From the NCBI GenBank assembly GCA_964057225.1, contig OZ059898.1, positions 11,036,001 to 11,100,000 on the forward strand: DNA of 64,000 bases, read 5' to 3'. The notes under the pieces are model-generated. The model was not told the origin of the DNA and did not search any database. It saw only the letters and a list, made by a program, of their open reading frames with translations. The stretch is from Auanema rhodensis. Lineage: Eukaryota; Animalia; Nematoda. Shown here one piece after another: positions 1 to 64,000 of this stretch (positions are counted from its first letter, which is position 1; every line of letters starts with the position of its first letter). Both the position numbers and the translations under genes were made by a program.

Positions 1-3000
1 ATTCGCCTAGCTGATGAACTTCGTGCTCTCCTGCACATGGCTTTCATGCACTCCGTAGAACAATTCTTGCTCTCTCCGAGTTTATCTCTATCTCTTCCCA
101 TATACACTTATTCACAATTTCTTGTCTCTCTTCTCTATTTTTTTCGTTTACTTGTCCGTCGCCGCTGTAAGTTTTCATCTCTTTTGACAAAATGAAACAG
201 CTTTATGTTCTTTTTTTCTCTGCTCTATCTGTCCTCATCACGAGTTCTCTGGACGTCTAGTGGTCAGCAGTTGTGGTCACATCAGATGCAGAACAAAGAA
301 CATATGACATGAGTTTCTCGCCTTTGCCCTCCAGCCATTATTCTCTTTTTCTTCTAGCTCTCTGTTCGTTTCTCTTACATTCATATGAGTTATCTCATCC
401 TCTTTATTCTATTTTTCTCTGCGTCTACAGATTTTCCATGGTAATATCAGCTAAACGTGAAACATCATAGAACAAGCCAGGAAAGTGGATATGTTGAGAA
501 ATGGGTGAATTGAAATGAAAGCTCTCTGGTCTTCGAAAAAAAAACTCAATTTCGTTGGTTGTTTGTAACCATTGTTCAAACAAGTTTTACATAAAATCTC
601 AAGTTTTCCAAACAAAAACAAGCATGTAAGGCATTATTAAACCTAACGTTAATACATACATGTGATCAAAAAAATTATAACTAAGCATTACTCTCATTAT
701 CATTATCGCTTAAGCTTCGAATAATCTTGGCTTTTGACAACAATCGTAGACAATCTATTTTCGAATTTCGAAAAAAAAATTTGATGCTTGAATAAAGATT
801 AGAAAATAATTTTTCATGAGACATGAATAAAAGTAGTTAAGAAGCTAAATTCAGAAAAGTTTACGCCACATGAAATATGACTTGTCTACGATGTTTCTCC
901 ATTGACGAGCTTTTTGTTCATTATCAAGATTCATATTCAGCAATATAATCACATAACATCGAATCTTCTTCACTTTTTCTTTTTGTTAGCTGAAACAAAA
1001 AAAATTGAAAAGAAGACATCAGGTCTATCTTCAATTTAATCTGAGCAGCCAGCTGAACCAATTTCATTTTGTGAGCTCTAGGGTGGGTATGTGAGTCTCT
1101 GTGTATGTGTCAATATCTTAATGTATTGAACCGACCATTGGTCACTTCATATCATTTGCATTTGCATTTCCCACATAGCTTTTAGTCAAAATGGCCAGAA
1201 GATTATAGGCTTTCATATCAATCTATTTTTGTGAAAGCAAGGCGAAAGAATTTTTTAAATTGATAAATACACATAAAGAGTCATGTTTTGATCACATTTT
1301 TTGGTTCCCGGCTTCTGCAGTAGAAATTTGAGAAGATTGAAAGGATCTAAAGATGATAGAAGTGAACGGCAAGATACGAAGGCATTTCTGTATGAGAATG
1401 AACTGATGTTGGGTTAACGAAATAAGATCCATCGTATACGTTTTTCAAATATTCTATTCTCTCCGTTTCTGTTAGCAACATCAACATGGAGTTTGTTGTT
1501 TCTAGCTCAGCATTCATTGTAAGAAAACGTCAAAATAAAAAACTACAATTTCTAAATGTCATATAATCATCACCATTAGCTGAGGGAACACCATCTTTAG
1601 CTTCGACATCAAAGCCCATTTCTCGAAATTTATGTTTCGTCAACAAAGATCACCACTGTCAGCATAATATAATAATTTCAATAAGGGTACAGAAGTGATG
1701 ATCTGTATAGGTTCAAGCCTTTTCTAAATTTCTCTTTTCTCGTCTCTTCCGATTATCTTCTTCTCTTCTTGATTTCCTAGTCTAAACATAAAAGCAGAAA
1801 ATCGGTAAACAGTCCAAATGATCGAAAATGAAAAAGGAGACAAATCAAAACTTTGGACACGGCATTCGAAAACGTCAAATGCCTTTTCACACCTGCTTTT
1901 TTTGGCCTTTATTATAAATAAAAAGATTATGTTAGTTCAAATTCAAAACATTTTCTTTTTCTCAAAAATATTCTATATATGCAAATTAAGAAACAAAAGA
2001 TTTTGAAATAAAGATGTATAATGGGGAAACTAGACATAAAACAAATGAAAAAAAAAAGAATTAAAAAAAGGAATCTCTGCAACATTCATACATAATAGGT
2101 TATACATAGTTGAGAGATACCTAAATAAAGCAAAAAAAATAGCTATTGTTTGTTTAAGGGAATCCCCTTAAGACCTAAAAAATCTCAGACAATAAACACT
2201 GAAAAATAAAAGAATAACTTCGTTATGTTTTAACAAAAGTTTAAAAAATATGTGAAAACGTGAAACATGCTGGTGTTATAGCTTGTTCTGCATTATTGGG
2301 AAGAAAAATTGTATGGCAAAAGGCATGCTATATCCAAAACCTTCATCTTTGCTAAACTAATACAAAGACATTTGAAACCAATAAATGTATAGAATATAAC
2401 TTATTATAATTTATGAATTGGCATAGAGTATAGTTGTGGTTGTGTTCCGTAAAGAATCGCCGACCACACATGAGAATTAGAATGAAAACCAAATAAAGCC
2501 ATTAATCGAGAAATAGAGAGACTGACGGAGTATATAAGAGTGAAATTCTAGAAGATCTGAATTGTCGTCATCGTTTTCCGAAATGCTGGACGACGTTAGA
2601 AATATTCTTATCTACATACAGACGTACATACGTACATACATATATACAATGACAATGAATGTTCACTGAGCTCTCTACTACGCTCTACTTCTTCTCTTAT
2701 TCCCTTCTTCCTTTCTATCTGTTTCTCTCTATGTTCATGGCTTTGTCAATAGCTAATATCGAGCGTATTCTCCTCAGTTAGTGATGATCTATGATTCGGC
2801 AATCAGTTTTGACGGAAATTTTTACGGAAGAACCTGACTACCAAAACAAATAGGAAACAACTCTAGACAAATCTTTTTCGAGAGCGGGACTGAGAAAAAC
2901 AGTTAACGAGACAGTTCGGCGTTATGAAAAATAGTGTGCGCAGCAATGAGAAAATTAAAATGAAATAATATCCAAACATTAGATATTTTTCAATAAATTT

Positions 3001-4080
3001 CTATTTTTTGTACTATTAATAAGATTATTTTTTTGGCCAATTAATTGATTATCGAAAGATGTTTGCTAAAGAAATTTGACAGAGGTGATTGAAGAACGTT
3101 AAATCATCATGAAGCAGACGACGTGGTACGATGATTTCAGTTGTCTGCACACTGCCGCTGGCTTCAAAAGATATAAAACGATTAAAAAAACTATTGTTTC
3201 TCAAAAAATAATAGCAAAACCGAATGATTTTTAGACGAACACGAATTAGTCGACCGCACAAATTGAATGAACGACAAAAAACCAACTGCAGGCTTGAAGT
3301 TTTTTTTCGTTTGCAATCGCCATCAGCTGAGACCTGGCACCTTGTGCCCCAAAAGATGTAAAAAATGATCAACTATAGGTTGGTTGGATCACTGAAGTTA
3401 AGGACCAGAGGACAAGTAAGTCAAAAATCAGAACCAATAGCAGCCGACATGTTAGTAGGGACAGATGGAAAGAAAATAGTTGAGGGAAGCATTGTAAAAG
3501 TCACTTTCATCCACTTATTATAGCAATTGAAGAAGGTGAAGAATGAAGATTATGATGCTGTTAGGCTTGAAATGCAGTTGAATTAACTGAGTAATTGTTA
3601 TTGAGGAAGCTAAAAATTTAGAATAATAAGATTAAAAATTGTTGTGGGTGTTCAGAAAAAAATGATTTCTCGCCTCATTTACGTGGATTAAAAAAATAAA
3701 AAGCCAGGAAGATGTATAACCCTGCTAGAGACGATGTCGGATGTTATCTCAGGCAATGCTGTGTAGCTCACAAGCTCATTGTAGTTGTAGTGTGATGTAT
3801 GAAAAAAACAAAAAAAAAGGTTTGTTTCTTCAGCGGTAAAATCAGATACTAGACTTTGATCAACAACAATATGTTTCAGATAAAAAGTTTATAATTTTTT
3901 TTATAAAATTGCAGAAGAATTATAGGGAATATGTGTTATGTTCAAAGCCAAGAGGCTGTTCAGAGCAGCGAGAAAATAGGAAAAAACAAGGAACGAATTT
4001 TGGGAATATATGAAGATAGATAAGGAGAAGGTAGAAACAAAAAAAGAGACAGTCATATGAAAAAGAGGAAAAGGGAAAAC

Positions 4081-4087
4081 GAGAGAT

Positions 4088-4130
<43 letters not shown>
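4081..4130. repeat. (GA)n microsatellite
   Basis: Direct observation. Confidence 0.95.
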
Positions 4131-4134
<4 letters not shown>

Positions 4135-7100
4135 AATAGGAATATATAAGTGGGAGAAACAGACAACAAACTAGTGTCAGTTGAACTCAAATGTTTCAAT
4201 TGGTGGCTTATTTGAAATATATTAAAATAAAAAAAAATAATGTAATATTTCCACACTCTCTTTTTTTCATTTTCATGTTGATTTCCTCTCACACTCTCTG
4301 ACTTTTTAATTTCTTTTCTTTTCTTCCCTTTTCTTCCTTTTTTTCCCGTGTATAAGAGATAATTAATCGATGAAATCACTATTAGTCACGATTGCATTGC
4401 TTAATAAGGAAAAGATAAGGAATTGGCTGAGCTTAATCAGATATGGAAAGAGAACGAAAAACAAGAATTTTCAAACAGCTAATGTAACTAGGAAAAGCAA
4501 GATGATTTCGTCAAGATTATTCAAAAAATTCAAATTTAACATACAAAAAATTGACGATTCATTCTGAACATTTATTTTTTGTGTTCAGAGCAAGCATTTT
4601 ATAGAATTGTATCTTGTATAATTTCATAAAATATAATAAATAAAAATTTAAATAGAATATCTAATGAGCATAGAAAATGTATAATCAAAATATAAATTTT
4701 GATTCATTGCATGAATACTATAATTCATCTTAATCAATAGATCATTCAATTCATACATCTTAAATTCATTCATATTTCTTTTGTTTGAAAAAAAAAAGAA
4801 AAAACAAACATGATTACAAGTTCTAGTTTACTCTAAGAGCTGTTGAACACAGCACAACCGTTTTCTGCAAGAACATTGAAGTAAATGAATCATTCAATCA
4901 AAAAAAAAATTAATACATATTTTGATTGAAACATAATTCAATTTGTTTTAATTTGAGAATATTTTGCATTATATAGCATTATATAATATAGTTAAAATGA
5001 ATGAAGCTTTAAAACAAAAACAATTAGCTTATAGCATATCCAAAAGTACAATTTGTCTGATTTTGGTAAGCAAAATGGATAAAAAAATAAATAAAAGCCA
5101 ATTTCAAAATAGGTTATTTAATAAAGTAATTTCAGATTCTACCCGTACATGATCATAAGTTTCGTAACTGATTTGAGAAGAGTGCACATACTGCGGCACA
5201 TACACATGCACAACCATATGTATGTATTAGGAATGTTTCTCGAAAGTTTGATTGAGCTTCACAATATGGTTTTTATCTAAGAACAAAAGAGAAAAACGAA
5301 GAAGACATAAAAATAAGTTAAAACTCTTCTCAACATTCTTTTAGATATTTCAACATGTTCACATCAAATCTTCAGTTTGTTTAAAAGTAGTTGTTTTACA
5401 ATTCACAACATGCAAAGACAAAGAAAAGTTTGAAAAGATGAATAAGAATAAATATGTTTTAGTCAATCAGGAGATTATATTTATTTCAAGATAGATACAT
5501 AAACATGTGTATTATGTATGTATATGTATATCTCAATCTATTCAGAGCATGATGATGATCAGGAATTTTGTTTCCAATAAGATATGCTTGTATATTAGAA
5601 ATACAAGATTTTTATTTTTATTTAAACAAACAGATTTATGAGAATTTAAATTTACAAACAGAATTTCTTCATTTTATAAAACTGACATATACTATACACA
5701 TATTTATACTATGTGTCTTAGAAGTAGTTGAAAGAAAAGAAAAATAGTTCTGGACGAAACTGAACATTTTTGGAAAAAAAGAGAATAAGAATAGAATGAA
5801 AAAGCAGAAGGAGAAGACGGAGAAGAGCAAATCTCCCTCAAGAACCAAAATTATAGCTATAAGAAACGAAAAATTGCTTGAAAAATTGCTATGTTGTGCT
5901 GTGTATGCTTCTGCTGTCACAGGATATGTGTAAGTGCGTATATATGTTGTTATTGTGTTTTTTTTTCTCGAAGGTTAACATTACAACCGTGAAAAAATAA
6001 TATTAGATACATTGAATTGTTTTCTTATTTCAAAAATCAAATGAAATATTAGGATTGATAAAGGTTATGCATACATATATTTAGCAAATCAACAGCTAGA
6101 ACAGGTATATACACAGAGATTTCATTTTTTTTTAAATAAATAAATTTCTTTTTTTTTTCATTTATGCTATGGATTTATATACAGAATACTTATCTTTGAA
6201 TTAATGGAACCAAAATCATATTTCATTGAAAGCAGAAGATAAGAAAAACGTATTGTGAAGAGTAAGAGGAAAAAGGACATAAGCTAGATGAAAAGCATAT
6301 ATTGTAATAGTTAACTGTGATACTTCTCGATGTTCGTTTAATAAAATGAAGAAAAATAAATAAGTTGAGTTAAAGAAAAATAGATGACGAGAAGAGGAAG
6401 AAGAAGAGGATGAGGTGAGAACTTTGAACATGTTTTGTATTGTTATATAGTGTCTGTATAAAATCTGTCTGAAATTTTGATGACATCTGCTTTGAATACT
6501 ATAAAAATATAAAATATAATATTAGATACATCTATTTATCCTGCATATGTACGCATATACAATATGTTGTTGAATAACTATATGTTTAGTTGTGATGGAA
6601 AAAAATATAATATATAATATGTATTAGTTGATCATTGAACTATAATGCTTAATCGCAATGGCCAACATTGGTATCATGTTAGCAGCCTGTTAAGCTTTCG
6701 TACAGGATATTTTATAATGCCCTTGGAAGCAAAATTTTGATTTTCGGTTAGTGTATAAGTGTTGATAAGATATAGGAAATCCTTCTGCTAAGAAGGCAAT
6801 AGCTTTTTATAAATCAGCTCATCGACGTCAAATTTGGTTGTTGATAATGCGCGAAATGAAAAAATAACTCGAGAAACAGAGTTGAGATAAAAACAAACAA
6901 AATACAAGTGATGGTTATAATTCCTGGACTCTCTCTCTCTCTCTCTTTCTTTCTCTTTCTCTTGAACTCCGTCATTGACAGCTTAAGAAAGGTTCCGCTA
7001 GCTTTTCCTTATGATCCACCACTGCGGCTACAGCGATACCCATACACATAGTTGTGGACATGGAACACACAGAAAAACCAGTAAGTGATTCGAAATAAAG

Positions 7101-7152
7101 GCTTTTCACTGACAATCGTCATCAATTCGTCGTTCGCGGAACAGCAATTCAA

Positions 7153-7156
<4 letters not shown>

Positions 7157-7223
<67 letters not shown>
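7157..7223. repeat. (CT)n microsatellite
   Basis: Direct observation. Confidence 0.95.
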
Positions 7224-7226
<3 letters not shown>

Positions 7227-10200
7227 ATAAATGACGACCAGCATATACAACACATAAAGAGAGCTCAGCGTATTTCTTCCTTCCTCTCTTTGAGGCGTTT
7301 TCACACTCGGTCTAAAATGCTCTCCTTACTCTTTTCCTATCTCTTCTTAAATTATGCCAACATACACATGAAGGAAGGACAAGCAAGTTTGAAAACAATT
7401 TAAATATTTTGTGCACTTGGATGTGAATTTTAAGGATTTCCCTTCGTAAATTGTAGTAAAAAGTAAGAAACAGAGAATAAAAAGGTTTCAGTATGTAAAG
7501 CATTCGTACAATTAACGAATTTAGATATGAAGATATATTATCTGATGAGCTAAGTACATAACAGCAATTCAATCATGCTTAACTTATCGCTTTCATGCCA
7601 AAATGAATAGACGAATATATGCATATGATTTTCAAATCTAATAGAATGAGAAAAACAAATTTTTAGTTTCAGAAATAGGAAGGATCATGAAGCTGATTTG
7701 CTTGAAAAAGAAAGCAATTTCTTAAAAAATTTAAAATTTCTTAAAATGTATAGCCGAAATAAGCAGTAACTAGAAAAGAAGTAAGAATACAATGGTTTGT
7801 ATGACTAGAAATAGAGCTGAAAAGTAGCGTCAGTTTATGTTTACGTGTAACAGGAATGCCAATGAATGATTTGGAGAAAATGAACTTTTCAGAACAAACC
7901 TAGTTCTTTACATCATATCAACAAGTATACAAAGGATAGAGTGGTGAGATGAAGTTGAAGCCACTAACATAAGCATCAGACGCAAGCCCAGTAGTAGTTC
8001 CAGCTAGCTAGTAAGCAGTAGAAAGACATAACAACATTCAAAGCGCCAAAACACTCTCGTGCCTCTTGGCATTATTCGTTCTCTTTCTCCTTTTCTTTAT
8101 TTCTTTTTTCTCTTTCAGTCTGGCACTTTTCCTTACTATTTCTGACTTTTTTTACTTTCTTCTTCCACGATGTTTTTTTTCTCATTCAGCTTTCTTTTAC
8201 TTTTTTTGTATCCAATACACAACACAAAAACTATCATGCCATATACTACTAATTTAGTAAACGTATTCATCAACCATTACCATAATAAAGTCAGTTTTAA
8301 GTTTTTTTCAATATTTCTTCATGAAACTTTTTATTTGAAAAAGTCTTATGAATGAGTTGTTTTCAAGCTAATGAATTTTAAAATTTGATTATATAAAAAA
8401 TTAAATTGTACATAAAGCATTCATATTATAAATAGAAAACGAGATATTGAAAATTTAAAAATCTTTTAATTCTAAAGAAACTATAAGCTATTTATTCAGA
8501 TATGAGTTAATTAATTTGAAATTTTGACGTATCTAAACCTAGGTATACATAGTGTTTTTACGAAAGTAGATCAAAGTAAGTGAAGAGCAAGAAGAAAAAG
8601 AAGAGATTTCCAGGGCTTCGGTTAGAGGGCTAGCGTCGCTTTCCTCATTTGTTGCTTAGCAACCTTTAACCAGTTTTTGCACCCAGATTTGTATATGATT
8701 TGAATTGGAGAAAGCATAACTGAGTTTTATTATGGCTTATGAGATCAGATAACTGAACAATTTGACCATTAACATAGCTGAATAACAAAAAATGATCTAA
8801 TGATCGAGAAAGAGGATGTAAGGAATCAAAGAGATTAAAGAACAAAGCAAAAGAGGGACAGAGAAGGATAAAAAAGTAATAAAAATAACATTATAAATAT
8901 TCTATTCATGTTATTATAAAAAGAAAATTAAGAAACCATCTTAATTATGGGATATGATGTTGCATAAACAACATATATTTTCCCATCAAATGGTATCTGT
9001 ATGAAATTTTCCTCATGAACTTTATAAATTAAATTTTGATTCAAAAACAATTAAGAAAAAGACAGTTTTGTCAGGTGTGTATACTATATGAGATTTCAGT
9101 GATGTTTGTATACTATAAATATGTTTTTTTGAGTAAAAATTATTTTTCTATATTGTTATTGAATCAAGAAATTAAATATATTATATTAATATATGTACAA
9201 CATATGTATATATATATATTTTTTTTTTTGAAAAAAAAAATATTAATAATACATGTATGTATAGATGTACATATAACATAGTATATAACGTATACATATG
9301 CAGAAAAATTTATATTTATTATATCTAAGAGAGATCAATTAACTATATCTTTTTTCTTTTTCCTTTTTTTTTCAGCTCTAAAAATGAATGACATGTTTAA
9401 GTTAGTTATTTGAAAATCTATATAGATATATTATGTATAGTTTATATAATATATATTCATTAAATATATAATATGTAAAAGAAACAGAAAAAAAGTATAA
9501 TTTGATGATCTACTTAATGTAAAAGAAAGAAAGTGAAATAAAAGTAAAAGAGTTTAACACAACAGAATGTTGTGAAGTGAGAGTAACAATAATAAAAAAA
9601 TAAGACGTGAAAAGCAAAAAAAAACGAAAAATGTAGCAAAATAGAGATAAAAAAGCATTTAAGCAGCATGTGTAGCTGTTGCATGTTTGCTGAAAGTTCG
9701 ACAATTAGATTCTGATACTAACACTCCAGATTGTAAAGATTATTTAGTCCTTGAGCAAAAGTATAGTATATTGTTGATGAAAACCTGAGAAAAAGAAGAG
9801 ACATAGAGAGAACAATTCAAAAGCATATTTCCAGTAATATCATATAACCTCAACATTAAATATGAGAATAATTAGTAAACATAAGCTGATATTATCACTA
9901 TACTTTCTATTAGTTGAGTGTATATAATGTTACATGAAGTAGTATCTCTAAGGATATTAGATCATGATAGGAACAGATTTCAACGTAGCAAATATTTTTA
10001 CTATTCCCAGTAGACTAACTATGAAACTAAACGGCCGAAGATCGACAAAGCCGCAAAAAGCAAGACGAAGAGGATAGGATAAGAAAAAGAAAAAAAAACT
10101 TTTTTTTGTGTGTTAATATCCAAATATCATATGACTGACCAAAACTTTCGACCAATAGTGCTATTATTCTGAAGAACAAGAAAAAATATTTCAAATATAG

Positions 10201-11307
10201 CATATAGTATACATAAGCATGTAGAAGATAAATGAATGTGAAAGTACTTTTAATGTACATTGATATACTATATATACATATACATATAGTTAAATTGAAA
10301 ACAAAGTCATATATCTATATATCTATATATATATATATATGCATAGTATATATAAAAATATTTGAGAATTTTAAGATTTCATCAAGAATATTTAATAGTT
10401 TTCTCTTTTTCGCTATGATAGATATTATGATCGCTTATAGATATGATGAGAAATTAAATGAAAAATTATAAATTAACAATAGTAAATATCGCATGACATA
10501 TTGTAAATTTTAAACCAATAATTTGTGATACGTCACATATATATTTAAAATAATAGCATATATGTAAATTTATAGTTTTTATTATATTTATAATAAAAAA
10601 TTTAAAAGTTTAAATTTATCTTTATGTTAAGCTAATTATTTAATTGTAATTCTATAGCCTCATTGAACTTAGTTTTATCTGACTCCGATGAAGCCAATAA
10701 AATAATAAAAAGGACGTCAACATAATGGAAAAAAAATAGAAAAATTCTAAAAATATTCATAGCTAGCATGCACTGCTATTCTGTGATTGTTGGAATAAAT
10801 AGCTAAAGTAAGAAGGTTTCAACAAATAATTTGAAATATCTATGGCCCATTGGGATTCACTGATTGAAGAAATGCATATGGGAATCTTTTTTTTTGCTTT
10901 ACGAACCATTACATTCAATCTTCTAATCCAATATAAGAAAATGTGATATAGTTATGATACATATACATATACATATGTATATGCGAATAAAAAAGTGCAA
11001 AATATGGATGTACTGTGTATTTTTTGTCGCCAAAAATACATAACAAAGTTTTAAATAGAAAGGAAACAGAAATTAAAAGATGAAAATAACATTTTGCTTT
11101 ATATTTTTGATATAAATAAGATGAAAATATTTTATTTATTCATAATGTTTACACTATTTGCTCATCATATCGAACCACTGCTACTGTTTGTTATGTTTAA
11201 GGCTATACCAGTAGTGTTTCATTTCGATATAAGTAAACTAAATTTGTTGATTTATCATGTTTTTCGTATAGTTTTGGTGAAGTTAGAAGAGGATTTATGA
11301 TACTTAC

Positions 11308-11396
11308 CGCTTTCTAGGTAAAACAAGCCCTTCTGATTTAGGATGCAGAAAAAGATTATTTAATCTCCAAGCAGAATGTGAAGATAATGATGTCAT
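11308..11396 (-). CDS. Alternative first exon of a short TSC22-type isoform (MTSLSSHSAWRLNNLFLHPKSEGLVLPRKR)
   Basis: cag|ATG start and a strong CG|gtaagt donor in phase 2, the same phase as the long-isoform donor at 14916. A GC-richer island lies upstream at 11740-11890. Confidence 0.6.
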
Positions 11397-11988
11397 CTGT
11401 GTATTGAAGAAGACCTGATAGGTAGAATGTATTAACAACATTTTAGAGAGATTATCACAGCCAAATTTAATTTGGAAGAGACAACGATTATGAAAAATGA
11501 AAACAAGTAATACATTTCTTAAATGAAGCAAATATTATGAGAATAAATAGAAGATTTTAAGAGATTAATGTTAAAAACATTAAGAAAAAGTATGCGTTGG
11601 AAGCTATCAAATTATATTCTGATCAATGTCAAGTCTTGTCAACATAATATGATATATTAGGGCAAATACATGATATTTCATATTATCTTATTATCTTCTA
11701 TATAATAAAAAAAAAGAAAACCATAATGATGATGTTGAGATGGGACACGAAAGCTGCCGTGAGAAGGACACAAGTAGGGATAGCCAAGCAGTCTGCGATG
11801 AGATCTGTAAGCGGACTACGAAGAGCCGAAGCTTAAACAAAGCCGTTTTCTGCGCGCGAAAACAGAAAGACAGTGGAACTGAGAGTAAGATGGTACATGT
11901 TTTAGAGACAGAGAGAGAAAAAGAAAAATAGAAAAAGGTAAAAAGATATTTTATATAATGAGAGTTTGACTGTGTAGGAGGTATTGAT

Positions 11989-12001
11989 GGGGGGGGGGGG
12001 G
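11989..12001 (+). repeat. Poly-G tract (G13)
   Basis: Direct observation. Confidence 0.9.
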
Positions 12002-14915
12002 TTTGTTGCTCTTTAAAACTGAGGAAAAGGATGCAAGCTTATCTTCATTGGTTTAAAAACTAAAAAGTAAGAAGATTGGAGAAGGTTATAAAATTATTAA
12101 ACCTCCTTGAGTTGTCCTAATTCAGCTTCTATCTCTTCTCTCTCACACATTTTTCTCACTGCCTCCGATAAGCTGTCTTTTTTTGGTTTTTATCTGATAC
12201 CTATTTCGCACTCTATTTCCAGTTGTACTCTCGGTCTCACTACCTCATTTCCTCTACTTCCCTGTTTCTCTCATCTTCACCTTTTATCTGTTAATATTTC
12301 GGTTCTTAACTATTTTTGTCAGGTTTTGGTTGATTTATACGTTGTTTGAACCTTCAAAAGTATATTTGCATAATCTAAGCTAAAGGTCTAGTCAATTGGA
12401 CTACAGTTAAAACTAATGAAAAGATTCCATTTGATGACCATTTGTTTTTTGATAAGATGAATAAGTTAGACTTCTTGAAGATATTGTATTACCCACATTA
12501 TTTGTAATCTTTTAAAATCTTTCTTCCTTCTTTCAAATTGTCAGATCAATGAAATAATTTAGTTACAACCATCTCAAAGATTACTGTAGTTTTAAGCAGA
12601 AAGAAAAAGGGATAAGCAAACGTTTCGTTCAGATTCTTCCTATTGATGTCCGTAATAGTAAATAAATAAAATAAAAAGAATATATATTGATAGAAGGCGA
12701 AAGTACTTATGAACGCTTTGTAGCAGTAACTTTTCGATCGCAAAAATATGAAGCTGGAAGAATCAGAAGAAAATGAAAATTTTATGTTTGGGAAACATAA
12801 CATACATAAACAATAATATCGCTGAATTAAACTAGCTCACTTTAGTGTTTAGCTTATAATATTTAAAAGTATTCCATAAGATATAGTTATAAGCATAATC
12901 TCATGTATAAATTAAGTTTTTGTCAAGTTTCAAGCATGTTATAAGTTTTTCTCTCAGGCAGCTTTTTTTTCTTTTTTTTTAATCGGTGATTTAACAACAG
13001 GTCATTCACAGTCATTAACTCGAATTTAAAGAAAAGAAAAAAACGGGGAAAAACTCTCTGAGAAAGAGAGAGAAAGAGAGAAAGAGAGAGTGGGGAGAAG
13101 GTAGAGATGGAGAGACAAAATATAGATAAGGATTAGAAGGGAAACAAAACTAAAGAAAACGTGATAGAAGGCTAGATGAGAAGAGTACACGGTTAATCGA
13201 CAAACTATCAGAGAAACAGTCTCTCCCAATGACAACTAGACACAAACAATCGGGGCTGTTCGACTCAATATCAGAACTCATCGAAAGACCAAACTGTTTT
13301 CAAAAATCATTCCTACTCTTGATCATTAGGAACGTAGATCTTTTGAGAGTTAAATAATCAAATACCGTAGTCTATTTGAGATTTCTCGAAGCGAGGGGGG
13401 ATGAGAGATACTGGAGGGCAAATGATGATAATACAAGATGATCTCATATAGAAATTTAGAAGTATCACAAGAATTTTAATTGATTTCGAGAATAAACAAC
13501 AAAAAAATTTCGAGAACGTTCTGAAGATACGGCTGTTGCTTGAAAGTTTAACTTTAGCCAACTTGAGTACAAAAACTGCTCGCGGAAAGAATTAATTTCC
13601 CTGAAAAGATTTCAAGCAACCCACGTCTATCATAGTATATGTTTGGAAAAAAAAAAGAATTGTAGAAAAACAGCAACAGAAAAGTTTCTTTAGGAAATGA
13701 GAATATTGAATAAAAAGAAGAAGAAATACTAGAATCATAGAAATATTATTTTTTGTGAAGTTTTTATAGATATATGGAATAATTTTCAAACACGTTCAGC
13801 TGATAGGTTGCTGAATCAAAATTACTCATAGGAAATATTATGGTTGTATGTTTTTGTGATACTAAATTTAGCATGGAATAGAATATTGAATGAAGTTAAA
13901 TGATTGGATTATTTTTGACGAAAAAAAATCAAAAAAGCAATCAGTGAGAGATAGGGAGACGAACCAGTTCGAATGAGTTGCAACAAAGAAAATATAAATA
14001 TTTGACTAAAATAGCAGACAAATTTAATTATTTTTTAAGAAATCAATTGATTAGGACTACTTATGTATTTAATTATTAAATAATGCTTAATACAGACAGA
14101 AATTTCCAATAAATGCTTAATTTCGATGAATTAACGTGAAACACGGATGAAGCAGATATTAGAAAGATTTCTGAAAACTTAGAAGAAAATTCATGAAAAA
14201 ACTATGAAATGTGACACAAGAGCTAGCCAACTGTTTCAAGTGAAACAGGCAAGTGATAATTTAAACTTAACTGAGCCGCATATGTTTTATGTTTTTCAGT
14301 CAAGTAACTTATTTTGAACATTAAAGATTTAATATGATTTGAAGAAATGATTACAAAATTATTTTTAGAAAATATTTAAAACAGTTTTAAAAGAATAATA
14401 TTGATGAATGTATATATTTAACAGTTTTAAGTAGAGGTTTTAAGTGTGAAAAGTTAAATAAATGTATTATGAATAAAATTTGTATAATATTAGTTGCTCT
14501 AATATTATATTATATTACATAATATACATGTATGTAGATTGTACGAAGATCTCATGATTAGGAAGGTATATCAAAGATCTGTGATACTAATAGAGTCAGT
14601 TAGTGAGTCTGCTCAATTTTTAAAAAGTTAAAGCTCACTAATCCGATTTACAGACTAATCGCTCATCGTTCAAACGGTATAGAGGTGATACACCCGTTTT
14701 CGTATACGTCATTTTTTGTTTGTCACAAAAAACATTTATCAAACAACGAATTTAAATATTTTTGGCAATCGTTGGTTTAATCTTAATGATGTAAGAGATT
14801 CGAGATTCATCAGGTTGTTGTATACAGAAAAATGTTGCAGTTTTATAAGAAAATCCGACACATGACTATCGTCCCATATCTCCATTTATTTTTTGTTTTC
14901 AGAAAATGAACTAAC

Positions 14916-15838
14916 CTTGTCATTTGTTGTTCTTCCTCTGATTCTATTTTGATATCTGATGTCTTAAGTGTCGTTTCGAGACCATTTTGTAAAATTTCTG
15001 TAGGTGTCATACGTCCATTTGTAGGAGCTGTAAATAAATTGTATACAGAAATAATTTTTTGGATGTAATAATTAATATTTAACACTATATAGTATACATT
15101 TAAAAGATGATATTAAAACATACGAATGATTTTTGTGTTGGAAGAAGTTATAGTCATTGTGTTTTGACTAGAATTCTTCTGGCCATTGGAATCTACGACT
15201 AATTTGGAATCAACATTCATAAAGCCACGCTGAGACTGAAGAAGAAAAAATATTTATACGAATTTTTTTAGATTTCTGGAAAGTAAAGAGAAGGAAGCAG
15301 CTATACCAACTTGGGAGAAATTAGGTTCGGAATTTTCACGATCACTATCACTTGATATGTCAAAATTGAAAGTAACTTGCTGGAATGGGAAAATAAACAA
15401 AGGAAAAACTAAGATGGTAGTAATAATAGAAGTAGCAAACAACTAAGTTGAAGAAAACAGTATACTAGAGGTTAAAGCAAATGCATGTTGCGATCAAGAA
15501 GCGATTCTACCTGTGTTACGGGAGCAGTTGATGGGGGTGCCATTTCCGTCAATGAGCGTACTGAACGATCTGCAAATAATTGAACTTTTTCCACAAAATA
15601 TCATTAAATAGACAAAATAGAGTAAATTCAATTTTTAATTTGAAATCTTAAATTCTTCTTTGTTATATATTATATTAAAAATATTTTCTGAATTCTCAAA
15701 TATCAGAATGAACAAAAAAAAGAAAAATAATTACTTTTTAATCATTGAATTATATGATTTACAGTAATCATTACATCAACTATTCTCTCTTTTCCTCTCT
15801 CTCTTTCTCTCTCTTCCTTTCTCTCTCTTTTTCTTTTT

Positions 15839-15908
<70 letters not shown>

Positions 15909-18900
15909 CTCTCCCTGTCTTCTCATTCAATCTTTATTTTCCAAACAAGATAATACAATCATGTCAAAGTTAATTGTGAAAAACTAATTCTTACTGTGAT
16001 AAAGCATAAGGTGAAAATTTAAGAAGAGAAATTATTAAATAAAACCTCAATGGTATAAAATGTGCTGAGAAATCAAATGAAAGTAAAAAGAGATAATGTA
16101 TTGAGTATGCACCAAACTTCACACCTCAAAAAAGTTCATTTGTTCTAATTCGCGCATGAATCAAGCATAGTTCATACGTGAATATGAGCATTTTTGAATC
16201 TAATCTCCCCACCCTCACGATCAAATCTAATCCTTCCACCCTCATGGTCTAATCCTTCCACCCTCATTCATATTTTTTTTCATTTTTTCCGTGATGAATG
16301 AAATTTTTTTCGTGTCAAAACAATATTTATAACATGGAACTGTTAACTATACCATTTTTAGGTGTGACAGGTTTAAATGGTGCTGGTCCAGGGCAAGACA
16401 TCTTGGGACTTTTGGAGCAGATAGCATCCTTTTCATAGTAATCAAAGCAATTCCATCTACCCCGTTTGTACTTACTTTCTACGGGAACAATCTGAAAGAG
16501 AAAGAAAACATACATATGGTTGTATTTCAATAACATGTTCCAGGAATTTACTTACCCTAAATCGAGATGCTGCCATACTGCCCTGTGTATGGGAATAGTC
16601 CACAGATTTTGAAAAGTTGGGTTGAAGATATTTTTGTTGTTGAACTGTAAAAGAAACAACTTAAAATGAAATAAAATCACTATTTTTAAGGGAAAGAGGA
16701 AAACTTCTGTAATATTTTTTCTCTAATTTGTATTTAAAACAAATATTTTATTGAAAAAAAAAGATATATCATATTCTAATTTTGTTTATTTATTGAGAAA
16801 CTGAGTAAAGTCTATAGATTCATATGGCAATGACAGTGCTATAGTCAAACAGACAGAACTACAGCACCGAATTGAACGTCATGAAAAGAATTTGAAAACA
16901 GAAAAAATATAGTCAATATATGTAATTTGTTCAGAAATTTGAAAAAATTGTGTCAGGCTAAATGCTTATGTATAACATACCATATACCGAGATGTTTTAT
17001 AATAAAATACAATAATTATGGAAATTTTGTAAAAAAAAAGTTTATTAAATTCTAAAGATTTCAATAAAACTTAAAGCTTTAATATTTAGATCATTCATAT
17101 GAATTTCAAACACAAATGATTCACAAAATTAAAGTTTTTATCTAAAAATGTTTTAACAAAAGGCTTTAAGAATAAGCTTTAATGATAAGGATAGATCATG
17201 GATTAAAATTTTTGAAAAAATCTTTGAACAATCATACAAAAGATTTATTTGATTTTTGATGAATACAAATTTGAAAGAAAGAAATTAAAGTTTGAGATAA
17301 TGATAGAAATATACGGATTAAAACGCTTCGAACCTTATTTTATAATTATATTTTATCAAAATATTCATCTTTTGTTTAAAAGCATTTATCAATATTTTAA
17401 TAAAAATTAATAGAAAATTATTAAAAAGTTACTAAAAATTGGTTTTTGACAAGAAAAACAATATTCTTGTCTGGTTTTCCCTTACAAGTCATATAGGTAC
17501 CTAATTCTTATCAGTTCTTATTATATAAAAAAATGGTGCTTTCCAAGAAAAAGTTAATTAGAAGTGTTTGTAAATTGTCAGATTATCACTTAGTGACACA
17601 AAATTTAATTAAATTAAATAGAAACTTTGAAGAATAAAAACGTAAAATCAAATATCTTAAAATCAACTTCGAACTGTGACCTTTAGTTTAGGCAAAAAAC
17701 GGAAATACGATTAGCATGATTCATGACTAGAGCGTTCTTGAGAAAAAAACATACTTCCTAATATATCAAGCCAAATATAAATTTGTGCAGAAGAACAAAG
17801 AATAGTTAAATAACTTCTAAACTCAAAACATTAATATCAAAAATCTGTAGATAATGAACGAAAATATTTTAAATTTGTCCTTGATAGGTTTGTGAGCCAT
17901 TTTACAAAACAATAATTGCTAGTCTAGAAGATAAATATGAATTTCAAAACTTTAAAATCAAGTTCATCATACTTATGCTCTTCTTTATTCTTTTTTTCTT
18001 TCTCATCTCTGCTTCTCTGTGTGGCACGTGGCACCTGGATATTAAGTTGAGTCCATCAGCTGATGGAAAAAGTGGATAAGCTCATCTATCTCGGAGGGAG
18101 AGAAAATGAAAAGAAGAAACATTGGCATTAAGGTCAATGAGATTCATGGGATTCAAGAATTCTTCAACGTAGAAAAATAAAAAACAAGAGCATGTCGTAG
18201 TTATTAAGTGTGATAGCTGAGCTGCCGGCAAACTGTGAAATGTCTATTTGAGGAGAATAGATGCGATTTAGTCGAGGTCCGTAGTGAAAATACATACACT
18301 TGGCAATTCTTCCCCAGAAAACAACCAATGAATCATCTTCATCTTCACGTTTTTTTTCGGAAATAGGTCTTGTACAAAACAAGATTTTTTCTTCAATCTT
18401 ATGTTACGTATTTTGTAGTGATTCTCCCTTCATCACCAAAAGGTTTGTATCTTATTTATCCATATAATTCTTTTACTTTCGTTCAAAGTATGCTTTCGTT
18501 GAGTTCTTCTGATTCAAGATCGCCAGATTGTCAGAAAACTGATGAAAAACAGGCAAAACAGACATCGTTATCAGAAGGTGATAAGTGGATCAATTGTATT
18601 GTAAACAGGAGGCCACCAAGATACTTACTGACTTCGTTTATGCAAGCCATTCTGAACAGCCCCAGCCCATTTCAAATAATATTATTTGAATGAACTATTT
18701 TAAAAGGAAAGGAATGTTGGAGCATAATTGTAAACGTACATGTAAACTCTCTATCTCACGAAGCAAAAATATAAAGATGAAAACAAGTACGAATTAAATG
18801 ATAACGAAACATGAACTTTGACTTTGCATTCATCGCACTTTCCTCAAAATATATGTCATTTTCTGAAATATTCAAGAACATATGTCTATGATCTTCAGGA

Positions 18901-21900
18901 AAAATTATAAAGGTATTTTACATGCCGTGTAAGTGTTCATGGTTCCAAAAACGAAAAATCAATCATTCAATTAACAAATCTAATTTGATGAGACATATTG
19001 GCAATGAACAATGGTTCGATCACTAGAAATTCAAAACAAACTTTGGGCTATTTCTGTTAAGCTTAGTTCGTGGTGTTGTATTACTTATGAGATCATCTTT
19101 GATTAATATTTAAACTGTTGATATTTTATGATAATTTGTCTAAAAGTTTTTTTTGTTTTATATTCTTTTAATTCTTTTCAAACTATAAATCACAACTCAT
19201 TCGATTTTCGAAGGAAGAAAATCAGTATCAGTGAATAATAAAAACTATGTTGTTTTTAAAAGGACAGTTGAATCAATTTTAATACTTCCAAATCTTCAGA
19301 AAAAAATTTTCTTCTGAGATAATTTAACCAGAACTTTTTTTTTGCTTTCTCACCATTTTAAAGTCTATTAAGAGATCCAGATGATTATAACATGAGTGAA
19401 AGAAAGACCGACATTCGTGTTTTTCCTCTGATTTTATGTTTAATCCTGTTGTTTTTTTTACTTAAGACAAGCACAATAAATACATAAATTGTATTATAGG
19501 GGAAATCATTCTGAACTAAGTTAAAATCAAGAAATATCTCTGAATAAGTTCTAGCTTTAATCAGGAGCATACATACAAGTGCAGTTGTATGTTTCAATCG
19601 ATAACCTCAATCAATCTTCATTAGAAGATAGGATAATTTGGAAAGATTTTAGTTTAATTCAGTAAAAAGAGAAGTGGAATGAATGAAGAATAGATAAATT
19701 TAAAGATCAATATAAAAAGGAAGAAAGAGAAAAGAAGGACATATGAAAATTTTTGGAGAATAAAAAAATTCAAAAAAATACAAAAAATATGAGAATACAA
19801 GTTGTGAAAAGAAAATTTTAAACAGGTTCTGAACGAGTATGGGTAGAAAATGAGACTCATGTAAGAAATGAAAGTATTAACTAAATAAACTCACGGGTAG
19901 GTCCACGCTTCATCATTATGCTTGTTGAATGAAAATGTTCCAAAGTTAAACTAATAGTTTTTTCTCTGTGTTGTTTGAGAGGAAAGCTGGGTCTAGTTTG
20001 GCACTAGGGAGAAGATGATATGATCAGAGCTTGATGGGGGTCTGAAAGAGAGAGAAGGGCTGACAAGAGACAGGAAGGTAACCCGACGATGGGGTGGAAT
20101 GGTTAGGGTCCTGGTAGCTTCGACAGGCGCCGTCGATAGTGGCTAGCACCCGGGCTGATTGGAGAAAACGACAGATGAGACAGAGAGAAACAGAGAAAGA
20201 ATTAAAATAAAGATAGAGTAGAGTGGATTGAATACGTAAGCATGAAGATCGCAAGAAAAGAGGAAAGCAAGGTAGTACGGACGTAGAAGATGCGCACTGA
20301 CCAAGAGCGGAAACGAGAGACATAGAGACTTTACTGAGAGATATCACAAAAACAGAATAGATACAGAGAAATAAAAGACAAAGAGAGAACATGAAATATG
20401 ATAAAGTGAGGCTGAGACAGAGAAACTGTTAGATAGTGAAATAGACGAGAAAGTGGGCATATTAGCGAGAATTAGAAAGAAACAAAAATGATTATAAAGA
20501 GCAACAACAGAATGAAAAAAGAAGAGAAAGGCGGGGAAGGAAAAGAGAAAAAATCGTAAGGAGGTGCATCAGAAGTAGAGGGATAAAAGAGGGAGGAGGA
20601 CGGTAATTAATTTTCAGACTGTACTAAATTTGAAACTGATGGTGAGGTGTTTTATAATAAAACAGTTTCATCACATGTACATGCAGTACAATGAACATTA
20701 CAAGAAATGTCTTCAAATATTAGTAATCGAGCTGAATTTGATTGGTCATGATTAGAAAAGATTTAAATGTTAAATTACATTCATGAAACTCAAAACAAAG
20801 GAAATATTTATTTTCATCTCTCAATATGCGATGTTATCATGTCAAAAATTTGAAAACAAATATCTGTTAAAAACTAGAAGATCTTATATATAAGCATATG
20901 CGGGTGTAAAAATTGCCTTATCGAAAGGGTAAATGAATTTACGTGAAATTCAATTTGCTTGAAACAATATTGTCCAGACTCATTTTAATGTGTTTAAGAG
21001 CCATCACCGGCTGCATTCAATTTTAATTTTCAGATTACTTCTCTTAACTTCCTTTCTTACTAACATGTAACAGTTTTTCAAATCACCTTTTTTGATTATA
21101 AGATTTTAAAGTTTTTAATATTTTCTCGGTTATGTTTATGCGTTTTTCTTAGTTTTTCCGGCTGAACACATGAAATAATGCCAAAGTGGAAGGTTTTTTT
21201 AACAAAACGTGACCGTTTATCCGAGAGCTTTCAAGACAAGCTGTTGAAAAAGCTTGATGACAACGTCTTATGTCAACTAGAATTCAAGTTGGCTATCACA
21301 GCGTCTTGTACGACAAGTTTACATTTTCTATCTGAAGAAACCTATGACATATATTCAAAACTTTTACCACTTCAATCAAGTTCATGTTTCGTTTGCATCA
21401 TATTAATGAGCGTATTAATAAAAGCTTTTAGAATTTCTGTACAACATTTTGTCTCTATAGAAGAGATTTTCTCTGATTATTTATACTCTATTTGATTCTT
21501 AAGGCAATGTGATTTGATTTCACTTAAAATAAGATGTAGAAGTAATAATTATCCAGGAAAGATGAGAAGTATAAGTAACCAAACTGTCTTGGATAGGAAT
21601 TCATACAAGAAAATAAAAGAATTTTTGTCTTAATTTCAATGAAAAAAAGATAAAAGTATTTTCATATCTTCATTGAATATAATTAGATACAAAAATTGAT
21701 AAGAGAAGTAGCAATATAAAATGATTAAAAATCATAAATTTAGAAACGACAGATATCTCTATATTTATAATGTGAGAAGGAAATAGACTAAGCAGAGTTG
21801 AATGATAGTGTTATGATTAAGAAATACAAATAAATTAATAAAAATAATATGTAAAATTATAATATTATAATATATGTATACACATACATATCTATATTTC

Positions 21901-22578
21901 TAATAGTAATATACGTTTGTGTTTTTCACATTCATTATTTGTAGTACCAGATGATGATTATTAGAAAAAAAATATTAGATAAAGTCAGAATGATTGAAGA
22001 ATTTTATAAAATTAATAAAAGAAAAAAATTATCGTTTTGCTCTCTCTTCCTCTCTCTATTTCTCAATAAATAACAATGAACTTAATAATAATAACAATAA
22101 TAATAATAATGAACGTAGAATAGAAAATAGATAATAGCTAATAAATTTCAATTATAGTATAGTTAATAATTTATAGAATATATAGTATATTTCTATATTT
22201 GTATGTATATAAAGATCTCATAAAAATGTTCATCACTAAAGCTTGTATATCAAGTTGTAAAATTTTGAACGTATTCAATACCTACTACATATACATATAT
22301 TTATGTATATGAATTTTATATAAATAATAGAAATAATAAATAATAAAATGGAAATTCAATGGAAATCGGTTGAAATATACTAAATACATAAGGTTTATGA
22401 AGTTGATTATGGCTTACTTACACGTATGTATTTTCATTTTTTTCAAATTCATCTGTTGAACCGTTTGTTCACAGGCTTAAATTTTTTTAGTAGCATCAAA
22501 TTCATATTGTTTTTTTATTTCTTATGTTTATAAACTTGTTTATTTTTAAAATAATTATTTTCTTATTTTTATATTAAT

Positions 22579-22613
<35 letters not shown>

Positions 22614-25600
22614 TACATATAGTATAGATATATCAGTATATTGTTGGTGTTTAATTCCAAATACACACATTTGAGTTGAGGAAGTATTATGGGTTGTGAT
22701 CATATACAACTTTCATATGTCCAAGAAATTATTTGAGTAATGACAAAATTTCAACAGTGTTTGGGTTTTTTTTGTTTTCATCATGATAATATCATAATAT
22801 TGTATGTGAATGAAGATACATGTAGATGTACATTGCTATAATAATCTTTTCTTTAAAAAAAAAAGAAAAAAAAGCTCTTGATAATCAAGAAACAACATTC
22901 ATGAGATTCTTCTATGTTTTCAATGTGATAAACAATATTGTTATCATTTTGAAATATAATATGTGAATTTATATTTATGTGATTATAATTAAATCTTCTG
23001 AATAAATAGTCTGGCTCTATGAGAAAAAAATGATATGATAACTATGCAGATCATAATGAATAAACAATAATTGAAGTATTTCTCAATTTATGAATCTCCC
23101 CTGTATATTCTCATACTAGTGGCTTGAACGTTATGCATAAATCTTATGAAGTTCAAAAGAATAAAATTTGTTTCTCAAATGTACGTTATGAGCGAAATCA
23201 TCATACAACTAAAATACATCTGAATAGATTGAACTAATAAAGAAAAATTTAAAAAGAGATGAAAACGAATTACTAGAAGATTAAAAAAATATTCTTTTCC
23301 ATTTTGTTCATTAATTTTTTTAAATGATGTCATCATGTTTCAATTAAAGTTTTAATCATCAGAATTGACTTCAATGTCCACTCATATTCAGGCATTATTA
23401 GGTTTTTTAAATAGCTTAAACAAAAAAAAACGTATGCGATGGAAAGATCTTTTAAATAATCGATACTTAAAATGAATTTCTCAAAAATTGTCAAATTGAA
23501 ATTATGTTTTTTTTTTGTTTGTAGAGAGAACAAATAACAAGTAAAACACTATATTATGACCTGTAAACTTCAACATAGTAATCTGACTTACAAATATTTT
23601 TTGTTTGACAAACTTTGCATGAAAAAGTCTAGATATAAAGGAATATTAAAAGAAAAATCTCTGAGCAAAAACAGTTAGATGAGTCAATGGATGTTGCTAA
23701 CACATGGGTGAGTCGAATAATACATCTGGTCTGCTTCATTTGTGAAATCCATACGAAAAACGAAAGAGTGCTTTTGTATAAAAAAAATGCATAAATTGTA
23801 AGGGGAAAATAGCTCAAAAATTGTCAAGAAGATTTTTTAAAATAATTTTTAATGTTTTTGCATTTCGGTTAAATGCGCTATTCGAATTATATAAATATAA
23901 TTTTTTTTTGATAAAATAATATTTATATTATTATAATATTTATAATTTAAATATCGTATTTAACCGAAATGCAAAAACATTAAAAAAATAACTCATTGTA
24001 GACTGTGAAAAACAAAACTTATGACATCTCTCTACGATATTTAATTAATTTTCAAAGTTTTTTTTTTTCGAATAAATTTTATTTCTACTCACCGAAATAT
24101 TCCGTCATGTCATTAAATATATTATTAGTTAGTAAGAATATCAAGTTTACACAAAGAAGATGCTTCTTCCTCAACTTTTTTGCTTTTAATCATAAACACT
24201 ACATAGTGACCAGTAAATGAATGTTATATGAAAAGATATATAGAACTTCGATTGAACTTTTGTGAATAGAGTGATAGATTATCTGTTAATTCTAGTTTTA
24301 ATATCAACTGACACATGAACTTCGTATATACATAAATATAAATGACGTATAATGTGTACGCAATACTTGCAATCATTCAGATTTTCGAATATAATAATAA
24401 GATATTCAAATCAAATTATTTGATTATATAAATTTCAATCTTTTTTTCGAATAAGAGAAATAAAATTAAAAAACTTACAGCTTGGGAGCGGAGCATCAGT
24501 GTCAGATTCACTTTCACTATCCTTAGAATGTTCATCAATAATACTGAATCTACCTTCGGTCGATGCAAATCGTTTCGGGAGCTCTTCTGTTGGCTGAAAA
24601 CAAAGTTCCAAACAAATATCATTTAATATGAATCTGATTGATGCTTCATTGGTTTACATTGAACTCAAAACACACATGTTTCTTCCGGGCATTTCATGAA
24701 CATCAGTGCAGCGTGTTCCTTGGTCCCCCCCCTCCATTCCCCTTTACCAATATTTTTAAGTTTTTTGTATTTCAAACACATTGAAAGCAATATTAATCAG
24801 TCACAATCATGAAAAATACTTTTTGAAACGTTACATACATAGTTCATAAATATGTTTTTGGCAAAAAAACTTGTTCATTAAACTGTAAAGCTTTGATGGG
24901 ACAGTGGGTACGTACCTGTTTCATAGAAAAAATAATGTTTCTTTCCAAAAAAACTAAAGGAAAAAAGATTCGTGTTATAATATAGAGAGAGAAAAAAATA
25001 TTACACAGTGAATAATGTGAAAAATGTATAGTTGGGGAATGATTTACCTCTGTTCTAAACCAAGGTCAACTTAAAGCTCTGACCTATTACAGGATATGAT
25101 CAAAGTTTTTTTTTACAAAAACTGGTTTTCCGCTTTTGGGTAATACAACTCAATCAAACAACCAATGAGTGAGCATTATACTATGTCATTAACACTTGAT
25201 CAAAATTTGTGGTTTCATATAAACACATAATATAAAATAAAAGAAAAATAAAAATAAATAATTAAAATCATACACTAACCTCTTCTGTAATAGCCTTTCT
25301 CTGAGCAAATAGGCGAGAAGTTGAACTACTGAAAAAATATTATTTATTGTGAGAAAAAGCCGGAAATTTAGAAAAAAAATTGAAGCATTATTTGAATTTT
25401 TGTTGAACATAATTTCAAACAAAGCTTCAATATTTACAAAAAATGTTTGAAATCATCAAAAGCTGCTATCAATAGATAAGCTTTATTTTGTTTGTTCTAT
25501 GTTGTCGACAAAATCTCGCAGAAAAATTGAGAAGTTCAACAATCTACGTGCCATTTTTATGGAATAAATATTGGTTAGAACAATAATAAATAACCTTTCA

Positions 25601-28200
25601 TGTTTTTTTTATTAAAAAAAAAATCAAATGTATTAAGAAGACCTACGCTCTACTTCTGGACATCACATGCTCAGGAGTAAAGTATAGATTTTAAAGAATG
25701 TCAATAAAGAATCAGCTGATTGTGCTCTCTCATTGAGATATTTCTAAACCCAATTTATTTATTAAATAGTTAAACTAACAATCAGTCAAAAGACAGTCGA
25801 AGATAACTGAATTTATTTGATTATCTCACTTCATTTTTCTATATATTATGTATATATTATATAATTTTATAAATATATATTTATTTATCCAAATGAAAAA
25901 TAAACGTTTTTAAATTTTAGAATATTTTTTTGAAAATTCGAAAAAGGATATGAAATATTCTGAAATTTCGCAAAATGTCTTCAATACACATCGGAATAAG
26001 TTAATTAGAAAATAGAGTTAATGAGCTAAACTGAAATGAAAAAAATCGTAGTTGTTCTCTCTTTAGTCTTGGTCAGTTTAAATTTTTTTTTGGAAACATT
26101 TACATTTCTACTGTTCGTTCATTATATTTATCATTTGAAAATACTAAAATATGACGTATATCATATTGAACAGCAAAAAGTGACTATGAAAATTAAGAAT
26201 TGTTTCAACGTTTTTTTCAAATTTTCTATTAAACTAGATCTTTTTTGGAATATACATAATTAGTTTTACACAGCTATTCTATAATAAGCTGAGAATCCAT
26301 TATAATGATCGCAAACAATTGCGGAGTTGTTATCCCATGTTCATTTAAATGTTCGTTCTTCTGAGGTGAATGTTTGAATGATAGCTACGTTACGTTTTTC
26401 TACATGTTCATTCAAATGTGCTTGATATGAAGATTTGAGAATATCTGTAAAACATACCGAACGGAAGTTAGAAATAATGGAACACAGCACATTTGCATTG
26501 AATACTCTTAGGATTATATTAAGCTTCTTTTGGAAGTAACTAGTAGAGCTTTCATACAAACTAGGCTTAAGGTAATTGCATTTCTTTTATAGCTGGTTAG
26601 AAGAATTGCGAATCAATTTTCGTTCTGGAATGTTTCAAAAAAATAGATGAATAGGACAAGAAACAATGAACAAATTGAGATATATGAGAGTAAGAAATAC
26701 GCAGAAGAATGATCTAGTCAAGTCATTTAGACTTCACACAGTTTAATTCTTGTATTATATACAAGGTGAAAATGTTTAATAAAGAAAAGCATTTTATAAT
26801 GAAGTAAAATTTGCACAAAGAGCAATGCAAAAATTGGAATATTTTTTTGATGTTTGAACTTTTTTGAAGTCGAAAAGGAGTGGAAGAAAAAGCGTGAAAA
26901 AGTATAAAGTGAGGTGGATTTCTAACTACAAAGTAAATAAGATTATAACGAAAATTTTGAAAAACGATAAAACAAGTTCAAGCTTCTGCTCTGTAATGAA
27001 TGTGAAATGAAAAATTTTGATCGCAATGCTTCAAACACATATAAGTAGGGTAAACGACGACATCGTTGGCAGCAACAGTGAGTGGGTGGAGGATGACGAG
27101 AAGATGAAAAATGAAGCAATATTGGAATGATAGCTAAAACGAACGGCATCTAAAAAGCAATAAGTCGTTCTCAGAGAAGCAGGTGATGAAGATGTGCTGC
27201 AGAATGAAATTGTGACTTAGAAAATGACAAATATGCTCAAGGGCGGAAGCAGAGAAAAGAGAATATAACACATAGACAAGATTGCAGATAATGATGAGAA
27301 TCCTTTGAAAAGACTAATAAAATTAATTTATTGATCTCGAATGAAGCATAAAGAGCATAAAACATGTTAAAATATAATAATATGCTTTATAAGAACATGC
27401 CGTAGGTCTCTTTATGTACATCGATGTAGCTGTGTGTATGTGCGTGTATGAATGTGAGTGAATGTGTCTGTGTGTGTATTATGTAGGCATGTGTGTGCAT
27501 GTACATATGCTAGTTGTCGCTGAGATTAGAAAAACAGAAGATAGAGAAAAAAAGTTTTGCCAACGATAACAAGTTGATGTTGTGCTTTTGCTAGTTTGTA
27601 TTTTGTTTGAAATCAAGCTTTTAAAAAAAGTTGTTTTAATTTACTGTAAACTAAATATGATATGAAACTTTGACGATAATAACTTATTGAGAAATTGTAA
27701 GCATTAATGGTATACTCAGACAAACAATTAGAGCTTATTGGACGAAAACTATGGGATAATTGCTAAAAGAAAGCTATACAAAATGGTTAAGATGATAATA
27801 ATGTTTATATATAAAATACCGGAGACAAAATGAAGATGTAAAGAAGGATAAAGACAACCAAATGATGAAAGAAGTAGAAACTCATAGCATTAAAAAACAT
27901 AATGAAAAGAAATGCTTTGCAGATCATGACAATAAGCTTATTTAAAGATAAAGATTGTGACTTCAGTGTGGCGTATGTATGTATGCACAAATGAATATTA
28001 GCAATATCATTATAAGAAGTAGTATAGAGAACAATTGTAAAATCCGAAATATATGACAATGTTGATACTTGGTGTATATGATAAGTGAAATATGAGCATT
28101 CATGTGTATGAATTTGGAAGAATTTGGAAAAAAAATCAAATGTTGGACTCAAATCGGAAGTCCGTAAGGTTTTCAAACGTTTTTTTTATAATGTACATAA

Positions 28201-28242
<42 letters not shown>

Positions 28243-29536
28243 CAGTTTAGTAAGTAAAAAAACTGAAACGTAGACTACGCTTCTGACGACAGTCAATTGA
28301 AACGTTATGGAAGCTTTATTATGGCTGATTTTTTTAGCTTTTCCTTCACTGAAACCCTACATATCAAAAAGCAGTGAAGATTCTCAGTATGTTGAATGAA
28401 AATATTTTCTTTTTTTTTGTGAATAGGTTCAGAATTCTATAACTGGCTGATAATAGTAACAAAAAAAAGAAAACAATTTGTTGTATAAATATGTGCAGCT
28501 TGTTTAATTGAAACAAGAAAGAATAGAAATAAATACGAGAGAAGGGGGAGTAGAAGATACAAGAGAGTGAAAAATAAGGATAGATATTCAAAAACTGAGA
28601 AATTATTAGTATTTATTATGATTTGGAAAATAAGATATTGTAATGGAAGAGAGAACCAATGAGAAAGAAGTTAAGAAAACTTTCTTTAAATTAATTTTTT
28701 TAAATCAGTTTTTAACCATATGATTTCAGCTTTGTGTCACTTACTAGCTCTGAAATTTCAGAAATGCTGCCGAAAATAACATGAAACAGTGTGGACAGTG
28801 TGAATTTCGCTTCGAAATAGTTAACAGAATCCCGGACGTCAGCGCTCGCGCTCTAGCTCAAAATTTGAGATATGTAGCTTGATTGGAAATTGAGAACACT
28901 GGTGAAGAAAAAACACAGTTTGGGCTGAAAAAAAATTCGAGAGAGGAATATAGATAATGAGGTAGGAAGAGGTATTGGCATATAGACAGAGAAGCAGCCT
29001 AGGAAAGAGAGACAACCAGACTAGAAAAGATAGGAAACGAAAAAATACTTGAAGGTCTAAGAGTAATGAAAACGAGAAGAACGAGTATCGAAGTAGAGAA
29101 GAGTCCATCTTTGAGAAATAAAACATTAAAACCCAGCACGAAACCTAACATTTCGGGAGAAAAGACAATTTCGTCTAGATGTCCGCTAGAAAAATGAAGA
29201 ATATTGATAACTATATTTACATAAGTATGATATAGTCTATAATTTCATTATCATTTTTCACCATTTTTCGTCACAATGGATTAGGCAACAATGATAGTAA
29301 AAAAAAAGATTGTGATAATCCTATAATGATTTAAAGAATTTGTATTCTATTTTTTCTTATGTATTGATGAAAATCATGTTCTAATAATAATACTATTATT
29401 TACTAAAAATTTGTTAATAAGATTAATATGATGAAAAACCAAAAAAATATATTTACAAATTTTTGTATGAAGCCACTAACCTATAGACCAGCCTCTTTTC
29501 CCGTACTGGAACAGCTCTTAACTTCGGTACATCCAT
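14916..29536 (-). CDS. TSC22/Bunched-family protein, long-isoform N-terminal exons (3' part with TSC-box lies outside the window)
   Basis: Nine phase-compatible exons with GT/AG ends: 29536-29481, 25328-25280, 24593-24479, 16644-16556, 16491-16353, 15569-15511, 15379-15311, 15235-15124, 15027-14916. Translation MDVPKLRAVP...EGRFSIIDE...GSMAASRFRIVPVESKYKRGRWNCFDYYEKD...EEEQQMT has no stop. SRFR..KRGRWxCxD matches motif 2 of long TSC22D/BunA isoforms. The last exon ends at an open phase-2 donor. Confidence 0.82.
15844..15902. repeat. (CT)n microsatellite
   Basis: Direct observation. Confidence 0.95.
16197..16267. repeat. Short tandem repeat, 3 copies of ~TCTAATCCTTCCACCCTCA
   Basis: Three near-identical units visible directly. 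Confidence 0.85.
19895..19916 (-). CDS. Alternative first coding exon (MMKRGPT) of the TSC22-type gene
   Basis: ATG ATG AAG CGT GGA CCT ACC C|gtgagt. The phase-1 donor matches the phase-1 acceptor at 16644. An upstream TTTCAG acceptor at ~20042 is followed by a leader closed in all frames, and a GC-richer island lies at 20050-20330. Confidence 0.65.
22581..22610. repeat. (TA)n microsatellite
   Basis: Direct observation. Confidence 0.9.
23846..23986. mobile_element. Fold-back / MITE-like inverted repeat
   Basis: Perfect 29-bp arms (23846-23874 and 23958-23986), extending imperfectly inward around an AT-rich spacer. Confidence 0.55.
28206..28239. repeat. (TA)n microsatellite
   Basis: Direct observation. 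Confidence 0.9.
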
Positions 29537-32500
29537 TATAACTATAATCAGAGCAATATATAATAAAATATAGGTAGATAACAAAAATTAAATAGCAAAG
29601 TTGTCAATAAAAAAAATGATTTTCAAATATAACAACATGAATAATCAAACTTTTGATCGTTACACTGTAAATCTATATGATCTCTATCAGATGTTAAATT
29701 CATGAAAGTTAGAGGCCGCTATACATAGAACGGAAATATATGTTTCTATAGGCATACAAACATGTACATATTTATGTACTATATGATCAATGTTATTTAA
29801 TAAATTTGGCTGATTTATGGTTAGAAATCATCGTAAGCATTATAAAATATATTAAAAAATCAGAAAATGAGTTTTAGATGGCGATTGAAGAAATGAAAAT
29901 ACATCTAATTTTCTTGTTTTTTTTTTCATAAATATTATAGTACATTAGCATAAACAGTCATAAACTCAATAAATGTTCACGGCAGATATTACGTGCATTT
30001 TTTTTTATCAGACGCTTGAGAGCGGTTGTGCTTTGCATCTCTCTTCTCACCTCTCTCTATCATTACATTTCCACACCTCAAAACCTATTATTCTCCGTTC
30101 GCTCTCTCCAAATTTAACTTTTTATTTTTTCTATCACTCTTCTTACACTCTTTCGAGTTTACAAGGTCTCGATATCATACTTCATTTCTTGTTACTATTT
30201 TTGATCATCTTCTTCACCTTCTATAATTTCTTGGAATGTTCACACGTTCTTTCTTCATTCAATTATTTTCTTTCAAAGTTGATTAACACTGAAATTACTT
30301 CGAAATTTGATAGTGATACATAGTATAGTGTAGAATTTATTTACTAAACAATAAATTAGTAACATAAGAGCAGAGAAAAGTGAAATGTAGTAGCTCGTGT
30401 AGACCTTCGTAGACACATACGAGAAATTAAACAGATACATGTATGAATCGTATTCTATCATATAGAAGAAATTACCGGTTGTTAGAATTACGATGACGGT
30501 TTTCTCTTTTTCTCTTTCTTTCTCCAGCCCTTTCTTACTATCTAGCTTCTCCTTTGCCTTTTTTCTCGTTTTCTTGCTATTTCTCTTCAAATTAGTTGTC
30601 TACAACAATATCTTGTCCTCTCTCTCTCTCTTCCAAATTTGAACTGTATTTTTAATTTCTCTGATTGATCATTTCAATCTATTGAAATCATATAAATGAA
30701 TACATCAATAGTATGTAGTTTCTTTATTTCATGAGTCAACTAAACAGTTTTCTAACTATTTGCTCACTTCTCCCTACAAATATTTAATCATTTAAGGAAA
30801 TGTTTCACTCAAATTTTTTTTTAAAAAAGCTAGAAAGATCTAAAACCAAACGATTCTAAGCTCAAGTTTAATATTTTGATGATCGCTTAGATCATAAAAT
30901 TACACAATTTTTTCGTATATTAGCCTGGTTAATAGAATTTTATCTCAAAACACTAAGCAGACGTATCATAAACCTTGATTAGTTTATTCTGGCACTTTTT
31001 TCTGATAATTTCATTTCAAACAATTTACACAAATATCTTTTATTTTAAAATAAGAAAGTAGATATCTAGACATGCATATCGGTCACTAATTGAACTGTAA
31101 ACTAGATATCAAAGAATATCAATTTTTAGGGACATTAAAGACCCTTCTGACCAAGGGTAGAGTAAACTTTAGTGGGACAGTTGATGCCAAAACTGGAAGA
31201 AAAAAGGAAACTTTTTAATTTCTTCTATCGATTCAATTCGTAAATGTTCAACTCTTTCATGCCAATGAGAGAAAATGAGAAGAAGAGGAAGAATGGAAGA
31301 ATGAGAGGATGTAGCGAAGGTAGATAAAGAGATTTAAAGACAAGAATTAAGATTGAAAGATATCTTGCAAACCATTTTTCGTTTATAGATCGATGCTGCA
31401 AAATCAAAAAAATGATCGACTATAGATTATAATATGATCAGAAGTTACAGTTTAACAGTTATTTTTAGTGGTTAAAGTCTTGGGTGCGATGTGACCGCTG
31501 GCTGATATTGAGAAAGCATATGATGATAGATGAATTATAAAAGTAAAACAGGTAAAACTGATATATAGATGAATGATAATGAATGATCGACTAATCTAAA
31601 ATGAAATCAATGCGGACCAGACAGAAATGTGAAAAGTCTCGTAATCGTCAACAGAAATTTTCAATAAAAAAAGGAAACGAAATGATATTTTAGTTATGTG
31701 TAAACATACTATCTGTTCTGAATTATAATTGTTTTAAAGAAAACTTAGCGGAGAATAAACCGTTGAAAAGAAGAAATTAAAAACACACCCACATCAAGTC
31801 ATTCACAAGAAATTTTCCAAATTAAAAAGCTTAGACCACTGATTCTTCCTGTTATTTAGAAGTTCATCAGGGTATTGCAAGTGCCATGTGATTTTAATGA
31901 AGAAATTTTTAGAAAAGCAGGTTGCTTAACTTTTCATTTCATGTTCTATATATGAATGTATGTACAATCACGGTTGAAGATTGAAAAATTGATTATATTA
32001 TACTACAAAATCAACAAATAGATATTCTTGATTGAAGCACAGAAAAAAATGATTGAAATTGAATAAGTTAATGATTTGTTTTTCATTTCATCTGTGAAAG
32101 TTTGTTTTAAAAAATCAACAAATTTTATAAATAAATAAAATGAAAATTGGAATTTATACCAAAAAAAAATATAATTTATAACCTGCTTATAATTTTCGGG
32201 GATATCATACTCTTTGTCGATTTTCTTGAGCTACTCTTATTTCTATGACAAGATGAATGAAAAATATACATATGCAACACAATGAAAAAATACTGCAAAT
32301 CTGGTTATATAAGTATATATACATCAGCAATATTATAAACGTCAGTGTGTTGAAACCAGAGCTTCTGAACGGAAAAAAACGAAATTATTGTGTTTCGTAT
32401 TGATGTTGATATGGAAAATAGATATCATCTATAGCATTGGTAATGCTTCTCCAAGCTCTGGCAAGGTAAGATATAATTAAGGAAGAGTGATTAAGATCAT

Positions 32501-33670
32501 TGAATACCTAATGAGGAAAACACCGATAAAACACCGTCAATAAGTTATTATATATTTCTTTTTATAGATATAGGTGTATATTCCATTTTCATCTGATGTT
32601 ATATTTTTTTTTTTGCAAAAAAAAGTGAAACATTTCCTCTCATCAATACAAGTTCATTAGAAGTTCATTAGCAATTGTTGGAATCTCTGATGGAAGCAGG
32701 TAGGACACGCCGTGAGCCGGACTGGTCTACGCATAACATGTCGCATTCTTCCGGATAGTAAACGGAGACCCGACCTGTTTACGATGCTGATTCAACTTCA
32801 ACAGTGTCTTCATATTGCACCCTTCCTAACTTTTAATTTATGTTCTGTCTTATTTAATTATTTTAATTAATTTGAAATGAATATTATTTTATTAATATAA
32901 ATTTTTCTATATTTTTAAATAGATATTAAAAAAACTATATAAACAAATCAAGTGACTGTCTAGGGTAGGGGAGTGCGAAACAAAAAGCGAATGAACTAAC
33001 TTTGAAAAATCGCTTCGTGAAACTAGACAAAAGTCTATACAGGAATTCATACACATCAATGAAATTTTAAAATTATGGTTGCTTTCGGCCTTGTGATGAT
33101 GCACGCAATATGCAAATTGTATATTTTGTCTTTACGTGATAAGTAAACATTTTTTGATATCAAATCATGTGCTGACATCGATTAATTTTAGTTAAAGATA
33201 TATGTTGTTCTGCAACTTCTCATATACCTTGCGTTGTCTCTTCTTCACCTTTCCCTATTATATTTTCCATATTTGCATTTCTGTCTCTTTCTCTATGGCA
33301 TAGTCTTGGCTCTCAACTGAGACTATTCAATGACTCAGGGTAACATGATGACACGATGACCCAGTTTTACTAACGTACGGGACCTTTTCCATTTTAGTTT
33401 TACTAGTATATCCCATGCTGTCGTCGATTATTCCGGCTTTCCAATCGAAAATAATCGGTTAGCGCGCTATCCAGCAGGTCTTGGACCTACTCCGGCTTCT
33501 ACGAAGGCGGAGCGTACTGAAGTCATGCTCTAGTCAAACGCGGACTGTTGCGTCGCGTCATGCCTCGCTTTTCTTAGATTTTGTTGACGTCATTGTATTA
33601 GAACATATGTAAGCCAGGACCGTATATGCACATTAAACAGAGAAAACTAATACCCACTATTCCCCCATAG

Positions 33671-33715
33671 ACGAGCTTGTGATTCATTCAGCTTTTCACA
33701 CTTGATAAGTGCTGA
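33671..33715 (+). other. Possible non-coding 5' exon of sid-3
   Basis: cccatag acceptor at 33670 and GA|gtaagt donor at 33716, which could join the ttacag acceptor ending at 33916. Confidence 0.35.
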
Positions 33716-33930
33716 GTAAGTGCTGCTATCGATTTGATTATCTCTAGGCCTTAGTTTATTGTCGATGAAAGCTGACTCCTATAGTCATCACTATTGTATT
33801 GAAGATGACAAGTCATCGTATTCATCTATTTTTGTTCTTTAATGCATTAAATATACTTATTTTTTCGTTAAAATTCAACGCGTTTATTGAAAAAAAAAAT
33901 TTCTCTTTTATTACAGTTTTTGCATGAATT

Positions 33931-36900
33931 ATGGTTGCACAGCATTTTCATGATGTAACTGTCGAAGAGGCTGTATTGGATATCTTAAAAGAAGCAGGAT
34001 TAATAAGATGGCAACAACAGATTCTTTTTGGTTTGCAAATCCGTAAAGTCCAGCATTTTGCGCTCCATCAGGATAAAGAATTTAAGGTAAAGAGGACATC
34101 CTACTGACACCAAATTTTAATTAAACAACCGGTCCATGAGTATAAGTTAAGTAAAATGAAAAACAGACGTGTAGGCAGGGATTGCGCGTCAAAAATTTCA
34201 AAATAAACATTGCGAAACACAGTAAACGCTTGCCGATGGGATAACTAAATTTTTTCTTAACATCATTTGATATACATTCTTCGTTTTTATTCAGTTATCA
34301 CTTAGGTATGGACTAATTACAATATTTCAGGAAATGGGTATGATACCTGATGAAATCAAACGCTTGCGAGCTTCTGTGCAAATTAGAAGAAATAGTTCAT
34401 CGTCTAAAACTGTTATTGTAAAAAATGAGAATGATTCTGCTCAAATTACTATAGACCCTAACAAGACAGACATCACGAAGGAGCAGGTAGTCTAATTATA
34501 TTTTTTAACCAATTGTTTGATTCAATTTTTTAAGATCAAGTTAATGGAAAAGATAGGTGAAGGCACTTTTGCCGTTGTTAAACGAGCTTTGTGGTACCAT
34601 CCTGATGGAAGGAAAATCGATGTAGCAGTAAAAATATTAAGAGATATTTCTCCTCTAGTTATGGAAGATTTAAAGGTAAATTTTAAAAATATATTTCCTT
34701 GAATATTTTTAAATTGTTTAGGTTGAAGCTGGACATTTATTGAATTTGCAACATCCACATCTTATACGATTATATGGCGTTGTACAACATCCAGCGATGA
34801 TGGTGAGTCATTTATCTTAATATTTTACGTGCTTTTTTTATAATCATTTTACAATGTTCGTTGTCATAAGTTTTAGTTTCTGAGAAAATAAGTTTATTCT
34901 TCACGGCTTCTTCGCTGAGATTGAAGAAAAAACTAGTTTTCGCAGTGTTGACGTACTACTGGACGCTACGGCGTTTCCTTTTTCAAGCTTGTCAAACATT
35001 TTTTTATATATCTGAAATATAAGAGCATGTTATTTAGGTTTTCGAATTATGCGAGGGAGGTTCTTTATTAGAAAGACTGAGGGATTCAAACAAACCCGTG
35101 TTATTATTAACAACACTATTGGAATATTGCCTTCAGATAGTCAAGGTATTATAATGGTTTATGTTGCGATATAAATCTAAATGTACAGGCAATGGCATAC
35201 TTGGAATCAAAACATTGTGTACATCGTGATTTGGCTGCGCGTAATATTTTGATTACTAAAGATGAGAAGGTAGGTATATTTCTGATATACTTATGTAAGA
35301 TATGAATTAATCACAGAATGTAAAAATTTGTGATTTTGGTTTGATGAGGAATCTAAAAGAAAATGAGGAAATGTACATAATGGGTCCTCAAAAAAGAGTG
35401 CCTTTTTCTTGGTATGTCAGATATTTACTTTTCTTTTCACTGAATAATTGTATTAAGGTGTCCACCTGAGTCACTCAAACAAAGGAAGTTCTCACATGCT
35501 TCTGATGTGTGGGCTTTCGGAGTTACCGTCTGGGAATTGTTCAGCTACGGAGAAGATCCATGGATTGGATGTAGAGCTATTGATGTATATATGCATGAAT
35601 TAAACGTATTCTATGATTATTTTTTAGGTTTTAAAATTATTGGATAAGGGAGAAAGATTAAAAAAGCCAGATTATTGTTCTGAACAAATTTATGATATTA
35701 TTTCCTTGTGTTGGAATGTGAATCCTGATGCTCGACCCAAATTCACACAATTAAAAGGCTTTTTACAGCAGGTTTATTTAACAATGTTTATTTTATACAT
35801 TTATTTAAATAATATGGTTCAGGCTCAATTTAATATGGCTGAAGTGAGGGAACTTCATAGGGATTCCGGTGAAAAAGTGATGAACATTGAAATTGGAGAT
35901 AAGCTTATAGTCACACAGAACACGTAAACTTAATACAATTTCTCGAAAGTTAATTTCATTTTAAGTGGTGTTGTTTGGCAAGGACAGAACATACGAACTC
36001 GCGAGTTTGGAACATTCTTAAGATCATGTGTTTTCGTTCATGGAAAAGGATTGGGTACAACTCATGCCCCTACCTCATCACCTAAGCCAGTTTCATCCGT
36101 AGCAGTCTCTACACCACCAACTAGACCATTGCCTCCTGTTCCAGCTCACGAGGATCCAGGAGGTCATAGTAAAATCTCTCTTCCTGTCAGAGGTACTAAT
36201 TTTACGTTCTAAGTAGTATTACAAATATGTTCCAGGCTCGTTTATTCATGCAGGTCATGGAGACGTTGGTGGCAAATCATGGGGAGATCCTGCCAAGATT
36301 GATGCTATTTACTTGAAGAATCCAATCGTAGGGCCCCCAGTTGAATTGCAAGTTTAGATCTCTTTATGATTATTCTGTTTTTTTTTAGAGGAATACCTTA
36401 TATTGTCGGAAACTCATCTCTAACTAGTCCTGTTAGAACAGCTCCTCCTCCACCACCTGCTGGTGGAAATTGTATGTTTAACTTTTCTATTTCTGTTTCA
36501 AAGTATATGATTTCAGCCAAACCAACGACATTGTCAGTACGTACGGTTACTGATCCTTTACATCCTGACTGGGGAGATTTTGATGCAGCTCAGTCGCCTT
36601 CTTTCTCCCCAAGTGAAATTAGATTAGGTGCATCGACGAATCCGCCTCCTGTACCCAAAGGTGACAATTTTTCTTCATATTATTTTAATTATTTTTTTAA
36701 AGCTGCCCCTGTACCTATATTTAGTAATACTAGCACATCTGTTTCTGTAAGACCTGATCACCATCATAATGCTCGAGATATTTGGATGTCTTCAACCCTG
36801 TCTCATGCATCCAATGCTTCAAGTTTTATTATACCTACAGCTAATGGAACAAGTATATTTTATATGGTGTTCATTATGCGTTTTTTTTGCTTCAGCTAGT

Positions 36901-39869
36901 ATTAACATGCCAACACTGTCTGTCAAGAAGGAACAACCACCTCTTATTTCACAACAAACTGCAGCTACTTCCTTTTCTTCAACGGATTTAGTTGCACGAT
37001 CAATAAAATCTTCTTCCGTGGTTTCTTCTTCTTCATCGGCTTTAAAAACACCACTTGGAAACGGAACACCGAGACCTTTGCCTCAAATTCAGTCTATTCC
37101 AAGACCTGGTAGTGAATCCAGAAGAAGTGAAAATCGTACTCCACCTACTATTAATTCAAATAGTTTTCTTAATACGGTAAATTCTTCTTCTTTTTCATTC
37201 ATTGTTCAAACGTTTAGATACCACCAGCGTCGTCTTCGTTGGCATATTCAAACCATGTTACTACTCCGATCGAAAACAGTACTATAGCAGGTTCTAAAAA
37301 GTCATCTATAGTGCCCCCACAAGGATTGAATAAACGCATTTTGGATGAATTGAACATGAAAATAAAGCCATCTAATGGTAATTTATTAAGAAAATCTTTT
37401 AGAAATTTCAAATGATTTCCTCGAATAAATATAATGCTTTTTACATCATTATAATTTTTGTTTTCTTTAAGGCTCTGTGAATACTCTAACACCAACTTTC
37501 GATCCTGCCCAAAACTTTGTCAGATTCACATCGACCGGCATAACGGTGTCCCCGTCTAAGGACCCATTCATTGTACGTCTTTATATATGCTTTTTTATCA
37601 CTATATCTTGATGCATTATCGTTTGATATGTTTGTGACTCACATCATTATCATTTAGGTTCCTCAGAGCAGTATTCAATTGTTGGAAAGAGAGCGTTATA
37701 ATAATATTTTGGAAAATAGAACTAAGCAGCAATTGCAGACAAATATCTCGATTACTGTTTGTGTTTAAAATATTCTTGTTAATTATTAATGTTGTTTCAG
37801 CCTCAAGCTAATTCCATTCCAACTCCGCGTCCTCATTCTACTACAGGTGTGCCAATCAACAGCTCAGTACGTCATTTCATAATGAGTTCGTTATCTTAAT
37901 ACAACACGTTTCAGCAGGTCCCTTGTCTTACGCCCACGCTATTGCCAATACCTTCTAAGCCTCCAACACCGACTTCAAACAAGTATGTTTCTGCTCGTTC
38001 ATGAAATGATCACTTTTGTTCTCTTATAGTCTTGCCCCTCATGCTCCTCCACATATTGGTAGATCAGAATCGCAGAATCGAAATAGTCATCTCCAAGCCT
38101 TTTCTGTGCGTAATACCGCGAATGTTCATGGATCTTCTGCTCCTAACCTTTCACAAACACTTCCTCTCAATTTCTCTTCGGTGCGAACTCATTCGGGTTC
38201 ATCGTCTGACACTATGTCTATCAAAGATATTAATAAGTCATCAGTAGTACGACCCCCTAGTAATATAGTTTCCCAGACTGTAGACACTACTACTCATTGT
38301 GCCCATGAAACCAAAAAACCAGGGAGCAGAATATCTGCAATACCTTTCATACCAGCTCATAATACAGTACCTGTTTCATTGCCGAATCCAACTCCAACAA
38401 AAATCCAAACTGCTGCTAATATTACTACTGTTAGTTCCGCTCCGGTGTCAACAGGAACATCGACATTGTCAACATCTGGAATTACCATGCGGCCAAATAA
38501 AGCACAATCTGCACATGCTGAAACAGTAGATGATCGTCGATCTCGCATTGATGAAGAAATAAGTAATTTACTTGGAGCTCCAAGTCCTTTACTGTTAGGT
38601 GACAAAGCTACTTCTAAAAATACGACCACAAACTCATCAACGAAGACAACTTTTTCAGAGGTTTGTTTAATAACATATTTTTATATAGACTTGCCCCTTG
38701 GAATTGCTTCCTTTGTTTTAGCTGAATATGCCTAAAGCAGCTTCGACATCTTCGCTACCAAGGCAGCCAACTCCTTTGTCAACATCTTCACCTTCGTCTT
38801 CTCAGCGGGTGAAACCTCAAACCGACCCTCTGCCTATTTCCCTCAACAACGTGTTGGAACCAACCCGTTTACCCATAAGTTCTAGCTCTACTCCAAATCC
38901 TCCGGTAGTAGATAAAACCGTCGAGGTAGGTCATTTTTTTTCTTTACCGAATCTGCTTCGAACCTTCGCATGCTGATTTCAGATTAATAGCATAATGAAC
39001 GCCTTTAACTATTCTTCCCAATATCCACCTTTTGTCCCCCAACTCTCTATGCCAGCTCAGGTGTGACATAACATAATTTTCCTATTTCTTTCTAGTGTTT
39101 CCTCGAAACTTTTGTTGAACTGATCTTTTTGAGTTTTATCTTAATAAGCGTTTTATTTTAGATTCCTTTGTTCGCATTGAATAACAGCCAGCGTCCAGCC
39201 CATCCCCCATATCCGAATATAATTAATCAATCTATGATAACTTCAAATATGATGAATCCAAACCCAATGAATTATGGTAAGTATATGCTGATCAAATGTA
39301 AATTTTTGTTTTTGTTTTCTACAGGCTGTCAACCTGCTCTTACTAATACACCTTACATTCCTATAAATAACACTCCAAGCTCTTCAATGTTCACCATAGG
39401 AAGTTCTGACGATATTTTGGATGCTCTCGATCCTTATCGAAGGGTAGCTTTTGTACGTATTAACCTTCACACGTTCTTTTGTTGTAGACTCCTGTTGCAA
39501 GCTCTTCTTCTGTGTCTTCGAATGATACTTCTAGAGAAGGCGATATAAGTAGAGCTAGTCAGATGGAAATCCTTTATAAAGAAGCTTCATTTGTAGAGTA
39601 TGTTTTATTTTTTGAAAGCATTTGAGTAATATTTCTTCCTTAGGCCTGCAAAGTGTGATGAAATGGTAAATCAATGTAGAGGTGATATTGCTTCAGCTCT
39701 GAAAGAGTTAAAAATGGAATTTTTGGTAGTGAATTTGATTATAGTAATCTCATAATTATTATTATTTAAGATGGAATGTGCAATTGCTGCTGATAAAGGT
39801 CGAGCTTTTTCTGCATTGGAACAATCTGGTTGGGATTTGAATAGAGCCGCAGAGCTACTTACCGGATAA
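33931..39869 (+). CDS. sid-3: ACK-family non-receptor tyrosine kinase (SAM-kinase-SH3-CRIB-Pro/Ser-rich-UBA), SID-3 orthologue
   Basis: More than 25 exons. N-terminal SAM-like region (33931-34086, 34331-34486). Kinase motifs [83 protein letters not shown]-terminal UBA-like [18 protein letters not shown]. The kinase wording closely follows C. elegans SID-3 as I recall it. Confidence 0.92.
34880..34945 (+). ncRNA. Candidate pre-miRNA-like hairpin in sid-3 intron 4
   Basis: Two 24-nt arms with 21/24 pairs (one G-U) and an 18-nt loop. No known miRNA recognised. Confidence 0.3.
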
Positions 39870-40898
39870 ATAAGTCATGTAATATTCTGAATTATATCAT
39901 ACCTCATTAGTTTTAGAAATGTATATACATAGCTATATTTTTAATCTTTTTACTGGGTTTTCTTTTATTTGCATTTTTTCTTTTTACCAAATGTGATAGC
40001 TCAAGTTGTATAGGTTCTAATGTGATACGGTCAGTCTTTAAATTGGCGCATTTCAAATACGGTTCACTTTTCAGAAAAAAAGATCTGAAATTCACTTATA
40101 CATATTTTCATTTTAAAAGCTTTAGACAGAATAGTCGTTTTTTTGATCATTTTGTACTTGAAGTGCCCTCAGTCTTTGAGCATTTATTTAACCATGTGGT
40201 AATCAGTTAACTCTAATCTTTGCCATGTTGTACATAGATGAATAATATTTATAAAATAGTTCAATTCACTTATTAGCATTCGAATATATATAACGATATA
40301 TACAGGGAAATCGTATTAAAAGTTCCTGCATATGAATATGCAGTGATTATTGCCAGAGAGACACACAGAGAAGGAAAGGTTGTAATTGAAAACGAAAACA
40401 TACAATTTACCGTAATTTTCAATTGTGGTTTTCAATACAACAGAGGGGCCAAAAGAAACAGTTCGATAATATATATAAGAGGTAAGTGATGTATGTTTGG
40501 GTTGTATCGTAAAAGCTATGGTGTGGAAAGGCAAATGAGCAAATATGTTGTAAAATTCAGATGTGTTATATAGATTAACACAAAGGTGAAAGTGATTTTT
40601 GACTTTCAAATAGTAAGACAGATGTTGGATATTAGTCTCTTTTTTTTCAGGAGATTCTGGCCTTAGCAGAATAAGAAATAAGAACAACTAACTTGTAGTA
40701 TCCAGCAATACTGCATTTCAATTTATAAATCTGGACCGGAAAATAAAACTAACTGATGATATGTGGGTATTTAAGTCTGGTAAACTTGGGATGAATTACT
40801 TAAAAATTATTTTCAAGAATTAGAAATAAATTTGAAACGTCTCCGAAAAAGTTTACGAACTTTCCTAGTATTTTGAAAATTCTGGAAGTACTCTCTGT

Positions 40899-42134
40899 TT
40901 ACTGATAGCGCTTGATGAAACGGCCATCAACTTTTGGTGGATTTTTCGTTTTACGGAGGTGAATTGGCACGTAATCCTCTGGATAATCGGGAGGTAATTC
41001 CACTATAGATGGTGGCTGAGGAGAGACGGAATAGTTTGACATCTGAAAATATCTCATTTGAATATTTAAAAAAAATTTGCTCAGTCATTATTATTAACAC
41101 CAATTTATTAATACTTGTAGATGATATTGACTTCCCCTTTTTGGCACAAATTAAAACAATAAATAATCATTTCATAGCATCAATTTTTGGTTTTATCACA
41201 TAAGAAAATTTTACAAATAGAAGACACATTTTGCTACTAACCCAGAAAAGCAAACATTTTTTGTCAAAATATTTATAGAGTGGTTCTGGTTATCTATAAG
41301 CTTGCACGAAAGAGTAAAACTATTAAAACTTTCTACTTGACAATAGCACTTCAAGAAAATGGTCAAAAACTTAATATTCTCCATCTCGCTCACGGAATCT
41401 TTACATTTAGAACTTGAAAGAGTCTGGGAAAGAATTTGTGTTTTACTTACATTTGCCTATTTATAAGTGATGTTAATATGGTTATCTATAAGCTTTAATA
41501 AAAAAAAGTGTGTTACCTGACTACTACTGGAGTCATCGTTATCACTTTGCCCATAATCTTGTCTTCTCTGAGATGGAGGAGAAAGAGTTCCATCAGAATC
41601 TTCCTCCTTTATTACAGTCTCTGGCCTGAAAATTTTCAAATTGTTTGCCAATTACAATAAAAATAAAGATTTTATGGTCAAAGTTTTAGTTATCTGATAC
41701 CTTTGGAAAAGAGCGGTGCTTAAAGCTGGTCTACGAGGGCCCTGTGGTTTAACTTGAAGTCCATATTGAGCACCGTTTGCACGGATGGTCTGAAAATAGA
41801 AAGTAATTGAGATAAACTAAAAATTATAGATCATTTTTTATAAACAAAAGGTGAAAAAACTGTTAAGCTCATGTATCAAATATGTTGATAGTTATCGCTG
41901 AACACACAGATAACACATCATTCTTTTGTTAATTTTCGGGTTATACAAGTACCATAAACTTTTTTCACTGTTCAATTTTCACAAAAAACTTTAACGATAT
42001 GTTAAGAGTGTAGAGCATACTCTATAAAATCCCATTTTTCCACGAGTAGCAACGAACTGCATTCCTTGAAACTCTGGTCTAGGGATCTCCATCCTACCCA
42101 TTTGGCAGATACTGTCTCGGAGAGCGGCAGTCAT
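40899..42134 (-). CDS. Uncharacterised spliced protein (~160 aa; both ends uncertain)
   Basis: Phase-compatible exons 42137-42021, 41789-41701, 41625-41517, 41423-41394, 41042-40899: MTAALRDSICQMGRMEIPRPEFQGMQFVATRGKMGFYRTIRANGAQYGLQVKPQGPRRPALSTALFQRPETVIKEEDSDG...IVELPPDYPEDY...GRFIKRYQ*. No family recognised. Confidence 0.7.
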
Positions 42135-45100
42135 ATCCTGTAATAGTTATAAACTATAAAATGACTAAATAAAGTGTACAAGAAATGAATGAAATAAAAT
42201 AATTCTGAAAGAATAAATGAAAAAAATCTCAATTAATTCTAATTTCTCAAATATTGAATGAAGTTGTGAAGAAAAGAAGCGAAAAAAGAAGCAAGGATAC
42301 AAAGAAAAACGATTGCAAGTAGGAAATGACTTTCGATGCAATTTTATCACAGCTTATCAGCTATCCACGGTGGAACATGGTTTGAAAACGGTTAACGGTT
42401 TAATGCTACCTTAGAGCCCGAGTCTATTTGTCTGATTGAACATAACATCCTTTTCAAACTATGCTTTTTCCTTGAAATAGATTCTTAAAATTGAAAAACG
42501 AACAATCTTTGTGAACATAATAATGTTATTTTCTGATAAATTGATTCTTAGAATAGACAAATATATCAATTGTAAAATGCTGATACGAATACTGTCCGAG
42601 TCCAAGAACATAAATTAATCGAGAAAATAAGAATATGACAAACTAATCTCTCATAAAACCGAAATTATCATTATGAATGATGTGCACCACAGATTATCTT
42701 CCAATTTAAATAAAAATTTAAAACTATAAGTACTTTTATGTGAGAATGGTCTTTCGCATTTTATTATAGAAGATAAAACAACAAGGCTTATGAAAATGTT
42801 TTATAACGAAACAATTATAATTCTTTTTTTATTTTCAATTATCAAAACAAATGTTATATCGAAGAATATTTGATACAGCATAGGTTGTGAGGAAAATCAG
42901 AAAGATAGAACATGAGGAAAGGGATGGTATGCCTCGTTGGCAACACAAAAGCGAGAATTCTATTAGCCCATCAAGGAATTTGACAGGTTTAGCCTTTGAA
43001 TTGCTTCACATGGTGAGTGGAGGAGAGAAATCAGGCTGAAATCTGGCAAGAAAGACCTATGAAAACCGTCACATTTTGACTAATTGCTTAGCATATTTTA
43101 GGAAACTTTCTGCGATGGAAGAAAAAAATAGAGATTACTTGAATTACTGCTCTTCTCATAATGAAGAAACACTAATCAAAGAAAACTCTTTTAAGTTGGA
43201 GTTCATTGAGTACAAGTTGGTAAAAAAACATCCAATAAAGAACTAAAGTCTCAGAAATGCAATAGATTTACATAACAATGAAGTTGAATAAGCGCTATTG
43301 GTAAAGGAACTACCTTTCATAGAACTGTCCTATACAGAACTGGTCAATAGAATAAATGGATCTGTAAATCTCCAAATAGGTTGACCCTCCAAATGACTTT
43401 TGTGAAGTATTTGTTTATTGATTAAGCCTATTTGAAAACAAAAATAAGTATAAATGAAATGAAATGTAAGTTTTTATGTCTTCAAAACAAATTCGAAACT
43501 GATCAGGATTTTGAAGAAAGTTCCTGTTTTTTCAAGCAAAAAAAATATATATAGCTTAGTCCAAGTATTTCAATCAGTTACAAAAGATGTGGAATGAACA
43601 AAAGACAATTCGATGAGTGGAATAAAAAAATAAATCTGAAGTGACTTTAACTAATTCAAATAAAAAGAAAAGAGAACACGTTAGATAGAAGTTATTATAT
43701 TTTTTTATTTCATGAGGATTGATGATTCAAACTGATACGTCATAGTTGATCCTTCATATTTCAAGCAAAAAAAAAAGGAAAAAACTGAATTCTTGATGAT
43801 GTGTTCAGATTTGGGGTGAATGAGTAAAAATAGACAGTTGGAAAATTGGTTGAGTTGAAGATTCTAGAATCGAATGAGACTCCAACGGAAAAGGTAGCAA
43901 TTCACATAAGGCGACTAGTTCTCATATAGTTCACGTTTCTGCTCTCTCTTTCTTTCTTTCATTCATCAAATATGCTTTCGTTTTCTTTTTTCTTCTTTCG
44001 AATCTCGGCTTCTACCTGTTGTCTGAGTAGTAGCTGTCTTCCGTTAAAGGAAAAAGCGAATAGAACTTTTTGCTGATCAATCTGACTAGTTCCGTTACAG
44101 ACGTTGTTCCAGATACTTTAGGATTGGCATTTAGCAATACGAGGGCAGAATATTTATTAAGAAGAAGTATTTGTATAAACTTTCATATTTCATGTTTTAA
44201 AGAACAATGAAAGTTGTTTCAATTACCTCTATTCACTCCTAAAATACAAAAAAGAGAACATAATTGCACTTAGGGAACAGTATGAAAGCTTATCAAATTT
44301 AAATAATTATTTTATTAAAATTCTTTATAATTTATAGATAGAATCAAGCATAAAACATATTGTAAACTTTAAAGTTCGAATTTAAGCTTTAAAAAAAATT
44401 ACATTTGAGACAGTTTCTAAGCGCTACGATCAAACGAATGTTTGCTTCCGAAAAAAAAAGCTGTGTAAAAGCTAGAAAAAACAAGAAGTGTTCAAGAAAA
44501 AAAATTAGAGATTAAATTATGGAATCGACAAGGAAGATTGTGGTGTTTCATCTTTTCATGAAGCAGAAGAATTTGTTGTTTTTCACGCATAACACCGGGG
44601 TTGTGAAGAGAGAGGCAATCTGTTAACAGTAAATGGCACATCGTTATACAAACCGGAATTCGTTCAGATAGATTGGATGATGCTGATACCTTGTTCAAGA
44701 TTTGTGGAAGACGTCTAGCCTCTTAGATTACGATAAAAAATTGAAAAAACGGAGTTTATTATTGGGCAATCATGTTGTGATTCAAAGAAAAGCCGAACTG
44801 AAAACTGGTGATGTGTGCATGTCTGTTGACTGAAGGAAGTCCATTTGAGTTTATTTGCTCGAATATGGAAACAACTTGACGTCACGATGGTTGCCGACAG
44901 CACAGCCTATGGCATTATGCTGCGTACGGTAAAGTTTGCGTCGTTTGCTCGGATTCAAACCATGAACGAGAAATTTGCTGATTTTTAGCTTGTGTCTCCA
45001 GAGCATGAGCAAGATGTTAACAATTGTATTGGGAAAAGACTAAGCATTTTTTGAAGAAAAGTGCAAAGAAAATGAAAAATAATGAAATCGCCAAACTTCG

Positions 45101-48100
45101 AATACGAAGAAAAAAAGTAATGTCATAACAGAAATAATGAATCCTAGTTTAAAAATAACCACAAAAGGATTTCGAGAGATAGAAAGCCTCAGCTTTTGCA
45201 CATCACAAGATGTCCACATTCGTTTAAGTAAATAGAACAAAGTGCCAAAAATTCTGAAAAAGCAGCTGTGAGAAGAGCAAGTCTTTCGAATATTTCAGAA
45301 ACCGAGAATACTAAAAAAGTTCATGCGGAATCTTCAAAGATTTGGCTTATTTCAAGCTTTAGCATGACGCAACAAATGGTATACGAACAGAATAGGTTGA
45401 ATATTTAAAGAGATTAGTTTCTTAATTAGAAACCAATCATTCAATACAGTTTAGTGTTTGAAAATGAATTGAAACAGTTTCAGATGTTGTTCTACCTTAT
45501 ATCAATAAAACAGGAACAGGGAAAGTAAAAACTGTTTCCTTATAAACAGAGTTGTTAAATGGTTGTAAATGGTAAAGAAACACATGTTTCTTTAAGGAAC
45601 CCTATTGAAAATGAATTTATAGCTTCAATTAGACAACTTTCCGATTAAAAAAGAAGAATGTTTCTTAAGAACCGCGCCTTATCCACTCTAGTATTTTCGT
45701 GAAAATATGTCAGCCGAGGTAAAAGATAAATTGAAATTAAAAAAAAAAGACAAGGAACATAATTTTGCAGACATCAGACTAATCCATATGTTTGCTAATT
45801 TGGATCGCCTCTACTTGCATTGACATAGGCAATTGACCATCCAATTGACGAACGGTCCATAATTAGCTGTGTCCGGAAGAGAAATGGTGACACGACAGTC
45901 TATCTAACGATAGTATAAAGAAAATAAGGAAAGTTTGTAGTTTAAAGATGACCTAAGGGCGGAGACACTAGAGAAATTACTTTAATTAAGTATATGACGG
46001 AATAGTTTATTTGAAAATTTCTCTTCGAATTCTCAGAAAACTAAGAAAAACAATGAATTAATTTTTGGCAATTTCAGAAGATTTAATGACTGAAACCTAT
46101 GTTTTTCTTCCATTTTAATAAGAAAATGATATGTAGAGGCTTGATTTAAGAAGTATTCGAGTGGTAATAGCAACGTGTTTTTCTGAATAATTTGTATCTA
46201 AAAGTGAATTCGAGGAAATAGCCCGAACTGTACTCGTAGTAGTGAACAAATCATCAAAACGAAAACGGAATATGTTGATTGAACAAGAGTTACGACTGAT
46301 GAAATTCAGTGCTCACGCATGAATCTGAAAGGTCGAAGGGAGATAAGAGACGGGAGAGAAAGAAAGGTACTCTAAGATGTTGAGACATGAGAGATGGAGA
46401 AAAGAAGAGAGAGAATGGGTTATGTGAGAGGAAACAAATGTTCATCTTCTTACAACTTGCTTATAGCTTATATTGAAAACAAATATAAGAAAGACCAAAC
46501 ACAGTTGATCATAAGTTAAACCGATTCGGAACTTTAGCTGGAGTTGAAATTCTCTGACTAATAGAGAAAAAAGAATAGTTCTCTGAAGTGAACAGGATAT
46601 TCTATGAAACTATGTTTTTATGGTGAACTCTCTGGTATGAATAGCTCTTCCTCTTTAAGAATAAGCTTAAAACCAATGTCTGATCCACATTTAAGGTCTA
46701 TTACCATATTATTATCGTTCGTCCACTTAGTAATAATGTAAAGTATCGTTTAGCAATTAATCCATAAGATAGATTCCAGATTATACTGAATGAGGAATAC
46801 TTTCATAAATATAGTCAAAATATCGACACTCAAAAAATTGCCAATTAGTTCGCTTCAGAAAGTTGCGTGACGGATTGCCTGGTTATGCAGTTTAACAAAA
46901 AGATTTCAGAAGATTTTCCATGAAGATTGTAAAAAGAAATACAGAAAGGTGTATTAAAAGAATTTTGAATGATATGAAAACGTATATACCATGAATCTAG
47001 CTTTTCCTATTCCGAATGAGGAAAACGAAAAGCCAATAAAGAACTTTTTTTCGGGAAAAAAACAAAGGCCGATTTTATCGAATCATCTCAAGTTTGTGGG
47101 TTCTGGTGGTGGTTGCGGTGCTCAGTATCCCCATTTATCTCTTCAGATTTCAGAAATAGCTGTCTCGCACTGTCGTTCAAAATCTCTCTTTGTTTTTTCT
47201 AAGAAGAGGAGAGCTAAGGAAAAATAACAGAGAATTAGATGTCCTCCGGTATGATATGCAAATATTTCATTTGTCGTTGGTGTGTCTTTAGATCTTGCTG
47301 TGACTGGGAAAGGGAAAGGGAAAACGGAAAGAGCGAAATGCACACTTACAGTGGAGTATATAAGAGAGACAGAGCTGAGACAGAATAATCCGGACAGTGC
47401 TCAAACAAACATAGCCAAGGCTAGGCTCCGAAAAATCTCTAAGAATCGTTCAGACACAAGCTTTACAAGATTTTAACACAGGAAGAGATCAAAAACTGTG
47501 ATCAACAAGCTCTCAAACATTTGAAAAGGAATCGCCAAGGAAATTACAAAAGTGTTTAGAATCAGAATTGTAGACGTTATGCCTGAAGTAATGCGATTGG
47601 AAAAATGTGATGAAGATAAGAAACTAATAAAAACGAGAGAAAACATAGCTTTATTCTTCATTATCAATAATTTTAGAAGCTATACAAGATGCAAAACTTT
47701 AAAATGAAGAATTTGATTGTTAGATCAAACCGAATATATACATAGTAGCTATCGATTTAATTAAAAATATTGCAATTTTACAGGAAAATTAACTGATAAA
47801 ATAGATAAACTGTTTCTCAAATAGGCAATAAAACTATAATTGAAGAACTTTTTTTCAAATATCAAAGCAAATAAAAGAACCTGTGAAGAGGGTAAGCAAA
47901 CGAGAGTGTGATTTCAGAATCTGAATTTATTTCTGAGGTAAGAAGGTCAAGAAGAATATTTTTTGTGTCAAGAAACTATAGTTCAGGATCATTGTAATCT
48001 TAAATTTCTTCATTGAAGCTTGAAGCATTATTGTTCTCGTATTGTTTTATGTATAAAAATACAAATTACAGCCTTTGGATCATATGGAAAAGTTCTTAAA

Positions 48101-49641
48101 AGTTCTTGTTCATCGTTATGTAATATAATAAGGAACTGCTTACATCATACGCAATATTCTCAAATATGAAGAAGAACAAGAAAGAAGGTCTCATGTAGTT
48201 AAGTGGAATTTGGCCAAGAAGCATATCTAGACAAGAACAAGATTCTTGAAGATCTTACACATAGATGCTTTTAAGTTTCCTGAGAATCATTAAGAAAACA
48301 ATTAGAAGAACAAATTATTTGTTTGAGAATTTTACAGATTTTTTATATTTATAAACATTAAAAAGACTATTTGTAATAAAATAGAAATATTAGTAAGTTT
48401 TTGAAAATGGCTAGTTCAGTGATCGTTGAACTATTTCTGATACAGACGCATCAACTACCATGACAGAGGACAATCTCAACAATTCCATCTAATCACAGTT
48501 GGAGATTCGATGACAAAATCGTTTGTGACATACAAAATTCATAATAGAAGGTTGGCTTAAGAAAGAAAAAAAAAGATTTAAATGAGGACGAAAAGAATAT
48601 ATTGGCTTAGTAAAAGACTGGATATATGTATTAGGACAGTTTATAAAGAAACAAAATTGATTGCTTTATGGCAGTTGGAAGGAAATCAAGCAAAAAACGA
48701 TACAGTAAAACGAAGTCAAATTATACGCATATTCAGAGGCAGTGAGTATGACGAAAAAACTAATGAAAATTTGGATATCTAGTCAGAATTCTATATATAT
48801 ATATATATACATAGATTGTTCATTAGAATTCCAATTACTACATAAAGTTGTGAGTTGATTATCATTGTTGAAAGAGCATTACTGTCATCATTATGATGAC
48901 TAGGTGACAGATATAAAAATTAACTAGCAAGGAACAGAAAGAAGTCGTGGGATAAATCAAAGTATGAGGACGGTCAGGGACGGAAGCTAATTAGGCTGTC
49001 CAATGATTTATAAGATGGTTCAGTAGTATGCTAGTTGAGTACTTTCTAGAGGTGAAAAAACATCTTCAAGGTCTCAACATGTGTAGAGGAATAGAATGCC
49101 GATGTTAGAAATGTAAGAACACAATAATATGAGAAGAGAAACGAATGGAATGGGTGATAGATGGGTTTCAGGAACATCTATTTCTATTGTACTCTATAAG
49201 GCATGTTGCGAAGAGCATTCAGAAGTTTATTTCTGTAGATGAATTTCATTATAAGAATATTTGAAGTAATCGTTTGAATACATAAATGATTGCAATGAGA
49301 ATAAAAGTTAACGATGTGTGAAGTGATGACAGGTTTTCATCATGTAATCATTCATACTTTTGCGATTCTCGAACAGAAAAACTGATAAACGAAAACTGAA
49401 TGTTTGATTAGGGTCAAATTTAAATCACAAAAGCTTTGTGAAATTACCTTTAAGGATTGAAACTATCTAATTATGATGTTAATTTTCTGGATGTAAAGTT
49501 TCTGAGTTAGTACTAAAATTGCCCTTATGTTTCAAAACATTGAAAAATATAGATCTGGAGGTAAAGATAAATGAGACTGAAATAAGACATAATAATATAA
49601 TAATAAAAAAGAAAAGGGTTAAGGTAGAAAAAGATAGAAAA

Positions 49642-49683
49642 AGAGAGAGAGAGAAAGAGAGAGAGATAGATAGATAGAGAGAT

Positions 49684-49722
<39 letters not shown>
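49642..49722. repeat. (GA)n/(GATA)n compound microsatellite
   Basis: Direct observation. Confidence 0.9.
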
Positions 49723-49725
<3 letters not shown>

Positions 49726-49936
49726 ATATTACCCTAGGCGAATATGAAGACAGTTCATCAAGTGTGTGCTAACAGCTTCACGCTCTCTTGGTCATCATCT
49801 ATTCATGGCTACACTATTGAATTGTGAAGAGGCTTTCGGCTTTTTGCTTTGAGCATCCGTTTCCCTCAAGACCATGCTTACTTTTGAACAGTATGGAACG
49901 ATATCAAGATGAGCGAAGAAGCAGAAAAGCAGCCAT

Positions 49937-49942
<6 letters not shown>

Positions 49943-49987
<45 letters not shown>
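49943..49987. repeat. (TA)n microsatellite
   Basis: Direct observation. Confidence 0.9.
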
Positions 49988-49988
<1 letters not shown>

Positions 49989-52631
49989 GGTATTAAACTC
50001 AAACTTTCTATACATTTTTACTTGAAAACGAAAAAAAGTGAAAGTCGGACAATAACATATTCACCACATCTATAACTTTATGGGATCAGTTCTAAACCAT
50101 TATTGTATTCTGTAAATAGTGGAAGTGTTGGTCGAGGACATGAAAAATTTCAAAGAACATCTGAGTTTTAAAAAATTCAAGAAATCCGGTTAATGGTGAA
50201 CATTTATATACTTAAAAGTAAATCCGCAACAATTTTAAACAAAAATGTAAAATAGTTTACGAAATTTGAGTTTTTTTTGTGAAGATTGGTAAGAGAACAC
50301 TCAAACGATAGTATTTTAAAAGACAAATTAATTACTTCTATGAGAGAACAAGAAACATATAAATCGTAAAATATCAGATATATCTAAAAAGAAACAAGTT
50401 ATGGTTCGCTGAAAGAACCTATGGTGTTGGATTTTTAAAGTATGAATAAACTGAACAACAATATATAATCATGAGAAATTGAATAGAATATACATATAGT
50501 AAATGAATGAAGAAGAAGAAGATTGAATATAGAATGCGAAAGAGAAAGGCAGATAGAATATTTGCTTATATGACCATAGTTGGATGGGTACGAGAACAGT
50601 GGAGGAGATGAGAATGAATGTTCGAGTTGATCAAATATGGTAACCGGCTGACTAAAGAACTTGATGAGGCTATTGTGAACCGGAATAGATAGATGAGTTG
50701 AACAACACGATAGCCTTCTGATACGAATAGCGAAACTGCTAACAGATATGCTCTGTCAGCTGGGCGATAGGCTCATATGAAAAATTAGTAAGGTGCAGAT
50801 GACACTAAGATAATAGACAACAGCTTTTGTTTCATATGTTTGTACAGATTTATCTAAACAAAGATAAACTATGTAAAGTGATATACCTGTGATGTTTAAA
50901 AAAAGGAGCAAAATAGAAGCTTATGCATCTGTGTATGATACTTGGAAAGTTGTGGTAATATAAGAATAAAAAATATTGTGGTTTTTTGTGAATTCACAGA
51001 AAAAATCATTGGTTATTCAAATAAAGGATGCAAAAAAGATGAAAAAAATCAAAATGAAAATTCAAGGAAGACGAACAAACTTCAATGACAGGAATATATC
51101 CAGACAGACTGGATGAGGAACATGCTGTGACTGTTGGCCGGATTTTGGATAAAAGGCTAGATAGTTTTCATTCTCATCTGAACAACCACAAAGGAGGTGA
51201 AATAAGATGGCCATGCGGATATAAAGAACTTAGAATGTTTATTAAAACATAGGTAAATAACCGTCTTTCTACACAGAACTTTTGCTTTCCACTTCAACTT
51301 GTTGTCCATCTATCTTTGACGAGTTTATTGATAGAGGAAAACATTTTCATAGATGTTCCTGTCCGAAATAATTCACATTCACTCATATACACATGCATAC
51401 TTTAAATTTCAGACAAACAGTACCATTATTAGTCGATATTACAAGAAAAACCAAAAATAAATAAAAAATTTGATTTTTTGATTGGTTACAACTTATTGTA
51501 ATAGATATATTATGTCTTCTGTACAACTTTCGTAATTTATCTCTATATATAGACGTTTAGGGTTATAATATGATGAGGTCTTCAATTTTTGATTATAATA
51601 TAAATGTTTGTTCTTAGCTTAATGACGTATTCGAATACCGACTCGACCTTCTTTCCTCAACCAAAATTGAAAACAAATTGTTTGAAAATGAACTAAATTT
51701 ACAACCTAATCCTTATAAATCGAGCATATTATTCGTTATCAAAATTTAGTCTTTTATTATCATTGAGTTCTTTTGTTATTCTCGTCAACAACTTCAGGTA
51801 TATGTTGTTAATATTCATTACGAAGTGCTTGTGTACGGAATAAACGAACAACCTGTGATATTATTCATAAATGCATTATAATCATTAAAACCTTTGCTGT
51901 TGTTTCTCCTGCTCAGGATCAAGAAAGATATGATCATAGCTTCCTCATTTACAGAGATTTATCTTTTGTTACACTATGTTTATATTAGATGTTTCGCTAT
52001 ATTCTTGTAACATAGGTTATGACAAAACATTCTCATTTAATTCTTCTTTGGTTTTCATTAATGGTATATCAAGTTTTATTTACTTATCTGATACAAACGT
52101 TCATCCTCTTTTGATTATCAGCTATATTTGATACGAAAACGTAGTTTTCTCTGAAACTTTCAATGAAGCAAGAAAATGAAAAAAAAAGAAGAAAAGTTAT
52201 AGAAAAGAGCTCGAGAGCGAAAAAGTATTTGATTATATGTAGTCTATAAATTATGTGTGTATCTTTTATATTCGAATGCTTATATGAGAATCATAATATA
52301 AAATCATTTAAATTCCATTCTCCCTAACTGAAAATGAAAAATGCCGTTTAATCATAGTGAACATTACGTAGTGAACTCCCTTTTTGTACACACGCAAAAA
52401 TAAAGGGGCTATATCTATGGATTTCCATATTAATAAGTTATAAGTGCCTTCTGATTTTACAAATTTTATCCTTAATATTCAATGCATACATTGTTATCTT
52501 ATCTGTTTCTGGAATCTACTGTTATCTTTTTAGCCTTGCATTGCTCTCGCAGCTGAATTCTTGTTCTTTGTACCTACATCACACCACCACTATTGAGTAT
52601 CAACTAGTTTATTTCTACTCCGAAGCTTAGG

Positions 52632-55600
52632 ATGGTATTTCTAACAATCATTATTATTAGTGGTTTATTATTCCTATTATGGCTCTACTCAAAATACATA
52701 GCGGAGGTCAGTTTTTTTAAATTTATGTTGATATACAACTTGGCATCGATTAATCAATTTGGATATGAGGGAAAATTCCAGGGTTCTAAAAAGTGTAAGT
52801 TCAGATATTACTAATAGTGGTGGTGTGATATAAGGAGTTCATTAAATTAAATGTTTTATTCTTAAATTCTCTATGTTGAACTTTTTTTTTGGAACTGTAC
52901 ACGATTAATCCGAACCGTACGCAACTAGCTTCATTGAAGTTGTTCTTAGGATTAACCGTCAGTTGTTTTTTGTTCTCTGTTCTACATTATTTATTCCGTT
53001 TTCTTTTGCGTCTATGAATATTTTACAGAATTATGCTGCAATCGTAAAACAATTGGCATTAAACTGTATTAATATTCCTAGTGTTTTTCTTGCACATTGC
53101 CACAGTTTAAGCTTATTTTATATTTACAGTTCATGATATCATAATGACGGACTTCACAGATCAACCCCTCGGGTTACTTTGCGAAGTGACACGTCGCGAA
53201 TTGGTTCATTTACTGGAATCTTTACCTGGTCCCAAAGATTTAGTTGTGGATTCTACTTTACTGAGGCCATTAGATAAAGTTGCTTCAATGACACTTCTCC
53301 AAAATCATGGCTGCTCTCGCGTAATGCCTCTGCGAACAGACTCTGTTTTGTCTTGGGATCAAAATATTTCAAGAAGAATATACATCCTTCGGTCATCGTT
53401 CGAAATGGCCCGCTTAGTTTCTCAACACGTTAGAGCCTCTCCTGACAAACAGATAGCAGTTATCTGGGTGGATCGTCGCTTAGCAATATGTGATCGTGAG
53501 CAGGAACGACAAGGTGTTTTCGGAATAGTGGAAAATTTCGAATTGCACATGTGTCTCCTTCCAATTGAAAATGATCTTTTCTCTCTGGAATTACCTTTCA
53601 CTTCACCTCCTAATCTGTTCCAAGCCGCTCATTCGTTATTTCAACTGCAGTCTTTGTACGGACTTATACCTACTGTCTATGGACTTGGAGAACAAACTGA
53701 GAAAATGTGGAAATTACTACGTATGCTTTATGTGGAACGAGGAGAGCCACGAGCCTCACCTGATCAACCAATAAGCCATCTTTTCGTTTTTGATCGTTCT
53801 CTAGATCCTGCATCTGTTCTTATGACAGGCTTGACATATGAAGCTATGTTACACAACGTTTTTACTATTGGATGTGGGAAAATATCATTTGGTTCAGAAG
53901 TGCAGTCACGAATGAAAACTGATTCAAAAGATGGAGAATCTCAAAAGTCCAGGGTGTTCGTCCTGGACAATAATGACGGCGTATTTGCTTCTGTTAGGAA
54001 TAAGCATATGACAGGAGTTTTTCCATTTCTTAGTGCAAAAGCTAAAGAAATTCAATCAACCTATGATAAAGGGGCTTCCATTGACCAAGTTCAAGATATG
54101 AAACAATTTGTATCGCAAGAGTTGAAAGTTCTAAAACAACAACATCGTCAACTTGAAATGCATATATGTGCCTGTGAAGTTCTTTTGGAACGAAACAATG
54201 CTGTTGGAGCAAGCGAACGTCTTCGTTATGAACAAGAGCTTGTTGCTGGAACAGCTAATATTAATGAAATAATAACATATTTGGAAGATTGTTCATTAAG
54301 ACAAGTATCACCATGGCAAGTTCTAGCTTTGATTTGCTTAGCTTCAGTCACCAACAATGGTTTACCTTCCAAAGGCTATCACTCATTTAGAGAGCATTTC
54401 CTGCGAGCATACGGATACGAATATCTGCCTGTTCTTCATAACCTTGGTACGAAGAAACTTTTTTTCGAAAAGATCAAACCTGCAGTTGGCAATATAGTTC
54501 AATCTGCTATTCCAACGATGAACTCAAATTCCAGTGGTGATCAAACACCCACTTTTGCTTTCTTATCGAAGCGACTTAATTTAACTCCCAGTTCGGACGC
54601 AAATCACATCGACTTGAGGAACCCTTCCAAAATGAGCTATGTATTTTCGGGAGTATTCACACCTCCTTTTTGCCAAATAGTGTCAGATGCAATGGTTCAT
54701 GGATGGAATACTAACGACATGAAAAAGACGTTCGGACATGTTTTAGTGGAAGAGAACAGTTATACCCCAGCGGACCGAAAGCCTGACAATCGCATGAAGA
54801 AAGCCATTCTCGTGTTCTTTTTGGGAGGTGTAACATATGCCGAAGTCGCTGCCCTAAGGCTTTTAGCTGTTCAGAACAACTTTCGTATTTTAATAGCAAC
54901 TACGAATATTATCCAGCGTGAACAATATATTCGATGTATGGGAGAAGCGGATTCGAAGCTTCTGTGAGATAAATAAATATCGTTTGATTCAATCAATTAA
55001 TGTTCTGGTCGCTAAAATTCAACGGGTTATGTAAAAGTTTGTAATTTATGTAAGTGGGAGTGAACTCAACTTTGGTGCACCTAAAAGTCAAGTAGAATAA
55101 TTTTTTTATTTTAACATGTTTCAGAAACCGCGGGTTTATACTAAATTTGGGTCTGATCTGTATTGTCGTGTGCACAAGCATTTATCTCTTTTGAATGAGG
55201 TTTTTATCATGTCTAATATTGTTCTGTAAATGAGCATTCAGGAATATAAACCAACATGGTGGTGTCCATTTGGAACTGCAATGACTATAGTTCGACAGGT
55301 TTTCCGCAACTGTCCCAATCTTCCTTTTGAAAGGTATGAAAGTTTTAGATTCTTGAAGTAAGCATTGAATTTCTAGAGAAATTATTACTTTATCAGACTC
55401 TGGAATAGTTGGTATTGACTGGCTAATTCCATCCAAGTCTCATGAAGAGAGTCCCATCATAATTTTCTTACCTGGTATCACAGGTAATATTATATATTTT
55501 TTTTCAAAGGTTTTAATTTTGGAGATAATGGTAAAATCTACTGAAACATTATGTTTTGTTAATCAATTTTGTTATTATTCAGTAGAGAGACATAATATTT

Positions 55601-56797
55601 TTTAAAAAATATATACATTTGTATATTTGAATATATGAGTGTGTATTTATAACTTTTTTATACTATATCCTCACATATGTGCATTAAATTATTCATTTTA
55701 ATTATAGGATCTACTCATGAAAGTGCTTATATTCTTCATTGTGTGACTGAGGCCATTCAACATGATTGGAAATCTGTAGTAGTTAATCCACGAGGATTGG
55801 GTGGAGTTCCTTTGAAAACTAAACAGTAAGTTACTGGATTTCCCTTGAGCATTTGACCGAGGCTTGGTTACACCTTTTAAAATCCTATATACATGTTTTT
55901 CAGAACATATAATGCTTGCTATACAGAAGATATTGATCAGGTTATTCAGATCATAACTGATCGTTATCCTAAAGCCAAAAAAATCGGTTGTGGCTTTAGT
56001 ATGGGAGGGTAGGACTGTAAGAAATTGTTCAGCAGCTAAACAATAATATTCAGAATGATTTTGGGAAGTTATATTTCTACGAAAACTGCGAAAACTGTAA
56101 ATCTGGAAGCAGCAATGATCATATCTTCTCCTTTTGACCCTCATGTTTCTTCCCAGTCCTTAGAGGTTTTTGAGGAATATTCTTGAATTATGATTAATAA
56201 TTCCGCCTTACAGACACCTATTCCTCGTTTTCTTTTCAATCAACATTTAGCTGGATGTCTTGTAAACATCATTAAACCGTTAGTTCTATTTCATACTAAT
56301 TACATAAATCATTACTTTGCAGTTATCGAGAATTATTCAAAGATGTAACTGATTTTGATGAAGTTTTGAAGGCAAAAACTATTCGTAACTTTGATACAAT
56401 ATTTACTAGTCCCGTATTTGGTTACAAAAATTGCCGTGAATATTATGAGGATGCTTCGCTCTGTCGCAAGGTTTTAACTATCTCTCTCAACAATCTCCAA
56501 CCAGCATGGTTGTTTAGGTCCAAAAGTTCCCAATTCCTACTATTTGCCTCAATTCTGTAGATGATGTGTTTGCCCCAATTAAGTGTATGTTTTTTACTTT
56601 CTACTATTACTGTTACATTCGTTTAATTTTCAGCAGTGCCACTTGATGTCATAACTGAATCCGAAAACGTGGTAGCAATTGTAACTGCACATGGAGGACA
56701 TACAGCTTTTATGGAACACTGGAATCCAAACAAACAAGGATTAGTAGAGAAATTGCTCGCACAATGGGGAAATATTATTTTTAATGACCTTGATTAA
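52632..56797 (+). CDS. ABHD1/ABHD3-family alpha/beta hydrolase with N-terminal membrane anchor (host gene)
   Basis: Exon 1 (52632-52706, MVFLTIIIISGLLFLLWLYSKYIAE, phase 0) joins exon 2 at 55125 (tttcag|KPRVY). Later motifs: YKPTWWCPFG, IDWL, IFLPGITGST, VVVNPRGLGG, nucleophile GFSMGG, LNSVDDVFAP (Asp), HGGHTAF (His). TAA at 56795-56797; frame intact. Confidence 0.9.
53121..53129 (+). promoter_or_regulatory. 3' splice / trans-splice acceptor for the nested vps-33 transcript
   Basis: TATTTACAG ends 14 nt before the ATG; a second TTTTACAG lies at 53021-53028. Confidence 0.6.
53144..54967 (+). CDS. vps-33.2: Sec1/Munc18-family protein VPS33 (VPS33B/vps-33.2 type), intronless, nested in ABHD intron 1
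   Basis: 607-aa uninterrupted ORF. LVHLLESLPGPKDL, LLPIENDLFSLELP, HLFVFDR, MKQFVSQELKVLKQQHRQLEMHICACE and ILVFFLGGVTYAEVAALR are Vps33 signatures; the MKxFVSQELK..KQxHR.L..HI.ACE block resembles VPS33B. Confidence 0.92.
   Translation: MTDFTDQPLGLLCEVTRRELVHLLESLPGPKDLVVDSTLLRPLDKVASMTLLQNHGCSRVMPLRTDSVLSWDQNISRRIYILRSSFEMARLVSQHVRASPDKQIAVIWVDRRLAICDREQERQGVFGIVENFELHMCLLPIENDLFSLELPFTSPPNLFQAAHSLFQLQSLYGLIPTVYGLGEQTEKMWKLLRMLYVERGEPRASPDQPISHLFVFDRSLDPASVLMTGLTYEAMLHNVFTIGCGKISFGSEVQSRMKTDSKDGESQKSRVFVLDNNDGVFASVRNKHMTGVFPFLSAKAKEIQSTYDKGASIDQVQDMKQFVSQELKVLKQQHRQLEMHICACEVLLERNNAVGASERLRYEQELVAGTANINEIITYLEDCSLRQVSPWQVLALICLASVTNNGLPSKGYHSFREHFLRAYGYEYLPVLHNLGTKKLFFEKIKPAVGNIVQSAIPTMNSNSSGDQTPTFAFLSKRLNLTPSSDANHIDLRNPSKMSYVFSGVFTPPFCQIVSDAMVHGWNTNDMKKTFGHVLVEENSYTPADRKPDNRMKKAILVFFLGGVTYAEVAALRLLAVQNNFRILIATTNIIQREQYIRCMGEADSKLL
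54972..54977 (+). terminator. AATAAA poly(A) signal of nested vps-33, inside the host intron
   Basis: AATAAA lies 4 nt after the TGA and ~150 nt before the host exon-2 acceptor at 55124. Confidence 0.55.
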
Positions 56798-57533
56798 TAA
56801 GTCATTTGTATCAAAATTTGAAGAGCTTTCTTCATAAATCTCACAAAAAGTTCCATCAAAAGCGCTTTTACGGATCCTTTGAATAATGATATTGAAATTT
56901 TTCCTTAGGCATACTAAACATCCTAGTCAAAAACTCAGATAGATTATTTCGCACGATAAAACAGGTCATACTTAGACTTACTATAATAAATATACGAAAT
57001 TAAAATTTAACTGAACGGAATTTCTTTGTATTTTGTTTCCACCCGCACCAACATTTTCATTGATTTCATAATAAATAAAGTTTTTCTTCCTCCACTAAGA
57101 GTTCTAGAATACAAAGTTTACAAAACATACTTTTTGTAAAAATGATGGTTCTCATGAGCTAACTGAAAGTTTTTTTTGAGCCCTGAAGAGCTGAAGATGA
57201 AGAGCTCACCCTACTGTTCTCCGAGTTCTCCAATTATTTGACTTCGATATTTAACATGTCGATAGTATATTTTAAAGATTTGAACTTAATAAGGAAATTA
57301 TGACATCTATTGCCCAATTATACGAAATCGATTGGAGAATCGGACTGTTGAATCTGTTGAAACCATAAAGAGTAAGTAATCAATCGAGAAATCTAGATGA
57401 AGTAAGCGATTTCGCTTATTGTTGGATAAAAATGTAGGAAGAGTGAGGGAGGAGCCAAATATGTGCTTTTCTTTTGTCACAAGCCTTTAGCCATTTTAGG
57501 CAAATAATAACAAAAAATAGAATTTTAGAATCA

Positions 57534-59250
57534 ATGCGTATCTTCAGCTTCCAATATTGCTGTACATATCTTTGTAAACAGGTAACTTTAAAACTTTATT
57601 TTCTTCAAACATATTTAAGTGATTGTTAAAATATGGAACATATTTTCTCTGAACACAAATAGTATTGTTAAAAGAAATTTTGATGTTTAATTTTGGAAGT
57701 TTAGAGTATGATGTCTTTTTTTTCTTAAATTGAATTATCTTAATTCTTTCTTATTCAATTTTGTAATAGTTATCCTAGCTACACTATCATGGCATTGTAC
57801 GAACAGCTGTTTTAACCATTTTTGCTATTGTCTTACACATAGCAGTTACAAAATATCGAGCATCACGAGAATCTTTGAAATTTTTAAACGAATATGGTCA
57901 TGAAGCTGATCCTGTAATTTTGGATAATCACAAGACATTATATACAGTGAGTTGTTTTTATCAGTTTCAATGTAAACAAAATGTAATCAACAATTTTTAA
58001 GTTAGTGCAAAATTCAACTGAACAGAAGGTTATTTTATTTTCGAATAAAGTGAGTTTTCAAAAGCTGAAAGCTGAACTAAAATAATGTGAAACTGTTACA
58101 GTTTGCTGCTGCAATAACATTAAATTGGTTATGTAATGTACAAGAGTTTGGAATATTAGATAGAGTAATAATAATCGCGTTAGATGATATTACATATAAA
58201 ACTATACATCAGCGGTGGCCTAATATAAGTGTTATGAGATGGAAGATCCAAACGATGGTCTGAGTTTTTGCTGTCTAAAGAGCAAAACGAATTTCCACTT
58301 TTCAGGAAGATAGTTTCATGGTCGGTTCCGGTCGATATCAAATGTTTCAACTTCTCCGCTCTAATACCATATCATATTTAATCAGTACGGGTAGGAATTT
58401 CTGGATGGTTCAAGCTGACACTCATTGGAGCCAAAACCTTTTTGATGTTTTTGGTTTGTTTTTATACTCAAAACTTCTCCACCTTGTTAGTTTAGATGTT
58501 AACAATGTGAAAGGAGATATATTATTTGATAAAGAGGGCGAATACGGGCTTTTAGCTGATATGATTGGAGGTGGAAATTTTTATATAAGATCAAACACAA
58601 GAACGTATAATTATTTTCTTCAATTATCAAAGCTGCTGAGGTAATCTTTTCTCATTTTCAAATAACTAAATTGCAAAAAAATTATAAAAATTTGTAGAAA
58701 CCTATATGCAACTGACAATAACATAATGGGAAGTTTATGCGCGAAGAAGTTTTCTGATATAGATTGCGGAGAAATTCCATATTAGTAAGAAAATATACTT
58801 AAGTTTTGAGTTGAACGTTAAATACTTAGCATAATAGCCAACTGGAGATGGCATTTAGGCGAGAGACAAGTTTTACCACCCTTGCTTCAGTTTGATTTCT
58901 TGGGTGGGGGCAAGTTGGAGAGGTGAAATATATCGAAATTTGCCTGATATCTCAAAAATATTGTTCAGGATGAATGCAATAGGGTTACAATTTGCTACTT
59001 CATCTGGTAGTTGCATCAAGAACTGGAGCCGTTCTAACATAACTTTGAAGGTTTGTTATCATCATATTTATCTCCTATTTCATCTATTTTCCAGAATTTA
59101 CAAGAATTCAAATTACCGTCCAGTTTTTCTTTGCATGTCCTGATATGGGGACAAAATATTTGTGATATCGTTTGCAGCATATCATATTATACAACATATT
59201 ACCTGAGAACAATAATTATACCAAATTTTGCATATTATCTGATTGTATAA
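57534..59250 (+). CDS. Nucleotide-diphospho-sugar transferase family protein (PF03407-like), type II membrane
   Basis: Multi-exon. N-terminal hydrophobic segment TAVLTIFAIVLHIAV, then TLNWLCNV, IIIALDD, FWMVQADTHWSQNLF, IGGGNFYIRS, TDNNIMGSLC, typical of the nematode members of this family. Stop at 59248-59250. Confidence 0.75.
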
Positions 59251-59685
59251 TAAACTAATTAATATAAAATAGCTTTTTCTATACCTGAAATAGAACACGG
59301 ATAAGATGGATATATGACATCAAACTTATGTTGAATGGTTACTAAACGAATAAGACTATCGTTGACACTTATCTTGAAATTCTTATTACTTCTAGAAACA
59401 TATCTAGTTTTTTTAGTTTGAAATTGGAAGCTAAAAGCATTCATCCGAGGTTTAATTGTAAGAATATGATTTTCGATGAGATATACGAACTAGATAACTT
59501 AATATGCTGCTCAGTCTACAGATTCCCTATTCATTAATAGTTATAAAAAAGTAATTAAAGTCTGTTCAAGCCCTTGTAATAGCCAGTCACCAGCGTGTTC
59601 ACGCACAGCTACATTCCCTTATAGTGAGTCTCTACGAGAAAGACGCTCTATATCCTGGCTTTCATACTATTTTAGAACTCCAAGC

Positions 59686-60687
59686 ATGAAAACCATATTT
59701 GTTCTTCTTCCTATAGTTTCTTTTGCTGTGGCCAAGTATCACCATTTCGTGGAAAATTCTGCGAATGTGGTAAGTTGCTCAAGATTTAATGTGTCCCCCA
59801 CCTTTTAGAAAACTTCTTTTTCAAAACAACTTATGTTACAATATTTAGAAAAGGGACGAAAACTTTGAACAATCTTTGCTGCCTGTAAGTAGCTATGAAA
59901 GTATATTTTTATCATACATTTTATTTTGAAGATGAATCAGTTGGACATGAGCCAATCAGTATTTGAATATTCTGGTGGTCCTAGAGTCTCCCGTTCTATT
60001 AAGTCTCCGAGAGCAGGCTATCCATTTCAACCACCAGTGCTAACAAAATACTATTATTGTTTTTGAAAAGATTATTATAGTATTCAACTGGAACATCGAT
60101 TTCTGGCATGCCAAACGGTGCAAATGGTGCAAGCGGAAAATCAGGCTTACCTGGGCCATGCTTCGTAAATCAATCAGGATATGTTTGTTGTAATAGGGAA
60201 TTACAAGATCTGGTTATTAATAAGTACTATGTACTATGACCCTCGTGTATAAAACATAAGTAAATATAATGTATATTTAAGGAATTAGTTAATTTACCTG
60301 GATTCAATAATTGTAATACGCAACGAATTAGTAATCATCTCCAAAAAGCGTGTCACGAAAGGTAAAAACAAGTTTTTTCTACTTTTTAAATTTTTATATA
60401 TTTTCTAAATATGTACTATTTATAGATTTGGAAAAAATTTCGAAGTGCTCACTGGTATAGCTGATTTTTCTCAAAAAGTTCACTTTCATGGGACTCATGT
60501 TTGTAAATTAGAAATAAATGGACGGTAAGTGTTATTTGAAACATTTTAAATTGATCTTCTCTTATTTAGGTTTATTATGGCTTATGGAACTCCAACTTTG
60601 GAATCAACACCTTCACCTAAACCCTTGGGAAGCAACTCCGCTAATTTATCTGTATCGACTCCCCAAACAGGAAGTTCAGACCACTAA
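59686..60687 (+). CDS. Secreted ground-like (grl, hedgehog-related) domain protein
   Basis: Signal peptide MKTIFVLLPIVSFAVA. C-terminal CFVNQSGYVCCNRELQDL...CNTQRISNHLQKACHERFGKNFEVLTGIADFSQKVHFHGTHVCKLEINGRFIMAYGTP matches the ground-like Cys pattern. TAA at 60685-60687. Confidence 0.85.
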
Positions 60688-63600
60688 AAGGAAACCTGTA
60701 ATACTGCATTATAATTTGTAAATTGTATATTATTTAAATCAGCGTTTAATTATATCTATAAAGCTTACATCTATATTCATGAGTATTTATAAAAAATAAT
60801 ATATACACTTGATTATAACATTTGTTGAAAAACGTCTTACGTCTTCACAAATTTAGAAATTCTTTAATCAACATGCGTGAGAACAACCGCTCTTACATCT
60901 GACCCAACATCACATAAAACAAGGCGTTGATGTGATGTGATGTTCACGTGAACATATCACGTGCCTAATTTAGCATAAACAAAAATTTTCAAGAACAATT
61001 TAAAAATAACATAAAAGTTCTTCCCTTTACATTTACAAAAATGAATGTAAATGATATTTGATTGATACTGTATACATATATAATCTCATCCGATATACTT
61101 GAAACTTGTACAATTGACTTGTTCATTATTAAACTATTTAAGTTTTTGAAAATTTTATCTCCGTTAGATTCTCATATGAAAGCGTAGACAATCCATAAAA
61201 TCATTCTAGGAAACTACTTCCTACCATTTGCGAATTGCTGGATGATGAGAACTAAGGTTGTTTTGTTTACGTTTTTGCAGACAACCAGTTACAGATTGAG
61301 TAAGCGGTTCTCTCATTTTTTTCCTATGACATCTTTTGGAACTAAAACATTCGAAAAAAAAAACAATTGACTCAAACGGAAAAACGCATCTGAAGTGTTT
61401 TCACATTCATAATAGACTAATAACTGTTCGAAAAGAAGGTCGAGAAGCTGTTTGACCATTACGGTGAACGTTGAACACTTCAAACCATAACCAAACTTTT
61501 TCTGAGGATATAAATTAACGAACATTCTAAACTGCTTCTGCATTACATCAAACTTTCTTCATGTAAGGCCACAGCTGTAAATCTAGCTAACTGTTTCGAC
61601 TAATCTCCATCTTTTCATAATATATTCGAGACAAGATTAGAAGTCGTAAGATATCATTTAAATTCCCATTATGAAGTTTCGTAACATGATATTCTCTTTT
61701 TGCACGTAAAAATCATTTTTTGACCTTTTTTGTCACTATAACTTCCACATGAAAAAGAATTGACATCTCTAAGATGATCTTCTATCAGCAAGAAAGTTAT
61801 GGAAACCGGCTAGCGCTATCTCGAACAGCTGGCACCCTCAGGGGGTTTCCCGACCACCTACTCGATAGCTCAGGTTTTTGTTGTATCTTTCAAGGGCATA
61901 AGCCAAACTGTGGCACTACCGCAACAAGAATAAATGATTATCAGTGCTGTGTTTCTGTCTTTTTTTACCATTTACGAGTGAACAGGATTAATTCGGTTTA
62001 TTCATTGGAAAAAAATTGAGAGAAATACATTACATAAGATACTTCGTTTAACTGACTATACATGCATAGACCCACGAGATATATTGAGAGAAAGGACTCT
62101 TTTGCCACTAACAGATACCGGTTATGCCAGCTGTGTGTTATGTGTTTCTTGCTTAGTTATGTTCCTGTGTTGTGATGATATACAAATCCCCTGTGCACTT
62201 ATCCATTTATACACTGTTATCCCAGTACCCTTTATCTCATTCTCTTATTCTCTTTTTCTCTCATTATTCCTCTCTCTTTTTTTGCTTTCCCTCTCACACG
62301 TATGCATATGAATATACACATTCACATTTTTTACTCTCCTGTTCCTCCTTCTCCTATGATCATCCTATCTTTATCTGTTATCTATCCAGTCCTTTAGCTC
62401 TTCTTAATTCAACAATCAATTTATCATTGTGCTTGTTTTCCTTGTTTCTTTCGTCTTTATATCTATTATCTACTATCTATAACCATCCCCCAAACATTGA
62501 AAACAATTGATATAATCATATCCTAGGTCTAGTCATACAATACTTAAAAAATAATTACTAAACCCTAACTATATATATTATATACATATATACGTTCACA
62601 TGTGCTTTTCGAGCTCTAGACTGATATTTCAAATGAATATTATCATTTCAGAAACCATGTAGGAGATTAATCATTTATCTTTTTCATATTATATTTAATC
62701 ATTAACTGACAAAAAGAAACGATTTTGTTTCATATTGAAAAACTCATTACTCCACCGTGAATACATCTTCTTTAAATTAAAACCAAAAATCTGGAAAATA
62801 TCATTAGAAAACTTGTGTGTTAACACTAATTTTCGAAATAATCAAAGATTATAATCAAACAAGTTGTCAATCTATTCTATGTCTATGCTGGTGGGACCAC
62901 TAACTTACCAGCTAGCCAATACGTTGAAATCGCAATCTAAAAACAGCTGGATCATGTGAATAATCAAAAACAGATACAGAATATAATTGGTTGGGGAGAG
63001 TTGGACACAAAGCATGATATTGAGAGAAGTAGAGAGAGAAAAAGAGAAAGAAAACGAGGGATACATAGGTAAAAAGAGAAAAAGATTGAGAGAAACAGAA
63101 AGCAACAACTAAAAAGGAGGAAGATGGTAGAGATGCTGGTTACGACAATATCAAAATATAGAGTACAGCATAAGTTCAAAATCTGCTATGGTCTGTTGCT
63201 ATCTCTTCCCCCCCCCACTGAAGACTAAGGTGCCATTAAGTAATCTGACTGGTTCTCTCTCTTCTTATTTCTCTCTCCTTCTGTTCTGACTTTTCTTCAC
63301 TCTCTATCTGCCTTTCTCTTTTTCTTTCACTTTCTCTTTTTTCTTTTACTATGTGTTCCTCTATCTTCCCTACCTTTGACACAATTACATGCCAACAGTC
63401 CATAAGAAGTAAATATTTTTCATCTTCAGACGATAGAGGACGTTGATGGCTTGATTCCTCGTCGTCAAGTGGATTGTCTCTTTTGCTTAACGATCAACAC
63501 CGTTAAGTCCTGCCCTGTTTGGATTCTGGACCGTTCCCCATCAATGTGTTCAGAAACAACAACAGTGCCCACTGTTTTCTTTCCCCTTCTCAGTATCAGA

Positions 63601-64000
63601 AGTAACATTTATTTCATACCTGTCATCTATTCCTTTTCTCCTCGTTTCCCTTTCTTGGAACTGTGCAGAAAAAAATTTCCCGATGAAAAACTGAAGAGAT
63701 ATGAAGTCAATCAAGCCATTGGCTCAAATATTTATTTTCCTCTTAACTTTAAATAATTTGTTGTTTATCCAATTTGTAGATTTATATATTGTAGATGAGT
63801 TTATCAGAGCCTTCAGATGGCTTATTTGAGACTTGTGTAGATCTTGAAGTTATTGAACGTGGCATTCGACGTGGACTCGGAACAACTAAAAGATGTGGTG
63901 CAAATAAAACAATAAAGCGAATTGGAGAAGATCAAGTAAGATTTAAAAACAGAAGAAAAAAAAACTTTATCAATTGTATATATACAATTACTTTTTTAAA

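What the first reader, a model, noticed from the sequence alone, without database searches (positions are those of the whole stretch)
52632..55199. Complete vps-33 gene nested on the SAME strand within intron 1 of an ABHD lipase
Seen: host exon 1 (membrane anchor, donor 52707) and exon 2 (acceptor 55124) flank a 2.4-kb intron that holds the whole 1824-bp VPS33 ORF, its own acceptor (53129) and AATAAA (54972). Established: nested genes are more often antisense, and the nematode unc-17/cha-1 locus is a same-strand, shared-first-exon precedent. Inference: each host pre-mRNA must choose between skipping 2.4 kb (ABHD mRNA) and using the internal acceptor plus poly(A) site (VPS33 mRNA). Two unrelated membrane-biology proteins would then be mutually exclusive outputs of one transcription unit.
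Basis: partly seen in the sequence, partly recalled or inferred. Interest (0 to 1): 0.85.

Follow-up and report, generated by a model that had tools for sequence, protein, structure and literature searches.

The report
VPS33B gene inside a lipase gene
In this roundworm a complete membrane-traffic gene (VPS33B) sits as one big exon inside the first intron of a lipase-like gene on the same strand; RNA shows the two messages use different first exons but share the lipase's remaining exons, and distant roundworms keep the same layout.

Summary
Spliced RNA contigs from four runs of one study show the junction 52706^55125. The 25-codon membrane-anchor exon is therefore exon 1 of an ABHD-3-type hydrolase (11 exons, 375 aa). 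Its 2418-nt first intron holds the whole intronless VPS33B ORF (53144-54967).

- No contig joins exon 1 to the VPS33B acceptor. VPS33B contigs start at 53128-53130 with at most 5 foreign letters, which suggests a short spliced leader.
- VPS33B contigs do not stop at AATAAA (54972). They run to a donor at 55050 and splice 55049^55125 onto hydrolase exon 2. One 3273-nt contig continues to the hydrolase poly(A) site near 57090.

The locus therefore looks like two alternative 5' exons feeding one shared body. This is closest to C. elegans lev-10/eat-18 and less like cha-1/unc-17.

The order exon 1 – VPS33B – exon 2 is kept in eight nematodes of clades V and III. Public annotations often fuse the two genes into one protein. 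I found no paper on it.

Earlier notes of this scan list several other same-strand nested pairs in this genome, so the layout is a recurring kind. Still open: the leader, the VPS33B transcription start and the isoform ratios.

The parts
52510..52523 (+). Acceptor-like motif TGTTATCTTTTTAG just upstream of the exon-1 transcript. It is a possible trans-splice site for the hydrolase mRNA.
   Evidence: It aligns with TTCTGTTTTAG at the same place in Auanema sp. JU1783 (L001), and L011 carries the near-identical TGTTATCTTTTAG. RNA contigs of exon 1 begin at 52528-52532. Its function is inferred.
52528..52631 (+). 5'UTR of hydrolase exon 1.
   Evidence: It is covered by contigs in X1, X2 and X4, with no coverage at 51500-52469. 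A 34-nt block is identical to Auanema JU1783.
52575..52594 (+). 5' arm of a long-range inverted repeat, lying in the exon-1 5'UTR.
   Evidence: It is the top inverted repeat of the region: 20 nt, 95% complementary to 52813-52832. It is in both the MFE and centroid folds. The homologous pair is the top repeat in L001. The best helix has 20 pairs against a maximum of 16 in 40 shuffles.
52632..52706 (+). Hydrolase exon 1 coding part: 25 codons forming the N-terminal membrane anchor, with its donor at 52707.
   Evidence: Junction 52706^55125 is seen in 3 runs. The peptide is homologous to the N-termini of all full-length nematode abhd-3 proteins (LWLYS.Y motif).
52707..55124 (+). Hydrolase intron 1 (2418 nt, GT..AG), which contains the VPS33B exon.
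   Evidence: joint table.
52813..52832 (+). 3' arm of the inverted repeat, 106 nt downstream of the exon-1 donor.
53130..55049 (+). VPS33B exon (1920 nt), from acceptor 53129 to donor 55050.
   Evidence: Contigs start at 53128 in X2, X3 and X4 and end or join at 55049 in all four runs.
53133..53147 (+). Mini-uORF ATG ATA TCA TAA whose stop overlaps the VPS33B start (TAATG). It is in the same frame exon 1 would have if spliced here.
   Evidence: Similar ATGAT[AC] mini-uORFs occur in L001 and L007.
53144..54967 (+). VPS33B (vps-33.2-type Sec1/Munc18) ORF: 607 aa, no introns.
54972..54977 (+). AATAAA after the VPS33B stop. Its use is not shown.
   Evidence: It is present in the sequence. All contigs read through it. 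No AATAAA lies between the VPS33B stop and the donor in L001 or L011.
55050..55124 (+). 75-nt intron (GTAAGT..CAG) that joins the VPS33B exon to hydrolase exon 2.
   Evidence: Junction 55049^55125 is seen in X3 and X4. A GTAAGT/GTGAGT donor 52-82 nt after the stop is kept in L001 and L011, and a spliced form is seen in the L007 transcript.
55125..55199 (+). Hydrolase exon 2 (KPRVY...). It is shared by both transcript classes and has no start codon.
55242..56584 (+). Hydrolase exons 3-10: 55242-55333, 55377-55483, 55708-55825, 55904-56008, 56054-56165, 56214-56278, 56323-56470, 56518-56584.
   Evidence: All junctions are GT..AG in four runs. The exons translate to one open frame.
56634..57090 (+). 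Hydrolase last exon: stop TAA at 56795-56797, AATAAA at 57070-57079, transcript end near 57090.
   Evidence: Contigs end at 57089/57090 in three runs; sequence.

Best explanation
This is a compound locus with two alternative 5' exons and one shared body.

(1) Hydrolase mRNA (shown). Transcripts starting just upstream of 52528 carry exon 1 (5'UTR plus the 25-codon membrane anchor). They splice 52706^55125 over the whole VPS33B exon and give the 375-aa ABHD-3-type serine hydrolase.

(2) VPS33B mRNA. It begins at the acceptor 53129/53130 with a short non-genomic leader. The 5' boundary is shown. That the leader is a trans-spliced SL, possibly a mix of SL variants, is inferred. The mRNA carries a mini-uORF and the complete 607-aa ORF in a single 1920-nt exon and reads past its AATAAA. 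It is then spliced from a conserved donor (55050) onto hydrolase exon 2 and continues through exons 2-11 to the hydrolase poly(A) site (shown for at least part of the molecules).

In that mRNA the hydrolase exons lack their start codon and anchor. They therefore most likely act as a long intron-bearing 3'UTR. With the uORF, this would keep VPS33B output low, possibly through nonsense-mediated decay (inferred).

Not resolved: whether VPS33B pre-mRNA starts at the exon-1 promoter or at a start site inside 52707-53129. A conserved 20-bp helix between the exon-1 5'UTR and this intron segment, which loops out exon 1 and its donor, is a candidate switch (inferred, untested).

The layout predates the split of nematode clades III and V. 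It has been broken up in Caenorhabditis, Haemonchus, Steinernema and Mesorhabditis.
For: RNA in the window:
- Junctions 52706^55125 (X1, X2, X4) and 55049^55125 (X3, X4).
- Contig X2-4 carries exon 1 plus the full hydrolase.
- Contig X3-8 (3273 nt) is 5 letters + 53128-55049 + exons 2-11 to 57090.
- VPS33 contigs start at 53128 in three runs, with exactly 5 extra letters in two of them. That pattern fits a branch among short leaders. An exon-1 join would have added about 30 nt.
- The X1 unspliced contig 52677-55049 is not broken at 53130.

Gene model: the reading frame is open over 11 exons. The protein is 53% identical over its full length to C. elegans abhd-3.2 and 73% to the Auanema hydrolase part.

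Conservation of exon 1 – VPS33B – exon 2:
- Auanema JU1783.
- Anisakis and Toxocara.
- Gnathostoma and Pristionchus fissidentatus. In Pristionchus the public annotation already draws the hydrolase gene across VPS33.
- Two Logan genomic contigs, L008 and L011.

The donor right after the VPS33 stop is kept in L001 and L011. A transcript contig from a further species (L007) has VPS33 spliced 17 nt after its stop onto KPRLY... plus the whole hydrolase.

No conserved Met follows the exon-2 acceptor in the orthologues, so the hydrolase needs exon 1.
Against: - All RNA evidence is from de Bruijn contigs of one study. Contigs give no abundances, no true ends and no strand, and they drop rare forms.
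- The share of VPS33B mRNA that is spliced to exon 2 is unknown. So is the share cleaved near 54990.
- The leader is only 5 unread letters, and all candidates (SL1, SL2, exon 1) end in AG.
- In L008 and L011 only about 115-155 nt separate the exon-1 donor from the VPS33 acceptor. This is little room for a separate promoter and keeps a shared-promoter or shared-exon route alive.
- The exon-1 frame would stop at or next to the VPS33 ATG in all five species checked. That looks designed for an exon 1–VPS33 mRNA.
- In the ascarids the VPS33-to-exon-2 distance is 0.7-2.9 kb, and no RNA was examined there.
Confidence: 0.6

Rival explanations
1. Shared first exon. Transcripts from the exon-1 promoter either skip the VPS33B exon (hydrolase) or splice exon 1 to 53130. 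VPS33B is then translated by re-initiation after the 29-codon exon-1 uORF that ends in TAATG. This would be a cha-1/unc-17 or CPNE1/RBM12-type locus.
For: - The exon-1 frame would stop at or within 8 nt of the VPS33 ATG in the window (TAATG), L001, L011 (immediate TGA), L008 (ATGA) and Pristionchus (immediate TAG).
- The exon-1 donor lies only 115-225 nt from the VPS33 acceptor in L008, L011 and L001.
- In nematodes an upstream donor normally forces cis-splicing (established knowledge).
Against: - No exon 1^53130 junction appears in four runs, although exon 1^exon 2 is seen in three.
- VPS33 contigs carry only 0-5 upstream letters, where an exon-1 join would give about 30.
- Run X3 has VPS33 RNA without any exon-1 contig.
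- The X1 unspliced contig is not split at 53130.
Confidence: 0.15
2. Ordinary independent nested gene. VPS33B has its own promoter in 52707-53129, is SL1 trans-spliced and ends at its own poly(A) site near 54990. The 55049^55125 junction is read-through noise from a leaky terminator, as seen at many closely spaced same-strand nematode genes.
For: - AATAAA lies 5 nt after the stop.
- Low-level RNA is present across 52802-53005.
- Contig depth of the hydrolase exons is several times that of the VPS33 exon in X1, X2 and X4 (a weak measure).
- Haemonchus, Steinernema and Caenorhabditis run VPS33B as a stand-alone gene.
Against: - A consensus donor 52-82 nt after the stop is kept in three genomes whose UTRs are otherwise unalignable, and AATAAA is not kept.
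- The spliced VPS33–hydrolase RNA is assembled as one full-length contig here (X3) and in another species (L007).
- No contig ends near 54990, whereas contigs do end at the hydrolase poly(A) site.
Confidence: 0.2
3. Operon-like unit. One pre-mRNA is processed by 3'-end formation after VPS33B and SL2 trans-splicing at 55124, giving a leaderless, anchor-less hydrolase isoform alongside the exon-1 form.
For: - The 147 nt between AATAAA and a U-rich acceptor resemble an intercistronic region.
- The L007 contig begins with TCAAG, the last letters of C. elegans SL2 as I recall it (weak).
Against: - Exon 2 has no start codon. The first in-frame Met (residue 64) is not conserved, and the conserved YKPTWWCPFG block would be lost.
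- The acceptor is demonstrably cis-spliced to two donors.
Confidence: 0.05

Closest known systems
C. elegans lev-10 / eat-18 locus (PMC7173930)
   Same: The first exon of an unrelated gene lies in the host's first intron on the same strand and is spliced onto the host's exon 2. The host's own exon 1 skips it.
   Different: The eat-18 ORF runs 16 bp into the shared exon in another frame and encodes a 71-78-aa protein. Here a complete 607-aa housekeeping protein ends 82 nt before the donor, so all shared exons are untranslated in that mRNA. This pair is also kept across nematode clades III and V.
C. elegans cholinergic locus cha-1 / unc-17 and the unc-60A/B locus (PMC3875643)
   Same: Two different proteins come from one same-strand overlapping unit. 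The nested gene lies in the host's first intron, and the choice is made at RNA processing.
   Different: Those loci share the 5' exon and have separate 3' ends. Here the 5' exons differ (no shared-exon junction seen) and the 3' exons and poly(A) site are shared. The two products have no known common pathway.
Human CPNE1 / RBM12 promoter- and 5'-exon-sharing pair (PMC2568002)
   Same: Two genes with entirely different coding sequences lie in one same-strand unit, and the arrangement is conserved over long evolutionary time (human, mouse and zebrafish there).
   Different: CPNE1 and RBM12 share the promoter and the 5' untranslated exons. Here sharing of exon 1 was looked for and not seen, and it is the 3' exons that are shared.
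Nematode operons with SL2 trans-splicing (PMC1657053, listed; abstract only)
   Same: Closely spaced same-strand genes that are co-transcribed, in a phylum where trans-splicing resolves such units.
   Different: The downstream 'gene' starts upstream of the upstream one: its first exon precedes VPS33B. Its exon 2 is cis-spliced, not shown to be SL2-spliced.

Membership tests
VPS33B / vps-33.2 (Sec1/Munc18 family) | Full-length Sec1 domain | tested here: met
   Pfam PF00995, E 1.3e-84, profile positions 1-574 of 575.
VPS33B / vps-33.2 (Sec1/Munc18 family) | Orthology to VPS33B rather than VPS33A | tested here: inconclusive
   The best named hits are VPS33B or vps-33.2 (P. pacificus vps-33.2; Branchiostoma VPS33B 38% over 97%). 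No tree with VPS33A was built.
ABHD1/ABHD3-type (abhd-3) alpha/beta hydrolase | Alpha/beta-hydrolase fold with a GxSxG nucleophile and Asp/His motifs | tested here: met
   GFSMG at 186, VDD at 313 and HGGH at 341 in the spliced 375-aa product. The 73%-identical Auanema part hits PF00561, PF12146 and PF12697. The catalytic roles are inferred by homology.
ABHD1/ABHD3-type (abhd-3) alpha/beta hydrolase | Single N-terminal membrane anchor followed by (K)P..Y and the Y.P.WWCPFG block | tested here: met
   Exon 1 plus exons 2 and 3 give exactly this. It aligns from residue 2 with C. elegans abhd-3.2 (53% identity). The N-termini of over 20 orthologues are listed.
cha-1/unc-17-type shared-leader locus | Nested gene in the host's first intron on the same strand | tested here: met
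cha-1/unc-17-type shared-leader locus | Host exon 1 is spliced onto the nested gene | tested here: not met
   No 52706^53130 joint appears in contigs of four runs, while 52706^55125 is present. Contigs can miss rare forms, so a minor isoform is not excluded.
cha-1/unc-17-type shared-leader locus | Nested gene ends at its own poly(A) site inside the host intron | tested here: inconclusive
   AATAAA is present at 54972, but every contig reads through it and two splice on to exon 2. No 3'-end data were available.
lev-10/eat-18-type alternative-first-exon locus | First exon of the nested gene lies in host intron 1 and is spliced to host exon 2 | tested here: met
   Junction 55049^55125 (GT..AG) in X3 and X4, with a full-length contig. 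The same is seen in L007.
lev-10/eat-18-type alternative-first-exon locus | Nested ORF continues into the shared exon in another frame | tested here: not met
   The VPS33B stop is at 54965-54967, 82 nt before the donor.
Nematode SL2 operon | Downstream cistron receives SL2 at its acceptor and is a complete ORF | tested here: not met
   Exon 2 lacks a start codon and is cis-spliced to two upstream donors. SL identity is not testable with contig tables.

The most novel reading that the evidence does not exclude
VPS33B and the ABHD-3 lipase are two outputs of a single ancient transcription unit. On one pre-mRNA, a conserved RNA helix between the exon-1 5'UTR and the intron decides the outcome. 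Either the exon-1 donor is used (lipase mRNA), or it is looped out so that the VPS33B acceptor is trans-spliced. The VPS33B mRNA then deliberately carries the whole lipase body as a decay-tuning 3'UTR. Under this reading the two membrane-biology proteins have been reciprocally coupled since before the clade III/V split.
Probability: 0.15. Interest if true: 0.75.

Novelty: new variant of a known kind. Interest (0 to 1): 0.55.

Why it matters
- It gives an RNA-backed example of two unrelated, broadly conserved genes that have stayed interlocked on one strand across very distant nematodes.
- The twist is unusual: the nested gene's message borrows all the host's later exons as untranslated tail.
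- It explains a recurrent annotation error. Public proteomes of Auanema, Heterorhabditis, Anisakis, Thelazia and Toxocara list 907-992-aa 'VPS33–esterase' fusions that lack the lipase's membrane anchor.
- It offers a compact natural system, with relatives as controls that have lost the layout. That system could be used to study how nematode spliceosomes choose between cis- and trans-splicing at an internal acceptor, and how a 3'UTR full of introns is tolerated.
- Other same-strand nested pairs have been noted in this genome, so it may be one instance of a general feature of non-Caenorhabditis nematode genomes.

Tried and rejected
- Exact-protein look-up of the window's VPS33B found no record.
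- Canonical SL1 was not found in the window. Scan notes say this genome's SL1 genes lie elsewhere and carry a one-letter variant.
- A start codon for the hydrolase between the VPS33B stop and exon 2 was rejected. The frame entering exon 2 has a TAA at 55032 and no ATG after it (read).
- An in-frame VPS33B–hydrolase fusion protein was rejected for this window, because the stop lies before the only observed donor. The fused public models are predictor artefacts that drop exon 1.
- The simple 'retroposed VPS33B' reading was weakened. VPS33B is intronless in Auanema, Haemonchus, Toxocara, Anisakis and Gnathostoma. It has many introns in Pristionchus and Mesorhabditis, and several sit at roughly the same protein positions (about 33, 416-420, 444-445, 468-471). 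This rests on rough HSP boundaries only.
- Long-range 5'UTR–intron pairing beyond the Auanema group was not convincing. It is not significant in Pristionchus or Gnathostoma, and the single-helix test exceeds shuffles only in the window.
- Literature searches for vps-33.2/abhd-3 nesting found nothing.
- The first duplex script timed out.
Full report
**What is in the sequence**

The stretch is nematode DNA: short 42-78-nt introns, TTTCAG acceptors and about 32% GC.
- ORF 53144-54967 encodes a 607-aa protein with a full-length Sec1 domain (Pfam PF00995, E 1.3e-84).
- Its best relatives are nematode VPS33B/vps-33.2 proteins. The closest is Auanema sp. JU1783 at 86% identity.
- Around it lie the exons of an alpha/beta hydrolase.
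- Joining the eleven exons defined by RNA junctions gives one open frame of 375 aa. It has a single N-terminal hydrophobic segment, GFSMG, VDD and HGGH motifs, and 53% identity over its whole length to C. elegans abhd-3.2.

**RNA evidence**

The only RNA-like public runs that hold this DNA are four runs of one 2019 study, kept as contigs. Laid on 51500-57300, they are 100% identical to the window and are spliced at GT..AG, so they are transcript assemblies. Four results matter.
1. Junction 52706^55125 (skipping 2418 nt) is present in X1, X2 and X4. One 1528-nt contig runs 52528-52706 and then through all hydrolase exons to 57089. The membrane-anchor exon is therefore exon 1 of the hydrolase, and the whole VPS33B ORF lies in its first intron. 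Nothing is transcribed at 51500-52469.
2. VPS33B contigs start at 53128 in X2, X3 and X4. This is the AG of the predicted acceptor, matched by the last two letters of whatever is joined there. They carry 0, 5 and 5 further letters.
3. No contig ends near the AATAAA at 54972. All four VPS33B contigs stop or join at 55049, where a GTAAGT donor sits.
4. Junction 55049^55125 (a 75-nt intron) is present in X3 and X4. One 3273-nt X3 contig is exactly 5 letters + 53128-55049 + hydrolase exons 2-11 to 57090.

**Why exon 1 is probably not the VPS33B leader**

- An exon 1^53130 join would extend the VPS33B contigs about 30 nt into exon 1, as it does for the exon 1^exon 2 join (sides of 28-75 nt). Instead they stop after 0-5 letters.
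- The stop falls at the same 5 letters in two runs. That pattern fits a branch between short leader variants.
- X3 has VPS33B RNA but no exon-1 contig.
- I infer spliced-leader trans-splicing. Scan notes say this genome has large arrays of a variant SL1 gene (untested by me).
- This is inference from contig geometry, not a read of the leader.

**Conservation**

Public gene models in Auanema JU1783, Heterorhabditis, Anisakis, Thelazia and Toxocara fuse VPS33B to the hydrolase exactly at KPRVY, the first residues of exon 2, and lack the anchor. I searched the DNA upstream of VPS33B for a Met-led hydrophobic mini-exon ending in a phase-0 GT. A homologue of exon 1 turned up in each case:

| Species / locus | Exon 1 peptide and position |
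|---|---|
| Auanema JU1783 (L001) | MVFLLITLIGGLLSLLWLYTQYASE, 225 nt before the VPS33B ATG |
| Anisakis (L004) | ...LSFWLYARLTAQ, about 0.7 kb before |
| Toxocara (L003) | ...LSLWLYSLLSAQ, 8.3 kb before |
| Gnathostoma (L010) | ...ALWFYAHYFAK, 2.5 kb before |
| Pristionchus fissidentatus (L009) | ...LALFIYSRLVSQ, about 150 nt before |
| Logan genomic contig L008 | ...LYARYITE\|gt, about 115 nt before the acceptor |
| Logan genomic contig L011 | MLYYAPLVVGGGVPLFLWLYSKYVAE\|gt, about 155 nt before the acceptor |

- In Pristionchus the deposited annotation already draws the hydrolase gene across the multi-exon VPS33B gene.
- All full-length nematode abhd-3 proteins start with this anchor. No conserved Met follows the exon-2 acceptor, so the hydrolase cannot do without exon 1.
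- The pair is not linked in Haemonchus, Steinernema carpocapsae, Mesorhabditis spiculigera or C. elegans. In C. elegans the abhd-3 genes sit on chromosome-sized contigs different from vps-33.2 (plus my own knowledge of chromosome lengths).
- The layout is therefore older than the clade III/V split and has been lost several times.

**The VPS33B-to-exon-2 splice is conserved too**

- A consensus donor (GTAAGT or GTGAGT) lies 82, 69 and 52 nt after the stop in the window, L001 and L011. Short introns of 75, 55 and 49 nt then lead to the exon-2 acceptor.
- The surrounding UTR is not alignable, and AATAAA is present only in the window.
- A 3117-nt transcript contig from another species (L007, SRR10133172) has VPS33B, 17 nt of UTR, then KPRLY... 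and the entire hydrolase.
- I therefore read the splice as a regular fate of VPS33B transcripts, not an accident of this sample.

**Mechanism proposed**

- Two alternative 5' exons feed one shared body (exons 2-11 and the poly(A) site). One is exon 1, which is anchor-coding. The other is the 1920-nt VPS33B exon, probably SL-capped.
- With exon 1 the shared body is coding.
- Behind VPS33B the shared body is a roughly 1.4-kb 3'UTR that had ten introns. Together with the mini-uORF ATGATATCATAATG (53133-53147, with similar uORFs in L001 and L007), this should restrain VPS33B output. The translational consequences are inferred, not shown.
- Where VPS33B pre-mRNA starts is open. The short exon 1-to-acceptor spacing in relatives argues for the exon-1 promoter region. 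The lack of an exon-1 join argues for a start downstream of the exon-1 donor, or for a way to silence that donor.

**A candidate switch**

- The strongest inverted repeat in 52480-55200 pairs 52575-52594 (exon-1 5'UTR) with 52813-52832 (intron). It is 20 nt and 95% complementary, and it loops out the exon-1 coding part and donor.
- It is in both the MFE and centroid folds and exceeds all 40 shuffles.
- The homologous pair is the top inverted repeat in Auanema JU1783. The 5'UTR arm sits in a 34-nt block identical between the two species.
- L011 keeps pairing around a CCACCA/UGGUGG core with different flanks.
- Beyond this group the signal is not convincing. Its role is untested.

**Comparison with what is known**

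- The nearest precedent is C. elegans lev-10/eat-18, where the first exon of eat-18 lies in lev-10 intron 1 and is spliced to lev-10 exon 2 (PMC7173930).
- cha-1/unc-17 and unc-60 share the 5' exon instead (PMC3875643), as does human CPNE1/RBM12 (PMC2568002).
- This locus differs in three ways. A complete 607-aa housekeeping ORF is packed into the alternative first exon. That ORF ends before the splice. All downstream host exons are shared.
- Searches for vps-33.2, abhd-3 or VPS33B/ABHD3 nesting found no paper.
- Earlier notes of this scan list other same-strand nested pairs in this genome (XPR1, PSTK/OGG1, apyrase/amx-1, METTL2/nsun-5). I did not test these, but they suggest the layout is common here, which tempers the surprise.

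**Limits**

- There are no abundances, no strand, no true ends and no leader sequence.
- The SRA accessions behind L007, L008 and L011 give no species names here.
- The window hydrolase protein has no stored reference, so it was analysed only inside scripts and through its Auanema orthologue.

Noticed in passing
window 52575-52594 and 52813-52832; L001 9642-9658 and 9888-9904: A conserved long-range helix links the exon-1 5'UTR to the intron segment before VPS33B and loops out exon 1 and its donor. The 5'UTR arm lies in a 34-nt block identical between the window and Auanema JU1783, far more conserved than the coding sequence around it.
   Followed up: partly
window 53133-53147; L001 about 9990-10008; L007 11-25: A mini-uORF (ATGAT[AC]...) starts just after the VPS33B acceptor, and its stop overlaps or closely follows the VPS33B start codon. 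The exon-1 reading frame would also stop at or next to the VPS33B ATG in five species.
   Followed up: partly
P0001, P0011, P0023, P0028, P0031: Public proteomes of Auanema JU1783, Heterorhabditis bacteriophora, Anisakis simplex, Thelazia callipaeda and Toxocara canis carry 907-992-aa VPS33B–hydrolase fusion models. These join at KPRVY and omit the hydrolase's membrane anchor, so they look like systematic mis-annotation of this locus.
   Followed up: yes
L002, L003, L004, L010 versus L006, L009: VPS33B is intronless in Haemonchus, Toxocara, Anisakis, Gnathostoma and the Auanema group. It has a dozen or more introns in Mesorhabditis and Pristionchus, and some sit at roughly shared protein positions. 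The intronless state may be repeated wholesale intron loss, not one old retroposition.
   Followed up: partly
L009 3124-8509: Pristionchus fissidentatus has a second abhd-3 paralogue, with its own anchor exon, in tandem directly upstream of the nested pair.
   Followed up: no
L007 1-5: The transcript contig of another species begins with TCAAG, 12 nt before the VPS33B start region. These are the last five letters of C. elegans SL2 as I remember it. It is a weak hint that VPS33B may receive an SL2-type leader.
   Followed up: no
P0054: An Aphelenchoides besseyi model named 'AB hydrolase-1 domain-containing protein' is actually VPS33B fused to ribosomal protein L19e. It may be another mis-joined model at this locus in clade IV.
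   Followed up: no
window 52677-53129: In run X1 one contig runs unspliced from inside exon 1 through the intron segment into VPS33B. X2 and X3 have low-depth contigs at 52802-53005. This segment is therefore transcribed, as host intron, outron or a long-leader isoform.
   Followed up: no

What the first reader, a model, noticed from the sequence alone, without database searches (positions are those of the whole stretch)
53121..53146. Host exon 1 would splice in frame onto a stop codon overlapping the VPS33 start (TAATG)
Seen: after the acceptor the sequence is TTC ATG ATA TCA TAATG. Cis-splicing from the phase-0 donor at 52706 gives a 29-aa hydrophobic uORF (MVFL...IAE-FMIS*) whose TAA (53142-53144) shares its last A with the VPS33 ATG. 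With trans-splicing, a 3-codon uORF (ATG 53133) still ends at the same overlap. Established: UAAUG overlaps support termination-reinitiation in some viral and transposon mRNAs. Inference: a translational coupling or dampening device that also prevents a membrane-anchored ABHD-VPS33 fusion.
Basis: partly seen in the sequence, partly recalled or inferred. Interest (0 to 1): 0.7.

Follow-up and report, generated by a model that had tools for sequence, protein, structure and literature searches.

The report
Tiny upstream ORF abutting VPS33B start
The stop-start overlap is real, but RNA data suggest it lies in the short, probably trans-spliced leader of a roundworm VPS33B mRNA as a 3-codon upstream reading frame, an ordinary kind of translational brake, and not at the end of a 29-residue peptide spliced in from the host gene.

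Summary
The sequence is exactly as described. The acceptor AG is at 53128-29, followed by TTC ATG ATA TCA TAA, and the TAA shares its last A with the VPS33B ATG at 53144.

Spliced RNA contigs from four runs of one study confirm three things:
- ABHD exon 1 (52632-52706) joins exon 2 (55125), skipping VPS33B.
- The acceptor at 53130 is used.
- The VPS33B exon has its own donor (55049) spliced to ABHD exon 2.

No contig joins exon 1 to 53130. In one run VPS33B is well covered, exon 1 is absent, and the contig stops 7 letters upstream of the exon. So the 29-aa uORF isoform is unsupported. A spliced-leader 5' end is the best reading, but the leader itself was not read.

The 3-codon uORF therefore sits on the mature mRNA. 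A uATG next to the start recurs in four nested relatives (Auanema sp. JU1783, two unnamed rhabditids, Toxocara). The TAATG overlap itself does not: their stops lie 2 nt before the start or 8 nt into the ORF. Thelazia (linked to ABHD), L011 (linkage unknown) and non-nested or unlinked strongylids and Mesorhabditis lack a uATG. No TURBS motif is present.

Most likely it is a modest translational attenuator, a known kind, with function untested. The surrounding two-genes-in-one architecture is the more interesting feature.

The parts
52534..52631 (+). 5' untranslated part of ABHD exon 1. The exon starts at the acceptor 52533|52534, which is probably SL1 trans-spliced.
   Evidence: RNA contigs start at 52528-52532. 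Two of them align over genomic TTTTAG with one mismatch plus 1-4 extra letters, as expected for the SL1 3' end TTTGAG. Canonical SL1 genes are present in the genome. There is no ATG in this stretch. It is almost identical in JU1783.
52632..52706 (+). ABHD1/3-like exon 1 coding part: start codon plus a 25-codon hydrophobic anchor, with a phase-0 donor GAG|GTCAGT.
   Evidence: One search gives the sequence. The joint 52706>55125 is seen in runs X1, X2 and X4.
52575..52594 (+). 5' arm of a 20-nt inverted repeat that brackets exon 1.
   Evidence: One search finds 95% complementarity with 52813-52832. The stem closes the MFE and centroid folds. Equivalent repeats occur in JU1783 and L002sp.
52813..52832 (+). 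3' arm of the inverted repeat, inside the intron 107 nt downstream of the exon 1 donor.
52707..53129 (+). Intron or outron between ABHD exon 1 and the VPS33B exon. The acceptor AG is at 53128-53129.
   Evidence: Only low-depth contigs lie here (depth 3-4, against 25-56 for the VPS33B exon) in X2 and X3. X1 has an unspliced contig spanning 52677-55049.
53130..53143 (+). 14-nt genomic leader of the VPS33B mRNA.
   Evidence: Contigs of X2, X3 and X4 begin at 53128, which is the shared AG. X3 carries 5 further letters that do not match the genome.
53133..53144 (+). Mini-uORF ATG ATA TCA TAA (M-I-S-stop). The last A of the TAA is the A of the VPS33B ATG.
   Evidence: The uATG context is TTC-ATG-A, with a weak T at -3. 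The main ATG context is ATA-ATG-A, with A at -3.
53144..54967 (+). Intronless VPS33B (vps-33.2-like) ORF of 607 aa.
   Evidence: Pfam Sec1 at 1.3e-84. Orthologues are named VPS33B or vps-33.2. It is single-copy in the genome.
54968..55049 (+). Segment after the VPS33B stop, ending at the donor TAT|GTAAGT. It contains an AATAAA at 54972.
   Evidence: The joint 55049>55125 (GT..AG, skipping 75 nt) is seen in X3 and X4. The donor is conserved in JU1783 and L002sp. The AATAAA is not conserved in those species.
55125..57090 (+). ABHD exons 2-11 (first exon 55125-55199, stop at 56797, RNA end about 57090). They are shared by the ABHD mRNA and by the VPS33B-containing RNA.
   Evidence: Ten GT..AG joints are seen in all four runs. 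X3 contig 8 (3273 nt) runs from 53128 through 55049|55125 to 57090.

Best explanation
The stretch 53121-53146 is the 3' splice acceptor and 14-nt leader of the VPS33B mRNA. This roundworm is a relative of Auanema.

The VPS33B exon lies in intron 1 of an ABHD1/3-like gene. It receives its 5' end at 53130, most probably by spliced-leader trans-splicing and not from ABHD exon 1.

The mature mRNA therefore starts, after the leader, with a 3-codon uORF (AUG AUA UCA UAA) whose stop shares one base with the VPS33B AUG.

The inferred mechanism has two parts. The uAUG is in weak context, so most scanning 40S subunits leak past it to the good-context main AUG 11 nt downstream. Subunits that do start at the uAUG terminate on top of the main AUG and mostly fail to reinitiate. 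The net effect would be a modest, roughly constant lowering of VPS33B output.

What is shown: the sequence, use of the acceptor, absence of an exon 1 to 53130 joint in the contigs, and recurrence of the uATG in relatives.
What is inferred: the identity of the leader and any effect on translation.
For: - Sequence and frames.
- Acceptor use: VPS33B contigs of three runs begin exactly at the AG (53128). X3 adds 5 non-genomic letters and then ends.
- No exon 1 on the VPS33B RNA: in X3 the bins over exon 1 have depth 0 while VPS33B has 55.6. In X1 a contig runs unbroken through 53128, so no competing junction survived there. No 52706>53130 joint appears in any run, whereas 52706>55125 is seen in three.
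- The genome has canonical SL1 genes, and the ABHD 5' end shows the SL1-like mismatch pattern.
- In non-nested strongylids the same acceptor sits 4 nt before the ATG. This fits an ordinary trans-splice site.
- A uATG within 7-13 nt of the start is present in JU1783, L002sp, L003sp (in an mRNA contig) and Toxocara. The flanking leader and intron are otherwise unalignable. Chance per lineage is 0.12-0.16.
- In C. elegans, SL1 mRNAs that keep a uAUG are translated about 1.8-fold less (PMC5580712).
- Short uORFs that overlap the main start usually act negatively, with access by leaky scanning (PMC10275272).
Against: - The spliced leader itself was not read. The 5 extra letters in X3 are not shown, and SL1 and exon 1 both end in GAG.
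- Contigs drop rare variants, so a minor or NMD-degraded exon 1 to 53130 isoform cannot be excluded.
- All four runs come from one study.
- The uATG is absent in Thelazia (linked to ABHD), in L011 (linkage unknown), and in the strongylids and Mesorhabditis.
- The stop position is not conserved.
- With only about 3 independent lineages, the conservation argument is weak (roughly p about 0.01, post hoc).
- There is no ribosome or reporter data.
Confidence: 0.55

Rival explanations
1. ABHD exon 1 is cis-spliced to 53130, giving a 29-aa hydrophobic uORF. Termination at UAAUG is coupled to reinitiation on VPS33B, and the stop also prevents an anchor-VPS33 fusion.
For: The donor at 52706 is phase 0 and the frame does run into the TAA. 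In JU1783 and L002sp the exon 1 frame also stops within 0-6 codons of the acceptor. A single pre-mRNA covering exon 1 and VPS33B exists in unspliced form (X1 contig 52677-55049).
Against: No 52706>53130 joint appears in four runs. In X3, VPS33B is present without exon 1. The VPS33B contigs extend only 2-7 nt upstream of the exon, where about 30 nt would be expected for a cis junction. No UGGGA/TURBS motif is present in exon 1, the leader or the intron. Early out-of-frame stops are expected by chance in A+T-rich sequence.
Confidence: 0.08
2. The mini-uORF is a neutral accident of an A+T-rich leader, with no selected role and a negligible effect.
For: A uATG arises in 14% of random 14-nt leaders of this composition, and a uATG with its stop next to the start in 6%. 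The TAATG overlap itself is not conserved. A uATG is absent in Thelazia, L011, the strongylids and Mesorhabditis. The weak -3 T context suggests most ribosomes ignore it.
Against: The uATG is kept in four rhabditid lineages and also occurs in Toxocara, although the surrounding leader and intron have diverged beyond alignment. Whenever the spacing changed, the uORF still ended within 8 nt of the start and did not run on (in this species the alternative frame would overlap about 45 codons, read by eye). uAUGs are depleted in trans-spliced leaders of C. elegans.
Confidence: 0.27
3. The mini-uORF is a positive or regulated reinitiation element. It would be a very short uORF served by DENR/MCTS1-type factors, so that VPS33B output depends on reinitiation capacity and is not simply reduced.
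For: Very short uORFs are the class that depends on DENR-MCT-1 (reviewed in PMC10275272). L002sp has a one-codon AUG-UGA form, and all forms end at or near the main AUG.
Against: The stop overlaps or lies past the main AUG, leaving no room to reacquire initiator tRNA. In three species the uORF stop lies inside the main ORF, which favours leaky scanning. Nothing here tests the factors involved.
Confidence: 0.1

Closest known systems
Short upstream ORFs in trans-spliced nematode leaders (uAUG effect described for C. elegans, PMC5580712)
   Same: There is a uAUG between the trans-splice acceptor and the start codon. It is out of frame and gives a short peptide. The expected effect is a roughly 1.4- to 1.8-fold lower translation.
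   Different: The stop shares a base with the main AUG. The uATG is kept across several genera. The mRNA belongs to a gene nested in another gene's intron. No measurement exists for this species.
Virus-type termination-reinitiation at UAAUG or AUGA (influenza B M1/BM2, calicivirus VP1/VP2, hypovirus CHV1; PMC10275272, PMC2699510)
   Same: The same pentanucleotide geometry (UAAUG here, AUGNNUGA-type overlaps in relatives), with the two frames out of register.
   Different: Those systems follow a long translated ORF and need an upstream rRNA-complementary element (TURBS). Here the upstream ORF is 3 codons, the mRNA has only about 36 nt before the overlap, and no UGGGA motif is present.
Minimal 'start-stop' uORFs (AUG directly followed by a stop)
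   Same: L002sp has AUG-UGA one base before the VPS33B AUG. The window has a 3-codon version at the same site.
   Different: It is not minimal in this species. Stalling or regulation is unknown. This comparison rests on general knowledge, not on a test here.
Cholinergic locus unc-17/cha-1 and unc-60 of C. elegans (PMC3875643)
   Same: One gene lies in the first intron of another on the same strand, and alternative processing of one locus gives two unrelated proteins.
   Different: Those loci share a 5' exon. Here no shared 5' exon is seen. Instead the VPS33B exon is spliced at its 3' side onto ABHD exons 2-11, so the two RNAs share 3' exons.

Membership tests
Short uORF translational attenuator | The uAUG lies in the 5' leader of the mature mRNA. 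| tested here: met
   RNA contigs of three runs start at the acceptor AG (53128) and contain 53130-53146. The uATG is at 53133.
Short uORF translational attenuator | The uORF is conserved in relatives beyond chance. | tested here: inconclusive
   A uATG is present in JU1783, L002sp, L003sp and Toxocara. It is absent in Thelazia, L011, three strongylids and Mesorhabditis. Chance is 0.12-0.16 per lineage, and few lineages are independent.
Short uORF translational attenuator | Ribosomes initiate at the uAUG and main-ORF output rises when it is removed. | not testable with these tools
   There are no ribosome profiling or reporter data.
TURBS-type termination-reinitiation | Stop and start overlap (UAAUG or AUGA). 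| tested here: met
   TAATG is at 53142-53146.
TURBS-type termination-reinitiation | A long upstream ORF is translated on the same mRNA. | tested here: not met
   No exon 1 to 53130 joint is found, and VPS33B RNA is present without exon 1 in X3. The uORF on the observed RNA is 3 codons.
TURBS-type termination-reinitiation | An upstream 18S-complementary motif (UGGGA) lies within about 90 nt of the overlap. | tested here: not met
   No TGGGA is found in the leader, SL1, exon 1 or the intron.
SL trans-spliced nematode mRNA | Non-genomic spliced-leader sequence is joined at a 3' splice site. | tested here: inconclusive
   X3 has 5 non-genomic letters before the AG, but their identity is not shown. 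Contigs end 2-7 nt upstream. SL1 genes are present in more than 3400 copies.
Nested locus with a shared 5' exon (unc-17/cha-1 type) | A common first exon is spliced alternatively to either gene. | tested here: not met
   Only 52706>55125 is seen. There is no 52706>53130 joint.
VPS33B / vps-33.2 (Sec1 family) | A full-length Sec1 domain and orthology to proteins named VPS33B. | tested here: met
   Pfam Sec1 at 1.3e-84 over residues 31-597. Best named hits are VPS33B or vps-33.2, and Branchiostoma VPS33B matches at 38% identity.

The most novel reading that the evidence does not exclude
The mini-uORF is one part of a conserved switch. In this reading, one pre-mRNA gives either ABHD mRNA (exon 1 joined to exon 2) or a trans-spliced VPS33B mRNA that carries ABHD exons 2-11 as its 3' part. 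A conserved stem that loops out exon 1 and its donor would decide between cis- and trans-splicing. The start-abutting uORF would then set how much VPS33B is made from that unusual bicistronic RNA.
Probability: 0.15. Interest if true: 0.65.

Novelty: new member of a known kind. Interest (0 to 1): 0.3.

Why it matters
By itself this is a small regulatory detail: one more short uORF, here touching the start codon of a membrane-trafficking gene. Its value is that it forced a look at the RNA.

The RNA shows that the nested VPS33B exon is a true internal exon. It has an acceptor that is probably trans-spliced and a conserved donor joined to the host's exon 2. VPS33B and the ABHD lipase-like gene therefore share 3' exons, an arrangement also seen in an mRNA contig of another genus.

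If the uORF and the exon 1 stem prove functional, the locus would be a compact model for how nematodes choose between cis- and trans-splicing, and for how they translate the first cistron of a natural bicistronic mRNA.

Tried and rejected
- Looking up the window's own VPS33B in public assemblies, to read the 5' ends of its RNA contigs, returned nothing. Records of this genome are withheld, so the leader letters could not be read.
- I used the single reads call on 51900-57300. It gives contigs, not raw reads, so starts, strand and rare isoforms are not shown.
- Short-peptide tblastn for ABHD exon 1 upstream of VPS33B in Toxocara, Thelazia and Anisakis found nothing convincing. Nesting, as opposed to mere linkage, in clade III therefore remains unproven. 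The JU1783 query was cut one base off and is void.
- The last contig look-up (L011) gave an unspliced contig without a uATG and no leader.
- I considered reading TCAAG at the 5' end of the L003 mRNA contig as the end of an SL2-type leader. Five letters recalled from memory are not evidence, so this is left open.
- I considered an ABHD start inside the end of VPS33B, as the gene caller proposed in L003. In the window that frame is closed by a stop 6 codons before the junction.
- The proximal AATAAA at 54972 as the VPS33B poly(A) signal is not conserved in JU1783 or L002sp, and contigs read through it.
- A findings search for SL2, operon and uORF notes in this genome was blank. A paper search for vps-33.2 / C44C1.5 / abhd-3 / Auanema was blank.
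Exons were handled by reference. One local script read the three frames across the observed 55049|55125 junction only.

Full report
**Observation.**
- An acceptor tract ends in AG at 53128-29.
- It is followed by TTC, ATG (53133), ATA, TCA and TAA (53142-44).
- The last A of the TAA is the A of an ATG at 53144. That ATG opens an intronless 607-codon ORF ending at 54967.
- The ORF is a full-length Sec1-family protein (Pfam 1.3e-84). Its named orthologues are VPS33B / vps-33.2, and it is single-copy in this genome.
- Upstream, an ATG at 52632 opens 25 hydrophobic codons that end at a phase-0 donor after 52706. The '29-aa uORF' arithmetic is therefore right, provided that donor were joined to 53130.

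**Organism and gene models.**
- By eye, the exon after VPS33B starts at 55125 with K-P-R-V-Y. This continues the anchor exon in the way ABHD1/3 proteins do; that comparison is from memory and is only a lead.
- The RNA settles the model. Four runs of one study hold spliced contigs. The joint 52706>55125 (GT..AG) is present in X1, X2 and X4, and ten further GT..AG joints define ABHD exons 2-11 up to about 57090.
- VPS33B is therefore truly nested on the same strand in ABHD intron 1, as finding s1-422416 says.

**What joins the acceptor at 53130.**
- Contigs of X2, X3 and X4 begin exactly at 53128, the AG that an intron, SL1 and exon 1 would all share. X3 has 5 more letters that do not match the genome and then ends.
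- No run has a 52706>53130 joint.
- In X1 a contig of unspliced RNA runs unbroken from 52677 to 55049, so no competing junction survived assembly at 53128 in that run.
- In X3 the VPS33B exon has depth 55.6, while the bins over exon 1 are empty and the exon 1-exon 2 joint is absent.
- A cis junction to a well-covered exon would have carried the contig about 30 nt into exon 1. A 22-nt spliced leader at the very 5' end of the molecules explains the 2-7 nt stubs.
- The genome has canonical SL1 genes in more than 3400 copies.
- The ABHD 5' end at 52534 shows the pattern expected of SL1: alignment over genomic TTTTAG with one mismatch plus 1-4 extra letters.
- In strongylids, where VPS33B is not nested, the same kind of acceptor lies 4 nt before the ATG.
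- I conclude that 53130 is most probably a trans-splice site. The 29-aa uORF isoform is at best rare.
- Limits: the leader letters were not readable, contigs drop rare forms, and all runs are one study.

**The uORF in relatives.**

| Species | Sequence from acceptor to main start | uORF relation to main start |
|---|---|---|
| Window | cag / TTC ATG ATA TCA TA-ATG | Stop overlaps the AUG by 1 nt |
| JU1783 (exon 1 3701-3775, acceptor before 3988) | TAT ATG ATA GGA A-ATG ACT GA | uATG kept; stop 8 nt into the main ORF |
| L002sp (unnamed rhabditid, 76% identity, unspliced contig, nested) | TGA ATG TGA C-ATG | One-codon uORF ending 2 nt before the start; the exon 1 frame would stop at once |
| L003sp (another rhabditid, mRNA contig) | ATG ATC C-ATG GCT GA | Stop inside the main ORF |
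| Toxocara | gcag / ATG AGC AAG AAG T-ATG GCT GA | Stop inside the main ORF |
| Anisakis | Ambiguous | Not scored |

- There is no uATG in Thelazia, which is linked to ABHD, or in L011.
- There is also none in Necator, Haemonchus, the strongylid L004 or Mesorhabditis. Necator, Haemonchus and Mesorhabditis have no ABHD exons after VPS33B. For L004 the linkage is unknown.
- The TAATG overlap is thus specific to this species. What recurs is a uATG a few bases after the acceptor, with a uORF that ends at or just past the start.
- The leader and intron around it are otherwise unalignable between these species.
- Simulated leaders of the same length and local composition carry a uATG in 12-16% of trials, and one ending next to the start in 6-11%.
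- With perhaps three independent lineages, this is suggestive (order 0.01, post hoc) but not proof.

**Mechanism (inferred).**
- On an SL-capped mRNA the uAUG would lie about 26 nt from the cap, in weak context (T at -3). The main AUG is 11 nt further on, with A at -3.
- The expected behaviour is leaky scanning past the uAUG for most subunits. The rest would be lost, because termination on top of the main AUG leaves no room to reacquire initiator tRNA.
- The review read states that short uORFs overlapping the main start usually act negatively, and that the main ORF is reached by leaky scanning.
- In C. elegans, SL1 mRNAs that keep a uAUG are translated about 1.8-fold less, and trans-splicing normally trims uAUGs away.
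- Virus-type termination-reinitiation shares the UAAUG geometry. However, it follows a long ORF and needs a TURBS element. Neither is present here, and there is no UGGGA in the leader, SL1, exon 1 or the intron.
- I therefore file the element as a short uORF attenuator. It works only superficially like the viral overlaps.

**Context found on the way.**
- The VPS33B exon also has a donor. The joint 55049>55125 (GT..AG, 75 nt) is seen in X3 and X4, and X3 contig 8 (3273 nt) runs from 53128 through that joint and all ABHD exons to 57090.
- An mRNA contig of L003sp has the same layout: VPS33B, then 17 nt, then ABHD from K-P-R-L-Y onward.
- The donor after the VPS33B stop is conserved in JU1783 and L002sp, which have no AATAAA between stop and donor.
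- Gene predictions in Heterorhabditis, Anisakis, Thelazia and Toxocara fuse VPS33B to ABHD at the same K-P-R/K motif. The linkage is therefore old, although I could not locate exon 1 in clade III.
- In the window the ABHD frame is closed 6 codons before the junction, so the ABHD part of this RNA is probably untranslated.
- A 20-nt inverted repeat (52575-52594 / 52813-52832, 95%) encloses exon 1 and its donor. Equivalents occur in JU1783 and L002sp, where the outer part of the stem differs in sequence but still pairs. The stem closes the MFE and centroid folds in all three species (z -2.4, -1.3, -1.3).
- Whether the stem hides the exon 1 donor, so that 53130 is trans-spliced, is speculation.

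**Comparison, novelty and verdict.**
- The nearest locus-level analogues are unc-17/cha-1 and unc-60. Those loci share a 5' exon, which is tested here and not met; this locus shares 3' exons.
- No paper linking vps-33.2 with this ABHD gene was found.
- The finding itself is a real sequence feature of a known kind, with untested function. The cis-spliced 29-aa uORF is not supported. Interest is low to moderate, and the surrounding architecture deserves more attention than the overlap.

Noticed in passing
window 54968-55125 and 53128-57090: The VPS33B exon has its own donor (TAT|GTAAGT after 55049), spliced to ABHD exon 2 at 55125 in runs X3 and X4. One 3273-nt contig carries VPS33B plus ABHD exons 2-11. 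The same bicistronic layout is in an mRNA contig of another rhabditid (L003: VPS33B 18-1850, then ABHD).
   Followed up: partly
window 52575-52594 and 52813-52832; L001 3642-3658 / 3888-3904; L002 68-87 / 252-271: A conserved inverted repeat (core CACCACCA / TGGTGGTG) brackets ABHD exon 1 and its donor in three species. The outer stem differs in sequence but still pairs in L002sp. It closes the predicted RNA fold in all three. It may be a splicing switch or a pair of protein-binding sites.
   Followed up: partly
window 52443-52804 in run X3: One of the four RNA runs has no contig over ABHD exon 1 and no exon 1-exon 2 joint, although VPS33B and ABHD exons 2-11 are well covered. This suggests sample-specific isoform use. 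The sample identity is coded.
   Followed up: no
window 52553-52620 vs L001 3622-3690: The untranslated part of ABHD exon 1 is almost identical between the window and Auanema sp. JU1783. It is more conserved than the coding part of the exon and far more than the intron.
   Followed up: no
G000:C3:6741531-6766487 and C3:14134320-14139114: Canonical SL1 spliced-leader genes occur in more than 3400 matches, in long tandem arrays with periods of about 252 and 341 bp.
   Followed up: no
L005 3001-4833, L006 4001-5827, L007 4001-14597, L008 4001-7473: VPS33B is intronless in the window, in JU1783's VPS33 part, in L002sp, Necator and Haemonchus. It has introns in Toxocara and Mesorhabditis. In Necator and Haemonchus a DM-domain gene on the opposite strand follows it in place of the ABHD exons.
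   Followed up: partly
L003 1814-2920: In the L003sp mRNA contig an ATG inside the end of VPS33B (other frame) is open into ABHD exon 2, giving a possible anchor-less 368-aa ABHD. The equivalent frame is closed in the window.
   Followed up: partly
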